DNA from: Nitrospirota bacterium | GTDB taxonomy: Bacteria; Nitrospirota; UBA9217 | DNA: 64,000 nt | Assembly: GCA_963751455.1 (NCBI GenBank) | Contig: CAVVUN010000003.1 | Coordinates: 320,001-384,000 of the forward strand | Direction: 5' to 3' | In this document: piece after piece, positions 1 through 64,000 of the stretch | Layout: each line of letters begins with the position of its first letter | Position numbering within the stretch: the stretch's first letter is position 1 | The notes under the pieces: generated by a model | The model's database searches: none | What the model was told of the DNA's origin: nothing | What the model saw: the letters and a program-made list of their open reading frames with translations, nothing else | Translations under genes and position numbers: made by a program

Positions 1-69
1 TCTCTTAAACAGAATAAGTACAGGTGCCTTTATCGTTAATATAGCGCACAAATTGCACAAAGATCGCCC

Positions 70-1377
70 CGTTGCTTCATAATTAAATGTTACCGGAAGA
101 TAGTAAGTTATGTGTTGGTTCGGTTTTACGTTTTAAAGATCTTTTTAAGCTTAACCTCCAAGGCTTTTCTCAGCTCAAAAGGGTTTAGCGTTTTATATTG
201 TTCTTTGAGTTTGCGCTTTGTTTCCTCGGAGACGTCGGGAGACTCCAGGACTCTCCGGTAAGGGGTTTTGGGCTTATCATAGCGTTTCACGGTCTTTGAA
301 GCAACTCGTTTCTTTTCCAGCAGCTTCACCGAAGGACAGAAGAAGTTCAGAAACAGCCTCCATTCGGAGGTATAAAGCTCATTCATGAGAGGAACAGCCT
401 CCGGAGAGTCCAGGCGATCGTAGCCGAGCCATTGCCTCACATGGGTCCAGTTTTTCTGCTCGATATGGGCATTATCGTCCTTTTTATAGGCCCTGCTCCT
501 GGTGAACTGAATCGGCCGTTTCCTCTCCGTCAGATAGCGAAGCAGGTGATGGTTTAAGAACTCACTGCCGTTGTCCGCGTCAAAACCCAGGATCGGGAAC
601 GGCAGGGATTGTTCGATATCCTTGATCTGGTCGATGACATCCTTGATAGTTTTTGCCCCAGACGGCACGCTGTTCCGTCCAGCCGGTTGCGATGTCCACG
701 CAGTCGACGGTATTGGCATACATGCCTTCTGTAGAGCTTCCGCAGTGGGCTACGGTATCGGCTTCCAGGAAGCCCGGCCGGGATTCATCCCATTGGTTGG
801 TTTTCACCGGGATATGCCTTCTTAAGAGCGTTCCCGGCTTGGTGGTGGCCCTGCCGTGCTTGGTATACTCTGCGCGGACCGGGTTTAGTATCCGGTCGAT
901 GCTCGACGGAGATATTCTGAGCAAGGCCGCTGCCGTCTCCTGCGAGATGGGGCCATAGGTCTTGATATATCCCGGCAGCCATTCCGGGATGATGGCCTTA
1001 AGGCGCTTTGAGCATGGCAGATTTGCCGTCTTCCAGATGCGCTTTAAGGGTATCAGGAGCGTCTCAGTGTCATATACCGGCTTTCTGCCTCGTTTTGCCG
1101 GAGTCTTTTGAGTAAATCGCCGGAAGGTCCGCAGAAGCCTGAGCGCATGCTTTCGGTGATACCCGCAGGTTGAACAGAACTCGTTCAGGATCGCTGTTTT
1201 TATCTTCCGGGAGGCGGCCCGGTACCGTTTAACGATTGCAGCCAGATACTCCCGTTTTGATCGTGGACTCATCAGAACTAACCCTCCTTTTGGGGGTATA
1301 GTTCCGGTAACATGCATTATGAGTCAACGATACTTTTCAAAATGCGGTTGGGTAACATTTATTGTGAGTCAATTCGT
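70..1377 (-). mobile_element. ISNCY/IS481-like insertion sequence with frameshifted DDE transposase
   Basis: Imperfect inverted repeats CGTTGCTTCATAATTAAATGTTACCG (70-95) and CGGTAACATGCATTATGAGTCAACG (about 1305-1329), with a related copy at about 1350-1377, flank the transposase. Confidence 0.75.
126..1317 (-). pseudogene. Integrase-core (rve) transposase split into two frames
   Basis: 580..1317 has an HTH and PGFLEADTVAHCG; 126..719 continues with DADNGSEF and DDNAHIEQKN. The frame switches near AVWGK (about 650). Confidence 0.85.
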
Positions 1378-1528
1378 CGCCGCCAAGCCGTTTGACAGAG
1401 AAACTGAGTACTTTAATAGCGGAGTGGAATCAATACAATAATCCTCTTTGGTGACTTTCCGATGCCGGCAGATCTCTCCCTGTATCTCCATCTTGTATCA
1501 TTGACTTTCATAATACGCTTCGATTATC

Positions 1529-1861
1529 GTGACTCTTCAAAAAAAAGATAAAAATAAACCAGGCTGCTGGTTGCTGTATATTCTGAGATGCAAGGACGGC
1601 ACGCTCTACACCGGCATCACGAATAACCTCGAGCGCCGCGTCAGTCAGCATAATAAAGGTACTGCCTCACGCTATACTCGAAGCCGGCTTCCCGCGAGGC
1701 TCGTATACCGCGAGCGCTGCAGGGACAGGTCCAGCGCCTTGAAAAAGGAATGCAGGATGAAGGCGCTGGCCAGGAAAGACAAAGAAGAATATATTAAAGC
1801 CAGGCAGAGCAGAAGCACGGCAGCCGCAAAAATGCGCGCGGTCCTCAAAGGAAGCCGATAA
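1529..1861 (+). CDS. GIY-YIG nuclease (UPF0213/YhbQ-like)
   Basis: LYILRCKDGTLYTGIT...RRVSQHN...ASRYTR motif. Confidence 0.9.
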   Translation: MTLQKKDKNKPGCWLLYILRCKDGTLYTGITNNLERRVSQHNKGTASRYTRSRLPARLVYRERCRDRSSALKKECRMKALARKDKEEYIKARQSRSTAAAKMRAVLKGSR

Positions 1862-1877
1862 TTAATCGATTTTCTCT

Positions 1878-3020
1878 ATGAATAGTTTATCGCTGGAATC
1901 ATATCGTAAAGAGTTTCCTGTAACGGACAGGTATATATACCTGGACCACTCCGGTATTGCTCCGATGTGCTTAAGAGTAAGGCGGGCAATCGAAAAATTC
2001 CTGCTTGAATCAGCTGAAGGCGGCGCGTTTCATTATCCAGGCTGGCTGCAGAGGATCGCCGAGGTCAGGAAATCCTGCGCATGCCTGATCAATGCGGCTC
2101 CGGAAGAGCTTGCCTTTGTAAAGAGCACCTCGCATGGTCTTTCCATCGTTGCAGAAGGCCTTGACTGGAAGCCCGGGGACAACCTTCTTATTTATGAAAA
2201 AGAATTCCCATCCAATATATTCCCCTGGCTGAACCTGAGAAGAAAAGGTGTGGAGATAAAAACCATTCCTTCCCGCGACGGCAGAGTCGTGACGGAAGAC
2301 ATAGCGGATCTCATGACCTCCCGGACCCGGCTTCTGGCCGTGAGCTCTGTCCAGTTCTCGAACGGTTTCAGGATCGATCTGAAGAAAACAGGGGAGCTTT
2401 GCCGCCGGAAGAAAGTCCTGTTCTGTGTCGACGCTATCCAGAGCCTTGGCGTTATTCCCATGGACGTAAAAGAATATAACATCGACTTTCTTTCGGCCGA
2501 CGGTCATAAATGGCTGCTCGGACCCGAAGGCATCGGCATCTTCTATTGCAGACAAGAACTTGCCGAACAGCTCAATCCGCCGCTTGTCGGCTGGAAAAGT
2601 GTCAAGAACGATCTCTCATTCGATATGCCGGATTTTTGCCTTAAAACAAATGCGCTTCGGTTTGAAGAAGGATCGATGAACGTTATGGGCATTTTCGGGC
2701 TGGGGGCAGCTGTTGATCTTCTGCTTGAAGTTGGAATTGAGAATATTGAAGAGCGCGTTTTCGGCCTGGGTGATTTCATTATTAAGGAAGCCGAAAAGAG
2801 GGGCTTTACGATATTGACGCCGAAAAAGAAGGCGGCGCGTGGAGGCAATATTACATTTACGGGTAATTTCGACGCGGCCGGTGTCAGAGAAAAATTGCTG
2901 AACAACGGGATAATGGTGAATGTTCGGGGCGGCGGTCTTCGCGTGTCGCCGCATTTCTATAATAATCAAGAAGAGCTCGAACGCTTTTTTGCAGTGCTTG
3001 ACAAGGTCACGAAACGCTAG
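1878..3020 (+). CDS. Class V PLP-dependent aminotransferase (cysteine desulfurase/selenocysteine lyase-like)
   Basis: YLDHSG, VDAIQSLG, ADGHKWLLGP (PLP lysine), LRVSPHFYN. Confidence 0.9.
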   Translation: MNSLSLESYRKEFPVTDRYIYLDHSGIAPMCLRVRRAIEKFLLESAEGGAFHYPGWLQRIAEVRKSCACLINAAPEELAFVKSTSHGLSIVAEGLDWKPGDNLLIYEKEFPSNIFPWLNLRRKGVEIKTIPSRDGRVVTEDIADLMTSRTRLLAVSSVQFSNGFRIDLKKTGELCRRKKVLFCVDAIQSLGVIPMDVKEYNIDFLSADGHKWLLGPEGIGIFYCRQELAEQLNPPLVGWKSVKNDLSFDMPDFCLKTNALRFEEGSMNVMGIFGLGAAVDLLLEVGIENIEERVFGLGDFIIKEAEKRGFTILTPKKKAARGGNITFTGNFDAAGVREKLLNNGIMVNVRGGGLRVSPHFYNNQEELERFFAVLDKVTKR

Positions 3021-3289
3021 CCAAAAGAACTAAGCGCTTCTCCCTTCACGGTCCATCCTGCGTACGCTGATCTGTTGCATCCTTGTCATTGCGTTGTCTT
3101 CAACATCTCCTTGACATTACTCGTCTGTCTGTGTAAAAATTTAACCGGTAATGTGATAATCATCGTTCGGCACTGAAAAACCGCACTGCAAAGCAGTCAG
3201 CTGCGGGAAAGCACGCTCCGGAACGTCAAAGCGGATAGTCATGTAAACCGTTCATCAGCATGTTCGACGGAATAATTCGAACATCTTTC

Positions 3290-3311
3290 TATTTCAACAA
3301 TTATTGAAATA
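3290..3311. promoter_or_regulatory. Palindromic operator, probably for the adjacent ArsR-type regulator
   Basis: TATTTCAACAATTATTGAAATA just upstream of the regulator; near-identical copy at 3667-3690. Confidence 0.65.
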
Positions 3312-3337
3312 CGAAAAAAGCTTGCATGGAGGGGGCA

Positions 3338-3658
3338 ATGATGCAGCTGACGAAACAAACAATGCCGGAAACAATGTATCGGGCATCAAGATGCTGCAGG
3401 GTTCTCGGAAACCCTACGGCATACCTCGTTGTGCGGTCACTTGGGGCCAAGCGGAAGACGCCTGGAGAGCTGAGCCAGAGTTTACACGTTCCGGTCACTA
3501 CCATTTCAATGACGCTGCGTCACTTGCGGCAGGTGGACCTGGTAAGATATGAGGCCAGGGGAAATACAAAGCACTATTGGCTCAAGAACAGGAATGTCCT
3601 GGACATACTCAATTCATTCGAGAACTGGGTTGAAACTATGCGAAGCTGCCAGTCCTGA
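3338..3658 (+). CDS. ArsR/SmtB-family winged-helix regulator
   Basis: RVLGNP...TPGELSQSLHVPVTTISMTLRHLRQVDLV; GGAGG RBS before ATG 3338. Confidence 0.8.
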   Translation: MMQLTKQTMPETMYRASRCCRVLGNPTAYLVVRSLGAKRKTPGELSQSLHVPVTTISMTLRHLRQVDLVRYEARGNTKHYWLKNRNVLDILNSFENWVETMRSCQS

Positions 3659-3666
3659 CAATTTCC

Positions 3667-3690
3667 GTATTTCAACAATTGTTGAAATAC
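3667..3690. promoter_or_regulatory. Second copy of the operator palindrome
   Basis: Perfect palindrome GTATTTCAACAATTGTTGAAATAC upstream of the hydrolase. Confidence 0.65.
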
Positions 3691-3755
3691 TGTTTGTTCG
3701 GCAACTCAATAAAAAAAAATCCGAGGCGGAAAGTGTATTTCTTCGAAAAATATAT

Positions 3756-4724
3756 ATGCGAAAAACAGTCGTTGCGATAATGGCATTTGCCCTTTTTGAA
3801 ATCAGCATGGGCTGCACTAAGACCATTCCCGAAACTTCTGACGAACAATGCCCACGGATGGTCAAGGCAAATGGCGTTGAGATCTGTACCCAGAGCTTTG
3901 GAAACGAAAAGGACCCCGCCATTCTTCTGATCATGGGAGCCACTGCGTCGATGCTGAGCTGGGAAGACGATTTTTGCCGGCAGCTTGCCAACGGAGGCAG
4001 GTATGTGATCCGATATGACAACCGCGACACAGGCCGCTCGATAACCTATCCTGCAGGTAAACCTGAGTACAGCCTGAACGACCTGGTAAAAGACGCAGTC
4101 GGCGTGCTCGACGCCTATCGGATAGACCGTGCACATATTGCCGGCGCATCCATGGGCGGGATGATTGCCCAACTTCTCGGAATTAATCATCCTGGCCGCG
4201 TTCTCAGTCTGACACTCATCATGTCGAGCCCTCACGGTCCCGAAGATCCGGACCTTCCTCCGATGTCCGAAAAGGTCCTGACTCATTTCCAGTCCGGGGG
4301 TTCCGTTGACTGGTCCAATGAAGCTGCGGTCATCGACTCCAGAGTAGCGACAATGCGCGTGCTTGGCGGTTCCGAGCGTACTTTTGATGAGCAGCGGGCG
4401 CGCCGTCTCGTAAGGAGAGAAACGAAACGGGCCATCAACCTTGCCAGTATGAACAATCACGCGTTGATGACGAGCGAGAGGTGGCGTGAGCGGCTTGGAA
4501 AGATTAAAGCACGGACGCTGGTGATCCATGGAACGGACGACCCGGTGCTTCCGTACGGGCATGGAAAAGCCCTTTCGAAGGAAATCCCTGGCGCGTCACT
4601 GTTGACGCTTGAAGGAGGCGGCCACGAACTGCACCCCGATGACTGTGAAACCATTATTAGGACAATGCTTCGGCACACATCAGTGGAGCCCCCACCGGCA
4701 GGAGCCGGTGGCTCCCTCAAATAA
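3756..4724 (+). CDS. Alpha/beta hydrolase (RdmC-like esterase), possibly a lipoprotein
   Basis: GASMGG nucleophile elbow, YDNRDTGRS, HGTDDP, GGGH; hydrophobic N-terminus ending SMGC. The last residues come from a repeat element. Confidence 0.85.
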   Translation: MRKTVVAIMAFALFEISMGCTKTIPETSDEQCPRMVKANGVEICTQSFGNEKDPAILLIMGATASMLSWEDDFCRQLANGGRYVIRYDNRDTGRSITYPAGKPEYSLNDLVKDAVGVLDAYRIDRAHIAGASMGGMIAQLLGINHPGRVLSLTLIMSSPHGPEDPDLPPMSEKVLTHFQSGGSVDWSNEAAVIDSRVATMRVLGGSERTFDEQRARRLVRRETKRAINLASMNNHALMTSERWRERLGKIKARTLVIHGTDDPVLPYGHGKALSKEIPGASLLTLEGGGHELHPDDCETIIRTMLRHTSVEPPPAGAGGSLK

Positions 4725-4876
4725 CGCGACCTCCCGCCTGCACCAAGCGTTTACGAGTGCGCTTAGCGCGAGTGCATGGCGGAACTGCGAACTCGCGACC
4801 GCGAGGCTCATCAGGCCTCGCGCGAGTGAGCGCTTTCCACCCCCGGCGGGAGCCGGGGGATGCCAAGGCGCGGGAT
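4682..4876. mobile_element. Palindrome-ended non-autonomous element, family 2, copy 1
   Basis: Near-identical to 24505-24654; terminal hairpins CCACCGGC-AGGA-GCCGGTGG and CCCCCGGC-GGGA-GCCGGGGG; carries an extra internal hairpin. Confidence 0.7.
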
Positions 4877-5071
4877 AACGCTTGCCGCTCTGCCTCCTGC
4901 TCGTTCGTTTCATGTTTCGGTTTCGTCCTTGACATTCTTCCCCGGTATATGCAACAATTTCATAGTTTAAGCTGAATATTTAGATAATCAGCAACTGTTC
5001 AATATGTCCTTATTACCGCTTGTCCGTGGATAATTTCGACATTTTTTAATTTTTTTCCTGGGGAGGGTCTT

Positions 5072-6310
5072 ATGCAGCAGAAGGCAATTTCTGTCAGACA
5101 GGTTTTAAGCCTGCCGGTCATTGTTGCGGCTCTCGGCTATTTCGTCGACATCTATGACCTCGTGCTCTTCAGCATCGTCCGTGTTCCGAGCCTCAAGTCG
5201 TTCGCGCTTTCCGGGCAGCAGCTTACTGATTATGGTGTATATCTTCTGAACATGCAGATGGCGGGCATGCTCGTCGGCGGAATCATCTGGGGTATTCTCG
5301 GCGACCGGAAGGGACGTCTCAAGATCATGTTCGGCTCGATCTTCCTCTACTCGGCTGCAAACTTCGCAAACGGAATGGTGACGTCTCTTGAGGCGTATGC
5401 CTGGCTGCGCTTCATCGCCGGCATCGGGCTCGCGGGTGAGCTGGGCGCCGGTGTCACTCTTGTCTCCGAGGTGCTGCACACGAGCATCCGGGGTTACGGC
5501 ACGATGCTCGTCGCTTCCGTTGGGGTGTCGGGCGCAATCCTGGCAAACATGATCGCAAGCACCTATGACTGGAGGACCGCTTTCATGATCGGCGGCGTAC
5601 TCGGACTCCTGCTGCTCGTTGCCAGGATCAGCGTTTCCGAATCCGGTATGTTCCGGACCATGGAGGGAAAGACTGCGCTCGCGCGGGGCAATTTCCTTGC
5701 GCTTTTTACGGAGCGGAAACGCTTTTTCCGCTATCTCAACTCAATCATGATCGGCGTTCCGATCTGGTTTCTAGTGGCGATTCCGATCACGTTCTCTCCG
5801 GAGTTCGCAAAGGCGCTCGGTACCACCGGTCCCGTAACGGCCGGGAACGCGGTCATGTTCTGCTACCTGGGCCTGGTATTCGGCGACTTGTCCAGCGGGC
5901 TGCTCAGCCAGGCATTGAAGAGCAGAAAAAAAGTAATCCTTCTTTTCATGCTGCTGACCGTTGCCTCTATCGCGCTCTACTTCCTGCAGGGAGCTCAGAC
6001 GCCCGGCTTCTTCTACGGTGTCTGCCTTGTGCTTGGATTCGCGGGCGGATATTGGGCCATATTTGTAACCGTTGCCGCGGAACAGTTCGGCACGAACCTT
6101 CGCGCTACCGTTGCCACGACGGTACCCAACTTTGTACGGGGCATAGTGGTCCCGATCACGCTTCTCTTCCAGTTCTTCCGGCAGTACTTCGGGCTCGAAG
6201 GCGGCGCTCTCATCGTTGGAACGCTCTGCCTGGTTGCGGGGTTCCTTGCCCTGTCTTCGCTTGAAGAGACCTTCCACAAGAACCTGGATTACTACGAAGA
6301 ATTTCTATAG
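5072..6310 (+). CDS. MFS transporter
   Basis: About 12 hydrophobic segments; GILGDRKGR motif A; EQFGTNLRAT. Confidence 0.9.
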   Translation: MQQKAISVRQVLSLPVIVAALGYFVDIYDLVLFSIVRVPSLKSFALSGQQLTDYGVYLLNMQMAGMLVGGIIWGILGDRKGRLKIMFGSIFLYSAANFANGMVTSLEAYAWLRFIAGIGLAGELGAGVTLVSEVLHTSIRGYGTMLVASVGVSGAILANMIASTYDWRTAFMIGGVLGLLLLVARISVSESGMFRTMEGKTALARGNFLALFTERKRFFRYLNSIMIGVPIWFLVAIPITFSPEFAKALGTTGPVTAGNAVMFCYLGLVFGDLSSGLLSQALKSRKKVILLFMLLTVASIALYFLQGAQTPGFFYGVCLVLGFAGGYWAIFVTVAAEQFGTNLRATVATTVPNFVRGIVVPITLLFQFFRQYFGLEGGALIVGTLCLVAGFLALSSLEETFHKNLDYYEEFL

Positions 6311-6379
6311 ACACAAGGCGGGCGGAGAGGTACTTTAAAAAGGTGCGATAACAGAAGCTGCTTTTAAAAAAGGAGAACT

Positions 6380-7024
6380 GTGTTGCTGCCGAATCCTCCA
6401 ATCGTCATAACAATGTTTTTTGCTTTTCTCGGCCTGATCTTTCTTATCATCGCCATTGCGGCCCTGAAGAAAAGAAAAATGTTCGGCACCGCAATGAGTT
6501 TCATGCTGGCGTTGCTGATGCTCTCCTTGTTCGCCCTTTTCGGTACCGTAAGTATTGCCATCCAGGGGTATAACGCCTTGACCAGGGAGGAGCTCGCTGC
6601 AAGGGTGAACGTCGAACCAATAGGAGAGCAGGCGTTCATGGCCAGGTTTTCCATGCCGGATGGCAGCGAAAAAACCTTCTCGCTTGCCGGTGATCAGCTT
6701 TACATTGACGCCCACATTCTCAAATGGAAGCCGTGGGCAAACATATTCGGGATGCACACCTCCTATGAGCTCGATCGTGTTGCAGGCCGCTATGCAATGC
6801 TCCGTGATGAAACAACAAAGGTCCATACAGTGTATACGTTGTCAAAAGAGAAATCCCTGGACATGTTCGATCTGCGGCGCAGGTTTCAGATTCTTAATCC
6901 CCTGCTTGATGCTGAATATGGGTCCGCCACATTCATCAATTCGAACAGCAAGGAGGAATTCAGGGTATTGGTTTCAACCACAGGACTGCTGATTCGCAAG
7001 TCGGAACCTGTGACGGCTCCATAG
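6380..7024 (+). CDS. Hypothetical membrane-anchored protein
   Basis: Two N-terminal TM helices and a soluble domain; start codon uncertain. Confidence 0.7.
   Translation: MLLPNPPIVITMFFAFLGLIFLIIAIAALKKRKMFGTAMSFMLALLMLSLFALFGTVSIAIQGYNALTREELAARVNVEPIGEQAFMARFSMPDGSEKTFSLAGDQLYIDAHILKWKPWANIFGMHTSYELDRVAGRYAMLRDETTKVHTVYTLSKEKSLDMFDLRRRFQILNPLLDAEYGSATFINSNSKEEFRVLVSTTGLLIRKSEPVTAP
6855..7019 (+). repeat. 165-bp direct repeat, copy 1 (3' end of 6380..7024)
   Basis: Same as 7802-7966 except 4 substitutions. Confidence 0.9.
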
Positions 7025-7224
7025 TTACAGTGGAATGGCTGTTTTATTTGCCGTTTGGCAACAGGGGCAGGCTGCGGATGATTACAACGAAGCTTGGGGT
7101 GTCCCGGTGAGTTTCAATTAAACAATCGGTGGGGAAAAAAACAAAGACGGGCGCTGAAGAACCGCGCCCCCCCTTCACGACTTTGTTCCAGTTGGTGATG
7201 ATATCGCTGAACGGGATGCAGACG

Positions 7225-7527
7225 CTATTGCTTGGTGCGACGAGAATCGAGCCACCGTTTGAGCGATTGCGGGTTCTCTCCGCTTGGCCGCCCTGCCAAT
7301 AAGCCCTCAAGCCCGATGTGTTCGTCTATGTCGGGCCATTCAATAGCGTAACCATCGCCTAACAATTGCCAGCGCATCCGCTCTTCCTGTGAAGCATTGA
7401 GCAGGCGAGGATACCAGGCTAAAGGAACGCTGATACGACGACCATCAGTGAGATATACTGTCAAGTCATCATCTGTCACGGACACTTTTACAGCAGTAGG
7501 TTCTACATCAAGCACCAAAGTACTCAT
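7225..7527 (-). CDS. DUF2442-family antitoxin-like protein
   Basis: LTDGRRISVPLAWYPRL...IEWPDIDEHI; overlaps the DUF4160 gene. Confidence 0.85.
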   Translation of the reverse strand: MSTLVLDVEPTAVKVSVTDDDLTVYLTDGRRISVPLAWYPRLLNASQEERMRWQLLGDGYAIEWPDIDEHIGLEGLLAGRPSGENPQSLKRWLDSRRTKQ

Positions 7528-7744
7528 GCCACGCCTCCAAAAGGGCCGGTGCATGCTTTGCCACAAGACGAGCAATGTGGTTCAACTCATGTCCTTGAAA
7601 GCCCCGGTTTTTTGCAAGTGCGACCGGATCAAGCCAAAACTTGGCGATTAGACGTTCTCGTTTTACATGAATATGAGGAGGTTCCCCTTTGTCAGAACTG
7701 AAAAAGACGAAACGATAGGGGCCATCCTCAAGCACGGTCGGCAT
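7508..7744 (-). CDS. DUF4160-family (HicA-like) toxin
   Basis: YRFVFFSSDKGEPPHIHV...AKFWL...WHEYF. Confidence 0.85.
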   Translation of the reverse strand: MPTVLEDGPYRFVFFSSDKGEPPHIHVKRERLIAKFWLDPVALAKNRGFQGHELNHIARLVAKHAPALLEAWHEYFGA

Positions 7745-7801
7745 AGATAATAATAGCAAAACCAGCCGACGGTTTCAACGTATTTTACCAGAAAGTCAAG
7801 G

Positions 7802-7966
7802 CCCTGGACATGTTCGATCTGCGGCGCAGGTTTCAGATTCTTAATCCCCTGCTTGATGCTGAATATGGGTCCGCCACATTCATCAATTCGAACAGCAGGG
7901 AAGAATTCAGGGTATTGGTTTCCACCACAGGACTGCTGATTCGCAAGTCGGAACCTGTGACAGCTC
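7802..7966 (+). repeat. 165-bp direct repeat, copy 2
   Basis: Duplicate of 6855-7019. Confidence 0.9.
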
Positions 7967-8538
7967 ACTGACCTATGGCGAGCGTTTATGAAACCCTTGA
8001 TTCCCGTCTCGCGATTCTCAGCGAGATGGTACGATAACGGGTCTACGATTTACCCTTGATTCTCGTCTCGTGCAATAAAGCCCCCTCTCCCTTTTTCCCT
8101 CTCCCTCCAGGGGGCTCCAGGGGAGAGGGGCAGGGGTGAGGGAAATTTATCTATCGAGGGTACGACAAGTGGGTCTAAGTATTATTATGCTAAGCGTGAA
8201 TAAAGTTTGAAATTCATGCCGGGAAGAAGTCTGGAAGACCTCCACAGCGCAACCCATTCCATCGAATGGGCCGGTTCCCGCCAGTTTTTTTACGTTTTCC
8301 AAGGCACTTTTCAGGCACAATCCCAACAAAGGCACTATCTGACGGACTCCCTATATCCAGCCGTCGCATAATCGGCTTTCTTAGGCATGTTCTCCGAACG
8401 CTAACCGTGGTGAATGTTTGACTTTGTTTATCATAGTTCTTCCTGTAGTTTTGGTGTTTCAAGCCAACGCAACAATAGAAGCTTTATCAGGAATTTATAT
8501 CGGACATTACCTTTTGGATAGACCTTTCAAACTTCACC

Positions 8539-8567
8539 TTGACACACACACTCGCATAAAATATACT
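8539..8567 (+). promoter_or_regulatory. Pc-like cassette promoter, region A
   Basis: TTGACA-N17-TATACT; flanks are homologous to 38352-38380. Confidence 0.7.
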
Positions 8568-8680
8568 TCGCAAAGATAAAGTTGCACAATATTCATCCCA
8601 GTAAATCCGAATTTCCGTACTTTTTACGATCAAATATTGCCATGCCGGCTTTGCACTTTGGTGCGTCATTATATTAATTT

Positions 8681-8740
8681 TTCACCCCAGTATTACCGGA
8701 TTTTTTGAAATACCGGGGCGGTTTCCGTCCTTTCAAACAC
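8681..8740 (+). other. Conserved structured leader motif, copy A
   Basis: Homologous to 38494-38554; hairpin with compensatory changes. Confidence 0.6.
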
Positions 8741-8742
8741 GT

Positions 8743-8879
8743 GTTCTCCCGGCGCTTCGCGCCGCGAGAACCCCCGGGTGATCGGCTGAACCGTTCTCCC
8801 GCGAAACCAGCGCGGGAGAACAACCGGTTCGATACGGCCTTTGCCCCTGCGGGGCAAGCCGATCACCCGGGGGTTAATT
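8743..8879. repeat. Multi-branch palindromic element ending in GTT before the first cassette
   Basis: AACCCCCGGGTGATCGGCT ... AGCCGATCACCCGGGGGTT stem, with GTTCTC/GAGAAC hairpins in front of and inside it. Confidence 0.65.
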
Positions 8880-8892
8880 TGATAGGAGGCTG

Positions 8893-9571
8893 ATGGTGGC
8901 AGAAAAAACTATCAAAACATTTGCGTCACTACACAAAGCGGTCATGCAAAATGATGAAAAGGGCCATGATTTATCGTGGCGTAAAAGACACCTCGCATAA
9001 ACTCGTACCAAAAGTTTGTCGCTACGAGAACTTCAAAAGATTATCTCTTGAAGAAATGGAGAAGGAAGAGAAAACCATGCTCCGTTTATTCCGCGAGCGT
9101 GCTTGGTCAAGCCTTCCGGATGTCAAGACGACGAACTGGGAGTTGCTTGCGCTTGCGCAACATCATGGGCTACCAACTCGTCTATTAGATTGGTCGCGCA
9201 ACCCTTTAGTGGCGGTTTTCTTTGCAGTGGAGGACGAGCATGACGGAGACAGCTTGATTTATGCATTCAATAACAATAGGTTCATTAAGATCGATGAAAA
9301 CCCCGATCCATTTAAACGGACAAAAGTAGGGAAGTTCATTCCCAACCACATAACACCGCGAATTACAGCCCAAGCCGGCATTTTCACTATACACCCTGAT
9401 CCTCGTCAAGCATACAACTCAGAGGAAATTGATCATTGGATAATCCCGAATAAAAGTCGGCAAGAACTGAAAAGAGTTCTTTATAAATACGGCATCCACA
9501 AGGCCACACTCTTCCCCAACTTGGATGGACTAGCCAAGCATATTGCGTGGCTTAGAACCGATCAGCATTGA
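8893..9571 (+). pseudogene. FRG-domain protein with one extra G near 8961
   Basis: LAQHHGLPTRLLDWS...RITAQAGIF. GGAGG+ATG 8893 gives MVAEKTIKTFASLH, which joins MIYRG in frame if one G of AAAAGGGCC is removed. Confidence 0.8.
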
Positions 9572-9626
9572 CCTAACCCTACCAGGAGAGAAATGCTGAG
9601 CTGCATTCCTCACATCGACGTCAATA
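9571..9626 (+). other. Degenerate attC-like site
   Basis: ACCTAAC at the stop codon, inner hairpin, ends GTCAATA rather than GTT. Confidence 0.4.
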
Positions 9627-9636
9627 GGAGCATAAG

Positions 9637-10491
9637 ATGCTTTTTTCTCAACGAAAAGGCTTAAAAGAAGCTCAAAAAATTGCTCAGATCGATTCGATGG
9701 ATGACGATTTGCGGTTTGGCCTGTGGACAGCTCTTCATGAATGTATATGGAATGAGTTTCAAGGGTATGCCGGTTACAACGACATAAAGCGATCGAATCT
9801 AGAACTTCTTTTTAAACGTTTATGGCATTCATATTTCAAGTACCCCATTGACAATCTAGAGCAATATCACCACCAAGCTATAAAAAGGATAAGGGAGTAT
9901 TTCTTAGAATGCAAATGGTTTGAAGTTTATGACATCATAGAGTTTATAAGTAAGAACTGTCCAGATGAACTCCAAGATGATTTTTGCAAATTTTGCAATG
10001 ATGTTCTTGATAGAGAAAACTCGGCTTATAGATTTGTTGAGGATGAACTAGCTGAAATATCTTCTCCGGTTGAAATTGAATCCATTGAAGAAGCTATTGA
10101 AAAAAGCTCCAAGCTTGGTGGTGTCAGAAAACACCTTAAGACATCCCTCGCCCTATTGTCGGATCGTAAGAAACCTGATTATAGAAACTCCATTAAAGAA
10201 TCGATCAGTGCAGTCGAAGCAATTTCTATTTTGATATCGGCAGATAAAAAAGCAACTCTAGGTACAGCTTTGGCTGTGATTGAACGCACAGGCACAATTC
10301 ATTCTGCACTCAAGAAGAGCTTATCATCGCTTTATGGATACACAAGCGATGCGGATGGAATAAGGCATGCGATGCTGGATGAAGACAAACTTACTTTCAA
10401 TGACGCAAAATTTATGTTGGTCACATGTACTGCTTTTATCAACTATCTTATCGGTAAGGCGAGTGAGTTGGGCTTAAAATTTAAAACATGA
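9637..10491 (+). CDS. AbiJ-NTD/HEPN-like putative anti-phage protein
   Basis: MLFSQRKG...DSMDDDLRFGLW N-terminus; NSIKESISAVE...LYGYTSDADGIRH C-terminus; low GC. Confidence 0.75.
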   Translation: MLFSQRKGLKEAQKIAQIDSMDDDLRFGLWTALHECIWNEFQGYAGYNDIKRSNLELLFKRLWHSYFKYPIDNLEQYHHQAIKRIREYFLECKWFEVYDIIEFISKNCPDELQDDFCKFCNDVLDRENSAYRFVEDELAEISSPVEIESIEEAIEKSSKLGGVRKHLKTSLALLSDRKKPDYRNSIKESISAVEAISILISADKKATLGTALAVIERTGTIHSALKKSLSSLYGYTSDADGIRHAMLDEDKLTFNDAKFMLVTCTAFINYLIGKASELGLKFKT

Positions 10492-10529
10492 TTGCCACGG
10501 CATCTGTAATGTATTGTTTGAGGAAGTGG

Positions 10530-10586
10530 AACTAACCTGGCGGTCCACATCGACTCGCCTTGCGGCGAGTGACCGCCGCGTTAGGC
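10530..10586 (+). other. attC site
   Basis: AACTAAC ... GGCGGTC(C)A / TGACCGCC with an extrahelical base ... GTTAGGC. Confidence 0.85.
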
Positions 10587-10728
10587 TCAGGGCGCTCAAT
10601 GAGGTTGATATTTTTCTCATGCAAGGTCGGAGGTTGACGGAACAACACGGAACAACCAAGAAACGCCTGTGCTGCGGGGCTGATAACCGACTTTCTATCC
10701 ATAGGACTAGAAAAAGTAGCATGAAAAA

Positions 10729-10868
10729 GTAGATACCCACGGGCTTACGCCCGTGGCACTTGAATTCAAAAGAAGCACCCCCTCCTAACTCCCCCTGAAG
10801 GAGGAGGGAAACAAGAGGGACGCATTCAACCACGGGCTAACGCCACGTGGTCTTCTGCTTCGTTTTGG
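10729..10868 (-). mobile_element. 140-bp IS200/IS605-like non-autonomous element, family 1, copy 1
   Basis: Reverse complement of 37438-37577; two subterminal hairpins; lies 3' of TTGAT on the minus strand; no target duplication. Confidence 0.85.
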
Positions 10869-11006
10869 ATCAAAGTTCATTTGATTTCCTCCTAAAGGAG
10901 AGATAAACTAGTAATAATTGTAAAACAAAAACTTCTTGACAGTTTCTCACACACGCCTGTATACTGTATAGACCTTAACGGGTATTCTCTGCGGAAAGGA
11001 TCGTTA

Positions 11007-11327
11007 ATGACAGACAAACCACGACCGGCTGTTAGGCAGGTTTCTGTAAAGCACGTCTACCCTGACGACTTAACGACCAGTTATGCTTCACAGATTGTCG
11101 TTCAGCATGACCCTGAAGTGTTCGTAGTGTCTTTCTTTGAAGCGTTTCCTCCGCTGGTTCTTGGCAGTTCCGAAGAAATTAAGTCTGGACTAGCGAATAT
11201 AAAGCATGTAGAAGCAAAATGTGTCGCACGGATAGTATTGACGCCTACAAAAATGAAGGAATTCGTCCAGATAGCGCAAAACAATTTGCAGAGATACATG
11301 AAAAGTTTTGAATTTAACGCCGAATAG
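11007..11327 (+). CDS. DUF3467-like protein
   Basis: YASQIVVQH...FVVSFFEAFPP...CVARIVLTP; TTGACA/TATACT promoter at about 10936-10965. Confidence 0.6.
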   Translation: MTDKPRPAVRQVSVKHVYPDDLTTSYASQIVVQHDPEVFVVSFFEAFPPLVLGSSEEIKSGLANIKHVEAKCVARIVLTPTKMKEFVQIAQNNLQRYMKSFEFNAE

Positions 11328-11345
11328 TTTATAGAGGTATTACAA

Positions 11346-11621
11346 ATGACAACCGCCCTGACAATGCCAGTTACTCCAGGACGTGCATCAAAACTTAAGC
11401 TTTCCCCTAAGGCTTTTAAAGTCTTTTCGCTTCAGAAGGACTATAAGCTGAATCAAATAGCTTATGATGTTACTTCTCTTGTGGAAACGCTAGTAGAATC
11501 ATGTGACGTAATCGACTATCCGAGTCACCGTGGGTCGTACTTTACCATGTTAGCTTCTGAAGACATCCTCGCGAGAGAATGGAATTCTCCAGAAGAGGAC
11601 CGTGCATGGGAAAATTTGTAA
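11346..11621 (+). CDS. Putative antitoxin
   Basis: C-terminal LASEDILAREWNSPEEDRAWENL is typical of PemK-paired antitoxins; overlaps the toxin start. Confidence 0.75.
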   Translation: MTTALTMPVTPGRASKLKLSPKAFKVFSLQKDYKLNQIAYDVTSLVETLVESCDVIDYPSHRGSYFTMLASEDILAREWNSPEEDRAWENL

Positions 11622-11935
11622 AGGGAGACGTTGTTGTAATCCCCTTTCCGTTTTCTGATTTAACACAAACAAAAAGACGCCCTGCTCTAGTCGTCGTTCC
11701 TCTAAGGGGTGACGATGTAATTCTCTGTCAAATTACTTCAAATACAGTTGACCCTCTCGCTATTCCGCTCGTTGTCTCCGACTTTAACCAAGGAGCCATT
11801 GGCCACGACTCCTATATTCGTCCGAATCGTCTTTTTACCGCCGATTCTAATCTGATACTGCGTTGCGCCGGACGTATCTCAAATCCCAAAATAAATGAAG
11901 TAATTGACAAAATAGTTGAAATTATTAAATCCTAA
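11606..11935 (+). CDS. PemK/MazF-family toxin
   Basis: GDVVVIPFPFSDLTQTKRRPALVV...ILCQITS. Confidence 0.9.
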   Translation: MGKFVKGDVVVIPFPFSDLTQTKRRPALVVVPLRGDDVILCQITSNTVDPLAIPLVVSDFNQGAIGHDSYIRPNRLFTADSNLILRCAGRISNPKINEVIDKIVEIIKS

Positions 11936-12124
11936 ATGGAATGTAAAACCATTCCTGAATGAATCACTTTAATGACTGCATAAATCCGAAACCATAAATA
12001 ACTTTATGTCTGTTCCTCGTCATAATCCAATCCGCTACAAGCCCGCAGCCCGTAATAAATCTTTCTTGGAATTAGATGCACTTTTGGATAATCAAACCGT
12101 TTTCCATATACTTCCGAAGGACTA

Positions 12125-12557
12125 ATCGGGTAGCCGGGGGATTCTCTCCCCCAGCCCCACACCACCCGGCGTGCGGGTCCGCACCGGGCGATTCGCGGAA
12201 AATTATCGGGCCGTAGCCGGATAGTAAGTCTTGATCCATCGTGTTCTGATAGAAGTAAGCCCCTGCCTTTTGAGATATGCGTTGGACAGGCCGACGTTCA
12301 TGGCCTCGGTCTTTGCAAGATGCCAGTAGCCCTTCCTGCTCATTCCCACAGATACGGCGTGCTTTTCGCTCACGCCGAGTTTCATCAGCTCCCTCACCCG
12401 CTTTCTCGTCCTGCGCCACTGCTTCCAGTAGCACATACGCATACGGCGACGAAGGCGCTGATCGAGTTCGACGGCGTCGTTGTATCTCATGCCGATACCG
12501 AAGTAGTTCATCCACCCCTGAAGATAAAGGCGGATTTCCTCGTACCGACGCTTCATT
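12125..12557 (-). mobile_element. ltrA: Group IIC(-attC) intron 3' remnant: maturase C-terminus, D5, D6
   Basis: GWMNYFG...RRRMRMCYWKQWR maturase segment (12203..12556); D5/D6 ending CCCGAT; flanked by GGACTA (R''-like). Confidence 0.8.
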
Positions 12558-14181
12558 CCTTAAAAGAGCAGTTGGTCCTTGTCAAACGAAGTTAATTGAT
12601 GGATATTGCAGCAATTAACCCGAAGAGGAGGACTCGCCCAATGGGTGAACCAAATAGATCGTTGTCTGCACGGAAACCAGAGGGAGTTGCGGTCGATACG
12701 TTCAGCGGTCGTATCCACGTAGAATGGGATCCGACTGCAGCCGTTACGCCACTGGGACAGATGGCATTTTTCATCGATTTTCTGAAGACCGGCGGTCTCT
12801 ACGATCCCTGGGTTGCTGATTGTCCGCTTCACTACACAAGCCCCAATGCACCGGAAAAGCGAGATGTGCTGGGCACGGTGTTATTGTCTGTTCTGGCCGG
12901 CCACCATCGCTACTCGCATATTACGAACGTTCGGTGCGACAACGTCAATCCCGGCCTGCTCGGCATGACCGCCGTCGTGAGTGAGGACTCGGTGCGAAAA
13001 GCCCTGCGCCAGATAGATGAAACTCAGGGGGTGCATTGGCTCAAGGAACATGTCAGGCGTTGTTATGACGCGCTGCTTTCTGTGTCCTGGATCATGGATG
13101 GCGACACCACGGTAAAACCGCTGTACGGGAAACAGGAAGGCGCAGTGGTCGGCTATAATCCTCACAAGCCTGGCAGGCCGTCTCATACCTACCACAGCTA
13201 TCTGATGGCCAACACCCGGCTCGTGCTGGATGTCGAGGTACAGGCGGGCAACAAAACCGCAACCTGCTATAGCACGCCGGGCTTGTGGGAGTTGCTGGGC
13301 TCCATTCCAAAACGTCACTGGCCCGCGTTTTTTCGGGGCGATTCAGGCTGGGGAAATGACGTCTTCATGTCCCAGGCGGAAACAAAAGGCCTGCCCTATC
13401 TGGTCAAGCTCCGCCTCACCAAAAACGTGCGGAAGCTCATCGAAAAGACATTTCAGCGGAATGGTTGGCAGCAAGCCGGTCAGGGATGGGAAGGTGTGGA
13501 AGAAGAACTTCAGCTTATGGGGTGGAAGATAAAGCGGCGCGTCATCGTACTTCGACGGGCGCTCAAGGGCGATGTCGTCATCAGTGAGAAAGACAAGGAT
13601 CAGATGGAGCTTGGTTTCGTCGAGACGAATGGAACCGCAAAGCGGTATGAATACGCAGTGCTGGCCACAACCATTCCGGGCGAAGTCCTTACCATCGCGC
13701 AGCACTACCGGGATCGGGCCGATGCTGAGAACAATTTCGATGAACTGAAAAATCAGTGGGGGTGGGGAGGCTATACGACCAAAGATCTGAAACGCTGTGG
13801 CTATATGGCCCGGATCGTGGCGTTGATCTACAACTGGTGGTCCCTCTTTGTGCGGCTCGCCCGACCGGACAAGCATCTGGAGGCTGTTACGAGCCGGCCG
13901 TTGCTTCTTCATGCGGTCGCCAAACAAACATATCACCAGAGCCAGACTACCGTGACCATTACAAGCGCTCACGCAAAGACGGAGAAAATACAGGGCACGC
14001 TCAATGAGATCGCCCTGTTTCTGAGAAGACTCCGGGAAACTGCGGAGCAGTTGACGCAGGCGGAACGTTGGAGGTTGATCTTAAGCCGTGCATTCAACAA
14101 AATCCTGAAGGGGAAACCCCTCTCGACGCCAGCTTTGCTGCCTCAGCCAATGTGAAAATAGACTCAACTGCCGTTTTTAGG
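12558..14181 (+). mobile_element. IS1380-family insertion sequence
   Basis: Terminal IRs CCTTAAAAGAGCAGTTG and CAACTGCCGTTTTTAGG; no clear target duplication. Confidence 0.85.
12596..14155 (+). CDS. IS1380-family DDE transposase
   Basis: DGDTTVKPLYGKQEG, RGDSGWG, YRDRADAENNFDELKNQWG. Confidence 0.9.
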   Translation: MMDIAAINPKRRTRPMGEPNRSLSARKPEGVAVDTFSGRIHVEWDPTAAVTPLGQMAFFIDFLKTGGLYDPWVADCPLHYTSPNAPEKRDVLGTVLLSVLAGHHRYSHITNVRCDNVNPGLLGMTAVVSEDSVRKALRQIDETQGVHWLKEHVRRCYDALLSVSWIMDGDTTVKPLYGKQEGAVVGYNPHKPGRPSHTYHSYLMANTRLVLDVEVQAGNKTATCYSTPGLWELLGSIPKRHWPAFFRGDSGWGNDVFMSQAETKGLPYLVKLRLTKNVRKLIEKTFQRNGWQQAGQGWEGVEEELQLMGWKIKRRVIVLRRALKGDVVISEKDKDQMELGFVETNGTAKRYEYAVLATTIPGEVLTIAQHYRDRADAENNFDELKNQWGWGGYTTKDLKRCGYMARIVALIYNWWSLFVRLARPDKHLEAVTSRPLLLHAVAKQTYHQSQTTVTITSAHAKTEKIQGTLNEIALFLRRLRETAEQLTQAERWRLILSRAFNKILKGKPLSTPALLPQPM

Positions 14182-14210
14182 ATTATGTCTTTTCAAAAAG
14201 CGCGCGAAGG

Positions 14211-15959
14211 CTATCTTCCCAATCTCAGCTTCCCTCCCGCAGCAGACTTGACCGCTTCCTGCAGCACATCGTTCAAACGCTTCTCGACTTCATCGATCCT
14301 TCCGCCCTGTTCGTTCAGGCCGCCGAAGCTTTCCCTCAGGTCCTTCAGCTGCGTCCCGGTCCGGTCCTGGATCGCTGATTTAAGTTGTTGTTCGAGCCTG
14401 GCGCCTTGTTCCTGTACGACCGATCCCACTGCGTTTTTGAGCACCCGGTCAAGGTCCGACGATACGTTCATCGTATAGTTTTCGAGAGAACCGGCTATAT
14501 CCGCGGACAGGGAAAATTTGGAAACCTTCGACAGAGCGGATTTTACCGCCGTAACAAACGGATTGTCCGATCCGTCGCCTCCTATGTTCATCACTGCCGA
14601 GCTTACATTGGCGGTAATATTCGCCTTCAGCGCCTGGGTAAACGACCCGTCGATATTGAAATCAACAAGCCCTTCCTTCATCGCTATGGGCAAGTCTTTG
14701 TTCTTCGAGAGAACGAGATCGTTGACCCGGAAGCCGCTTATTGAAAGACGTGCAATATCTTTAGGACTGACCGGCACAACATGGTTGAGCGATCCCGTGA
14801 TCGAAATCGACTTTGCGGCTTTCAGTTTTTCCCCGGACAGCGCGAACGTAAGCGGAATGCCGAGGATGTTCTGATCGGGAGTGATGTTCCTGATCGTTCC
14901 TGCGAGGACCCCCGCGGTTGTCTCTGCCGAAATCGCGGACCGGTCGATCAGAAAATCGGGCAGCGGTCTGAACTCCCTGAAGCGGACATCTACCCCTTTC
15001 CCGCGTACCGGTTTCACCACGGTCACGTCTTTTTTTTGCGCCTTTGCCCTCTCCACAACCGGCTGCAGCCTGTTATACCACAGAAGTCCGCTCCGGACCC
15101 ACGACGAGAGCTGGTCGCCGAACAGGAGTTGGCTGATATTGGCAAGGCCCGCGGGCGAGATGCTGTACTTGTCCCGCAGCCGCCGCACATCGTTCAGGGG
15201 TGCCTGCTCGGCTTTTTCGAGCACGCTTTTGGATGCGGCCAGATCGCTCTTGAACGCCGTGCGCACATTTTTCACAAGGTCAAGGTCCTGCTCGATGTCT
15301 CTCCTGATTGCCCTCACCTCTGAAACCTGCGAGGCAGCGCCCAGAATGTCCCTCTGCGACTTCCTGACCTTCTCGATCCTGGCTTTGTAACCGTCAACCT
15401 TGGCCTTGTTCGGCATTTCTTCGATTCGCTTTTGCCAGTCCGCTTTTCTTTTCTGAAGGTCCGCGCGCGTAGTCTCTATCAGCTTGATCGATTCAAGGTT
15501 CTCGTTCTGCAGGATCTCCTTTATATTCGGAGTTTTTATCGCGAGCCCGAACACCGTTTCCTTGCCTTCTTCAGCCTTTTTTTCCTCGCGCTTGCTCACG
15601 CGGCCGGGACGTTTCCGCGGAGTATCGAATCGAACGCCTTCAACGGCCATCTCGTTAATGATCGTCTTGCGCCGCAGCAGGTTCAGACTGTCGAGGGAAA
15701 AGGAGATTCGGCCGCATTCGACACTGTTCGTTGCCGGCGCCTCCGGGTTCGTAACCTCGAGTCCGTTCAACGTCATCGCAAGCGGAACAAGCGTCACGTC
15801 TACATCATGCACGTCGACTTGGGCGCCTACGATCAATTCACCGGTCCTTTCGATGGTGCGCTTCACGAGACCGTCGAAGATAAGCAGCCAGAATACAGCG
15901 AGCATTCCCGCAATCAGGACAAATACTATGACTCCCTGCCACCGGATCCATTTTGTCAT
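14211..15959 (-). CDS. TIGR03545-family protein (AsmA-like)
   Basis: MTKWIRWQG, TM anchor, long helical and beta-rich body; follows the TIGR03546 gene. Confidence 0.8.
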   Translation of the reverse strand: MTKWIRWQGVIVFVLIAGMLAVFWLLIFDGLVKRTIERTGELIVGAQVDVHDVDVTLVPLAMTLNGLEVTNPEAPATNSVECGRISFSLDSLNLLRRKTIINEMAVEGVRFDTPRKRPGRVSKREEKKAEEGKETVFGLAIKTPNIKEILQNENLESIKLIETTRADLQKRKADWQKRIEEMPNKAKVDGYKARIEKVRKSQRDILGAASQVSEVRAIRRDIEQDLDLVKNVRTAFKSDLAASKSVLEKAEQAPLNDVRRLRDKYSISPAGLANISQLLFGDQLSSWVRSGLLWYNRLQPVVERAKAQKKDVTVVKPVRGKGVDVRFREFRPLPDFLIDRSAISAETTAGVLAGTIRNITPDQNILGIPLTFALSGEKLKAAKSISITGSLNHVVPVSPKDIARLSISGFRVNDLVLSKNKDLPIAMKEGLVDFNIDGSFTQALKANITANVSSAVMNIGGDGSDNPFVTAVKSALSKVSKFSLSADIAGSLENYTMNVSSDLDRVLKNAVGSVVQEQGARLEQQLKSAIQDRTGTQLKDLRESFGGLNEQGGRIDEVEKRLNDVLQEAVKSAAGGKLRLGR

Positions 15960-16480
15960 TTCAGTCTCCCGGCCCAGCCGGACACTGTTTCATAGTAGTG
16001 GTAGAAATCGCTGGCTTTGATCATCTGCATGACACGTGTCTTTCTAATCCAGGTGAGGAACGTTGCCCGGTACTTCCGTATCAGCATGTTCGACAGGAGA
16101 AACAGCGGTATGAAAAACAGGATAGCGAAGATAAAACCGCCCATCACGACCGAATTGTTGAACCTTTGGATCCTCCAGATCGTGGAATTATACATCGCAG
16201 TCCACACACCCTCAAGGGGGGAAGCTGTAAGCAGTGCCAGCCCCAGCGGATGAAAGAGCGGATCGAGAAGATAGGCGATTCCTGAAAAAAAAGCGGTCCC
16301 GAGCAGATAGGCAGACAGGTTCACCCTGACCAGGCAGACAATAAGGATAATGACCAGGTTCAGCGGACTAAGGAAAGTGAGAAAGCCGCTCACCATAGAA
16401 AAACTGAAAGCAAGGCTGATTTGAGAGGGGTCGGTCTCGGAATTCAGGACCTTCAAAAGCTTTGCGAGCATCCGAATCAT
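15956..16480 (-). CDS. TIGR03546-family membrane protein
   Basis: KLLKVLNSETDPSQIS...RFNNSVVMGG. Confidence 0.8.
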   Translation of the reverse strand: MIRMLAKLLKVLNSETDPSQISLAFSFSMVSGFLTFLSPLNLVIILIVCLVRVNLSAYLLGTAFFSGIAYLLDPLFHPLGLALLTASPLEGVWTAMYNSTIWRIQRFNNSVVMGGFIFAILFFIPLFLLSNMLIRKYRATFLTWIRKTRVMQMIKASDFYHYYETVSGWAGRLK

Positions 16481-16587
16481 GTGGTGACCTCATGGAGTCG
16501 AGGGACGATCGTTCGCTTCGCTCACTATGAAGAGGGACGCAGTTATACCGGCTTTTTCGTCCATCTTCGCTCATCCGTCATCCCTCA

Positions 16588-18180
16588 TCAATTTTTTACA
16601 GTATACCTCGCATCGAACCGGCGCGCTGCCGGGATTTTCGTGATGCCGTGGTCCGGGTTCGCGCTCGTATGCTCCAGGATCTTGAATACTGCTTCTGCGC
16701 TGCCTTCGGCCTGCATTGCCTCTGCAATTTCTTCGGCGGTAAACGCTTTGCCGATGTTCGTGATCAAATAGGTCATCACTGTCTGCTGAAGCTTTATGAT
16801 CTCGCCCGCCATTTTCTTGCCCGCCTCGACCCCCGGCTGGTGATACGCATTGATGCCGACGAGCGCGGCATAAAAACCGACTGCCCGCTCGTACAGCGCA
16901 ATCAAGGCGCCTATTGATTGCGGGTCGAGCTTATCGAGCGTGATCGTGATCGATTCCCGCTTGTTTTCGAACAAGGCGTTCCGGGTGCCCTCAAGATACG
17001 CGCTCAGGTAGTCGCCGCTCGTCACGCCCGGCTCCACGTCGATTGACTTTTCTTTGCGGTCTTCGAGCACCTTGATGAAGGTCGCAAAGAAATTGTTGAC
17101 GCCGTCCCGAAGCTGCTGCACATAGGCATGCTGATCGGTTGTGCCTTTGTTCCCGTAGACCGCAATGCCCTGGTTCACAACCCGTCCCTTAAGGTTTTTT
17201 TCCTTGCCAAGCGACTCCATCACGAGCTGCTGAAGATACCGGGAGAAGAGCGCCAGCCGGTCTTTATAAGGAAGGATAACCATGTCCTTCGCGCCCTTGC
17301 CGCCGGTTGCATGATACCAGGCAAGGGCCAGAAGCGCCGCAGGATTGGACGCGGTTTGCTTCGACCTCGTCTGCTCATCGCACACTGCTGCACCCTTTAA
17401 CAGGGCATCAATGTCGATTCCCTGTAAGGAAGCAGGGAGTAAGCCAACTGCTGACATCAGGGAAGTTCTCCCACCAACCCAATCCCACATGGGGAAAGTC
17501 GCAATCCATGAATCTTTTTTCGCCAATTCATGAAGCTTGCTCCCCACTCCTGTAACAGCGACTGCATGCCGTGCAAACGAAAGCCCGGCTTTTTCATACG
17601 CAGCGGCAACTTCAAGCATGCCGTTTCGCGTTTCAATTGTGCTGCCGCTTTTTGAAATGACGATTGTCAGGGTATCGTCAAGGCCTGTTCCGATATCGGC
17701 CAGGACCCTGTCAATGCCGTCCGGATCGGTGTTATCGAGAAACCTCGGTTTCATCTTGTCGGCAGTCGTTGCCAGGGCATCAGCGATAAACTGCGGACCG
17801 AGAGCCGAACCTCCGATCCCGATGATAAGCATATTCTGAAAGCGGGCCCGTTTTCTCGGCGCGATCCGGGCAGCATGTATCGCGTAAGTAAAATCTTTTA
17901 CAGCCTGGATCATCTCTTCGATATCCCGTTTGATTTCCGGAGACGGTGCGCGGCCGGGCGAGCGGAGCCAGTAATGCCCAACCATCCGGTTTTCATCCGG
18001 GTTCGCAATCCCGCCTGCCTCGAGCGCTTCCATGGCGGCGTATGCCTTGTTTATCGGCGCCTTCATCCGGATGAAATAATCCTTTTCGAAAAACATTCTG
18101 CTGATGTCAAGGGAGAGGCCTGCGGAAGGCGCTTCGCATAAATATTTTTTGTACTGCTTCCAGCCTGATTTATTATCCAT
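16588..18180 (-). CDS. pgi: Glucose-6-phosphate isomerase
   Basis: [42 protein letters not shown]. Confidence 0.95.
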
Positions 18181-18242
18181 TGTTTGTCTGCCGCAGGCCA
18201 TTATTCAGCTGATGCGGAAATTTCCTCCTTGAAGAATTCAGG

Positions 18243-18506
18243 TTATTTTTTTTTCGAGGTCTCTTCTTCCGTGCCGTAAACAGCCCTGATCCGGCGGCCC
18301 AGTTCCCGAAGGGCATCGCTGAAAGTCCTTCCCTCATCCATTAGCTCCCGCATCACCTCTGCCTTGCTCAGTTCGGTGATGATCTCGTCATTGCCGTCCG
18401 CCACGTCGCACTTGTTTTCTCCCTTGGTTACCTGTTCCAGAATGCAGGCTTCCAGCTGTGCGACAGAATACTTTTCTACCAGCTTTTTTAATTCTTTGGT
18501 TTCCAT
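18243..18506 (-). CDS. Hypothetical protein
   Basis: 87-aa ORF of plausible composition, co-oriented with pgi. Confidence 0.65.
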   Translation of the reverse strand: METKELKKLVEKYSVAQLEACILEQVTKGENKCDVADGNDEIITELSKAEVMRELMDEGRTFSDALRELGRRIRAVYGTEEETSKKK

Positions 18507-18646
18507 AGTTTAAAATAATACAAATATTTTATCATAGACGGAGCAAACATTAAAGATATTCGTCGTTGATGAATCTTGCATTCGAGCTGCTCCATTCGGG
18601 CAAAAAGAGCTTTTTAGCCATTCAGCATTATGGTAATATACGGGCC

Positions 18647-20017
18647 ATGCATGAAAAGGAAACGATATGCGCAGTTTCAACGCCTCCGGGCGAAGGCGGC
18701 ATCGGCATCATCCGGGTAAGCGGTCCGGAGGCAATCAGTATCACCGCTGCCGTGTTCAGGCCGGTCAACGAAAAAGATCTTCAATCCGGGGCCTCTCACA
18801 CGATCCATTACGGCCATATTATTGATCCGGCTGACGGCAAGGTTGTCGATGAAGTGCTCGTCAGCCTCATGCGTGCACGTTCCACGTATACGCGGGAAGA
18901 CGTTGTAGAGATAAACTGCCACGGCGGTATGACGCCGCTGTTGCGCACAATAAATCTGCTGATCGCGGCAGGCGCGCGGCAGGCCGAGCCCGGTGAATTT
19001 ACCAGAAGAGCGTTCCTGAACGGAAGGATAGACCTGGCACAGGCGGAAGCCGTGATGGATGTAATCAGGGCAAAGACGGAGCTGGCGCACAAGGCGGCGA
19101 ACGAGCTTTTGCTGGGGGGCTTGTCCGGCGAAATCGGCGGCCTCAGGAACGATCTTATTTCGAGTCTCGCGTCCGTAGAGGCGGGTATCGATTTCCCGGA
19201 AGAGGATATCGAGACGCAAAGCGGACGCCCTCTTATTGACGAGCTTTCGCAAGTTCTTAAAAGAATCGAAAGCCTTCTCTCCGGCGTCGCATATGGAAGG
19301 ATACTGCGGGAGGGTTTTGCGACAGCCATAGTGGGCCGGCCGAATGTCGGAAAGTCTTCACTTCTGAACGCTTTACTGAAACAGGACCGGGCGATCGTAA
19401 CCGAGATCCCGGGTACGACAAGGGACGTGCTCGAGGAGTATCTCAACATCAGCGGCGTACCGCTCAGGATCCTGGATACAGCCGGCATAAGGCATTCCCA
19501 TGATATCGTGGAGCAGGAAGGCGTCCGAAGATCGCTTTCAGCGATTGCGTCCGCGGACATGGTCCTCGTCGTTCTTGACGGCTCTTGCGCGCTTTCTGAT
19601 GAAGACAGACGAGTACTGGGCGAAGTCAAGGATAAGAAAACGATTGCCGTGATCAACAAGTCGGACCTGCCGCGAAAGAGCGAACCGATCACATGGCCTA
19701 CAGCGCAGGTCGCGGTATCGTGCCGCAACGGAGAAGGGCTGCAGCTTCTTACACAGACGATATCCGATATGGTTAAAAACGGGATGGCTGCCTCACGCGA
19801 GCATGCCTGGCTAGTCAACGAGCGGCACAAAAGGGCACTGGAGAAGACGAAGCAAGGTCTTGAAAAATCGATTACGTCAGCCAATGCGGGTCTGTCACCT
19901 GAATTTATCGCCCTGGATCTTCGGGACGCGCTCGACAGTATAGGTCTTATCATCGGCGCCACCTATACGGACGATATTCTTGACCGGATCTTTAACGACT
20001 TTTGCATCGGGAAGTAA
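18647..20017 (+). CDS. mnmE: tRNA modification GTPase MnmE
   Basis: TICAVSTPPGEGGIGIIR, GRPNVGKS, DTAGIR, terminal FCIGK. Confidence 0.97.
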   Translation: MHEKETICAVSTPPGEGGIGIIRVSGPEAISITAAVFRPVNEKDLQSGASHTIHYGHIIDPADGKVVDEVLVSLMRARSTYTREDVVEINCHGGMTPLLRTINLLIAAGARQAEPGEFTRRAFLNGRIDLAQAEAVMDVIRAKTELAHKAANELLLGGLSGEIGGLRNDLISSLASVEAGIDFPEEDIETQSGRPLIDELSQVLKRIESLLSGVAYGRILREGFATAIVGRPNVGKSSLLNALLKQDRAIVTEIPGTTRDVLEEYLNISGVPLRILDTAGIRHSHDIVEQEGVRRSLSAIASADMVLVVLDGSCALSDEDRRVLGEVKDKKTIAVINKSDLPRKSEPITWPTAQVAVSCRNGEGLQLLTQTISDMVKNGMAASREHAWLVNERHKRALEKTKQGLEKSITSANAGLSPEFIALDLRDALDSIGLIIGATYTDDILDRIFNDFCIGK

Positions 20018-20097
20018 TGAAAAGGGGAAGTACGCTTTTTGTAAGACGCTCACACCTCAGACCAGTAAAGAAAAATCTGAAGCCTGAAAAGCTTTAT

Positions 20098-20181
20098 CCG
20101 CAGATTACGCAGATTTCGCAGATAAAAACAAAACCAGAATTCCGGTTTTAGAATCTGCGTCAATCTGCGAAATCTGCGGAT
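20098..20181. repeat. Intergenic inverted (CGCAGAT)n/(ATCTGCG)n repeat
   Basis: Related repeats at about 28811-28890, 50308-50353, 56446-56518, 59961-60102 and 62188-62300. Confidence 0.65.
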
Positions 20182-20222
20182 AAGATAATATGTTGAGCTG
20201 TTAAATATCCTGAGGACTTCGA

Positions 20223-22100
20223 ATGTCTTTCGAAAAAAAATACGACGTCATCGTGATCGGGGCAGGCCATGCAGGGTGCGAGGCTGCGCTGGCTTCGGCG
20301 CGCATAGGCTGTTCCACGCTTATGCTCACGATAAATCTCGACAGCATTGCCCTCATGTCGTGCAACCCGGCGATCGGCGGTCTTGCAAAGGGGCATCTCG
20401 TGAAGGAAATCGATGCCCTGGGCGGCGAGATGGCCAGGGTAATCGACCGAACCGGCATACAGTTCCGGATCCTGAACCGGAGCAAGGGGCCGGCCGTTCA
20501 TGGAACGCGGGCACAGGCGGACAAGCAGCGCTATCGGCTCGCGATGAAAGAATCCGTTGAGAAGCAGCCGGGCCTTGACGTAAAGCAGGGCCTGGTCGAG
20601 AAAATCATCGTCGAGAACGGCAAAATTTCGGGCGTTGAAACGAACATCGGCGTGCAGTACCTCGCGCCTGCGGTAATAGTTACGACCGGTACTTTTTTAA
20701 AGGGTCTCATTCATATCGGTCTCGTGAATTATCCTTCCGGAAGGGCAGGCGAGTTCCCTTCCGTTGGTTTGTCGGACTGCCTACGCGAAATCGGGTTCGA
20801 CATCGGACGGCTCAAGACGGGAACGCCCGCGAGGTTGAATGGAAGAACTATCGATTTTTCCGGAATGAAGCCCCAATGCGGGGACGAACCTGCCCCGTTC
20901 TTCTCGTATTCTGAAAAGGTACATCCTCTCCCACAATTGCCCTGTTATTTAACGTATACGAATACGCAAACCCATGAAATCATACGCAACAATCTTGATC
21001 GCTCCCCACTTTATGCCGGGGTAATAAAGGGAACGGGGCCAAGATATTGCCCTTCTATTGAAGATAAGGTGATGCGGTTTTCAGAGAGGGAGCGACACCA
21101 GGTCTTCCTGGAACCTGAAGGGCTCGACACCGAGGAATATTACGCGAACGGGGTGTCGACCAGCCTTCCATACGACGTACAGTTGAAGCTGTATCGTTCG
21201 ATTCCCGGCCTGGACAAAGTTGAAATAATGAGGCCTGCCTATGCCATAGAATACGACTATGCGCCGCCCACCCAGATCAGGCATTCGCTCGAAACCAAGA
21301 AAATCGAGGGGCTCTATTTTGCCGGACAGATCAACGGCACTTCGGGATACGAGGAGGCCGCGGCTCAGGGGCTGATGGCAGGGATCAATGCCGCTCTCAA
21401 GATTCAGAGACGTGAGCAGTTCGTGCTCTCCCGCTCCGAGGCCTACATCGGCGTTATGATCGACGACCTCGTTACCAGGGGTACGCTCGAACCGTATCGC
21501 ATGTTTACTTCTCGCGCGGAATACCGGCTCATCCTGAGAGAAGACAACGCAGATTTGCGGCTTCGCGATAAAGCCCATGCAATTGGACTCGTATCCGGCA
21601 TCGAGTATGCCGAGTATTGCGAAAAGAAGGAAGCGATCGACACCGAGATTTCCCGGCTAAAAAATACCCGGGTGAAATCATCTTCGGAGATCAATTCGAT
21701 GCTTGAGGAAAAAGGCACCAATGCGCTGTCTGGAGAGATCCGGCTTGAACAGCTGCTGAAGCGTCCGGAAATGACGTATTCCGATATCGTTGCCATGAGC
21801 CCGCCGCCGTTGCCTCTCGAAAGAGCCGCCGCCGAGCAGGTCGAGATCCAGGTCAAGTACGAGGGATATATCCTCCGCCAGATGGAGCACGTTGCCGGCT
21901 TCGCGTCACTTGAACAGAAAAAGCTTCCGGCTGATATGGATTATAACGCGTTGACCGGACTCGGTGCCGAGGTGAAGCAGAAGCTGATGCAGGTGCGGCC
22001 GGTATCGCTCGGCCAGGCCTCAAGAATTTCAGGCGTTACTCCGGCTGCTATCTCGCTCCTCATGGTAGCCCTTGAAAAAAGGAAGCGCGGCAGGGAATGA
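20223..22100 (+). CDS. mnmG: tRNA uridine modification enzyme MnmG (GidA)
   Basis: GAGHAGCEAA, MSCNPAIGG, GPRYCPSIEDK, AGQINGTSGYEEAAAQG. Confidence 0.98.
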   Translation: MSFEKKYDVIVIGAGHAGCEAALASARIGCSTLMLTINLDSIALMSCNPAIGGLAKGHLVKEIDALGGEMARVIDRTGIQFRILNRSKGPAVHGTRAQADKQRYRLAMKESVEKQPGLDVKQGLVEKIIVENGKISGVETNIGVQYLAPAVIVTTGTFLKGLIHIGLVNYPSGRAGEFPSVGLSDCLREIGFDIGRLKTGTPARLNGRTIDFSGMKPQCGDEPAPFFSYSEKVHPLPQLPCYLTYTNTQTHEIIRNNLDRSPLYAGVIKGTGPRYCPSIEDKVMRFSERERHQVFLEPEGLDTEEYYANGVSTSLPYDVQLKLYRSIPGLDKVEIMRPAYAIEYDYAPPTQIRHSLETKKIEGLYFAGQINGTSGYEEAAAQGLMAGINAALKIQRREQFVLSRSEAYIGVMIDDLVTRGTLEPYRMFTSRAEYRLILREDNADLRLRDKAHAIGLVSGIEYAEYCEKKEAIDTEISRLKNTRVKSSSEINSMLEEKGTNALSGEIRLEQLLKRPEMTYSDIVAMSPPPLPLERAAAEQVEIQVKYEGYILRQMEHVAGFASLEQKKLPADMDYNALTGLGAEVKQKLMQVRPVSLGQASRISGVTPAAISLLMVALEKRKRGRE

Positions 22101-22267
22101 CGATTTCTGTAGTAGGGTCTTCGCCTTTCTTTGCGGCTTGGCGGCTTTGCGCGAAATCCAGTTAATTTTTATGTCATTTCGAGCACAGCGAGAAATCTTG
22201 CATATAGGAAACAAACCAATGGATTTCTCCTTGTGGTCGAAATGACAAGCTTTTTCGAAACGCATTA

Positions 22268-22572
22268 CTAGTGCACTGTAAAAATGTTTTTTGATAGTTT
22301 TGCACCTCTGCTTGCACGTCACCCGGCATGATTAGTCGGGTTCCGGTAGTCAGTTACAAATAGAATTTATCTCAAAACGGCAAAGAATATTTACCGCGAT
22401 GTCGCGAGGAACGCGAGGAAAGCGAAATTCCCGTAATATGTAAGAGAAGTATCGCCTTCCTGGCGACCTTTGCGCCCTCGCGGTTCAATCTGATTGGTTC
22501 TGGTTTGACCCGCGAAAAGCACGCCGGAATGACGGCGTTGAACCTTTAATAATTAAGTTTACGCTGTACTAG
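22268..22572. mobile_element. CTAG-bounded MITE-like element, copy 1, with nested palindromes
   Basis: CTAGTGCACTGTAAA ... TTTACGCTGTACTAG ends; shares GTCACCCGGCATGA and CCGGAATGACGGCGTTG with 46974-47147. Confidence 0.6.
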
Positions 22573-22643
22573 GAGCTTCTTTCTTTCAGAGAAAGAGGAC
22601 GCACATGAAGAGGTCTTGAGTTGATAACATCGGAGATTAAATC

Positions 22644-23288
22644 GTGACCCCCAGGGAAGTGTTAGTCTCGGGAGCAGCAGAGCTCGGCATCGCTTTAACA
22701 GGTGATCAGGTCGACTCGCTGTTCATATATATACGGGAAATGAAAAAATGGAACAGAAGAATTAACCTGACCGCTATCGTGAATGAGCAGGACATTGTGA
22801 TCAAGCACCTTCTCGACTCTCTTTCTTTTCTCAATGGATTTAACCCCCGGCCGGGGATGCTGCTTCTCGATATGGGGTCTGGCGCCGGATTTCCTGGTTT
22901 CCCGATCAAGATTGCAAAACCGGAGATCTCTGTAACGCTCGTTGAGTCCGTAAAGAAAAAATGTTCCTTTCTTCGTCATATTGTCAGGACGCTGTCGCTG
23001 TCAAACGTCGAGGTATTGGATGCAAGGACCGAGGAACTATCGGATTCGCATCCATCGAGATATGATGTAGTTACGGCTCGCGCGTTCGCGGACATGGCAA
23101 CAGCGCTCAAAGCGGGCAAGGCGTTGGTGAAACCCGGAGGCTTAATAGTCTTGAGCCGCGGGCCCCAGGAAACAATTGCCGGTCAGGAGTTGACCGGCAT
23201 AGGAATCCAACTCGACCGTAAGCTAGATTTTACCCTTCCACATTCTAATTATAACCGTGCGCTCTGGGTTTTTAAGAAAGTGGGGTGA
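22644..23288 (+). CDS. rsmG: 16S rRNA m7G527 methyltransferase
   Basis: WNRRINLTAI, HLLDSL, DMGSGAGFPG, VTARAF. Confidence 0.95.
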   Translation: MTPREVLVSGAAELGIALTGDQVDSLFIYIREMKKWNRRINLTAIVNEQDIVIKHLLDSLSFLNGFNPRPGMLLLDMGSGAGFPGFPIKIAKPEISVTLVESVKKKCSFLRHIVRTLSLSNVEVLDARTEELSDSHPSRYDVVTARAFADMATALKAGKALVKPGGLIVLSRGPQETIAGQELTGIGIQLDRKLDFTLPHSNYNRALWVFKKVG

Positions 23289-23361
23289 GAAGTGCTAATA
23301 ATATCGATATATCGTACAATGTGCGATCAATTTAGGGCATTTTAGAGTTAGTGTGGTTTAA

Positions 23362-24426
23362 ATGGAAGAATCTATTAAAATACCTTTGGAGTGGCGCCGG
23401 GTAGCAAAAGAAATTGCCGGTCAGGGTGGGCCGGCGTTGGTGTTAGGCGCTCCAGGATCGGGCAAGACAACCTTCTGCCTCTATCTTACCGGCGCGCTCT
23501 GCCGGGAAGGCAGGACTGTTGCCTGGATCGATGCAGACCCGGGGCAGCCCTTCATCGGTCCGCCAGGTGTGCTTTCTCTGACCGCTTATTCAATGGCTTC
23601 GGACCTTCTCAAGCGCAGGAACCCACAGGTCCTCAGTTTTGTCGGCAATACTACGCCTGTGGGCCATCTTCTTGAAATCATATCAGGCCTTCAAAAATTG
23701 TATTCTCTCGCTGACTCCATGAATCCGGATTTGATTCTTATCAATACCTGCGGACTTGTAAACGGGGCTGCTGCACGCGAACTCAAATTTCACGAGATTG
23801 ACATGATCGCACCCCGCAATGTCGTGGCGCTGCAAAAGGGAACCGAGGTTGAACACCTGCTTGCCCCTCACTCTCATCGCGCGGGATTGCTTCTCCATCG
23901 GCTTCCCGTACCGGACGATGCAAAGGTCTCGACAAACGAGGCGAGGCGCGCAATCCGCGAACACCGGTTCAAAGAATACTTTCGCGGCGCCGATTATCAG
24001 GAAATAGCTCTTCATGATGTAGGCGTTCACGGCCCCGGTCTCGGTACCGGTGAACGGCTCGGGTTCAGGGACGTCAATACCCTTTCAAAGATTCTTCAGG
24101 CCATCGTTATTCATGCCGAACTCTCTGCAGACAGGCTGTTCCTTCTGGTTGAGGGCGAGTACGCAGGCGATGAATTGTTCACAGCCAAAGAGCGATATAA
24201 TGTGCGCGAGGTGATTGTGCTGAAGCGATCCGAGATCGACCATGTGCTGGTAGGGCTGAACGACGATCGAAACCTCTGCCTCGGGCTCGGCATCCTTCGC
24301 GATCTGGATCTGAAAGAGTTGACCGTGCGAGTAATAACCCCGGTTCGGGATATTTCCGCGGTGCGCAATCTATCCATTGGCTCTCTTCTGGTAAGTCCGG
24401 CCGGCGGAGAGCTCGGTCACTGGTAA
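23362..24426 (+). CDS. Clp1/Grc3-like polynucleotide 5'-hydroxyl kinase
   Basis: GAPGSGKTT P-loop, DADPGQPFIGPPG, INTCGLV, RRAIREHRFKEYF lid. Confidence 0.8.
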   Translation: MEESIKIPLEWRRVAKEIAGQGGPALVLGAPGSGKTTFCLYLTGALCREGRTVAWIDADPGQPFIGPPGVLSLTAYSMASDLLKRRNPQVLSFVGNTTPVGHLLEIISGLQKLYSLADSMNPDLILINTCGLVNGAAARELKFHEIDMIAPRNVVALQKGTEVEHLLAPHSHRAGLLLHRLPVPDDAKVSTNEARRAIREHRFKEYFRGADYQEIALHDVGVHGPGLGTGERLGFRDVNTLSKILQAIVIHAELSADRLFLLVEGEYAGDELFTAKERYNVREVIVLKRSEIDHVLVGLNDDRNLCLGLGILRDLDLKELTVRVITPVRDISAVRNLSIGSLLVSPAGGELGHW

Positions 24427-24444
24427 AGCCTTTTCCCATCGTAT

Positions 24445-24460
24445 TGTTCCACGTGGAACA
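24445..24460. promoter_or_regulatory. parS: parS site
   Basis: TGTTCCACGTGGAACA, consensus parS palindrome. Confidence 0.9.
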
Positions 24461-24504
24461 ATCTTCTTTCTTATGTTCTCGTCAAATTCTTAAGTCGGTT
24501 TCTT

Positions 24505-24654
24505 AGTGGAGCCCCCACCGGCAGGAGCCGGTGGCTCCCTCAAACAACGCGACCTCCCGGAACTGCGAACTCGCGAACGCGAGGCTCATCGGGCCTCGCG
24601 CGAGTGAGCGCTTTCCACCCCCGGCGGGAGCCGGGGGATGCCAAGGCGCGGGAT
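24505..24654. mobile_element. Palindrome-ended non-autonomous element, family 2, copy 2
   Basis: Near-identical to 4682-4876 without the internal hairpin. Confidence 0.7.
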
Positions 24655-24793
24655 TGCCAATTCCAACCGTAACTCCCGCGAAAACCGGAATCCTCTTTAG
24701 CATTAACCTCTGGATCAATCAAATCCGGCTGACGGGAACAGACATTAAACTCCGCTTCCAATCCGATTCCCTTTCCCTACAATAATGAACGGT

Positions 24794-24837
24794 ATATGTC
24801 CCAGATCATATGTGCGCCGCAAAGAATTTGGTATAGT
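24794..24837 (+). promoter_or_regulatory. Putative Crp/Fnr (HcpR-like) site with extended -10
   Basis: ATATGTC-CCAG-ATCATAT palindrome about 30 bp upstream of TGGTATAGT, matching class II activator spacing. Confidence 0.45.
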
Positions 24838-24880
24838 GTGTCCAACGACAGCGAAAAATTCTTTATCCAGGGAGGAAATC

Positions 24881-26545
24881 ATGTTTTGTAATCAGTGCGA
24901 ACAGGCTTCAAACAACAAGGCTTGCACCAAATTCGGTGTTTGCGGTAAGGACCCACAGGTTTCCGCACTCCAGGATCTTCTGATCCACAGTCTTAAGGGA
25001 CTTTCACTCTATGCAGACACGGCACGAAAACAGGGCGTTGTGGATCGTGAAGTGAACGAGTTTACGGTCAAAGCGCTCTTTTCCACACTCACGAACGTGG
25101 ACTTCGATCCGGAGCGCTTCGTTTCACTCATTACGCGAAGTGTTAACCTCCGGGAAAAGATCCGGACCGGCGTGAAAGAAATTTTTTCTCATGCAAGCGT
25201 AAATTTCAAACCAGCAGCTTCAATTGATGCCCTCGTGAAGCAGGGAGAGAATGTAGCGGCTGAACGACTCTCATCCTCAACCAATGCGGACCTCGCGTCC
25301 CTCCAGGACATACTGCTGTACGGTCTGAAGGGCGTTGCAGCGTACTCAGACCATGCAGCCATACTCGGCAAAACAGACGACTCCGTGTACGCGTTCCTGC
25401 ATCAGGCGCTCGCGGCCCTGACCAGGACTGATCTCGGCCTGAATGACTGGATCGCGCTTGTTCTCAAATGCGGCGAGGTAAACCTCAAAGCCATGGAGCT
25501 GCTGGACGCAGGGAACACCGGCACGTATGGCCATCCGGTCCCGACAAAAGTGCCGATCACCCCGAAAGAAGGGAAAGCCATACTTGTCTCCGGACATGAC
25601 TTAAAGGACCTTGAGGGTCTGCTGAAACAAACCGAGGGAAAGGGGATCAATATCTATACGCACGGCGAGATGCTGCCCGCGCATGGCTATCCTGCGCTAA
25701 AGAAATATCCGCACTTCTATGGCCATTACGGCACAGCCTGGCAGAACCAGCAGAAAGAGTTTGCGGCATTTCCGGGGGCAATCGTCATGACAACGAACTG
25801 CATCCAGAAGCCAATCGAATCGTACAAGGGCAACATATTCACGACCGGTCTTGTGGGCTGGCCCGGCGTACACCATATCGCAGATGGAGATTTTACTCCG
25901 GCTATAAATCGTGCCCAAGAGCTTCCCGGCTTTACCCCGACAGCAGCAGGCAAGGAAGTAACGGTGGGATTTGCCAGGAATGCCGTGCTTGGCGTAGCGG
26001 ACAAGGTCATTGAGGCCGTGAAGGGCCGGGCAATCCGTCATTTCTTCCTGGTCGGCGGCTGCGACGGCGCGCGGCCGGGCAGAAACTATTATACGGAATT
26101 CGTTGAGAAGGCGCCTGCGGATACAATCGTAATGACTCTGGCATGCGGCAAGTTCCGGTTCTTTGACAAGGAACTGGGAGACATCAACGGAATTCCGCGA
26201 CTGCTCGATATCGGGCAGTGCAACGACGCCTACTCGGCGGTCCAGATCGCGCTTGCGCTTTCCAAGGCGTTCAATGTCGGCGTGAACGAGCTTCCCTTGT
26301 CACTCGTCCTCTCCTGGTACGAGCAAAAGGCGGTTGCCATCCTGCTCACATTGCTCCACCTGGGGATCAAGGACATCCGGCTCGGGCCAACGCTCCCGGC
26401 GTTCATCACTCCCAATGTACTGGATGTGCTCGTCAAGAATTTCAGTATAAAGCCGATCGCTGGAACGCCCGAAGAAGATTTCGAGCAGATCCTTGGCCCC
26501 GACTGGGCAAAGATAAATGAGCTCGAAGCGGAAACTGCTGTTTAA
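24881..26545 (+). CDS. hcp: Hybrid cluster protein (hydroxylamine/NO reductase)
   Basis: MFCNQCEQ...C...GVCGK, SGHDL, THGEMLPAH, GGCDG, LACGK, GQCND, SWYEQKA. Confidence 0.96.
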   Translation: MFCNQCEQASNNKACTKFGVCGKDPQVSALQDLLIHSLKGLSLYADTARKQGVVDREVNEFTVKALFSTLTNVDFDPERFVSLITRSVNLREKIRTGVKEIFSHASVNFKPAASIDALVKQGENVAAERLSSSTNADLASLQDILLYGLKGVAAYSDHAAILGKTDDSVYAFLHQALAALTRTDLGLNDWIALVLKCGEVNLKAMELLDAGNTGTYGHPVPTKVPITPKEGKAILVSGHDLKDLEGLLKQTEGKGINIYTHGEMLPAHGYPALKKYPHFYGHYGTAWQNQQKEFAAFPGAIVMTTNCIQKPIESYKGNIFTTGLVGWPGVHHIADGDFTPAINRAQELPGFTPTAAGKEVTVGFARNAVLGVADKVIEAVKGRAIRHFFLVGGCDGARPGRNYYTEFVEKAPADTIVMTLACGKFRFFDKELGDINGIPRLLDIGQCNDAYSAVQIALALSKAFNVGVNELPLSLVLSWYEQKAVAILLTLLHLGIKDIRLGPTLPAFITPNVLDVLVKNFSIKPIAGTPEEDFEQILGPDWAKINELEAETAV

Positions 26546-26799
26546 TATCTCGCCCTAACAGGCTGTTAAAACCTCCATTTACTCTTCGACAAGCTCAGAG
26601 CGAACGGAGAGATTATTGAAATGACGGGTTCTTATCCGTTCGTGGTGAGCTTGTCGAACCACCACTTAAAAACTTTTTAACAACCCTGCTGGAACTCAGG
26701 CAGAACGGGTAATACCGTTCTGCCTTTTTTGTTTCCCGTTGCGCCACAGTAAACGTTGCGCTCACGCTGTTACCCCACGATAATACACTGCAACAGCAA

Positions 26800-26815
26800 T
26801 GTTCCACGTGGAACA
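26800..26815. promoter_or_regulatory. parS: parS site
   Basis: TGTTCCACGTGGAACA. Confidence 0.9.
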
Positions 26816-27194
26816 TCTCGATTGCGGAATTGGGATTGCGGATTGCGGATAAAATTCCGAAAACTTGCCACAGCAAGCTGCGGGAAAAATCTCTCTTCTT
26901 GTTCTCTTCAATTGATGCGAGACCAAATCACAGGGTCGTGTCATTGTTCAATGCAACGGTACAATAACAAACATCTTTTCACGCACATTCACTTCCTTTA
27001 CCGTCATTCCGGCTTGTCCGGAATCTTTCCTGCATTTTCAGAAGGATTCCCGACGCGCTTCGCTTGCGGGAATGACGTTATAGGGGTTTATGTGCGACTT
27101 TGACGGGACCGTGGACCAAATCAATTTATCCTTTCATTTGCTGTAACCTTATGGTACATTATGAAGGTTTTAAACAGGTTGTCTGGAGGAAAAA

Positions 27195-27971
27195 ATGGGC
27201 AGGGTCATCGCAATTGCCAACCAGAAGGGGGGAGTGGGTAAGACCACAACCACCGTCAACATAGCAGCATCTCTGGCGGCAGCTGAAAAGAAGGTTCTGC
27301 TCATCGACTCCGACCCCCAGGGCAATTCCACAAGCGGTATGGGAATTGATCGCAAAGATATTTCAGGCAGCACCTACGATCTTTTTACCGGCAAGCGCAC
27401 GCTCGATGAAATCAAAAAAGCCTCGCATTTTCCGTGGCTTGAGGTTATTCCGTCCGGCATTGACCTTGTCGGCGTTGAAATTGAACTTATCCAGATGATT
27501 GCGCGTGAACGGGTGCTCAAAAAGGCGATCGCGGCCTTCAGAAACAATTACGATTATATTTTTATCGACTGCCCGCCCTCGCTCGGACTGCTCACAATAA
27601 ACGCGTTAACTGCCGCAGACGGAGTGATCATCCCGGTCCAGACGGAATACTATGCGCTCGAAGGGCTGTCGGCCCTCATGAATACGATCAAGCTGATCAG
27701 GCAGGACCTCAATCCCGAGCTGGCGATAGAGGGCGTGCTCCTGACCATGTACGACAGCAGGAACAATCTCGCCGAACAGGTCTCGCAGGAAGTACGCAAG
27801 TTCTTCGGCAGCAAGGTGTTCACCACGGTGATCCACCGGAACGTGGCGCTGAGCGAGGCCCCCAGCCACGGAAAGCCGGTGCTGCTCTACGACATCCGGT
27901 CGCGCGGCGCGCAAAGCTACCTCGAGCTCGCAAAGGAGGTTTTGACCAATGCAAAAGCAGGCGCTCGGTAA
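27195..27971 (+). CDS. parA: Chromosome partitioning ATPase ParA/Soj
   Basis: ANQKGGVGKTT, DPQGN, DCPPSLG, EAPSHG. Confidence 0.96.
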   Translation: MGRVIAIANQKGGVGKTTTTVNIAASLAAAEKKVLLIDSDPQGNSTSGMGIDRKDISGSTYDLFTGKRTLDEIKKASHFPWLEVIPSGIDLVGVEIELIQMIARERVLKKAIAAFRNNYDYIFIDCPPSLGLLTINALTAADGVIIPVQTEYYALEGLSALMNTIKLIRQDLNPELAIEGVLLTMYDSRNNLAEQVSQEVRKFFGSKVFTTVIHRNVALSEAPSHGKPVLLYDIRSRGAQSYLELAKEVLTNAKAGAR

Positions 27972-28794
27972 AGGCCTCGGCGCGCTCATACCTGATCTGT
28001 CCGCACTCGATGATAAGGAGCGTAAAGCGCTCGGCATCTCCGAGATCGAGCTGGATAAGATCATCCCGAACGAATACCAGCCCCGCAAGGTCTTCGACGA
28101 TGAAAAGCTGAAAGAGCTCGCGGCCTCGATAAAAGAACAGGGCGTCATCCAGCCGATCATCGTTCACCGGTCGGGAAGCGGATACCAGTTGATCGCGGGA
28201 GAACGCCGGTGGCGCGCATCGCGCATAGCCGGACTCAAAACGATTCCCGCGCTCATTAAGGAAGCAACAAAACGAGAGCTCCTCGAGATGGCGCTGATCG
28301 AAAATATCCAGCGCGAAGACCTGAATCCCCTGGAAGCGGCCGAAGCATATAAGAGACTGCAGGACGAGTTCAAACTTACACAGGACGATCTTGCGAAGCG
28401 GGTCGGCAAAGAACGCTCAACGGTGACCAACTTTCTTCGGCTTCTCAATCTTCCGAAAGAAGTAAAGCATGAGCTTGCAATCGGCAGCCTCAGCATGGGC
28501 CATGCAAAGGCGCTGCTGTCCCTCGAGCGCGTTCGCGACCAGATACAGGCTTCAGTCATGATCGTTAAGAAGGGGCTCTCCGTGCGCGAGGCGGAAGCGC
28601 TTACCACAAGGCTCAAAAACCCGCCCAAGGAGAAGAAGGCGCGGCTGGGCCACGAACTCAAGGCCGTGGAGGAAAAACTTAAAAAGGCGCTCGGCACCAA
28701 AGTCAGCATAGCTTCCAAATCAAAAGGCGGCAGGATCGTGATCGAGTATTATTCGAATGAGGAGCTGGACAGGATACTGGAAAAGATAATTTAA
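27949..28794 (+). CDS. parB: Chromosome partitioning protein ParB/Spo0J
   Basis: ALGKGLGAL, AGERRWRA, ENIQREDL, HTH. Confidence 0.96.
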   Translation: MQKQALGKGLGALIPDLSALDDKERKALGISEIELDKIIPNEYQPRKVFDDEKLKELAASIKEQGVIQPIIVHRSGSGYQLIAGERRWRASRIAGLKTIPALIKEATKRELLEMALIENIQREDLNPLEAAEAYKRLQDEFKLTQDDLAKRVGKERSTVTNFLRLLNLPKEVKHELAIGSLSMGHAKALLSLERVRDQIQASVMIVKKGLSVREAEALTTRLKNPPKEKKARLGHELKAVEEKLKKALGTKVSIASKSKGGRIVIEYYSNEELDRILEKII

Positions 28795-28928
28795 AACAAA
28801 AGAATATTTGGACGCGGATGAACGCGGAAAAAACGGATTAAATAAAATTGCTGTCATTGTAATCTGCGTGTATCTGCGAAAATCTGCGTCCCGAAATTTT
28901 AAACATAATTTATGAGGAGGGTTTATAA

Positions 28929-29321
28929 ATGCTAAAAAAAGGTTCAGGCACGCCGGAGCAGGCCGAGATCACGGCATTTCTGGGCAAAGGCACGGAATTC
29001 AAGGGTGTGCTCAGCTTCGAGGGTACTATCCGGGTGGACGGGAAGGTAGAAGGAGAAGTCGTTTCGAAGGACACCTTGATAGCGGGAGACGGCGCGTTTC
29101 TCCAGGGAGAGATAACGGTCGGTACGATCATCAGCAGCGGCAAGGTCGTCGGCAACATCAACGCATCTCAGAAAGTTCATCTCCTCGCGCCCGGCAATAT
29201 CCAGGGCAATATCAAAACGCCTAAACTCATTATCGAGGAAGGCGTGGTTTTCGACGGCAAGTGCGAAATGGCTGCAGAGAAGAAAAGTTCAGAGCAGAAG
29301 GTGGTGTCGCTTACGAAATAG
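28929..29321 (+). CDS. Bactofilin (CcmA family)
   Basis: Beta-helix repeats GTEFKGVL...VDGKVEG...IEEGVVFDGKC. Confidence 0.9.
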   Translation: MLKKGSGTPEQAEITAFLGKGTEFKGVLSFEGTIRVDGKVEGEVVSKDTLIAGDGAFLQGEITVGTIISSGKVVGNINASQKVHLLAPGNIQGNIKTPKLIIEEGVVFDGKCEMAAEKKSSEQKVVSLTK

Positions 29322-29417
29322 AATGACGCTTTCATTATCATGTAGATTGATAAATCTGTTGACGAATGTAGATTTTTCATGTTAAACTTAGTTAGGTAAG
29401 ATTTATAAGGAGTTAAC

Positions 29418-29666
29418 ATGAAAACAACTGTATCTACAAGAGGACAAGTTTCAATTCCAGTGGAACTTCGAAAAAAGTTCAACATCGAGCCCGAAACACA
29501 GCTGGAATGGATCGAAGAGGGCAATGCCATCAAGATCATCCCTCTGCCGAAAGATCCAATCAAGGCATTCCGGGGAGCAGGGCGCGGACGGTATACCTCC
29601 GAAAAGCTGATAAAGGACCGGAAGAAAGAACGCCTGGAGGAAGATGCCCGTGACCGAAACACCTGA
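29418..29666 (+). CDS. AbrB/MazE-type antitoxin
   Basis: TVSTRGQVSIPVELRKKF. Confidence 0.88.
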   Translation: MKTTVSTRGQVSIPVELRKKFNIEPETQLEWIEEGNAIKIIPLPKDPIKAFRGAGRGRYTSEKLIKDRKKERLEEDARDRNT

Positions 29667-30072
29667 GTCCGTCGTCCTTGACACCTCAGCGATACTTGCG
29701 TTATGGAACGAAGAAGACGAAGCCTCTACGGTCGAAAAGATCCTCCGCGACAGGCCGCACAATCGAAAAATATTTATCTCCTTTATGACTTTCATGGAAT
29801 GCCGGTACCGTGTGTGGAAAGACCACGGCCGGAGCGCCGCCGATGAACTCTTCAGGTCCCTCAGCCTCCTTCCTGTTACCCGCGTTGACGTCGACGATAC
29901 GCTGCTCATGATGGCATCAGAACTCAAAGCGCAGCACAAAATCTCTGTCGCAAACAGTTGGATTATTGCTACGGCGATTACGCGCAACGCGACGCTCGTT
30001 CATAAAGATCCCGAATTTGAAGCCCTGTCGGATATCGTTACTATGAAGATTCTTCCGTACAAGAAAAAATAA
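29644..30072 (+). CDS. PIN-domain VapC toxin
   Basis: VLDTSA...E...SVANSWIIATA...LVHKDPEF. Confidence 0.88.
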   Translation: MPVTETPESVVLDTSAILALWNEEDEASTVEKILRDRPHNRKIFISFMTFMECRYRVWKDHGRSAADELFRSLSLLPVTRVDVDDTLLMMASELKAQHKISVANSWIIATAITRNATLVHKDPEFEALSDIVTMKILPYKKK

Positions 30073-30230
30073 CTCTTTTGTGAATGTTGCCGGCCGGCTA
30101 ATATTCCTTTGTTGTATGTTAACGAAGTCAGATTAATAATTGTTATGCGGGGGACTAACATTCAAAATTCGGTGGTAGTGGTACGGTTCCGTTCAGATAA
30201 TAACTGTTAACACAGAATTTGACAAAAGCG

Positions 30231-30263
30231 CGTAGGTCGGGTAGAGCAAAGCGAAACCCGACA
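30231..30263 (+). repeat. GTAG-type REP upstream of RAYT
   Basis: CGTAGGTCGGGTAGAGC-AAA-GCGAAACCCGACA; inverted partner at 30847-30880. Confidence 0.85.
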
Positions 30264-30300
30264 GATTTTCAAGGATGATTAATAATTCCTCAAAGGAACC

Positions 30301-30843
30301 ATGCGATACAGGAGATCGCGAGCAAAAGGGGCGACATTCTTTTTTACCGTTGTGACGCACAATCGACGCCCTATCCTCTGCCAAGAATGCAATATTGCGT
30401 TGCTTCGCGAAGCATTTGCAGATGTCATTTCACGGCATCCATTTACTTTTGACGCATTTGTTCTTCTGCCCGATCGCTTGCATTGCATGTGGACCTTGCC
30501 GGAAAATGACAATGACTTCTCAAACCGTTGGCGGCAGATCAAAAGCCATTTCAGCAGGAACTGCCGGGATGAATTTAAGGGTCGCGTAACGATCGGTCAT
30601 AAGAACAAGTGCGAACAGGCTGTGTGGCAGCGACGCTTTTGGGAACATCAAATCAGGGACGACAACGACTTTATCCGACATGTCGAGTATATACACTACA
30701 ATCCTGTAAAGCACGGCTTGGTGAAGGCTCCGGCTGCTTGGCCACACTCGACTTTTCATCGCTATGTAAAGCAGGGTATCTATCACAGCGATTGGGGCGC
30801 GGGTAAAGAGATTGTATTCGATCAAGGCGTCGGAAACGAATAA
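30301..30843 (+). CDS. REP-associated tyrosine transposase (RAYT), HUH motif altered
   Basis: FFTVVT, LPDRLHC (expected DHLH), WQRRFWEHQIR, YIHYNPVKHGLV. Confidence 0.9.
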   Translation: MRYRRSRAKGATFFFTVVTHNRRPILCQECNIALLREAFADVISRHPFTFDAFVLLPDRLHCMWTLPENDNDFSNRWRQIKSHFSRNCRDEFKGRVTIGHKNKCEQAVWQRRFWEHQIRDDNDFIRHVEYIHYNPVKHGLVKAPAAWPHSTFHRYVKQGIYHSDWGAGKEIVFDQGVGNE

Positions 30844-30846
30844 AAA

Positions 30847-30880
30847 TGTCGGGTTTCGCATTCGCTCTACCCGACCTACG
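30847..30880 (-). repeat. GTAG-type REP downstream of RAYT
   Basis: TGTCGGGTTTCGCATTCGCTCTACCCGACCTACG. Confidence 0.85.
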
Positions 30881-30929
30881 AGCTGCTTACCAAACGTTGA
30901 ATAAAAATTTGAACGAAGGTAATTCATAC

Positions 30930-33900
30930 ATGAACATTTTCCATCTTCACCGCACGCCCGCGCTCTCCGCGTACCAGACTACGAGCCTGCTGCAGGCCGC
31001 ACAGGAAAAAGTCTCTCACGCTATCCACGGGATTTCGACCGAGTTCTGCTTCAACGTCGCCGCAGACAATCCTCTTACCCCCGATGAGATGCGCCTGCTC
31101 CGCTGGCTCCTGGCAGAGACCTTCGAACCGGAACAGTTTGCGGATAAAAGTTTCTTAAATCCTCCCATTCCCCCCTTTGTAAAAGGGGGGTCAGGGGGGG
31201 ATTTGCCGCACGTGATTTTCGAGGTCGGTCCCCGCATGAACTTCACCACTGCCTGGTCCACGAACGCTGTCTCGGTCTGCCATGCCTGCGGGCTTAAGAA
31301 AATTTCCCGTATTGAACGGTCCCGCCGTTATATGCTTCTGATTCAGGATTCAGCATCAATCAGCCGCGAACACGAGACCGCCTTTCTCTCACTCGTGCAT
31401 GACCGTATGACGGAATGCCGCTATCCCGAGCCGCTCACAACCTTTGCAACCGGCATTAAAGCTGAACCAACTCGCATCATTCCGCTGATGGAGCAGGGCA
31501 GGGCAGCGCTCGAGAAAATCAACCGCGAAATGGGCCTGGGGATGGACGACTGGGACCTCGACTACTACACGAACCTCTTCGTAAAAGACATCAAGCGAAA
31601 CCCGACGAACGTCGAGTGCTTCGACCTTTCCCAGTCCAACAGCGAGCACTCACGCCATTGGTTCTTCCGCGGCAGGCTTGTCATCGACGGGAAAGCGGTT
31701 CCCGAAAACCTGATGAAGATCGTGAAGGCAACCTACGAGGCGAACAGGAACAACAGCGTGATCGCCTTCAGCGATAATTCGAGCGCGATTACCGGATATG
31801 ACATCACAACCATTATCCCGCGGCTTATCGGAAAACCTTCGCCCTTCGAAGCCACAAAACGGAAATATCATATAATCTTCACGGCGGAAACGCACAATTT
31901 CCCGTCAGGCGTGGCGCCCTTCCCCGGGGCCGAAACCGGAACGGGCGGTCGCATCCGCGATGTCCAGGCAACCGGGACCGGCGGTCTTGTTGTCGCGGGC
32001 ACGGCCGCGTACTGCGTGGGCAATCTCCGGATCCCCGGTTATGACCTGCCGTGGGAAGATCCTTCCTATTCCTATCCGAATAATCTTGCCGCGCCTCTCA
32101 GGATAGAGGTGGAAGCCAGCAACGGGGCTTCAGATTACGGCAACAAGTTCGGCGAGCCCGTGATACAGGGTTTCACCCGCTCCTTCGGCCTTCGTTTACC
32201 GGACGGCGAACGCAGGGAATGGATCAAACCGATCATGTTTTCTGCCGGCATCGGCCAGATGGACAGCCGCCATACCGACAAGGCCGAAGCCCGGAAGGGA
32301 ATGCTTGTGGTGAAGATCGGCGGTCCCGCCTACCGGATCGGCATGGGCGGCGGCGCGGCTTCCTCCATGATCCAGGGCGAAAATATCGCGGAGCTGGATT
32401 TCAATGCCGTTCAGCGGGGCGACGCCGAGATGGAGCAGAAGCTGAACCGCGTGATCCGCGCGTGCGTGGAGCTGGGGGAGAAGAACCCGATCCAGAGCAT
32501 TCATGATCAAGGCGCCGGCGGAAACTGCAACGTCGTGAAGGAGATCGTGCACCCGGCCGGTGCGAAAATTGATATCCGTAAGATCCAGGTCGGCGATGAA
32601 ACATTATCGGTCCTTGAGATCTGGGGTGCCGAGTACCAGGAGCAGAACGCGCTTCTGATAAAACCTGAACATGAAGCCCTTTTCAAGTCGCTTTGCGAGC
32701 GCGATAAAGTTCCGGTTGCAATAATCGGTACAATAACCGGTGATGGATATATCGTTCTGTATGATGAAACGGACAAGTCAACACCGGAAAACCTCGAGCT
32801 TTCGAAGGTGCTCGGCGACATGCCTCAGAAAACTTTCGAGCTGCAGCGAAAAACCAGACAACTAAAACCTCTGGTGCTGCCGCAAGGACTTACGATTCGT
32901 GCCGCACTCGATCGCGTGTTGAGATTGCTCTCCGTGGGATCCAAGCGCTTCCTCACCAACAAAGTGGACCGCTCCGTTACCGGCCTCATTGCCCGCCAGC
33001 AGTGCGCGGGTCCGCTTCAACTGACCGTATCCGACGTCGCGGTTATCGCCCAGTCGCACTTCGGTCTGACCGGTTCAGCGATGTCCATCGGAGAGCAGCC
33101 GGTGAAAGAATTGCTCGATCCTGCGGCCATGGCAAGAATGAGCGTCGGCGAGGCGCTCACGAACATCGTCTGGGCGGAAGTCAGCGGCCTCGGCGACTTA
33201 CGTTGTTCGGCAAACTGGATGTGGGCCCCGAAGCTTCCCGGCGAAGGCGCGCGTCTCTACGACGCAGCAGTCGCGATGCGGGATGTGATGATCGAGTTCG
33301 GCATGGCCGTGGACGGCGGCAAGGACAGCCTGTCCATGGCCGCCAGGGTCACGAACCCGGACGGATCGAACGAGACGGTCAAGTCCCCGGGCACTCTTGT
33401 AATCTCTGCCTATGTTACCTGCCCGGACATCACGAAAACTGTGACGCCGGACTTGAAAGCGCCCGGCAAAAGCAGGCTCCTGTTCATTGATCTTGGTTCC
33501 GGACAAAACCGCCTCGGCGGCTCAGCGCTGGCACAGGTCTACGGCCAGGTCGGGGACAAATCTCCTGATCTCGACGATCCTCAGCTTCTTACCAGAGCGT
33601 TCAATGCAGTCCAGAAGCTTGTGTCCGAAGAATTGCTCCTTGCAGGTCACGATCGTTCGGATGGCGGCCTTGTGACCACGCTTCTCGAAATGGCCTTTGC
33701 GGGAAACTGCGGAATAGAGATCGAACTCGGTGAACAGAAGGACGCGATACCGGTATTGTTCTCTGAAGAACTTGGGCTCGTCATGGAATATCTTCCCTCT
33801 GAGGAAGCGAAAATCTTTTCTATTTTAAACAATGCAACAGTTCCGTACCAGTTTATCGGTAAAACAATATCAGTAAAAAGAGTCGCCATTGCAATCCGCA

Positions 33901-34958
33901 ATCCGAACGGCTCGACTGAGCGTTCGACTGAGCGCTCACGCCGAAGTCTCGCCGAAGTCTCCGCACTCCAAACTGTATTAAACGAGGAGCTGCTGCTTCT
34001 GCGCGACATCTGGGAAGAGACAAGCCACCAGCTTGATCTGCTGCAAAGAAATCCCGATAACATCCGCGAAGAGCGCAAACATATCTACGACCGCAAAGGC
34101 CCCTCCTTTGCAATTCCCTTTACGCCAAGGGTGACTTCAGAAGAAGTCTTCTGCCGCACAACAAAAACGAAAGTTGCCGTAATCCGCGAAGAGGGGAGCA
34201 ACGGGGACCGGGAAATGGTGTCCGCGTTCTATATGGCAGGATTCGAGCCGTGGGACGTGACCATGACCGATCTGCTGGACGGCCGCATCACTCTTGACCA
34301 GTTCCGAGGCATTGTCTTTGTCGGCGGCTTCAGTTACGCGGATGTACTCGATTCAGCCAAAGGCTGGGCCGCATCGATCCGCTTCAACAAAAAAGTGTGG
34401 GAACAGTTTGAACACTTTTACAACAGGACCGACACGTTCAGCCTCGGGGTCTGCAATGGCTGCCAGCTGATGGCGCTCCTGGGCTGGGTGCCGTGGCGCG
34501 GAATCAGCGATGAGCTCCAGCCGCGTTTCATTCACAATAAGTCAGGCCGCTTTGAGTCGCGCTTCTCAACGGTCAAAATTCTGAAGAGTCCCTCGATCAT
34601 GCTGAGCGGCATGGAGAACTCGGTACTCGGCATCTGGGTCGCTCACGGCGAAGGCATGGCCTATTTTCCGGATAAGAAAATGTTCAACGAATGTGAGCAC
34701 GGACTCGCGCCCATACGGTATGTTGATGACGACTCGAAGATTACGGAGGCCTATCCCTTCAATCCGAACGGCTCTCCGGCCGGGATTGCCGCGCTCTGCT
34801 CGCCTGACGGCCGGCACCTCGCAATGATGCCGCACCCGGAGCGAACAGTACTTACCTGGCAGTGGGGCTGGCTGCCTCAAGACCTCAAAAAGTCCCTCGA
34901 AGCATCGCCCTGGCTCAGGATGTTCCAGAACGCCAGGGAATGGTGCGAGAAAAAGTAA
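30930..34958 (+). CDS. purL: Phosphoribosylformylglycinamidine synthase, large fused form
   Basis: SNSEHSRH, ETHNFP, IHDQGAGG, GGKDSLSM, GVCNGCQ, MPHPER. Confidence 0.97.
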   Translation: MNIFHLHRTPALSAYQTTSLLQAAQEKVSHAIHGISTEFCFNVAADNPLTPDEMRLLRWLLAETFEPEQFADKSFLNPPIPPFVKGGSGGDLPHVIFEVGPRMNFTTAWSTNAVSVCHACGLKKISRIERSRRYMLLIQDSASISREHETAFLSLVHDRMTECRYPEPLTTFATGIKAEPTRIIPLMEQGRAALEKINREMGLGMDDWDLDYYTNLFVKDIKRNPTNVECFDLSQSNSEHSRHWFFRGRLVIDGKAVPENLMKIVKATYEANRNNSVIAFSDNSSAITGYDITTIIPRLIGKPSPFEATKRKYHIIFTAETHNFPSGVAPFPGAETGTGGRIRDVQATGTGGLVVAGTAAYCVGNLRIPGYDLPWEDPSYSYPNNLAAPLRIEVEASNGASDYGNKFGEPVIQGFTRSFGLRLPDGERREWIKPIMFSAGIGQMDSRHTDKAEARKGMLVVKIGGPAYRIGMGGGAASSMIQGENIAELDFNAVQRGDAEMEQKLNRVIRACVELGEKNPIQSIHDQGAGGNCNVVKEIVHPAGAKIDIRKIQVGDETLSVLEIWGAEYQEQNALLIKPEHEALFKSLCERDKVPVAIIGTITGDGYIVLYDETDKSTPENLELSKVLGDMPQKTFELQRKTRQLKPLVLPQGLTIRAALDRVLRLLSVGSKRFLTNKVDRSVTGLIARQQCAGPLQLTVSDVAVIAQSHFGLTGSAMSIGEQPVKELLDPAAMARMSVGEALTNIVWAEVSGLGDLRCSANWMWAPKLPGEGARLYDAAVAMRDVMIEFGMAVDGGKDSLSMAARVTNPDGSNETVKSPGTLVISAYVTCPDITKTVTPDLKAPGKSRLLFIDLGSGQNRLGGSALAQVYGQVGDKSPDLDDPQLLTRAFNAVQKLVSEELLLAGHDRSDGGLVTTLLEMAFAGNCGIEIELGEQKDAIPVLFSEELGLVMEYLPSEEAKIFSILNNATVPYQFIGKTISVKRVAIAIRNPNGSTERSTERSRRSLAEVSALQTVLNEELLLLRDIWEETSHQLDLLQRNPDNIREERKHIYDRKGPSFAIPFTPRVTSEEVFCRTTKTKVAVIREEGSNGDREMVSAFYMAGFEPWDVTMTDLLDGRITLDQFRGIVFVGGFSYADVLDSAKGWAASIRFNKKVWEQFEHFYNRTDTFSLGVCNGCQLMALLGWVPWRGISDELQPRFIHNKSGRFESRFSTVKILKSPSIMLSGMENSVLGIWVAHGEGMAYFPDKKMFNECEHGLAPIRYVDDDSKITEAYPFNPNGSPAGIAALCSPDGRHLAMMPHPERTVLTWQWGWLPQDLKKSLEASPWLRMFQNAREWCEKK

Positions 34959-35130
34959 CAGCAAAGAAAATTGTGAGAAATTTTAAGCCCCCTTTATCTT
35001 CATCCTCTCCCTGATGGGAGAGGGTAGTGTGAGGGGGGTTTTTTATTAGTATCGAAGACATTAAAAATTACCTTGTAAATTAAGCCTATCTTTGATAGGC
35101 TATTTTTAGCGAAAGTCAAAAGAGGAAATC

Positions 35131-35322
35131 ATGAATCTCCTGCTTAAAGTGAAGCACCTTAAGGAACAAGGTTCTGAAAGGGATTTGGCCGGAACGACCC
35201 CCGCAGAACGTCTCGCAATGGTGTGGCCGCTTACTCTTGAAGTCTGGAGTTTCAAGGAGCCGACTAGTGCTGAATCAAGACTACAAAGACATGTTGTCCG
35301 CCTTGTTAAGGGAAAAAGTTGA
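35131..35322 (+). CDS. Small putative antitoxin of NTase module 1
   Basis: 63 aa, GAGG RBS, TPAERLAMVW; overlaps the NTase gene. Confidence 0.65.
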   Translation: MNLLLKVKHLKEQGSERDLAGTTPAERLAMVWPLTLEVWSFKEPTSAESRLQRHVVRLVKGKS

Positions 35323-35719
35323 TTTCCTCCTCGTTGGTGCTTATGCTCTTGCTGTTCATGGACTTCCTCGCGCAACAGGAGACATTGACCTCTGGATCCG
35401 TCGTGAAGAATCAAATGTAAAACATGTCATGCGGGCGCTCGGCTCATTTGGCGCACCGCTCTCCCAAATAACTAAAGAGGATTTATTAACGCCAGGCATC
35501 GTCTACCAGATCGGCGTCGAGCCAAGAAGGATCGATATACTGACATCGATTGACGGCGTCGGGTTCGAAGAAGCCTGGCCAAAGCGCATTGAAGTCGAAG
35601 TTGAGGGAATTATGATTCCGGTGATCGGTCGTGACCACCTTTTGAAAAACAAGCTGTCAACGGGCCGTCTTCAGGACGCCGCGGATGCAAGCCGATTGAC
35701 GGAAAAAGAAAAAGGATGA
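35267..35719 (+). CDS. Nucleotidyltransferase (DUF6036/AbiEii-like)
   Basis: LLVGAYALAVHG.PRATGDIDLW ... KNKLSTGRLQD; GTG start inferred. Confidence 0.8.
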   Translation: MLNQDYKDMLSALLREKVDFLLVGAYALAVHGLPRATGDIDLWIRREESNVKHVMRALGSFGAPLSQITKEDLLTPGIVYQIGVEPRRIDILTSIDGVGFEEAWPKRIEVEVEGIMIPVIGRDHLLKNKLSTGRLQDAADASRLTEKEKG

Positions 35720-35760
35720 TTACCTTGTAAATTTATGCCTGACTTTGAAGCGTTAACTTT

Positions 35761-35970
35761 ATGAAAACGATAATCGAGAAAAGAAAAGAAGAAGAGCGGG
35801 AAGCGTTCCTCAAGCTTTCTCCTCTGGAACGAATTCGAACCATGCATAATCTTTTCCTGCAATTCGTCGCCATTAAAGCCAGAGGGGAAAACGTCTCAGA
35901 ATATGAAATCTATCGAAGATACCTTAAAAACAATCCAAGACATTACGAGCGCCCTCCCCGTAAAGGTTGA
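35761..35970 (+). CDS. Small putative antitoxin of NTase module 2
   Basis: 69 aa, LSPLERIR; overlaps the NTase gene. Confidence 0.6.
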   Translation: MKTIIEKRKEEEREAFLKLSPLERIRTMHNLFLQFVAIKARGENVSEYEIYRRYLKNNPRHYERPPRKG

Positions 35971-36511
35971 TATCGCGGTTGTGGGCGGTGTCGCTGTTAT
36001 TCTGCAGGGCGTTGAGCGGACAACCATCGATGTTGACCTCTGTATTTATTCCAACCTGATTGACCGCACAAACTCATCCGAATTCTTCAAAATTCTTACG
36101 AGCCGCCTTCCTAAAAGGTTTTCCGCCCGTCTCATACAAGGCAGCAAAATACCAGATGATCCCTTGAAACACGACATCATCTTTCTCGACGACAACGCGG
36201 GCGAATATGAGCGAATTGATTTTCTGATCGCCCGGTATAAATGGGAATTGGAAGGCATTGAACAAGCAGAGCAGATTGAAAACATATCACTCCCCGTGTT
36301 GAGCAAGCCCTATCTTTGCGCGATGAAACTCCAGGCCACCGGATACAAAGACGCGGCGGATGTTTTTGCCTTGGTCGCTCTCATGACCCAGGAAGAAAAG
36401 AAAAAGACCTTTGAGCTTGCAAAACAGATCGGCAGAGATAAAAAACTTGCCCGTCTGCTTAACCCGCCGCCCGAAGAAGTAAACGAGATGCCGCCCGAGG
36501 AGTATCTGTAA
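35903..36511 (+). CDS. Nucleotidyltransferase (DUF6036/AbiEii-like)
   Basis: VVGGVAVILQG.ERTTIDVDL ... LCAMKL.A.GYKD. Confidence 0.8.
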   Translation: MKSIEDTLKTIQDITSALPVKVDIAVVGGVAVILQGVERTTIDVDLCIYSNLIDRTNSSEFFKILTSRLPKRFSARLIQGSKIPDDPLKHDIIFLDDNAGEYERIDFLIARYKWELEGIEQAEQIENISLPVLSKPYLCAMKLQATGYKDAADVFALVALMTQEEKKKTFELAKQIGRDKKLARLLNPPPEEVNEMPPEEYL

Positions 36512-36526
36512 CAACGCGCCATAGCC

Positions 36527-38123
36527 CTAAAAATCCAGCGGACTTTTCACCTCTTTCGCCGCCTTGCTCGGAATGCAGTGGGTGTAGATCATAGTGGTTC
36601 GGACGTCTGCATGACCGAGCAGTGTCTGAATCGTGCGCAGGTCGTAGCCCGCCTGCAGGAGATGGGTGGCGTAACTATGCCGGAAGGTGTGCGAAGTGAC
36701 GCGTTTCGTGAGCTTTGCCTTTCTAACTGCTTCGTACAGCGCATCCTGAACATGAGAGTCATGAAGATGATACCCCCGCCGCTCCTTCGTTTCCGCAACA
36801 AAGGTTAACGTTTGCTGCGGGAGAAACCATTGCCAGACAAGCTCCTTCGCGGCTCGTGGATATTTTTTCTCCAGTTGATCATCGAGAAAAACCCCTGCGT
36901 ACCCTCCTCGTCATGCATTTTTTTCACGGTCTCTATTTGGGCCTGAAGCTCCGGCACGATTCTTTGCAGAATAGGCACGGTGCGGGTTTTATCGCCTTTT
37001 CCGCGGACAGTGAGAATGCCGGCGTCAAAATTGAAATCCTTCACCCGCAGTTTACAGCCTTCCGAAATGCGTAACCCGCAGCCGTACCGGAGTTGGGCCA
37101 CAAGCTTGTATGAATATTCGAGATGTCTCAAAACAGCGTCGATTTCCTCGCGGGAAAGAACCACGGGAATGTAATTCGATTTCTTCGCGCGCGGGATGTC
37201 CTTATGGATGCCGAAATCTATCCTTAAAACATGTCTGAACAGAAACAAGAGTGCGTTGAACGCCTGGTTCTGGTGGCTTGCGGATACCTTGCAGTTCACG
37301 GCCAGATCCGTCAGGTACGCCTTCACCTCCGATGGAGACAATTCCGAAGGTGGTTTGTCTTTCAGGTAGTTCTGGAACTTGCGGCTCCAGTCCGCATAAT
37401 GCTTGAACGTTTTTCGAGAGTAATGCCGCAGCTTTATCCAAAACGAAGCAGAAGACCACGTGGCGTTAGCCCGTGGTTGAATGCGTCCCTCTTGTTTCCC
37501 TCCTCCTTCAGGGGGAGTTAGGAGGGGGTGCTTCTTTTGAATTCAAGTGCCACGGGCGTAAGCCCGTGGGTATCTACTTCCGCAGCAAGATTTTCAATGA
37601 CCTTGTCCCACGCCGGGGATTCGGTTTTTTTGAGGCAGCGCCATTCATCGTAGTGTTTGCCGCCCCGGATCCTGGGCGTGTACGGCGCGGAGGGCGCCGG
37701 CGGCTCGCAAACCATCTCGGATTTCTTCGTCGCTGTTGTTGAGCACAGTTGCTGTGCTTGGTTGTATTCTACCTGTAGGCCGCCGCAATGCGGCCCGGCT
37801 GCAGGAGGCGCAATCTGCGCGGCGGCCGACGATGAAATAGTCTTTTTTCCCTGTTGCGAAGCGAAGAACAGCGAAATCGCTTTAGCTGCGTGCTCTATTT
37901 GCATGGAGGATTGATTCTTTGACCGCAGCTTGTCCGCGAACGCCCTCACTTGTTCCGATTTGCCTTCCGGAAGAGGATATTTAGCTCGGAAGTCGAGAAA
38001 ACACAGCAGCCACTTCCGGTAATCGGATCGGGAGAAAAGGGGGACATTCCGTTGTTTCAGAATGCCGTCAAATTTAACCAGAATATCTTTGGGTATGGGT
38101 TGCACGGGTCGTATGAGAATCAA
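36527..38123 (-). pseudogene. intI: Integron integrase with N-terminal extension, interrupted and frameshifted
   Basis: VSASHQNQAFNALLFL, YGCGLR, GKGDK.R; IntI patch [17 protein letters not shown] and [12 protein letters not shown]...LLGH...TTMIYTH in another frame; 140-bp insertion at 37438. Confidence 0.92.
37438..37577 (+). mobile_element. 140-bp IS200/IS605-like non-autonomous element, family 1, copy 2, inside intI
   Basis: Follows TTTAT; clean removal restores AAEIKLRHYSRKT. Confidence 0.85.
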
Positions 38124-38162
38124 ACGGTTGCTTCAGACAGCTTCATGAACCATGTAAACAAT

Positions 38163-38191
38163 AATATAGTGAACAAATGTTCACTTGTCAA
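38163..38191 (-). promoter_or_regulatory. PintI with a LexA-like box (GAAC-N4-GTTC) in the spacer
   Basis: TTGACA-N17-TATATT on the minus strand; the spacer is the palindrome AGTGAAC-ATTT-GTTCACT. Confidence 0.7.
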
Positions 38192-38351
38192 GAGGAGAAC
38201 GCAAATATTCTTGAGTCCTCCTTGACTACCAACTCACCGCATATCATCATGCCGGTATTCATAAGAGTGTCTCATTCATGCATGTGTTTTTCTTAATTCG
38301 GGAAATGTGTTCTCGCGTTGTATTCCGATCTGAATATTCAACAACTTTATC

Positions 38352-38380
38352 TTGACAGGCCATAAAGCATAAAATATACT
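38352..38380 (+). promoter_or_regulatory. Pc cassette promoter, region B
   Basis: TTGACA-N17-TATACT, divergent from intI. Confidence 0.75.
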
Positions 38381-38493
38381 CGATTTGCATTTAAAGTTGC
38401 AGAAATTTCATCCTGCCAATTCAGAAACTCAGTATTTGGCAGGGCGAAAACCGCAGTTGCAGAAGTTTACATTATTGAACAAAAATATTTAAT

Positions 38494-38554
38494 TTTCACC
38501 CCGCCATTACCGGATTTTCGGAAATGGCGGGGTGGTTTCCGTCCCTTCAAACAC
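38494..38554 (+). other. Conserved structured leader motif, copy B
   Basis: CCCCGCCATT/AATGGCGGGG stem followed by GGTTTCCGTCCCTTCAAACAC. Confidence 0.6.
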
Positions 38555-38559
38555 TGGTT

Positions 38560-38594
38560 GAACCTGTAGAAAAAGTGCTACAGATTCGTTGGAC
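38560..38594 (+). other. Putative attI site
   Basis: GTTGGAC core just before the first cassette, which ends in GCCCAAC. Confidence 0.5.
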
Positions 38595-38616
38595 ACATGG
38601 AAAGCGTAGTATTCAG

Positions 38617-39108
38617 TGAACAAAGATGTAGAGTCCAAGCTTGCATCGGTATACGAAGAAGTTATGTGGTTCGCGAGTCGTCCTGATACGACCCCATCCG
38701 CTGCACGAGCCTGGTATTACTCACATTGCGGCTAACCGACTGAGAAAATACATTCGTCGATTCTTTGGCAAAGTATCGAAAAGTGCCGCTATCGAGGCAA
38801 AGGTATCTCTTTGTCTTGAACACTTTAAGCGCATGCAGACGACCCCTGACTCAACTTGTAGATCACCATTTGAGACCGGCTTACAGGATGCCGAGGAATT
38901 CATTCGTCTACTTCTCGATTGCGAGCAAGTGCATATTGTGACTGCCAGGGAGAATTACGATGCAATGAAGGCGAAGGGTGACTACGACAAGGCAGGTATA
39001 GTACTTGTTGACTGGGCGTCCGTTTTACCGGACAGACAACACTTCCTTTGGAAAAACATGATTTGTGGGAAAGTAATGAATGCTAACGCACTTTGCGTCT
39101 ACCGCTGA
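38617..39108 (+). pseudogene. First cassette gene, hypothetical, apparently frameshifted
   Basis: GTG-started MNKDVESKLASVYEEVMWF... runs into frame 38641..39108 (THIAANRLR...EHFKRMQT...HIVTAREN). Confidence 0.5.
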
Positions 39109-39135
39109 GGTGCGCAGAGATGCCAAGACGTACAG

Positions 39136-39177
39136 GCCCAACAGCCAGATTGATACTCAGATCTGGCAACGCTTATT
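39136..39177 (+). other. Degenerate or truncated attC
   Basis: GCCCAAC, then GCCAGAT/ATCTGGC hairpin, ending GCT instead of GTT. Confidence 0.45.
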
Positions 39178-39478
39178 TTCTGATTTTTGATTCAAGCAGG
39201 GCAACCCGTTTTGCAAGAGCGTCGAATTCATCGTAATCGACTTTTCTTTTCAGCTCAACCTTTAGAAATTGGACATCGGATTTAATGATTTGTACGTCTT
39301 CCATCAATGAGCCGATCATTTCGGTGTGGATCTTTTGAATTGATTTGATATCCTGGTATTGCTCGGCAATAAGATTGATCTTGGATTCGAGGTCTTCCTT
39401 GAAGATACCGACGACATGTTGAAATTCAGTTCGCTGTTCAGTAAGAATTTCTTTTAATTTATTCTCGGTAATCTCCAT
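39173..39478 (-). CDS. Coiled-coil hypothetical protein; antisense cassette with its own promoter
   Basis: AAGGAG RBS; TTGACA-N17-TAATAT on the minus strand (about 39510-39538). Confidence 0.7.
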   Translation of the reverse strand: MEITENKLKEILTEQRTEFQHVVGIFKEDLESKINLIAEQYQDIKSIQKIHTEMIGSLMEDVQIIKSDVQFLKVELKRKVDYDEFDALAKRVALLESKIRK

Positions 39479-39559
39479 GGCTGCAATCTCCTTCTTTATG
39501 GATGCTTAGATATTATACGTGGAACCGCATTTTGTCAAGCTATCTCTCCCGGCAAAATA

Positions 39560-39625
39560 TTCCAACTACGCGCTCGAAAGAGTCCGGGCGATAAACCCGC
39601 CCGGCTCCTCAGCGCGGCGTTGGCC
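39560..39625 (+). other. attC site
   Basis: TTCCAAC ... CGCGCT(C)GA / TCAGCGCG ... GTTGGCC. Confidence 0.85.
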
Positions 39626-39777
39626 CCGGCATGAAAAATGTGTCTAAATAGAGTCTGTATTTAAATTGCCTTTCGATCTTTTGCTTGTCATTCCTAAACC
39701 TTTAGAAACCTTTAGGAAACCTTTAGGGTCAAGTCTTTTTCGTTGCATTTCATTCTGATTTCTGCTACAGTCGCCCC

Positions 39778-39909
39778 ATGGCCCGACCTCTAAGAATAGA
39801 ATATGCCGGTGCGGTCTATCACGTAACATCCCGTGGCAACGAGAAAAAGCCCGTATTCAAAAACGACCAGGACCGCGAAAACTTCCTGAACACGGTCCAG
39901 CACGTCAAT
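39778..39909 (+). pseudogene. N-terminal fragment of a Y1/RAYT transposase
   Basis: MARPLRIEYAGAVYHVTSRGNEKKPVF; homology stops where intron sequence begins. Confidence 0.85.
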
Positions 39910-41797
39910 GCCACTACACCTGTCGGCTCCGGCCCCTCTCAGAACCGTGCTTGCGCTATTTACGCACACGGCTCCTCACATGGTCAATTCACGGGTACTT
40001 GGAACATACTGACCTTTATTCGTGGTTTCGGTAATGGAAAACGCTGTAGCATCTCCGAGAACTCCTCCCAGTTGAGGCACCCTCGCCTACCTCGGCGATT
40101 CAGCCATTTCATGAGGACCTTTTCCACTTCCGCGGCAAATCTCTTGATTCCGGGAAGATTATCCGTCACGCCGTAATAGGCAAAATGACCTCTCAGTTTT
40201 GCTTTGGCCGTCCTCCATAGGTCCGCTGTCTTCAGGGTCCTGGCGCTTTTCAGCCATTCCTTGAAGACTTTCACCTTGGCGGTGAATTTCTTGCGGGCGG
40301 TCATCCGCTTCATCCGAAACCCCGTGCCGTCTCTTCTGGCGCCGCAGTAGTGGGTGAATCCCAAAAAGTCAAACGTCTCCGGTCTCTCACCTTTTGCTTT
40401 GGCGTTTTGTACGGCATATCTGCCAAATTTCAGCACTCTGGTTTTCGTCGGTTCCACTTCAAGCCCGAATTTTCCCAGTCTGATACCCAGTTCGCGGCGG
40501 AACGTCGCCGCGTCTGTTTCGCGCTGGAAGCAGACGACAAAGTCGTCGGCGTATCGGACCAGCCGGGCAAACCCGGTGCACTGCTTGCGGATTACTTTCT
40601 CGAACCAGAGGTCAAGGGCATAGTGAAGGTAGATGTTGGCCAGAAGCGGGGAGATGACACTACCTTGCGGAGTGCCTTCGTCGCTTACCGTTGTCGTCCC
40701 GTCTTCATATACCCCAGCCTTGAGGAAACGTCTCACCATGCGATGTATCCGTTTGTCACTTATCCGGTGTTCCAGAAATTTCATCAACCAGTCCTGGTTC
40801 ACGTTGTCGAAGAAACCTTTGATGTCCGCTTCGACTATGTGGTTGACCGGCTTGCCTTCCACGGAGCCGCTCAAGGCTCTGAGCGCGCCGTGACAACTTC
40901 TGCCGGGTCGGAATCCATAGGAATCATCTATGAAGTCCTGTTCAAATACTGATTCCAGTATCCGTACCAGTCCCGCCTGGACAAGTTTGTCTTCAAAGCA
41001 TGGTATCCCCAAGGGGCGTTGTTTGGCGCTGCCCGGTTTGGGTATGTACTTTCGCCGGACAGGTTGCGGTCGGTATGCCATCCGGTGCAGCCTGTCTGTC
41101 AGGTTCAACAGATTGGCGTCGAGGTTCTCGGCATACTCGGCCTTGGTCATGTCGTCAATGCCGGCGGCTGCGTCTTTCCTCAGCCGCCCGTAGCATTCCC
41201 GCAGCAGCTCTTCGTTCATCAGGTGATACAGGCTGGTGAATTTGAACGAAGGTTCTTTACGGGCCTTCTCCGCTATGCGGCGCAGTTTCGTTGTCACCGA
41301 TTGCCCGTCACTGGGTACGGTCGGTGTCGCCTCACGCCGCGCTACCATATGTGGTCTCCTTTCCTCCAGCAGCGTTACCCGCCTTCATCGGTACTACGAG
41401 ACCATCCGACTCCCCGCGCATTTTCTGCCTTCCTCCCTCTTCGGTTGTTACGGCATACTCCCCTTACGAGAAGAGTGCGCGGGGCCTCCCGGGTTTCCGC
41501 GTAATCACCTTGTCAGACATGCCATGGTCTCTGACCCCGAGGAAGCGAACATACCCTTGCCATTGACGGTTATGTTCATATTGACTTCCGACATCTTTCA
41601 CTGCGTCGTCCTTCCCATCGCGTCACTTACGGGGCTCAATCCCTTCAACCTTGCGGCTTACGGCCTATCTGCTCGCTGTCCTACGCTTAAAACTGCATGT
41701 TGCCACACAGCCTCCAAGGACTCGCTACCCGGTAGCTGGCCTGCCTTCCGGGGCGGGATTCACACCCGCTTGATTACGCGACCTTGCCCGGCCGCAC
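39910..41797 (-). mobile_element. Group II intron (class E-like), D6 apparently truncated
   Basis: 5' GTGCG at 41797; D5 GAGCCGTGTGCG...GCACGGTTC; no canonical D6 3' end seen. Confidence 0.85.
39984..41348 (-). CDS. ltrA: Group II intron reverse transcriptase/maturase without endonuclease domain
   Basis: RPLGIP..EDK.VQ, SYGFRPGRS, DIKGFFD, GTPQG, RYADDF, FDFLGF. Confidence 0.95.
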   Translation of the reverse strand: MVARREATPTVPSDGQSVTTKLRRIAEKARKEPSFKFTSLYHLMNEELLRECYGRLRKDAAAGIDDMTKAEYAENLDANLLNLTDRLHRMAYRPQPVRRKYIPKPGSAKQRPLGIPCFEDKLVQAGLVRILESVFEQDFIDDSYGFRPGRSCHGALRALSGSVEGKPVNHIVEADIKGFFDNVNQDWLMKFLEHRISDKRIHRMVRRFLKAGVYEDGTTTVSDEGTPQGSVISPLLANIYLHYALDLWFEKVIRKQCTGFARLVRYADDFVVCFQRETDAATFRRELGIRLGKFGLEVEPTKTRVLKFGRYAVQNAKAKGERPETFDFLGFTHYCGARRDGTGFRMKRMTARKKFTAKVKVFKEWLKSARTLKTADLWRTAKAKLRGHFAYYGVTDNLPGIKRFAAEVEKVLMKWLNRRGRRGCLNWEEFSEMLQRFPLPKPRIKVSMFQVPVN

Positions 41798-41819
41798 AAA
41801 AGACTTGACCCTAAAGATT

Positions 41820-42270
41820 TCTTTTCGCATCGGCGTCATAGCATACAACCTGTTTCTCGGGTTTCGGTGCCTTGCCTGTCCGTCCTCGTGGGGCCGCTAC
41901 ACGATGGCGACATTCCGGTGGAAACTGATCCAGCTGGCTGGCAAGATCGTCCATCATGCCGGTCAGATCATTCTGAAACTCACGGCGGAGACGGACCTGC
42001 TTTTGTTCATTCAGGGCATACGGCAGCGTTGCTATGAGGAGAGTTTGGCAACGACCTGATACCTGTTTCGAGGATCGGAAAGGGACGGAAAATAACGCGG
42101 CGGGGGGAAGACTGTCTCCAGTCGCGCATGGCGCATGTTCGGATAGCCGTAGCCGCCATCCGATGGAGCATGCTGTCGACAAAGTAGCCTCACTGTAGGA
42201 TGGCAGCTGAAAAAAACCGCTGTTTGTCCTCTCGGCGCAACGTGATCAGATTTCTATCGCTGTGCTTGGG
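41820..42270 (+). pseudogene. 3' remnant of a second IS1380-family element
   Basis: FRIGVIAYNL...TFRWKLIQLAGKIVHHAGQIILKL, stop at 42059; probable right end near CTTGGG (42270). Confidence 0.7.
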
Positions 42271-42339
42271 CCCAACACTTGACTTGTCCTGGAATGTGGC
42301 TTATTATAGCTATGGATGTCCACATTATAAGGAGGGGCT

Positions 42340-42573
42340 ATGAGAACCATACAAATGACCTTAGATGATGAATTAGTTGCAACAGTTGACCAGATCGTCA
42401 AAAAGTTAAAAACAACCCGATCTGCTTTTACACGCAAGGCATTAAGGAATGCCGTCAAACAGGTCAATGTCAACCAGCTCGAAAAAAAGCACAAAAAAGG
42501 ATACGGGCAGCACCCTGCCGACAAAACTGAATTTACCGTCTGGGAGTCAGAGCAAGAATGGGGTGATTTATGA
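42340..42573 (+). CDS. Ribbon-helix-helix antitoxin
   Basis: MRTIQMTLDDELV...RSAFTRKAL; AAGGAGG RBS. Confidence 0.88.
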   Translation: MRTIQMTLDDELVATVDQIVKKLKTTRSAFTRKALRNAVKQVNVNQLEKKHKKGYGQHPADKTEFTVWESEQEWGDL

Positions 42574-42881
42574 AGCGGGGTGAGGTGCGATGGTATAAGT
42601 TCAAGCATCCTGATAAAAAAAGTCCGGTAGTTATTTTAACAAGAAATTCAATCTTGGAATACTTGGGTGAAGTTACTATCGCGCCTGTAACTTCGACAAT
42701 AAGAGATATTCCCAGCGAAGTGCTTCTGTCTCGCTTAGATGGCATGCATAATGATTGTGCCATTAATTGTGACCACATACAAACGGTGTCAAAATCAAAC
42801 GTCGGATCGATGATCACCTCCTTATCAAAAGAAAAGCTAAGCGAAGTTCGTGACGCTATCAATTTTGCCTTGAATCTCTAA
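42570..42881 (+). CDS. PemK/MazF-family toxin
   Basis: MKRGEVRW...PDKKSPVVILTR...IAPVTS. Confidence 0.88.
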   Translation: MKRGEVRWYKFKHPDKKSPVVILTRNSILEYLGEVTIAPVTSTIRDIPSEVLLSRLDGMHNDCAINCDHIQTVSKSNVGSMITSLSKEKLSEVRDAINFALNL

Positions 42882-42890
42882 TTTCGCATT

Positions 42891-42950
42891 GCACTACCAA
42901 CGGCTCGACACCGTCCGGGTTTCGCCCGGCGGGTCAGCCGCGTGTTGTAC
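42891..42950 (+). other. attC site with mutated R''
   Basis: GCACTAC ... CGGCT(C)GA / TCAGCCG ... GTTGTAC. Confidence 0.75.
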
Positions 42951-43149
42951 AAGCTCCAGGCAGAGGAGATTTATATTTTCTATTATCAGACGTAAACTAT
43001 TTCCGGAGGAAATCTTATGGCTGTATTTTTCTGGATCACAGATTTGTTGACCCCAGTGATCATTACCATCTCTCGCGGGCGTACAAATGCACTTGACGGT
43101 AGTGCTCTATGCGGGTAAACTGTCTTAAAGCCCGAAAGGGGGTGATCCA

Positions 43150-43425
43150 ATGACCAAGCTCATTATAGAGTCGGACGATACATGGACACGCGAGAAAATT
43201 AAGTTCGCTATTGATACTGAAATCCATCTTTTGAAAAAGGCTGCCGATAAAATCCAGGAAAAAATTAACGGCTTTGAGAAAGCGTATGGCCCGTTAGATC
43301 GAGACAAACTCTATGGCAAACTGAGCGACATGGTTCTTGTGGAGTGGGAAGGAGAAATAGAATCGCTCAGGCGGGTGCGGCACAAATTGAAATCCTTGGA
43401 GGAGATCAATTTTGAGTATCGATAG
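43150..43425 (+). CDS. Putative antitoxin paired with a DUF6516-like protein
   Basis: FEKAYG...DMVLVEWEGE; overlaps the next gene; own promoter TTGACG...TAAACT. Confidence 0.7.
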   Translation: MTKLIIESDDTWTREKIKFAIDTEIHLLKKAADKIQEKINGFEKAYGPLDRDKLYGKLSDMVLVEWEGEIESLRRVRHKLKSLEEINFEYR

Positions 43426-43798
43426 CTATGTCGCCGACTTTGAACGGCGCATCGCCCAAACTCCCCTCATTTCTTCCTATAACCTCACTATTGATAGAAA
43501 AACATCGGATCTTGCTTATATCTTTGGTACACTGGACTTACGCAACGGCGTCACGGTAGATTTCAAAGAGTATATCGAAGACACCGGTGATAGAAACCAG
43601 AAGTTCATGTACGGATATAACGTTCGGCAGGACGCAAATATACTGTTCCGCTACGACAATTCCCCGGACCCAAAGACGCGGAAGCTCGCTTCGTTTCCTC
43701 ACCATAAACACACGAAAAACGGTGAAGTCATCGCGTCGGCCGAGGTTGACCTTTTCACTGTGATCGACGAAATAGAAAAAGTAATTGAGCCTGAGTAA
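43412..43798 (+). CDS. DUF6516-like putative toxin
   Basis: YGYN...LFRYDNSPD...SFPHHKH; TTG start. Confidence 0.75.
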   Translation: MSIDSYVADFERRIAQTPLISSYNLTIDRKTSDLAYIFGTLDLRNGVTVDFKEYIEDTGDRNQKFMYGYNVRQDANILFRYDNSPDPKTRKLASFPHHKHTKNGEVIASAEVDLFTVIDEIEKVIEPE

Positions 43799-43837
43799 AG
43801 CCTAAATAACTGAATCTGCGCGATCACGTCACAATGA

Positions 43838-43895
43838 TTCCAACCATCGGCTCGAGAGGGTCGCAAAAACCGCGCTCCTCAGCCGGCCGTTAAAG
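43838..43895 (+). other. attC site
   Basis: TTCCAAC ... CGGCT(C)GA / TCAGCCG ... GTTAAAG. Confidence 0.85.
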
Positions 43896-43907
43896 GAGAG
43901 CCTGTCT

Positions 43908-44255
43908 ATGAAAGAGATTGTTTCAAATCCCAATTTGGCAGCCTATTGCGGTCTCTATTGCGGCGCATGCAGGAAATATCTGAACGAGAAGTGCCCGGGA
44001 TGTCACGAGAACAAGCGTGCTACCTGGTGTAAAATCAGGTCATGCTGCACGGAAAATCACTTCTCCTCCTGTGCCGACTGTAAACAATTTCAAGACCCAG
44101 TGGAATGCAGGAAATTCAACAACGTTATTTCAAAGATATTCGGATTGATATTTCGATCGGATCGAGCGGCATGCATTACCCAGATTCGAGCAATCGGCGT
44201 GCAAGGCCATGCGGATAAAATGACAAACCTCAAACAGCACACTATCCGGAAATAG
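43908..44255 (+). CDS. DUF3795-family Cys-rich protein
   Basis: AYCGLYCGAC...CPGC...CKIRSCC...SCADC. Confidence 0.85.
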   Translation: MKEIVSNPNLAAYCGLYCGACRKYLNEKCPGCHENKRATWCKIRSCCTENHFSSCADCKQFQDPVECRKFNNVISKIFGLIFRSDRAACITQIRAIGVQGHADKMTNLKQHTIRK

Positions 44256-44293
44256 AGTAGTATACTTTATCAGGAAATAGCTGGAGGAAGTCC

Positions 44294-44467
44294 ATGAAAA
44301 AAGATATCTGCAGCGGGGACCATGCCTGCCATCTTTGCATGCTGGCGAGCAAGGAATTGTTCGATGAAATTAAAAAAATTACGAAGAACCCGAAATATAT
44401 CTGCTTTAACTGCGGCCGCGTCGCAGACTCTCAAAAGAACCTCTGCAATCCGATGCCTCTTGACTAA
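44294..44467 (+). CDS. 57-aa Cys/His-rich small protein, absent from the ORF track
   Basis: GGAGG RBS; MKKDICSGDHACHLC...PKYICFNCGRVADSQKNLCNPMPLD. Confidence 0.75.
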   Translation: MKKDICSGDHACHLCMLASKELFDEIKKITKNPKYICFNCGRVADSQKNLCNPMPLD

Positions 44468-44613
44468 AAGACGGCTGGAAAGAATATTTCCACTATTCCA
44501 GTTTGCGGCGTTTTTACTTGAGCTATACTAATTCCAAGCGGTATATACGTCTCGTACCAAAGACGTCTCTTTTTTCGATAAGCTTATGTCGGCTATCAGC
44601 GAGGGACTTCATC

Positions 44614-45735
44614 ATGAGCGGCCGTATACTTCAAACTCATCGTCCAAGACTCTTTTCCTTGCTTCTCTCATTCCTCCTCCTGACGCTATTCTTTTTCTCC
44701 TGCCACGGTGACGGGCACAGACGGAGAACCGTGCAAACGGTTAAAAACCTGACTGTCGGTGTTCCGGTACCGGACGCAGTATCCTTCAACAGTTTCAAGG
44801 ATTATTCTGTTTCAACGATTCCCGACCAGCTTTACAAAATAAGCGTAACCGGGCGGACCGACACCGCGGTCCTGACATTTTACGGCACGGACGCCTCCTT
44901 TAACACTCCTGGGCAGTGCGCTATTGACAATACAAACCTTGCAGATACATCAGCCGAAGATTGTATCGTTTTTGCACCTGCTGATGTTCTCTATTTTTCC
45001 GTTGATGGAGTATCTCTGAGCAGCTCGTCAGCATCGTACACGATCGCCGTGGATGCTCTTGCAACAACAAATCTTAATCAATCTATACCATCCAGCGATA
45101 CGATTACACAAACAGGCGCAGGTGTCTACTCGGTGCCCAGTTCAGCGGGTTCTCATTATACGATCGGCGTGACAGGCTTGGATAACGATGTTGACCTCTA
45201 CGTCTTCGACGACGCGTGTGTACCGAACAACACCCTGTTTACTGAGACGACGCCGGAGGATTGTACAGTGACAGCCGGAGGAAGTTCATTATTTTTCGTT
45301 GTCGATGGTATATTCAGCTCGAGCGCCACTGTTCGCTATACCGCTGTCGCTACTGCAGCTCCGGTTGTGCCGGCTCCATCGAACCAGGGATCGGCTCTTT
45401 CTCCTGTTTTACTCTCTGGTAATACGCCCATTGTGGGCCAGGTAGCTTCCGGTCCAACAGGTTCAAGTTTTTATTCCGTTACCGGCTTAAATTCAGGCTC
45501 TCGATATACTGTCAGCATTCTCGGCCTGACCAATGACGCGGACCTTACCGTGTTCGGCAGTGATAATACGTTTACCAATCCTGCTGCCTGCCTGATAGAC
45601 AATACTTTTTTTATCGGTACTACTCCTGAAGCCTGCACCGTCACAGTTACTGGCAGCACGCTTTATTATTCAGTGACCGGTATAGCAACGAGCGGCGGGG
45701 TGGCCTTTATAAATTTGACCGTTCCCGGTCCATAA
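44614..45735 (+). CDS. Lipoprotein with three PPC-like beta-sandwich repeats
   Basis: Signal peptide ending FFSC; three Y.I.V.G...D.DL.V...C..(D/N)NT.....T..E.C.V units. Confidence 0.7.
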   Translation: MSGRILQTHRPRLFSLLLSFLLLTLFFFSCHGDGHRRRTVQTVKNLTVGVPVPDAVSFNSFKDYSVSTIPDQLYKISVTGRTDTAVLTFYGTDASFNTPGQCAIDNTNLADTSAEDCIVFAPADVLYFSVDGVSLSSSSASYTIAVDALATTNLNQSIPSSDTITQTGAGVYSVPSSAGSHYTIGVTGLDNDVDLYVFDDACVPNNTLFTETTPEDCTVTAGGSSLFFVVDGIFSSSATVRYTAVATAAPVVPAPSNQGSALSPVLLSGNTPIVGQVASGPTGSSFYSVTGLNSGSRYTVSILGLTNDADLTVFGSDNTFTNPAACLIDNTFFIGTTPEACTVTVTGSTLYYSVTGIATSGGVAFINLTVPGP

Positions 45736-45739
45736 GGTG

Positions 45740-45776
45740 TCCTCTCCCCTGCGGGGAGAGGGTTGGGTGAGGGGGT
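45740..45776. repeat. CCTCTCCC/GGGAGAGG REP-like palindrome between convergent genes
   Basis: Related copies at about 8081-8143 and 35003-35038. Confidence 0.6.
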
Positions 45777-45780
45777 GACG

Positions 45781-46524
45781 TCAATCAATCGATACTACAA
45801 AACTGCCAGGATATCCATCTTCATCGTATTTTTTTTCTCCGTCTTCTGCCGCTTTCAGTGAAGAATATTTGCCGGCATATACCCTGTAAAATATATCTCC
45901 GTTGACGCTTGTGCGACGGATTTCAGAAAAACCTGCGTTTTTCTTCATCATCCCGGACAATCGCTGTGCGTTCGCCTTGTCTTTGAAGGACCCGACCTGT
46001 ACGGTGTAATTGCCGCTGTCATAGCTGCCAGGCGAGGAATAAAGCTCTTTCCCTCCGTCCTGCCTGTATCCCAATGCTTCAATTCTTACCGGCGCTGTTC
46101 CGGCGCCATCGACGCCCAGTTTCTTTGCCGCCGCTAAAGAAAGGTCTATGATCCTTCCTTTCACGAAAGGGCCGCGATCGTTCAGCCGGACTATGGCTTC
46201 CCTGCCGTTCTCTCTATTATATACCTTCACAAACACTCCGAGCGGAAGCGTCTTATGCGCTGCGGTCATAGCGTTCATATCGTAGCGCTCGCCGTTGCTC
46301 GTTTTTTTACCATGAAAGTCCCTGCCGTACCAGCTCGCTATCCCTGTTTGCGAGAAACCTTCGTGGCTCGGCACCGGTTCATACCGCTCCCCGAACACGG
46401 TATACGGCCGCTGGGATGCTTTTTTATTATTGCCGGCGTCCGGATATTTTGAGTAGGTCGATTTTGCAGCGCAACCGGTTACGAGCACCGAGCAGCAGAT
46501 AAGAAGGAAAAATGATTTCAACAT
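45781..46524 (-). CDS. rlpA: RlpA-family lytic transglycosylase with SPOR domain
   Basis: VTGC lipobox, ASWYG..FHGKKTSNGE, TAAHKTLP, NDRGPF, VQVGSF. Confidence 0.92.
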   Translation of the reverse strand: MLKSFFLLICCSVLVTGCAAKSTYSKYPDAGNNKKASQRPYTVFGERYEPVPSHEGFSQTGIASWYGRDFHGKKTSNGERYDMNAMTAAHKTLPLGVFVKVYNRENGREAIVRLNDRGPFVKGRIIDLSLAAAKKLGVDGAGTAPVRIEALGYRQDGGKELYSSPGSYDSGNYTVQVGSFKDKANAQRLSGMMKKNAGFSEIRRTSVNGDIFYRVYAGKYSSLKAAEDGEKKYDEDGYPGSFVVSID

Positions 46525-46671
46525 TGCCGCTATTCCCCTTTTTCTACCGTTCTTATGGTCGTCATAGAGGCTAAAACTTTTTGGGGTTCCAGAATGGCGA
46601 TGGCAATGCTATAATACTAAATTATCAGCAAGAAGAGCAACTGTAAACTTACGGAGAGGGGCGATTGATTT

Positions 46672-46977
46672 ATGATCAAACACATTGTGCTATGGAAACT
46701 GAAAGCGCAAGCCGAAGGCGCAACCAAGGAACAGAACATTGCCATAATGAAGCGTGAGCTCGAGGCATTGAAGAAGAAAATAGGCCAGATCCGTCACCTC
46801 GAGGTAGGAAAAAATATTTTTCCTTCAGACGCAGCGTACGACGTGGCCTTGTACTCGGAGTTTAAAAACGAGCAGGACCTCGATATCTATCAAAAACATC
46901 CGGAACATCTCAAGATTGCGGACTTTGTCGCGAAGATCAGGGAGAGCAGGGTGGTTGTGGATTATGTCGTAGACTAG
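46672..46977 (+). CDS. Dabb (stress-responsive A/B barrel) protein
   Basis: MIKHIVLWKLK...YQKHPEH...VVDY. Confidence 0.88.
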   Translation: MIKHIVLWKLKAQAEGATKEQNIAIMKRELEALKKKIGQIRHLEVGKNIFPSDAAYDVALYSEFKNEQDLDIYQKHPEHLKIADFVAKIRESRVVVDYVVD

Positions 46978-47147
46978 CACCCTGTAAAGGTAGTTCTTGA
47001 TGGTGTATTGCGCCTCTATTTTCCGTCACCCCGGCATGACTTTAGCCGGGGTCCAGAGGTTTGAATCGAAATTTCCCTGGATTCCGGCTTAAAACGTGCC
47101 GGAATGACGGCGTTGCACCATTAACAACTAATTTTATGGAGTACTAG
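46974..47147. mobile_element. CTAG-bounded MITE-like element, copy 2
   Basis: CTAGCACCCTGTAAA ... TTTATGGAGTACTAG; the left CTAG includes the Dabb stop codon. Confidence 0.6.
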
Positions 47148-47166
47148 CAGCACTCGTTGTGGCTTA

Positions 47167-48105
47167 CTATGCTGTCAACCCGTCGCTGTAATGGTCCGCT
47201 TCGGGATGGACTCGGTCTATAATATCGCGAAAAAAGATGCTCTCCTGGGCTAGTTCCGTTCCGATATAGCCCATTTTTTTTAAAACAGGGACGAACTTCA
47301 TTGTCGCTGCGATGTACGCGCCGGTAAGCTTGGCGCAGTATCGTGGCGATATACGGAACGTATCCATTACAAAATCTTTGTCTACAACACCGACAAACGC
47401 TGCAATAACCTCGGCAGCGTCTTTGGGCCTTTCCCTCATAAACGCCGCTGCCTCTTCATGAATACGGAGAAAGCGTTCGACGGCGTCCGGTTGCTTCGTT
47501 AAAAAATCGCGGTGAGCAACAATTCCGTAACTCGGATTATCCGGCCAGAGCTTCGAAGGCGGATAGAGGATTTTCCCTCCTGCATACCGCTGCACTGCGA
47601 CTGCAAGCGCGGGAGTGCCGAACGCAGCTGAAACCTCTCCGCTTACGATTGCCTCCAGGACCTGGTCGGCCCATGCGAAGTTTACGATCGCAATTTCACG
47701 CCCCAGACCATGGCGCTCCAGACAGTCCTTCAGAATAACATCATGGATGGATCCGGTACCGGGAACGCCTATTTTATGCCCTCGGAACTGATCAAGTACA
47801 GCGGCCAGATCATCGGTTTCCGGAAATCCCATCCACTCTGACTTTCCGGTCATCACGGTACCCTCCATATGTCCGCCTGCGACACAGCTGACCCTGGCTC
47901 CCCGATCGATGCCTATGATGGCGGGAGGAAGACCTATATAGGCAAGATCAAGCTCTCCGTTCCTGAAAGCCTTCATGATCGCAGGGCCTGTACCCATGAG
48001 TCTCCATTCGATGCCGGCGTTGATCCTGTTCTCCATCACGCCCTGTGCCATCAGAAGAATAGCTGTGTGGTAAAACGTCGATAGATGCCCTATCCTGATT
48101 TTCAT
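47167..48105 (-). CDS. SsuA/THI5-like substrate-binding-fold protein without signal peptide
   Basis: MKIRIGHLST, GELDLAYIGLPP, PGTGSIHDV. Confidence 0.75.
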   Translation of the reverse strand: MKIRIGHLSTFYHTAILLMAQGVMENRINAGIEWRLMGTGPAIMKAFRNGELDLAYIGLPPAIIGIDRGARVSCVAGGHMEGTVMTGKSEWMGFPETDDLAAVLDQFRGHKIGVPGTGSIHDVILKDCLERHGLGREIAIVNFAWADQVLEAIVSGEVSAAFGTPALAVAVQRYAGGKILYPPSKLWPDNPSYGIVAHRDFLTKQPDAVERFLRIHEEAAAFMRERPKDAAEVIAAFVGVVDKDFVMDTFRISPRYCAKLTGAYIAATMKFVPVLKKMGYIGTELAQESIFFRDIIDRVHPEADHYSDGLTA

Positions 48106-48272
48106 AGGCCGCCTGCTCCCACATCATACAATCTTAAAATCCATAATAGTCGTCATCGTCTTTCGAGTCAAGATCAGAGTGGCTTCGATTACTCAAGCCG
48201 GGCAGCCCCATAACAATTCCATGCTTAATCCGCAATTGAATTCTTCCGGTGCAGTGTGTTAATATTAGTCAT

Positions 48273-50270
48273 ATGAAAATTATGCTCGACAAGGAAGTAT
48301 CCGACCTGCTCCGGACGCTCGATGTGCTTAACCTGCCGGCTTTTATCGTTGACAGGCACTGGATCGTCCTTTCTTGTAACGACCGGGCGAATTATTTTCT
48401 CGAGCATGACCGGTCGGACGTGATTGGCAGAAATCTGGACAAATTCATTTCGTTCGACCATAGCCCCCGGGAGGCGCACCTCAACTTTCATCCGGCTCCC
48501 GATGGGGAAGCTTCCTCTTCCATTCGCTCTTTTTGCTTTCGGAAAAACAGCGGACCGATCGTGACCCGGATCGCGGTAATTCGCAATCACAGGCCGGACA
48601 GGACCGTAGTGGTTATTCGGGACATCGTGTCCCAAAAGCCGGCAACCGAGCCGCACTCTCCTTCGGCCGCAATTTCAAATCGGGATTCTCAGGGCGAGCT
48701 GATCAACGAGCTGAGCAGTATCATTAATTCCAGCCTCAGCATCGGGACGATCTTCCGGATGGTGGTTTCCGAATTAAGAAAGATCATAAACTACAGCAGG
48801 GCAAGTCTGCTTCTATTTAACGAGAACGATGACAATCTCCTGATTTTCGCCCTTGATACCGAAATGAAGACGGTCATGAAAAAGGGCGTACGGGCGCCCA
48901 TCGAAGGAACGAGCGCGGGCTGGGTCGTACAAAACAACAAGCCGTGGATCAGCTACGATCTGAGCACGAGCTCCTTTCCCCTGGACAAGAAGCTTCTTTC
49001 CGAAGGCATTCATTCCACGATCAGCATTCCCCTTTTCCACGACCGCATGCTCGGCGTGTTCAATTTCGACAGCGCTGAGCCGTCGCAATATTCCGAAAAG
49101 GACCTTGATATTCTTCTGCCCGTCGCGAAACAGATTGCGATAGCCCTGGAAAACGCGCTCCTGTTCGAAGAGATTTCGAAAGAAAAAAAAGAGTGGGAGA
49201 AAACGTTCGACGCCATCACCGATATGGTATGGATCGAGGACGGGAGGCAGCAGGTGCTCAGGGCGAACCACACGCTGCTCATGAGGACCGGTTACTCAAA
49301 GGCCGAAATCACGAACAAACACTGCGCGCAGCTGCTGGACAAGATCGGGATAGTTGCAAGCGGGAAATGTCTGTGCTCAGAAACGCTTTCCAGCAAAAGA
49401 CCCTCTTTCCAGGAATTGAAGGGCAGCGGGATCTTCCATTTCTGGGCGTATCCTCTCATCGACGAAGAGGGGCGGCTCTATGCCATAGTCCACTATCTCA
49501 AGGACGTAACCGGCCAGAAACGTCTCGAGCATCAGCTGATCAGGTCCGACAAACTTGCGTCGCTCGGAACACTCGTCGCGGGAATAGCGCATGAGATCAA
49601 TAACCCGCTCGGAATCATCGCCGGCTATTCCGAAGCGCTGCTCGACCGCTCTACAGAAAAAGCGCTGAGCGGCTTGAAGGAGTTCGAGGACTTCCCTGGA
49701 TATCTTAAAACAATCCATAACGAGATCTTCCGATGCAAAATGATCCTCAAGAGCCTGCTCGAATTCGCACGTCCGTCAGGCGGCACCTTCCGCGAGATAG
49801 ACATCAACGAGCTGATAAAGGAAGTCCTGCTCCTTCTCAAACACCACACTGCGCGCCTCAAGCATACGCTTAATCTGGACCTGAACCGGGACATCCCGAA
49901 GATCCATGGAGATGCGGGAAGTCTCCGTCAGCTCATGATGAACCTGCTGCTCAATGCGATTTACTTTACTCCCGAAGGCGGGAGCATATTCATCAAGACT
50001 GAACCCGGCCATCTCGATGAAGAAGAAGATTCCATGGCTCTATCTTATAGCATAAGGCTTTCTGTCGGCGATACGGGGTCGGGCATATCTGGAGACATTG
50101 TGGACAAAATTTTCGATCCTTTCTTTACGACAAAGCCGGTAGGGGAGGGCACTGGTCTGGGCCTCACCATCTGCCATAAAATTGTGGAAGAACACGGCGG
50201 CTCGCTCGACGTCAAGAGCGAATCAGGCAAGGGCACTACTTTCATCATCACCTTGCCTACGTTTGGATGA
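48273..50270 (+). CDS. Cytoplasmic PAS-GAF-PAS sensor histidine kinase
   Basis: AGIAHEINNPL H-box, NLLLNA, DTGSGI, FDPFFTTK, GTGLGL. Confidence 0.93.
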   Translation: MKIMLDKEVSDLLRTLDVLNLPAFIVDRHWIVLSCNDRANYFLEHDRSDVIGRNLDKFISFDHSPREAHLNFHPAPDGEASSSIRSFCFRKNSGPIVTRIAVIRNHRPDRTVVVIRDIVSQKPATEPHSPSAAISNRDSQGELINELSSIINSSLSIGTIFRMVVSELRKIINYSRASLLLFNENDDNLLIFALDTEMKTVMKKGVRAPIEGTSAGWVVQNNKPWISYDLSTSSFPLDKKLLSEGIHSTISIPLFHDRMLGVFNFDSAEPSQYSEKDLDILLPVAKQIAIALENALLFEEISKEKKEWEKTFDAITDMVWIEDGRQQVLRANHTLLMRTGYSKAEITNKHCAQLLDKIGIVASGKCLCSETLSSKRPSFQELKGSGIFHFWAYPLIDEEGRLYAIVHYLKDVTGQKRLEHQLIRSDKLASLGTLVAGIAHEINNPLGIIAGYSEALLDRSTEKALSGLKEFEDFPGYLKTIHNEIFRCKMILKSLLEFARPSGGTFREIDINELIKEVLLLLKHHTARLKHTLNLDLNRDIPKIHGDAGSLRQLMMNLLLNAIYFTPEGGSIFIKTEPGHLDEEEDSMALSYSIRLSVGDTGSGISGDIVDKIFDPFFTTKPVGEGTGLGLTICHKIVEEHGGSLDVKSESGKGTTFIITLPTFG

Positions 50271-50433
50271 GCGCTCATAATGATGAACGTTTAATGAGAA
50301 AAGATTTACCACAGAGAACACAGAGGTAACTCATATTTCGTGACCTCTGTGGCTAAAACTATTTTTACAAATCTATGAGTAATGATACTCTTGTATGGCT
50401 TTGCGGCTTCATGTGAGGTAGGCCTGACAAACT

Positions 50434-51765
50434 ATGATCAATATTCTTGCTGTTGACGACGAAGAGCCGTTCCGGCGGCTGCTGAAAAAGGAACTGGGCC
50501 GCAAAGGATACGGCGTCGAGGTCGCCTCCGATGGAAGCGAAGCCGTGCGCCTGCTGCGCGATCGCGTGTTCGACGTGCTCCTTCTCGATGTGGTAATGCC
50601 GGGCGTGGACGGCATCGAGCTGATGAAAAAACTGAAGGATGACGGCTCCACACCGCCCATTATCGTGCTGACCGGCAAGGCCACCGTGGAAACAGCGGTT
50701 GAGGCGATGAAAAACGGCGCCTACGATTATCTCACTAAGCCGTACAAACTCGATGAACTTATAATCGTTATCGACCGCGCGTATGAGTTTGCAAGACTGA
50801 GCGTCAAGAACAAGCTGCTGGAGCAGGAGCTGATCAGGCAGGAAGCTCCCGTCGAATTCATCGGTAAAAGCAGGCAGCTCCAGGAAATTCTTGCGCTGAT
50901 TCAGAAAGTGGCGCCCGCGGATTCTCCGGTCTTCATTCAGGGCGAGAGCGGAACAGGCAAGGAGATCGTCGCCAATACGGTCTGGCACCTGAGCACCCGC
51001 CAGGGAGCGCCGTTCATTGCACTGAACTGCGCAGCGCTTTCGGAAAACCTTATCGAATCCGAGATCTTCGGCCACGAGAAGGGCGCATTTACGAGCGCAT
51101 ATCAAATGAAACACGGTCTGGTTGAAGTTGCGGACAGGGGCACGCTTTTCCTTGACGAGATAGGCGAAATGCCTGTGGGGCTCCAGGCGAAGCTTCTGCG
51201 GTTCCTCGATTCGGGCGAATTCCGTCGGGTCGGCGGAAACAAGGCCCTGCATGTTGATGTGAGAGTCATTGCCGCGACGAACAAGGACCTGCCCGCTATG
51301 ATAAAGACCGGAAACTTCCGGGAAGACCTGTACTACCGCCTGAATGTCATTAATATAACGATTCCGCCGCTGCGGGAGCGAAAAGAGGACATTACCGAGC
51401 TGTCGCGTCATTTTCTGGAAAAGTACGCCAGGAAACTGGCTAAGCACGTCAGGGATTTTACAGCAGAATCGCTTGAACTGCTCATCGCCTATCGGTGGCC
51501 CGGAAACGTCCGCGAGCTCGAGAACGTCGTCGAACGAGCAGTGATCGTCTGCGAATCCGGCACCATCGGGGCCGAGGACCTGTCCATTCCGTCCTATGCC
51601 GGCATCGAGGCAATGAGCTTCAATCCATCTCTCGAGGAGATGGAGAAGGAATATATCCTGCGTGTCCTGAAGGAAACCGGCGGAAACCAGTCAAAAGCGA
51701 GCCAGCTCCTCGGCATCGACCGCAAGACGCTGTATCTTAAGTTGAAAAAATACGAGATCAGCTGA
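50434..51765 (+). CDS. Sigma54-dependent response regulator (NtrC family)
   Basis: REC domain, GESGTGKE, GAFTSA, LFLDEIGE, WPGNVREL, Fis-type HTH. Confidence 0.95.
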   Translation: MINILAVDDEEPFRRLLKKELGRKGYGVEVASDGSEAVRLLRDRVFDVLLLDVVMPGVDGIELMKKLKDDGSTPPIIVLTGKATVETAVEAMKNGAYDYLTKPYKLDELIIVIDRAYEFARLSVKNKLLEQELIRQEAPVEFIGKSRQLQEILALIQKVAPADSPVFIQGESGTGKEIVANTVWHLSTRQGAPFIALNCAALSENLIESEIFGHEKGAFTSAYQMKHGLVEVADRGTLFLDEIGEMPVGLQAKLLRFLDSGEFRRVGGNKALHVDVRVIAATNKDLPAMIKTGNFREDLYYRLNVINITIPPLRERKEDITELSRHFLEKYARKLAKHVRDFTAESLELLIAYRWPGNVRELENVVERAVIVCESGTIGAEDLSIPSYAGIEAMSFNPSLEEMEKEYILRVLKETGGNQSKASQLLGIDRKTLYLKLKKYEIS

Positions 51766-51960
51766 CACACAACCTCCTGCTGACGGCGAATGCGGATCAG
51801 CCGGAAACAAAAGGTAATGGCGACGAAGCCCGTTTCGTCTTCGTTGTTCGTCTTAAACACTGACCGTAAACCGAATCTCGATACGGGCTTCTAAACCGTA
51901 AAACGACACCGATCTCTTCATTTTGCGCAAAATTTCATTTATAAGAATCAGGTTCATATT

Positions 51961-52854
51961 ATGATCTCTTCTAAATCAGCTCCCATTCTACTGGTTCACG
52001 GCGGCGCCGGTTATAAACGGCCGAAAAAGAAATCTCTTTCCGTGATCGCAGAATCACTTGCGCGGGGTTACGCGGTTCTCCTTAACAACGGCTCTGCAAT
52101 AGATGCTGTCGTCATCGCTATTCGTGTTCTTGAAGATTCGGGCATCTTTAACGCGGGCCTCGGCGGCGTACTGCAGCTCGATGGAGTTCAGAGGCTTGAC
52201 GCTTCAGTCATGGAAGGCAAGGAGCTCAAAGCAGGAGCTGTGGCCGGGCTTGAAGGTTTCCGGAATCCGATTGATGCGGCAAGACGCGTGATGGAGACGG
52301 GCCATGTCATGCTCACCGATATAGGGGCAGGCAGAATAGCCCGGGGTCTGCCGCGTCTTCCGAAACCTTCAAAGGAATCCCGTGCAAAATTGAAAAGGCT
52401 CGTTGAAAAAGAGCCTGCCATTCTTGATCTTTATCGTAAACATTTTTCTACAGTAGGCGCGGTCGCCCTGGATGGGAAAGGAAACCTGGCTGCCGGAACA
52501 TCAACCGGCGGTACGTATGCAATGCTTCCCGGGAGGGTGGGCGACTCGCCCATAATAGGCGCAGGAACTTACGCCGAGAACGTCGCGGGCGCAGTATCAT
52601 GCACGGGCGCAGGAGAATATATCATGAGGCGCGCCCTGGCTAAAGAACTCTGCATGCTGATGTCGGATGTGGCGCCGGTGAGCGCTGCAAGCAAGGCCTT
52701 GAAGGGAATCCTCAAAATCGGAGGTCAGGCAGGTCTGATCGCTCTTGATCGGCAAGGCCGCTTCACACTGGCTCATACAACAGAATACATGGCAGGCGGT
52801 TACGCAAAGGGGAAAAGGATACAGGTTCAGGAAGGTTTTAAAAGGGTACGTTAA
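51961..52854 (+). CDS. Isoaspartyl peptidase/L-asparaginase (Ntn hydrolase)
   Basis: VHGGAG, TVGAVALD, TSTGG, GRVGDSP, SCTGAGE. Confidence 0.9.
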   Translation: MISSKSAPILLVHGGAGYKRPKKKSLSVIAESLARGYAVLLNNGSAIDAVVIAIRVLEDSGIFNAGLGGVLQLDGVQRLDASVMEGKELKAGAVAGLEGFRNPIDAARRVMETGHVMLTDIGAGRIARGLPRLPKPSKESRAKLKRLVEKEPAILDLYRKHFSTVGAVALDGKGNLAAGTSTGGTYAMLPGRVGDSPIIGAGTYAENVAGAVSCTGAGEYIMRRALAKELCMLMSDVAPVSAASKALKGILKIGGQAGLIALDRQGRFTLAHTTEYMAGGYAKGKRIQVQEGFKRVR

Positions 52855-52861
52855 TCAAGCA

Positions 52862-53806
52862 TTAACTCTTGTCCGGTCTTGTTAAAGAGTTCCCGTATCC
52901 CTCTTTATCGATAAAATCTCTTCTGAATGCATCACCGTTCAATTTTTCACCGATAATTACTATCCTGTTGTCCTCCACATTCTTCCCGAAGGCTGCACAA
53001 TTCACCTTGCCGTAGACAAGATCGAACCGGTATGGTCCGCAGTCTGTTGAGACAAGGGCTTTGGCCCTTACTATAGTGCCGTACCGACCGGAGGGAAGCT
53101 CTCTGAAGAGCTTCTTTACAGCCTCGAATTCGAGGCCCTGCTTCAGTCTATAGGATAGTGTATCGAAATGAAAATGCCCGCCAAAACGTTCTTTTTTATA
53201 TTTATCCACACCCGCCCTCACCTCGGTCCTCTCTCGTGAGAGAGCACGAAATAAAGAATCTTGAACTTCGGCATTAGCCGTTCTGAACAGTATCGCCTGC
53301 GGATTGATTGCCTCGATTAAATGAACTGCTTCCACGATTTTTTCCTCTTCGGCAATATCTATCTTGTTCGCCAAAATTACATCCGAGTTGATGATCTGGT
53401 CTTCAAAAAAAGCTCCGTACATGCCGGACGCCCAGAGCTCGGCGAATTCGGTTACATCGATGAGGCCGATCACACTGATCCTGCTGATGCGCATACTCCG
53501 GAGCGCTTCGAGAACTCCGGACGGCGACGCGATACCGCTCGGCTCTATAATAAGCTGATCCGGCGAAAACTCGTTGATGATCCTTTTGACAATTGTTACG
53601 AGCTCGGATTTCAGACTACAGCACACACACCCGCTTGGTAGTTCAATGCACTCTATGCCGCCGGCAGAAAATATTTCACCGTCAATCCCGGCTGCACCGA
53701 AATCGTTTACGAGCACCACGGTTTTCTCTCTCTTGTCCTTCAGGAAGTTTCTGATAAACGTTGTCTTCCCGGAACCCAGCAACCCGCAAACAACCGTTGT
53801 TTTCAT
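52862..53806 (-). CDS. CobW/COG0523 metallochaperone GTPase
   Basis: GLLGSGKTT, NDFG, GCVCC, EPSG, NKID. Confidence 0.9.
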   Translation of the reverse strand: MKTTVVCGLLGSGKTTFIRNFLKDKREKTVVLVNDFGAAGIDGEIFSAGGIECIELPSGCVCCSLKSELVTIVKRIINEFSPDQLIIEPSGIASPSGVLEALRSMRISRISVIGLIDVTEFAELWASGMYGAFFEDQIINSDVILANKIDIAEEEKIVEAVHLIEAINPQAILFRTANAEVQDSLFRALSRERTEVRAGVDKYKKERFGGHFHFDTLSYRLKQGLEFEAVKKLFRELPSGRYGTIVRAKALVSTDCGPYRFDLVYGKVNCAAFGKNVEDNRIVIIGEKLNGDAFRRDFIDKEGYGNSLTRPDKS

Positions 53807-54152
53807 ATAAAGGCTCTCCTCGCAATGACATATATTGCAAATTCCATGCGCTGCACAGATTCGCTATTTCTTTATGAGAATTGATGAGAATTGAGAAATA
53901 TGTACACGAATATCCCCATATCAGGTGAGGAATTTTTCCCCGCCTATGAGGTATTATTCAACTATTCCATATTTGAATACTTTCTCAAATTACAACTTTA
54001 CTTTGAACGCATTTCGCCTCGCCAGGACGGAAAATTTATTCGCCTAATAATGCAGTAAAAATAGGGCCTAAATCGATTCTTTTCCTGTTTTGACTCCAGC
54101 TCCAATACAGCGGCTCATGAAATGTCGAATGCTCTGTTTTGGTTACTTATTG

Positions 54153-54168
54153 TGGCACTATAAATGCA
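54153..54168 (+). promoter_or_regulatory. Sigma54 -24/-12 promoter
   Basis: TGGCACTATAAATGCA (GG-N10-GC) directly upstream of the operon. Confidence 0.75.
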
Positions 54169-54184
54169 TTATTAGTAACGCGTC

Positions 54185-54508
54185 ATGAAGAACACTATTC
54201 TTTGCTCCTCTAATCCGATATTGATAAAGAGTCTGTACGGTATTCTCCGGGACCAAGGGCTTGAAGTAGAAGTCATAGAACATCCTGCCCTTGCCGTTCA
54301 GAAGGTGATGGCCATAAGGTACGACTTTATAGTTATTGACTCCGACCCGTTTGGTCTTTCTGCTGAAGACGCGGTAAATATCATAAAAACGGTTGCACCC
54401 GGCCTTCCTATTCTCTTCATAGGCAACAGCGGCGGCGGCCGGATTGAAGCACCTCTTGATCTTGAAGAGTTCAAGCGAATGATCGACAGCATCAGTCAGA
54501 TGGCGTGA
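54185..54508 (+). CDS. Degenerate stand-alone receiver-like protein
   Basis: REC-like pattern YDFIVID...PGLPILFI; lacks the N-terminal acidic pair and the conserved Lys. Confidence 0.6.
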   Translation: MKNTILCSSNPILIKSLYGILRDQGLEVEVIEHPALAVQKVMAIRYDFIVIDSDPFGLSAEDAVNIIKTVAPGLPILFIGNSGGGRIEAPLDLEEFKRMIDSISQMA

Positions 54509-54537
54509 CTACAATCAAAATTCTGAAGGGAGACGCT

Positions 54538-55566
54538 ATGAGACCGAAGGACGTTATTTTAAAGGCTTTCGAAGGAGGCAAGCCGGACAGACTTCCGGTT
54601 ACGCTTTTCGGCGCCGGAATGTGGAGCATTAAAGATTGGGGCACCTCGTTTCAAGCTCTTTCACGGGATGCTGACAAAATGACGTCTATGCTCGTGGAAA
54701 TGGCTCCGAAGCTTCAGTGCGACATGGTATATCCGGGTTCCGGCTACAACAACTTCCACGCATCTGCGCTGGGCGGCAAGATCAAATTCCGCGAGATAGG
54801 CGCGCCCGACCTGGAAAACCACTTCGTGTCTTCAGAGGAAGATCTTGCGAAGCTGAATTTGTCCGATCTCGATAAGGATGAGACGATCAACACTGTAAAG
54901 AAAGCTCTCCGCCGGACCAAGGCGAAGATTGGTGACACCTATGTGGTAACCATGACTGCCTGGGGCCCGTTTACCCTGGGCGCGCGTCTTGTTGGAGAAG
55001 AAACCATGATGAAGGCGACATTTAAAAAACCCGCCTTTGTCGAGAAGGTAATCAACTTTGCTACCGACCTCCTGATCCATCTGTACGAGCCGATTGTTTC
55101 GGACAAAACTCTCGACGTCATAAGCCTTGCCGATCCGACCGCTTCAGGTGACCTCATATCCAAAAAACAGTTCGAGAAATTCGCCGTGCCCTACCTCAAG
55201 AAATTCACGGACTGGGCAAAAGCGAAAGGCGTACATACACTTGTCCATATTTGCGGCAATACGACCGACCGGCTGGATCTTTTTCCGCTTACCGGAGCAA
55301 GCTGCATCAGTCTCGATCATAAGACCGATATAGCAAAGGCAAGGGAAACGCTCCATGGCAAGATGTGCTTCGGTGGAAATGTGGACCCCGTGAAAATCAT
55401 GCTGAATGGCACGGTACAGGATGTAGAGAAGGCATGTACGGATATCATAAATGCGACCGGCAGGGACGGTGGTTTCGTTCTTATGCCGGGCTGCGACATT
55501 CCGCCGACCGTACCCTATGACAACATCAGGAAATTCATCCAGGTGGCTCACGAGACGAAGATGTGA
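54538..55566 (+). CDS. MtaA/CmuA/UroD-family Zn methyltransferase 1
   Basis: GPFT, ADPTAS, HICG, GNVDP, PGCDIP. Confidence 0.85.
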   Translation: MRPKDVILKAFEGGKPDRLPVTLFGAGMWSIKDWGTSFQALSRDADKMTSMLVEMAPKLQCDMVYPGSGYNNFHASALGGKIKFREIGAPDLENHFVSSEEDLAKLNLSDLDKDETINTVKKALRRTKAKIGDTYVVTMTAWGPFTLGARLVGEETMMKATFKKPAFVEKVINFATDLLIHLYEPIVSDKTLDVISLADPTASGDLISKKQFEKFAVPYLKKFTDWAKAKGVHTLVHICGNTTDRLDLFPLTGASCISLDHKTDIAKARETLHGKMCFGGNVDPVKIMLNGTVQDVEKACTDIINATGRDGGFVLMPGCDIPPTVPYDNIRKFIQVAHETKM

Positions 55567-55917
55567 TCGTAACCACGGATAAACACAGGTCCGGCTTTGC
55601 CGGACACACAGATAACAACCATGAGAAAAGAGTAAATGAAACAAAAAATTAGAGCTTGTCGTGTGTGTACTCCAGCGTACCCATTTACTATTTGTTCAAT
55701 ATACTTATGCTTATCCGTGCGTTTCGCGAAGCGAAACCCGTGGTTCCAGTTTATAAATATTCCGTGTAAACCGGGTTAGAGGGCATTACAAATCGACAAG
55801 GAGGTGACAGGCCTTAATCAGAAGTTGAAAGGAGGTCGATTCGTGGGTTTTTTAGAGGAGTTGAAAAAATTGTTTTTCCGGGCGCAAGAAGTGTCCGGGC
55901 AAAGGGAGGCAATAAAA

Positions 55918-56361
55918 ATGGCAGATAAAAAAATGACTTTAGAAGAAGTAAATGAGTACATGAAAAAGCAGTGCGGTTTTGTTCCGCGCATGTTCCAGAT
56001 CATCAACACGGTGACACCGGAACCGGGCAGGACGTTTGCAGACTTCTATGCTAGCATATTTGCCGACGGCGCGCTTTCGCGCAAAGTGAAAGAGCTGATG
56101 TTCATGGCAGGCGGCGTATCATATTGTTCGCCGCGGTGCATCATCCACGTGATCCCCGCCATCAACGCGGGTGCGACCACGGGCGAGATCTTCGAGGCCG
56201 CTTCTGTAGGCATGATCCTGGCAGGCTTCGTGCCGGGAGGCCCCGGCATACCGTACGCTTTCGAGTATGCGCTGAAATGCCTCGACATCGAGGCCAAATA
56301 CCGGAAGGGCGAGAAGTGGGAGTATCTTCCTCAGCCCAAGTTCGACCACGGCGTGTTCTAA
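55918..56361 (+). CDS. CMD/AhpD-family protein
   Basis: DGALSRKVKEL...CSPRCIIH...AGATTGEIFE; alternative in-frame GTG start with RBS at 55843. Confidence 0.85.
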   Translation: MADKKMTLEEVNEYMKKQCGFVPRMFQIINTVTPEPGRTFADFYASIFADGALSRKVKELMFMAGGVSYCSPRCIIHVIPAINAGATTGEIFEAASVGMILAGFVPGGPGIPYAFEYALKCLDIEAKYRKGEKWEYLPQPKFDHGVF

Positions 56362-56557
56362 ACTAATATCGACAGCGGGGGAGCGTTTCGAAGGCTCCCC
56401 CGTTATTTTGGAATTATCTTTGTTCATAAAAATGGCGTTGTTCTCACACAAAGCCACAAAGGCACAAAGAAAACAGGTTGTAATATTTTTTCCTTCGTGT
56501 CTCTGTGCCTTCGTGTGAGTCAAAACCGTCCTCGAATTTAGATTAAAGGGGCCAATC

Positions 56558-57505
56558 ATGTTTCGATTTAACAGAGAACAAAAAGTTTTTACCCTTGACG
56601 GCATCAAGATCGGCGGACAGCCGGGTGAAAACCCGCCGCTGCTGATCGCGTCCATGTTTCACAACAAGGACAGGATTTTGACGGACCGGAAGGGCAACTT
56701 CGACCGCGCAAAAGCGGTCGAGTTGATCAGGACTCAGGAAAAGCTTTCCGAGTCTACCGGGATTCCTTCCATGGTCGCCATGGTGGCCAACTCGGCAGAA
56801 GAAGCTAAGATCTACATCGATTTTTACCGCGAGACCACGAAGATGCCCTTCGGCATCGACATGTGGGTGGCAGAAAAAAGAGCGGAGGCAACCGAGTACG
56901 TCGCTCAACTGGGCCTGCAGGACCAGTTTCTGTATAACAGCATCACTCCCTGGGACAAAGACATCAAGGGTCAGGTGCAGAAGCTTAAGGACCTCGGGAT
57001 CAAGCACGTTGTGCTACAGGCCTTTGACGACAAGGACCAGTCTCCGGCCGGCCGCCTGAACTCTCTGGAGAACATCCTGGGACAGGGCGCGGACTGTTTC
57101 GAGACTATCATAGTTGATACGTCTGTAATGAACCTGCCTGCTACGTCTTTCTCCCTGGTGGCCAACAGGCTGATCAAGGAGAAACTGGGTCTTCCCTGCG
57201 GCGGCGCCTACTCGAACGGGACGCATATGTGGCAAGCGGCGAAAACTATCTGGAGCCTGGACGGGTTCAAGGCGATGGATGCGGTCGCACAGGGCATGGC
57301 GTCGGTCCTGTGGAGCGACTTCAATTTCTACGGCCCGATAGTTACCGCGCCGCGCATTTTCCCCGCAGTAGCTGCCGCGCATATCCTGCTGAGCACGCTC
57401 ATATATCATGAAACACAGACCATGCCCGAAAGTAAAAATCTCCCGATCAAGAAGTACTTCGGGGACTTTCTGGAAAAATTGGAAGCAGGAGCAGCGAGAA
57501 AGTAG
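56558..57505 (+). CDS. MtrH/CmuB-like pterin:corrinoid methyltransferase
   Basis: MFRFNREQKVF...IGGQPGENP...SMF...LYNSI...GLPCGGA..N...FYGP. Confidence 0.85.
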   Translation: MFRFNREQKVFTLDGIKIGGQPGENPPLLIASMFHNKDRILTDRKGNFDRAKAVELIRTQEKLSESTGIPSMVAMVANSAEEAKIYIDFYRETTKMPFGIDMWVAEKRAEATEYVAQLGLQDQFLYNSITPWDKDIKGQVQKLKDLGIKHVVLQAFDDKDQSPAGRLNSLENILGQGADCFETIIVDTSVMNLPATSFSLVANRLIKEKLGLPCGGAYSNGTHMWQAAKTIWSLDGFKAMDAVAQGMASVLWSDFNFYGPIVTAPRIFPAVAAAHILLSTLIYHETQTMPESKNLPIKKYFGDFLEKLEAGAARK

Positions 57506-57592
57506 CGCTCTCGCGCTATTTCAAAATGGAAAATGCAAAGTGATAATAAGTCCAATTTGCACTTTGCAATAAGTTATTGAAAAGGAGGATGC

Positions 57593-58621
57593 ATGACCAC
57601 ATTAAGTGCAAGAGACCGCGTGTTGAAGCTCTTCGCGGGAGAAGAGGTGGACCGGCCGCCGTGCTTCAGCGGCATGGGTAATGTAACCACCGAGGGGTTG
57701 AAGTCGCTCGGTCAGAAGTTCGCGGCCACGCATCTTGACGCAAAAATGATGGCCGCGGCCGCGGCAAGCACATTCAAGCTCTTCGGGTTCGAGTGCGGGG
57801 TCTTACCGTTCGACCTGTGCATCGAAGCAGAGGCGTTGGGCTGCGAAATCAACGTGTATGCGCACTCTGAGGACCTTCTCTATCCTACCATCAAGAAGAA
57901 ACTGATCCACAACGAGGCTGAGATGGAAATTTCCATCCCTTCCAATATTTCCGAACGCGGCCGGGTCCCGCTGATGAGGGACGCGATCGGGCTCCTCAAG
58001 AAGGACATCGGCTCACAAACAGCAATCGGTTCGTACGTTCTGGGGCCTTTCACGCTGGCCGGCCAGGTAATGGAGCTGAACGACCTTCTGAAACTTTCCT
58101 TCAAAAAGCCTGACAAGATCGGCAAGCTCCTTGACCAGCTCTCCGATGTCATTATCCAGGTAGCCGGAGAGTACGAGAAGGCCGGCGTCGATTACATCAC
58201 CGTGCGCGAAATGGGAGCGACTTCCGACGTTCTCTCCCCCCGCGTGTTCAAGAGCCTGATCCTGCCGTACCTGAAGAAGATCTTCGACAAGCTTACGGTG
58301 CCCAGTGTGCTGCACATATGCGGCAAAACAAACGATATCGCTCCGTTCATGGTCGAGAGCGGCGCCAGGGCAATAAGCGTGGACCAGAAGAACGACGTAG
58401 CTGAAACAAGAAAGAAGCTTGGTCCCAAAACGCTTATCTTCGGAAACTATGACCCCTACAACGTGCTGGTTGCGGGCACGCCGGAGCAGGTTCGAGTGAC
58501 GATCAATAAATGCATGGACGACGGTGTAAGCGCCGTGTGGCCGGGATGCGACATCTGGCCTACGGTGCCGGTAGACAATTTCACAACGATGATGGATCAA
58601 GTCAGAAAGTTCAGGAGGTAA
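57593..58621 (+). CDS. MtaA/CmuA-family Zn methyltransferase 2
   Basis: PFDLCIEAEALGC, GPFTLA, LHICG, GNYDP, PGCDIW. Confidence 0.88.
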   Translation: MTTLSARDRVLKLFAGEEVDRPPCFSGMGNVTTEGLKSLGQKFAATHLDAKMMAAAAASTFKLFGFECGVLPFDLCIEAEALGCEINVYAHSEDLLYPTIKKKLIHNEAEMEISIPSNISERGRVPLMRDAIGLLKKDIGSQTAIGSYVLGPFTLAGQVMELNDLLKLSFKKPDKIGKLLDQLSDVIIQVAGEYEKAGVDYITVREMGATSDVLSPRVFKSLILPYLKKIFDKLTVPSVLHICGKTNDIAPFMVESGARAISVDQKNDVAETRKKLGPKTLIFGNYDPYNVLVAGTPEQVRVTINKCMDDGVSAVWPGCDIWPTVPVDNFTTMMDQVRKFRR

Positions 58622-58624
58622 TCC

Positions 58625-59317
58625 ATGGCAACGGAAGAGAAGAAGAAGGAGCTTTTGGAGAAACTGCGGAACGCCGTTATCCAGTACGATGAAGATACGT
58701 CGAAAGAGGCCGCTCATGAAGCCCTCAAGGAGGGAATAGAGGCGAACGACGCGATTTTCAACGGCCTCGTCAGCGGTATGGTGGAGGTGGGCAAAATGTT
58801 CGAGGCCCAGGAGTATTTCGTCCCGGAGCTGCTGATGTGCGCCGACGCGCTTTATGCAGGCCTCGACATCCTGAAGCCCCATGTCACGCAGCTCGACCTC
58901 GGGGTAAAGGGGTCGGTCGTAATCGGTACGGTCGAAGGAGACGTCCATGATATCGGCAAGAACATCGTAAAGATGATGTTCGACGTTGCCGGCTTCACGG
59001 TCTATGACCTTGGCCGCGACGTACCGCTCGATAAGTTCGTTGCCGAACAGATGCGCACTGACTCGGACCTTGTCTGCCTGTCCGCGATGATGACCACGAC
59101 CATGACGGGGATGAAAAAAGTCATCGATGACCTGCGGACCAAGAACCCGAACGTCAAGATCATGATCGGCGGCGCGCCGGTTTCGCAGGATGTGGCCGAC
59201 AAGTACGGCGCGGACGGCTATGCCAAGGATGCGACAAACGCGCTCAAGGACGCCATCAACATGGTTGCGTCCCTGAAGAAAATGAAGGATGAGGTTGAAG
59301 CAAAGAAGGCAAAATGA
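58625..59317 (+). CDS. Corrinoid protein (MtaC/MttC-like)
   Basis: GTVEGDVHDIGKNIV (DxHxxG), DLGRDVP, LSAM, IGGAP. Confidence 0.93.
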   Translation: MATEEKKKELLEKLRNAVIQYDEDTSKEAAHEALKEGIEANDAIFNGLVSGMVEVGKMFEAQEYFVPELLMCADALYAGLDILKPHVTQLDLGVKGSVVIGTVEGDVHDIGKNIVKMMFDVAGFTVYDLGRDVPLDKFVAEQMRTDSDLVCLSAMMTTTMTGMKKVIDDLRTKNPNVKIMIGGAPVSQDVADKYGADGYAKDATNALKDAINMVASLKKMKDEVEAKKAK

Positions 59318-59994
59318 AGACCGAGCTCAGAGATGAGTTGCTGAATCAGGGTGCTGCCGTCGTCGGCTTTGCGTGCCTCAAAGGCTACATGAGCGGGGAA
59401 ATCAGCCATCTGGAGACGGCTGTATCCATCGGCGTGGATCGGAGATTGAACGAGAACACGCTCAGCCTGCTGATGAAGCTGCAAAAGCGAACTGTCCGAG
59501 TTCTCAAATCCCGTGGATTCCGGACGCTCGCCATACCGCCTGATTCAGACCGCAAAAAAGGCACTTTCATCTCGAAGCTTTATTCGCTCTTTAACCACAA
59601 AATGGCTGCAACCTCCGCGGGCCTGGGTTGGATAGGGAAGAACGGGCTTCTCATCAATCGCGAATTCGGCCCCCGGCTCTCGCTCGTAACAGTGCTGACC
59701 GATGCTGCAATTGATTCGGACATGCCGGTGGAACACTGCTTGTGCGGGGAGTGCAGTCTCTGCGTGCAATACTGTCCATCCCACGCCATCACGGGATCTG
59801 AATGGTCGCGCTCTTCACCCTTCGTGGAACTGGTGCGGCTGAATGCATGCAGAAGTCACAAGGCGACAAAACGGCTGACCGAGGGAAAACCGAATTGCGG
59901 TCTCTGCATCAATATCTGTCCATACGGCAGGAAGGACGATACGGCGACTAAAATAGTTAACCACGGAGACACAGAAGCACGGAGAAGAGATTAA
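59314..59994 (+). CDS. QueG/reductive-dehalogenase-like Fe-S protein
   Basis: HKMAATSAGLGWIGKNGLLI..EFGPR, CGECSLCVQYCP, CGLCINICP. Confidence 0.8.
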   Translation: MKTELRDELLNQGAAVVGFACLKGYMSGEISHLETAVSIGVDRRLNENTLSLLMKLQKRTVRVLKSRGFRTLAIPPDSDRKKGTFISKLYSLFNHKMAATSAGLGWIGKNGLLINREFGPRLSLVTVLTDAAIDSDMPVEHCLCGECSLCVQYCPSHAITGSEWSRSSPFVELVRLNACRSHKATKRLTEGKPNCGLCINICPYGRKDDTATKIVNHGDTEARRRD

Positions 59995-60134
59995 GTCTCT
60001 ATCAATTAAAGTCTGATATATTGTTGACGCTTCTCCCGGCGTTTCCACCTGCGGCCAGCGTTTAAGAGTGCGAAGCGCGAATGCAGGCTGTGCCTCCGTG
60101 GTGAAGCTTGATTCTTACGTTTTTTGGAGGGTTC

Positions 60135-62120
60135 ATGCTTAAGAAACATAAAGTGATATTCCAGCCTTCGGGCAGGCGCGGTGAGGTGGAGGAAGGCAAA
60201 ACGATTCTCCAGGCCGCCCAGTCCCTTGGCGTCGACATTGAAGCGCTCTGCGGCAACAAGAAGGTCTGCGGCAAATGCAAGGTCCGTATCGAAGAGGGCT
60301 ACTTCGAGAAGGACAACATCGATTCCGGCATGGCCCACATCTTTCCAGCAGAGCCGTCGCCTGATGAACTGAAGCACATAAAACCGCAGGACGGGCCCGG
60401 CATAAGGCTCGCCTGTCAATGCGAGGTCCGGGGAGACGTCAAGGTGTTCGTTCCCGAACGTTCGCGTGCAGGCAAGCAGGTCGTGCGCAAGGCTGCCAAA
60501 GAGCTTACGATCAAGATCGACCCCGCGGTAAAAAAGTACAATGTCGAGCTCAAAGCGCCGACACTCCATGAGATGACGACCGGCGATTGGGAGCGGGTTC
60601 TCAAGTTCCTCGAAGAAGATTACGGCCTCAAGGACCTGACGTTCGATTATCTGGTGCTGAAGGGCCTCCAGGACGCTCTGCGCAAAGAAAGCTGGAAAGC
60701 GACTGTTACGGTCTGGATGGACAAGGAAATCGTTAAGGTCGAGCCCGCCTTTGTCGAGCCGAGCTACGGACTTGCTGTTGATATCGGCACCACGACCTGC
60801 GTCGGATATCTCACGGACCTGAACACGGGCAAGGTCGTGAACACCGAATCCATGATGAACCCGCAGGTGCCCTACGGCGAGGACGTGATGTCGCGCATCA
60901 CCTACGCCATGAGCAATCCCGGAGTCGGTCTGGAAACGATGCAAAAGGCGATCATTCAGGGCTTGAACGAAATCATCGAACGCGTGGTGAAGGATATCGC
61001 AAAGGACGGCCCGAACCCGGGTTACGTAATCGACGACCTTACGATCGTTTTCAATACCGCGATGCATCACATCTTTCTGGGGCTGAACCCCGAGTATATC
61101 GGACGCTCGCCCTTCATCCCCGCGGTCCAGAGCTCGCTCGACATTAAGGCGCGCGATCTCGGTCTCAGGATCAATCCGGCGTCGTACATTCACGTTCTTC
61201 CGATTGAAGCCGGCTTTGTGGGCGCGGACAATGTGGGCGTCTTGATCGCGGAGGAGCCCTACAACCAGGATGAGAATGTGTTGATCATCGACATCGGGAC
61301 CAACGGCGAACTTCTCCTGGGCAACCGCAACAGGGTCTGTTCTACGTCCTGCGCGACCGGCCCTGCTTTCGAGGGTGCCCAGATCAAGTTCGGCATGCGG
61401 GCTGCTCCTGGAGCGATCGAAACGGTCGAAATCGATCCGGTAACCAAGGAAGCGCGTTATAAAGTGATCGGAAGGACGGACTGGTCCGTGCCGCATCAGC
61501 AGATGAACACGAAAGGCCTCTGCGGCTCAGGCATTATCCAGATCGTTGCGGAGATGTTCAAGGCCGGCATCATCGACAAATCCGGCAGGTTCGTAATGGA
61601 CCTTGGCACTCCGCGCGTCAGGAAGGACGCCGAGGGCAGGCCCGAATACGTGCTGGCCTGGGCATCCGAGACTTCGATCGGACAGGATGTGACCGTGACC
61701 CAGGGCGACGTGCGCGCTCTCCAGCTTGCAAAAGGCGCCCTCTATACCGGAGCGAAGCTCATGATGAAAAAGCTTGGCATCACGACGCTCGATCGGGTTA
61801 TCCTTGCAGGCGCTTTCGGGAGCCATATCGACCGCGAAGCGTCGCTCACGCTCGGTCTGTTTCCGGACTGCAGCCTTGACAAGGTTTACGCGGTCGGCAA
61901 CGCGGCAGGCGACGGCTCTCGCATGGCGCTCCTGAATCGCGGCAAACGCAAAGAGGCAAACGATAGGGCACGATGGGTGGAATTCGTGGAGATCGCGACA
62001 GACCCCGCGTTCGAGAAGGAATTCATGATGGCGATGCATATTCCGCACATGAAGGATAAGTTCCCGAACCTGAAAGAGTTGCTCGAAAAATCCAAGAGCG
62101 CCGTCGAGATAAAAGCGTAG
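60135..62120 (+). CDS. RACo-like ATP-dependent reductive activator of corrinoid proteins (2Fe-2S + ASKHA)
   Basis: CGNKKVCGKC...RLAC, DIGTTT, NPQ..YGEDVMSRI, DIGTNGE, GPAFEG, LAGAFG, GNAA. Confidence 0.92.
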   Translation: MLKKHKVIFQPSGRRGEVEEGKTILQAAQSLGVDIEALCGNKKVCGKCKVRIEEGYFEKDNIDSGMAHIFPAEPSPDELKHIKPQDGPGIRLACQCEVRGDVKVFVPERSRAGKQVVRKAAKELTIKIDPAVKKYNVELKAPTLHEMTTGDWERVLKFLEEDYGLKDLTFDYLVLKGLQDALRKESWKATVTVWMDKEIVKVEPAFVEPSYGLAVDIGTTTCVGYLTDLNTGKVVNTESMMNPQVPYGEDVMSRITYAMSNPGVGLETMQKAIIQGLNEIIERVVKDIAKDGPNPGYVIDDLTIVFNTAMHHIFLGLNPEYIGRSPFIPAVQSSLDIKARDLGLRINPASYIHVLPIEAGFVGADNVGVLIAEEPYNQDENVLIIDIGTNGELLLGNRNRVCSTSCATGPAFEGAQIKFGMRAAPGAIETVEIDPVTKEARYKVIGRTDWSVPHQQMNTKGLCGSGIIQIVAEMFKAGIIDKSGRFVMDLGTPRVRKDAEGRPEYVLAWASETSIGQDVTVTQGDVRALQLAKGALYTGAKLMMKKLGITTLDRVILAGAFGSHIDREASLTLGLFPDCSLDKVYAVGNAAGDGSRMALLNRGKRKEANDRARWVEFVEIATDPAFEKEFMMAMHIPHMKDKFPNLKELLEKSKSAVEIKA

Positions 62121-62358
62121 TTCTATTGCGGATTGCGGAATGGAAGCTCATCGGTCATGTTTTTACTCAGTACCGGGATCTAATGTTCACACAAAGCCAC
62201 AAAGCTTTCAAAGAATAATAAATCTTAAGTTTTTCTTCGTGTCTCTGCCTGCACCCAGCGATTACGAGTGCTTGCGCGAGTGCAGGGTGTGCCTTCGTGT
62301 GAGTTCGCTTTTTGCTTTGGGTCTGAGGCGTTGCCTCGTTAATCTCTATGTGAATATC

Positions 62359-62676
62359 ATGACAACGGTAAATATAAATACAGGGGCATGCGGGTATACT
62401 GTTACGATAACAGCAGAAAAAGCCGCTGACGGCAAGATAAGAATTACCCTGGAAACCGAGTGTGAAATGGTCAAGAAGATGCTCGAGGACATCCAGGTCC
62501 TCGACCGTTTCACGCCCTTCAGCGGGTTTCTGAATAATCCGGTGTTCCAGTCCGCAGCGAAACATCTGAAACACCCTGCCTGTATTGTGCCTGCTGGCAT
62601 TCTCAAGGCCGTCGAAGTGGAAGCGGGCTTGAATGTCGCACACGACGCGAGCATCATTTTCGAAAAGCAAAAATAA
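62359..62676 (+). CDS. DUF6951-like small Cys-containing protein
   Basis: GACGY...TECEMV...HPACIVPAGILKAVEVEAGL. Confidence 0.7.
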   Translation: MTTVNINTGACGYTVTITAEKAADGKIRITLETECEMVKKMLEDIQVLDRFTPFSGFLNNPVFQSAAKHLKHPACIVPAGILKAVEVEAGLNVAHDASIIFEKQK

Positions 62677-62811
62677 TTCCCGGACCTGATGATGCGGATC
62701 ATGCGCGTTCGGAAGAGCTTTTCAACTCATACCGAAATCGCTGATCATCAGGCTTCCGGTTTTATTAACTAAAGAAAAGAACCCCGGCGTGGTACAATAA
62801 AAGAGACGATC

Positions 62812-63510
62812 ATGGGGAAAATATTGATACTGGCCGCATACAGTGTCTATGCGGCCTTCTGGGTCCGTTTTTTTTTACATGCGCTCGTCTGGTGGCGCGC
62901 ACTGCACCGGCTTGACGCCGTTGTCTCCGCGCCTCAAGCGTCGCGGTTGAAGGCTTATGCCCTTACCGGCCTGGATGTTCTGTTCCTCGGCAGACTGTTA
63001 AAAGTAAATGCCGCGCTTTGGCTCGGTGAATGGGTATTCCATGTGACCTTTTTTCTGGTCCTTGCGCGTCATCTGAGGTATTTCCTGGATCCGGTCCCGT
63101 CTTGGGTCTGGTCTGTCCAGACACCGGGCTTAGTCGCAGGCTATATTCTGCCGCTCTCATTGGCATACATTCTTCTCGTGCGGATTCTCGGAAAGCGGCA
63201 GAAGTATGCTTCTCCCGGGAATTTTTTCCTCCTTACGATAGTGCTTATGATCAGCTCCCTCGGCGTTCTCATGAATTTCTACAAACCAAATCTCGTTGAC
63301 GTAAAACTGTTCATTCTCGGGATAATAGGCTTTTCACCGAAGCCTGCTCCTGAAAGCGTTCTGTTCATCATTCATTTTTTACTGTTTCTCGTACTCGTCC
63401 CGCTGCTCCCGACTCATATTTTTACGGCGCCGCTCGTTATGCTCGAGGCGAAAAAACGCGAGCAGGCGCTGCATCTCATAATGCACGATGCAAACGAGGC
63501 AGGCCGCTAA
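62812..63510 (+). CDS. NarI/DsrM/HdrE-like membrane cytochrome b subunit
   Basis: About 5 TM helices; WVFH...LARHLR and IIHF...PTHIF histidine pairs. Confidence 0.7.
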   Translation: MGKILILAAYSVYAAFWVRFFLHALVWWRALHRLDAVVSAPQASRLKAYALTGLDVLFLGRLLKVNAALWLGEWVFHVTFFLVLARHLRYFLDPVPSWVWSVQTPGLVAGYILPLSLAYILLVRILGKRQKYASPGNFFLLTIVLMISSLGVLMNFYKPNLVDVKLFILGIIGFSPKPAPESVLFIIHFLLFLVLVPLLPTHIFTAPLVMLEAKKREQALHLIMHDANEAGR

Positions 63511-63535
63511 GGAGTAGACTGACGGCCCTTACCAC

Positions 63536-64000
63536 ATGAAGAATATACGTAAATTCACCGAAGAGCTTTCTTCCCTTCAGATCCTCAAGATCGATGCCTG
63601 CACTCAGTGCGGCGAATGTCTCCGGCACTGCCCGGTCCAGGATGTTACCGGGAATCCGATTGTTTCGCCGCCGGAGAAGATCCGAATGTTCCGCGAATTC
63701 ATCCGGGCAAGTGAGGGACTGAAAGCGACGCTCTTCGGCCCCCGTGAAGTCGACCGGAAGCTGCTCGAGGACTTCACACGCGCTGTCTATGAATGTACTA
63801 CCTGCGGCGCCTGCGGACAGAACTGCCCGGTGGGCATCTTCAGCCAGCGGCTCTGGCCCGTTCTGAGAAAAGAAATGGTGAAGCGGGGCCTCGGTCCGAT
63901 CGGGGTCCAGACCGGCATGCCGAAGGCCATAAAGAATTCCGGCAATCCGTACGATAAACCGGCAGCCGAACGCTACAAGCCCTGGCTTCCGGAAAACGTG
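63536..64000 (+). CDS. HdrD/GlpC-like Fe-S oxidoreductase, partial (runs off the window)
   Basis: DACTQCGECLRHCP and ECTTCGACGQNCP ferredoxin motifs, then GNPY. Confidence 0.8.
   Translation, partial: MKNIRKFTEELSSLQILKIDACTQCGECLRHCPVQDVTGNPIVSPPEKIRMFREFIRASEGLKATLFGPREVDRKLLEDFTRAVYECTTCGACGQNCPVGIFSQRLWPVLRKEMVKRGLGPIGVQTGMPKAIKNSGNPYDKPAAERYKPWLPENV

Follow-up and report, generated by a model that had tools for sequence, protein, structure and literature searches.

Leaders of cassette arrays in a Nitrospirota genome end in an attI site preceded by inverted repeats of its half-site

The leader upstream of two cassette arrays in a 64,000-nucleotide window from a Nitrospirota bacterium (the window being the whole stretch of DNA analysed) ends in an attI site with the crossover at G^TT, and the hairpin drawn in it does not covary like RNA, so that a reading as covarying RNA fails. 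The leader is probably the fixed head of an integron, consisting of a predicted promoter and attI, in which two palindromes would provide extra double-stranded DNA binding sites for the integrase. By analogy with DR1/DR2 of attI1, the most likely role of these palindromes, R1 and R2, is that of accessory IntI sites, here arranged as inverted pairs.

The window is part of C3, one of the 15 contigs that make up a 5.7-Mb assembly (100% complete, 5.37% contamination). The initial annotation had described positions 8530-8740 and 38343-38554 as homologous; indeed, the alignment pairs 8530-8745 with 38343-38559, with 65% identity over 210 nt and 84% over a 70-nt core (E 7.5e-15 in a search against the whole genome). 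The promoter pattern TTGACA-N17-TATACT, AAAGTTGCA and TTCATCC were found in both leaders, as had been reported. What had been taken for a two-copy element is present in the genome as eight full copies (A to h, named below) plus one promoter-only fragment, and the predicted array-facing promoter (Pc) matches 11/12 of the consensus at constant distance in 8/8 of these copies. The claimed 60-nt motif exists; it consists of palindrome R2 together with the attI simple site, and it terminates precisely at the attI crossover. GTTTCCGTCCC resembles CRISPR repeats and hammerhead cores; both identities were dismissed, since each locus has the motif only once and it stops at the cassette crossover.

Pattern searches gave 94 leader sites, 74 of them distinct over the last 80 nt. 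An attC model, trained on 35 of 37 heuristic matches that all lay 3' of these leader sites, yielded 71 matches in 66 loci, and the 69 with E below 0.1 were used. All 69 are found 3' of the leader sites and have the same orientation as the array, with none upstream and none on the opposite strand. Since the model was trained on downstream matches, a model-free scan served as a check, and it counted 0.38 attC-like sites per kb downstream vs 0.025 upstream. Moreover, sequences diverge immediately 3' of the GTT core, where the cassette boundary lies, and in 45 first cassettes (some first attCs having surely been missed) the four bases 3' of GTT agreed with the reverse complement of the first R'' in 106 matches, with 57.9 expected (0/20000 permutations). 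In the whole genome, 150 candidates were scored and 70 attC matches obtained.

Both leaders precede attC-bearing cassettes, in agreement with the initial annotation, and its description of copy A as a second, integrase-less platform holds: A has a genuine attI, into which a cassette without an ORF is integrated; the R' GTTCTCC of this cassette, 3' of the crossover, complements its R'' CGAGAAC (3/4 bases in the core test), and the core GTT|CTCC is supplied by the same cassette. The bottom strand of its attC has a folding energy of -47.4 kcal/mol. Array A falls under the CALIN definition, with two attC (8765-8879 and 10530-10586; model matches at 8815-8879, weak, and 10530-10586) and no intI upstream. 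The statement that only B has intI is right for A, and at B the gene is a pseudogene (Table 1). Cassettes of array B encode PemK-like and TumE toxin-antitoxin proteins, and the array is interrupted by a group II intron (reverse transcriptase at 39984-41348, minus strand). This intron (39778-41800) splits the start of a Y1/REP-associated transposase gene, and similar transposase genes were found at other arrays (copy d, contig C6). ORF-less cassettes with a long branched attC recur in first position (window 8744-8879, loci L077 and L153). Upstream of platform A, a 175-bp partial gene duplication (6845-7019 and 7792-7966, 95%) surrounds a small toxin-antitoxin-like pair.

Table 1. Positions of the leader, cassette and integrase features in the window.
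Feature	Position	Strand	Remarks
CTTCCTG(T/A)A ... GTT-N10-GMAAC motif	8439..8476	+	5' edge of platform A
Predicted Pc promoter, copy A	8539..8567	+	TTGACA-17-TATACT; 178 nt before end of attI GTT
Palindrome R1, copy A	8593..8632	.	two inverted attI L half-sites; right arm degenerate
Palindrome R2, copy A	8682..8721	.	hairpin of the initial annotation; two inverted attI-L-like half-sites, 8-bp centre
attI simple site, copy A	8725..8749	+	extended L site 8725-8740; crossover G8743^T8744
ORF-less first cassette, array A	8744..8879	+	attC 8765-8879, R'' CGAGAAC, R' GTTAATT
FRG-domain cassette ORF	8921..9571	+	start uncertain; its attC unrecognised by the model
AbiJ-NTD4 cassette	9637..10586	+	gene 9637-10491, attC 10530-10586
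Long integron integrase pseudogene, copy B	36520..38123	-	extra N-terminal SAM-like domain
intI promoter region, copy B	38169..38191	-	TTGACA 38186-38191 adjoining GTGAAC-N4-GTTCAC box
Predicted Pc promoter, copy B	38352..38380	+	TTGACA-N17-TATACT
Palindrome R1, copy B	38408..38447	.	
Palindrome R2, copy B	38496..38535	.	
attI simple site, copy B	38539..38563	+	crossover G38557^T38558; core GTT|GAAC
Array B	38558..43895	+	attC 39560-39625, 42891-42950, 43838-43895

R1 and R2 are paralogous palindromes of 40 bp. Their four arms share CCGYCCCRYCAWWWMC with the attI L site, giving a five-fold half-site repeat (consensus R1L tCgTCCcgCcAATTCC, R1R cCGcCccgccAAaTAC, R2L TCgCCCCgccATTACC, R2R CCGCCCCgccATTTCC and attI-L CCGTCCCaTCAaAcAC); the arms follow the pattern CCG-N7-A, and the A that is invariant in them stands where the recombinase box has the T of GTT. 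The integrase box is repeated 5' of the simple site, as two inverted pairs. A matrix built from the arms only placed attI-L among the top 5 of about 300 16-mers in 35/35 leaders, the attI-L columns of these pattern-found leaders being biased by the search pattern; in the compact, palindrome-less attI sites, which were chosen by intI and are unbiased, it ranked attI-L first of 170 in 8/13 and in the top two in 10/13. Counted from the end of GTT, an A at -54 and a T at -35 are constant in 61/63 leaders, the spacing from palindrome to crossover is near-invariant (61/63), and the best nine palindrome scores genome-wide all fall inside these leaders. Leaders of different lineages are 62-76% identical, yet their invariant columns and spacing are constant. 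Arms and attI-L were found to change together among 18 diverged leaders, both for R2R with attL (41/20000) and for R2L with attL, which are direct repeats unable to pair (230/20000), although these rows are mutually related, some are mis-registered and two were dropped. In deep lineages the arms remain complementary despite wholesale sequence change (175 vs 110.6, 0/20000), in rows registered on that pair, a pattern that a hairpin would produce as well. The leader type follows the IntI tree (30 rows; 4 changes vs 14.6 shuffled), which is also expected from physical linkage.

As accessory sites, the palindromes might act as follows. Cassettes would enter at G^TT of an attI lying 178 bp beyond the predicted cassette promoter, and IntI protomers would occupy R1 and R2 as inverted pairs. 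Since the centres of these pairs appear too wide for cutting (14 bp between the 7-bp boxes vs 5 bp in the simple site), R1 and R2 would stay uncut and hold IntI near the crossover, so favouring attC x attI insertion like DR1/DR2 in attI1. Most intI-selected loci of the family in which an attI core was found have a compact attI devoid of R1 and R2, so long IntIs can do without these palindromes; a need of the extra N-terminal IntI domain for R1/R2 was rejected as obligatory, long IntIs often occurring with compact attIs.

Three classes of leader were distinguished, and the counts of intI given for them refer to sites for which 700 nt or more of upstream sequence was available. Class I, with R1 and R2 and, in the eight copies of this genome, a sigma-70 consensus, has intI or a remnant of it in 16 cases and none in 17. 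Class II, with R2 only, lacks intI in 22/22; 25/28 of its leaders carry GG-N10-GC at a fixed position, compared with 2/35 of class I, a motif that resembles the sigma-54 consensus. Sigma-54-like TGGCA-N7-TTGC stands immediately 5' of R2 in class II leaders such as L030, L043 and L073, and was seen also in the intI-linked L111, L129, L143 and L147, there 3' of the sigma-70 consensus. Class III has ATATAC..TAGAT repeats in place of R1/R2 and the same attI, with intI absent in 5/5. An ORF of about 115 aa (LKPGQ.GTK.L...YGD.L.CVR.RYD; weak DUF5710 match) lies either between an intI and its array or 5' of class III heads (L044:606-953; L106, L107, L125, L138, L139, L141, L146; genome C2:~652300 and C15:~1717100); its product is possibly a dedicated DNA-binding partner.

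An alternative to accessory integrase sites is a hairpin that R2 would form in the leader RNA or in DNA, either extruded or single-stranded, perhaps switching between R2L:R2R and R2R:attI-L. Over the 36 class I rows, of which 35 are distinct, the stem of copy B, with its 17 pairs, has a covariation score of 0.130, against 0.130 +/- 0.012 for shuffled columns (260/500), and 79.4% of stem cells pair vs 79.0% after shuffling; the two pairs whose change from GT/AC to CC/GG had been read as compensatory are unpaired in 16/35 and 11/35 of these leaders. In class II, 59% of cells pair over 28 leaders (208/500). RNAalifold on the 165-nt leader returned only a 4-bp stem with zero double-sided changes. 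The stem letters are as first given, the stem of copy A carrying an A-C mismatch, and while copy B has a stable fold (-29.9 kcal/mol, z -4.1), copy A folds otherwise than in the hairpin (z = 0.15). Complementarity does exceed that of slid controls (79% vs 27-52%, class I) and, as described above, persists across deep lineages, and R2R:attI-L is the predicted fold in 40/63 leaders; the R2L:R2R stem, however, is predicted in only 22/63, arms of one type face arms of the other type in L003, L004, L005 and L015, the spacing is rigid, and no terminator tail was seen 3' of R2. The Rfam scan that had been called for gave no match at the gathering threshold in leader A or B, the sole match in the window being the group II intron. 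In class II, furthermore, the sigma-54-like motif would start the transcript inside the left arm. We regard a hairpin as quite unlikely.

R1 and R2 could instead be operator sites for some other dimeric protein, such as a repressor or a host factor, that governs Pc read-through or gives the attI complex its shape, their likeness to attI-L arising because the same protein also binds the L flank. R1 begins 25 bp past the -10 box, a usual operator position, and the class III leaders, which keep attI and exchange R1/R2 for repeats beside the small conserved ORF, indicate that this region swaps operator-like modules. Such operators are nevertheless unlikely: the arms carry the invariant A matching the T of GTT and resemble L sites even in compact attIs, and high-scoring copies elsewhere in the genome, as a regulon would lead one to expect, were not found. 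Finally, the palindromes may be relics without a function, left by old duplications of attI or by attI x attI events and copied along with the platform. The decay of the R1 right arm in the lineage of A, c and e and of the R2 left arm in copies g and h would fit with this, as would the compact attIs that manage without either palindrome, but invariant columns and constant spacing at the identities given above, together with symmetry kept at depth, make mere relics very improbable.

The platforms would outlast their intI, be retained because first cassettes are expressed from them, and receive cassettes in trans at times when there is an intact IntI. Of the platforms in this genome, A, c, e and f have no upstream intI, and B, d, g and h have one. 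All four of these neighbouring intI are broken. In B, a MITE of about 139 bp (~37441-37580) interrupts the gene, which also has a frameshift at about 36890-36904; d has lost its C-terminus, g is truncated close to residue 185, and h has an insertion with a stop. The MITE has seven copies in the genome at 99-100% identity, among them the one in intI B and one at 10727-10865 in array A. The copy-d protein belongs to the IntI family (TIGR02249, 292 bits; cut-off 265), and an intact IntI of 478 aa is encoded at locus L105. As no intact intI was found in this assembly, activity in trans would here be past or reliant on an incoming gene; a search of viral contigs found no IntI relative.

Housekeeping genes precede many integrase-less platforms. 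Three sets of platforms (L030/L084/L100, L049/L078/L095 and L053/L057) have common upstream DNA (430-1000 nt) and no intI, and differ in the bases right after GTT. The simplest reading of different first cassettes at the same integrase-less locus in relatives suggests capture in trans after loss of intI, which parallel intI loss could mimic. Copies A and c share 99% identity, yet their flanks and cassettes are unrelated, which means that platforms also get copied. Graded intI remnants (aa 8-27, 7-58, 7-75, 6-95 and 7-185) point to erosion. A mobile unit with exact ends was considered for the solo platforms and is unsupported, the shared upstream limits varying from about -75 to -400 and the intI remnants being graded. 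The motif CTTCCTG(T/A)A..GTT-N10-GMAAC stands 5' of many integrase-less platforms and also of some AT-rich accessory genes; it scored above 15 in 12/53 solo leaders (10 of them seeds) and in 0/18 intI-linked ones, and since ordinary genes are preceded by it too, it is not a proven element end. It occurs as well at genome C6:115225, C15:793677, C3:174486 and C3:66641 and three times in L103, and through it two more platform-like heads came to light in this genome.

Some ten more attI-like heads, of other types, were recognised by pattern and by eye 5' of attC clusters and are to be regarded as candidates only. The leader motif was present in 18/63 genomes of one Nitrospirota family; a search of 237 genomes from the rest of the phylum found it in none. 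We tentatively consider a distributed integron, possible though far from secured, in which stand-alone pads with differing promoters (sigma-70, sigma-54-like and operator-repeat type, within the one family) would be copied to new positions on the chromosome and loaded in trans by a two-domain IntI docking on inverted accessory sites, so that captured genes would come under different regulons.

The class 1 attI1 has a promoter, as is predicted here, and then likewise a double-stranded simple site made up of a degenerate L box, a 5-bp spacer and a crossover at G^TT, with further copies of the integrase site 5' of it (PMC8946536, PMC3146285). There DR1/DR2 are extra IntI sites that favour attI1 x attC, attI co-evolving with its IntI (PMC8946536), and they may retain IntI near the simple site (PMC3146285). 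Unlike attI1, which has two direct repeats, the leaders described here have four extra half-sites in two inverted pairs, the half-sites being 16 bp with a CCGYCCC flank in a leader of about 180 nt, and their IntI is about 480-500 aa long, with an extra N-terminal SAM-like domain. Cis-regulatory leader RNAs such as riboswitches and attenuators share the position between promoter and first gene and can be drawn as a stem-loop, but covariation, terminator and Rfam match are all absent here. A complete integron has an intact intI next to attI; A has no intI, and B has a pseudogene.

CALINs also are cassette arrays devoid of a nearby intI, and intI loss, rearrangement and secondary-site insertion have been proposed as their origins (PMC4889954); the arrays here differ in retaining a complete conserved head of predicted promoter and attI and in that same-locus copies have different first cassettes. 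The attI search of IntegronFinder covers classes 1-3 only (PMC4889954, PMC9024848), so heads of this kind would go unseen. Chromosomal integrons have been reported with several intI per genome, frequent pseudogenes and an IntI clade about 120 aa longer (Nemergut 2008, PMC2426708). Several broken intI in our genome recall these and the Xanthomonas arrays, from which eight related platforms in one genome, with the candidate heads of other types, set it apart. Already known are thus CALINs and their proposed origins, intI pseudogenes, multiple intI per genome and long IntIs; in the literature covered (main texts, few subscription papers, one spelling of sigma-54) there was no account of this attI, of inverted accessory pairs or of a sigma-54 cassette promoter.

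attI sites outside classes 1-3 are barely described, and integrase-less arrays are usually taken as decayed stock. A new anatomy of attI emerges from the 74 distinct heads described here. Many 'CALINs' of this family appear to retain a head for insertion and expression that is intact, and they seem still to capture cassettes. The platforms offer a direct test of the origin and activity of CALINs, and the leaders are ready substrates for studying accessory-site function with a long IntI; a false RNA candidate has also been removed.

GTGAAC-N4-GTTCAC lies between -35 and -10 of the intI promoter and of that of a dinB-like gene; its positions are window 38169-38184 and genome C1:553897, C1:612754, C2:413656, C2:525828 and C2:655168. 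It is likely the LexA box, or SOS operator, of this Nitrospirota family, which would imply SOS control of one intI lineage. A second IntI clade, at loci with a compact attI (L109, L110, L116, L120, L131 and L150), has tandem (G/A)CATATTAGT / GAATATTAGTC repeats in its promoter, and their presence in place of the GAAC-N4-GTTC box suggests another regulator.
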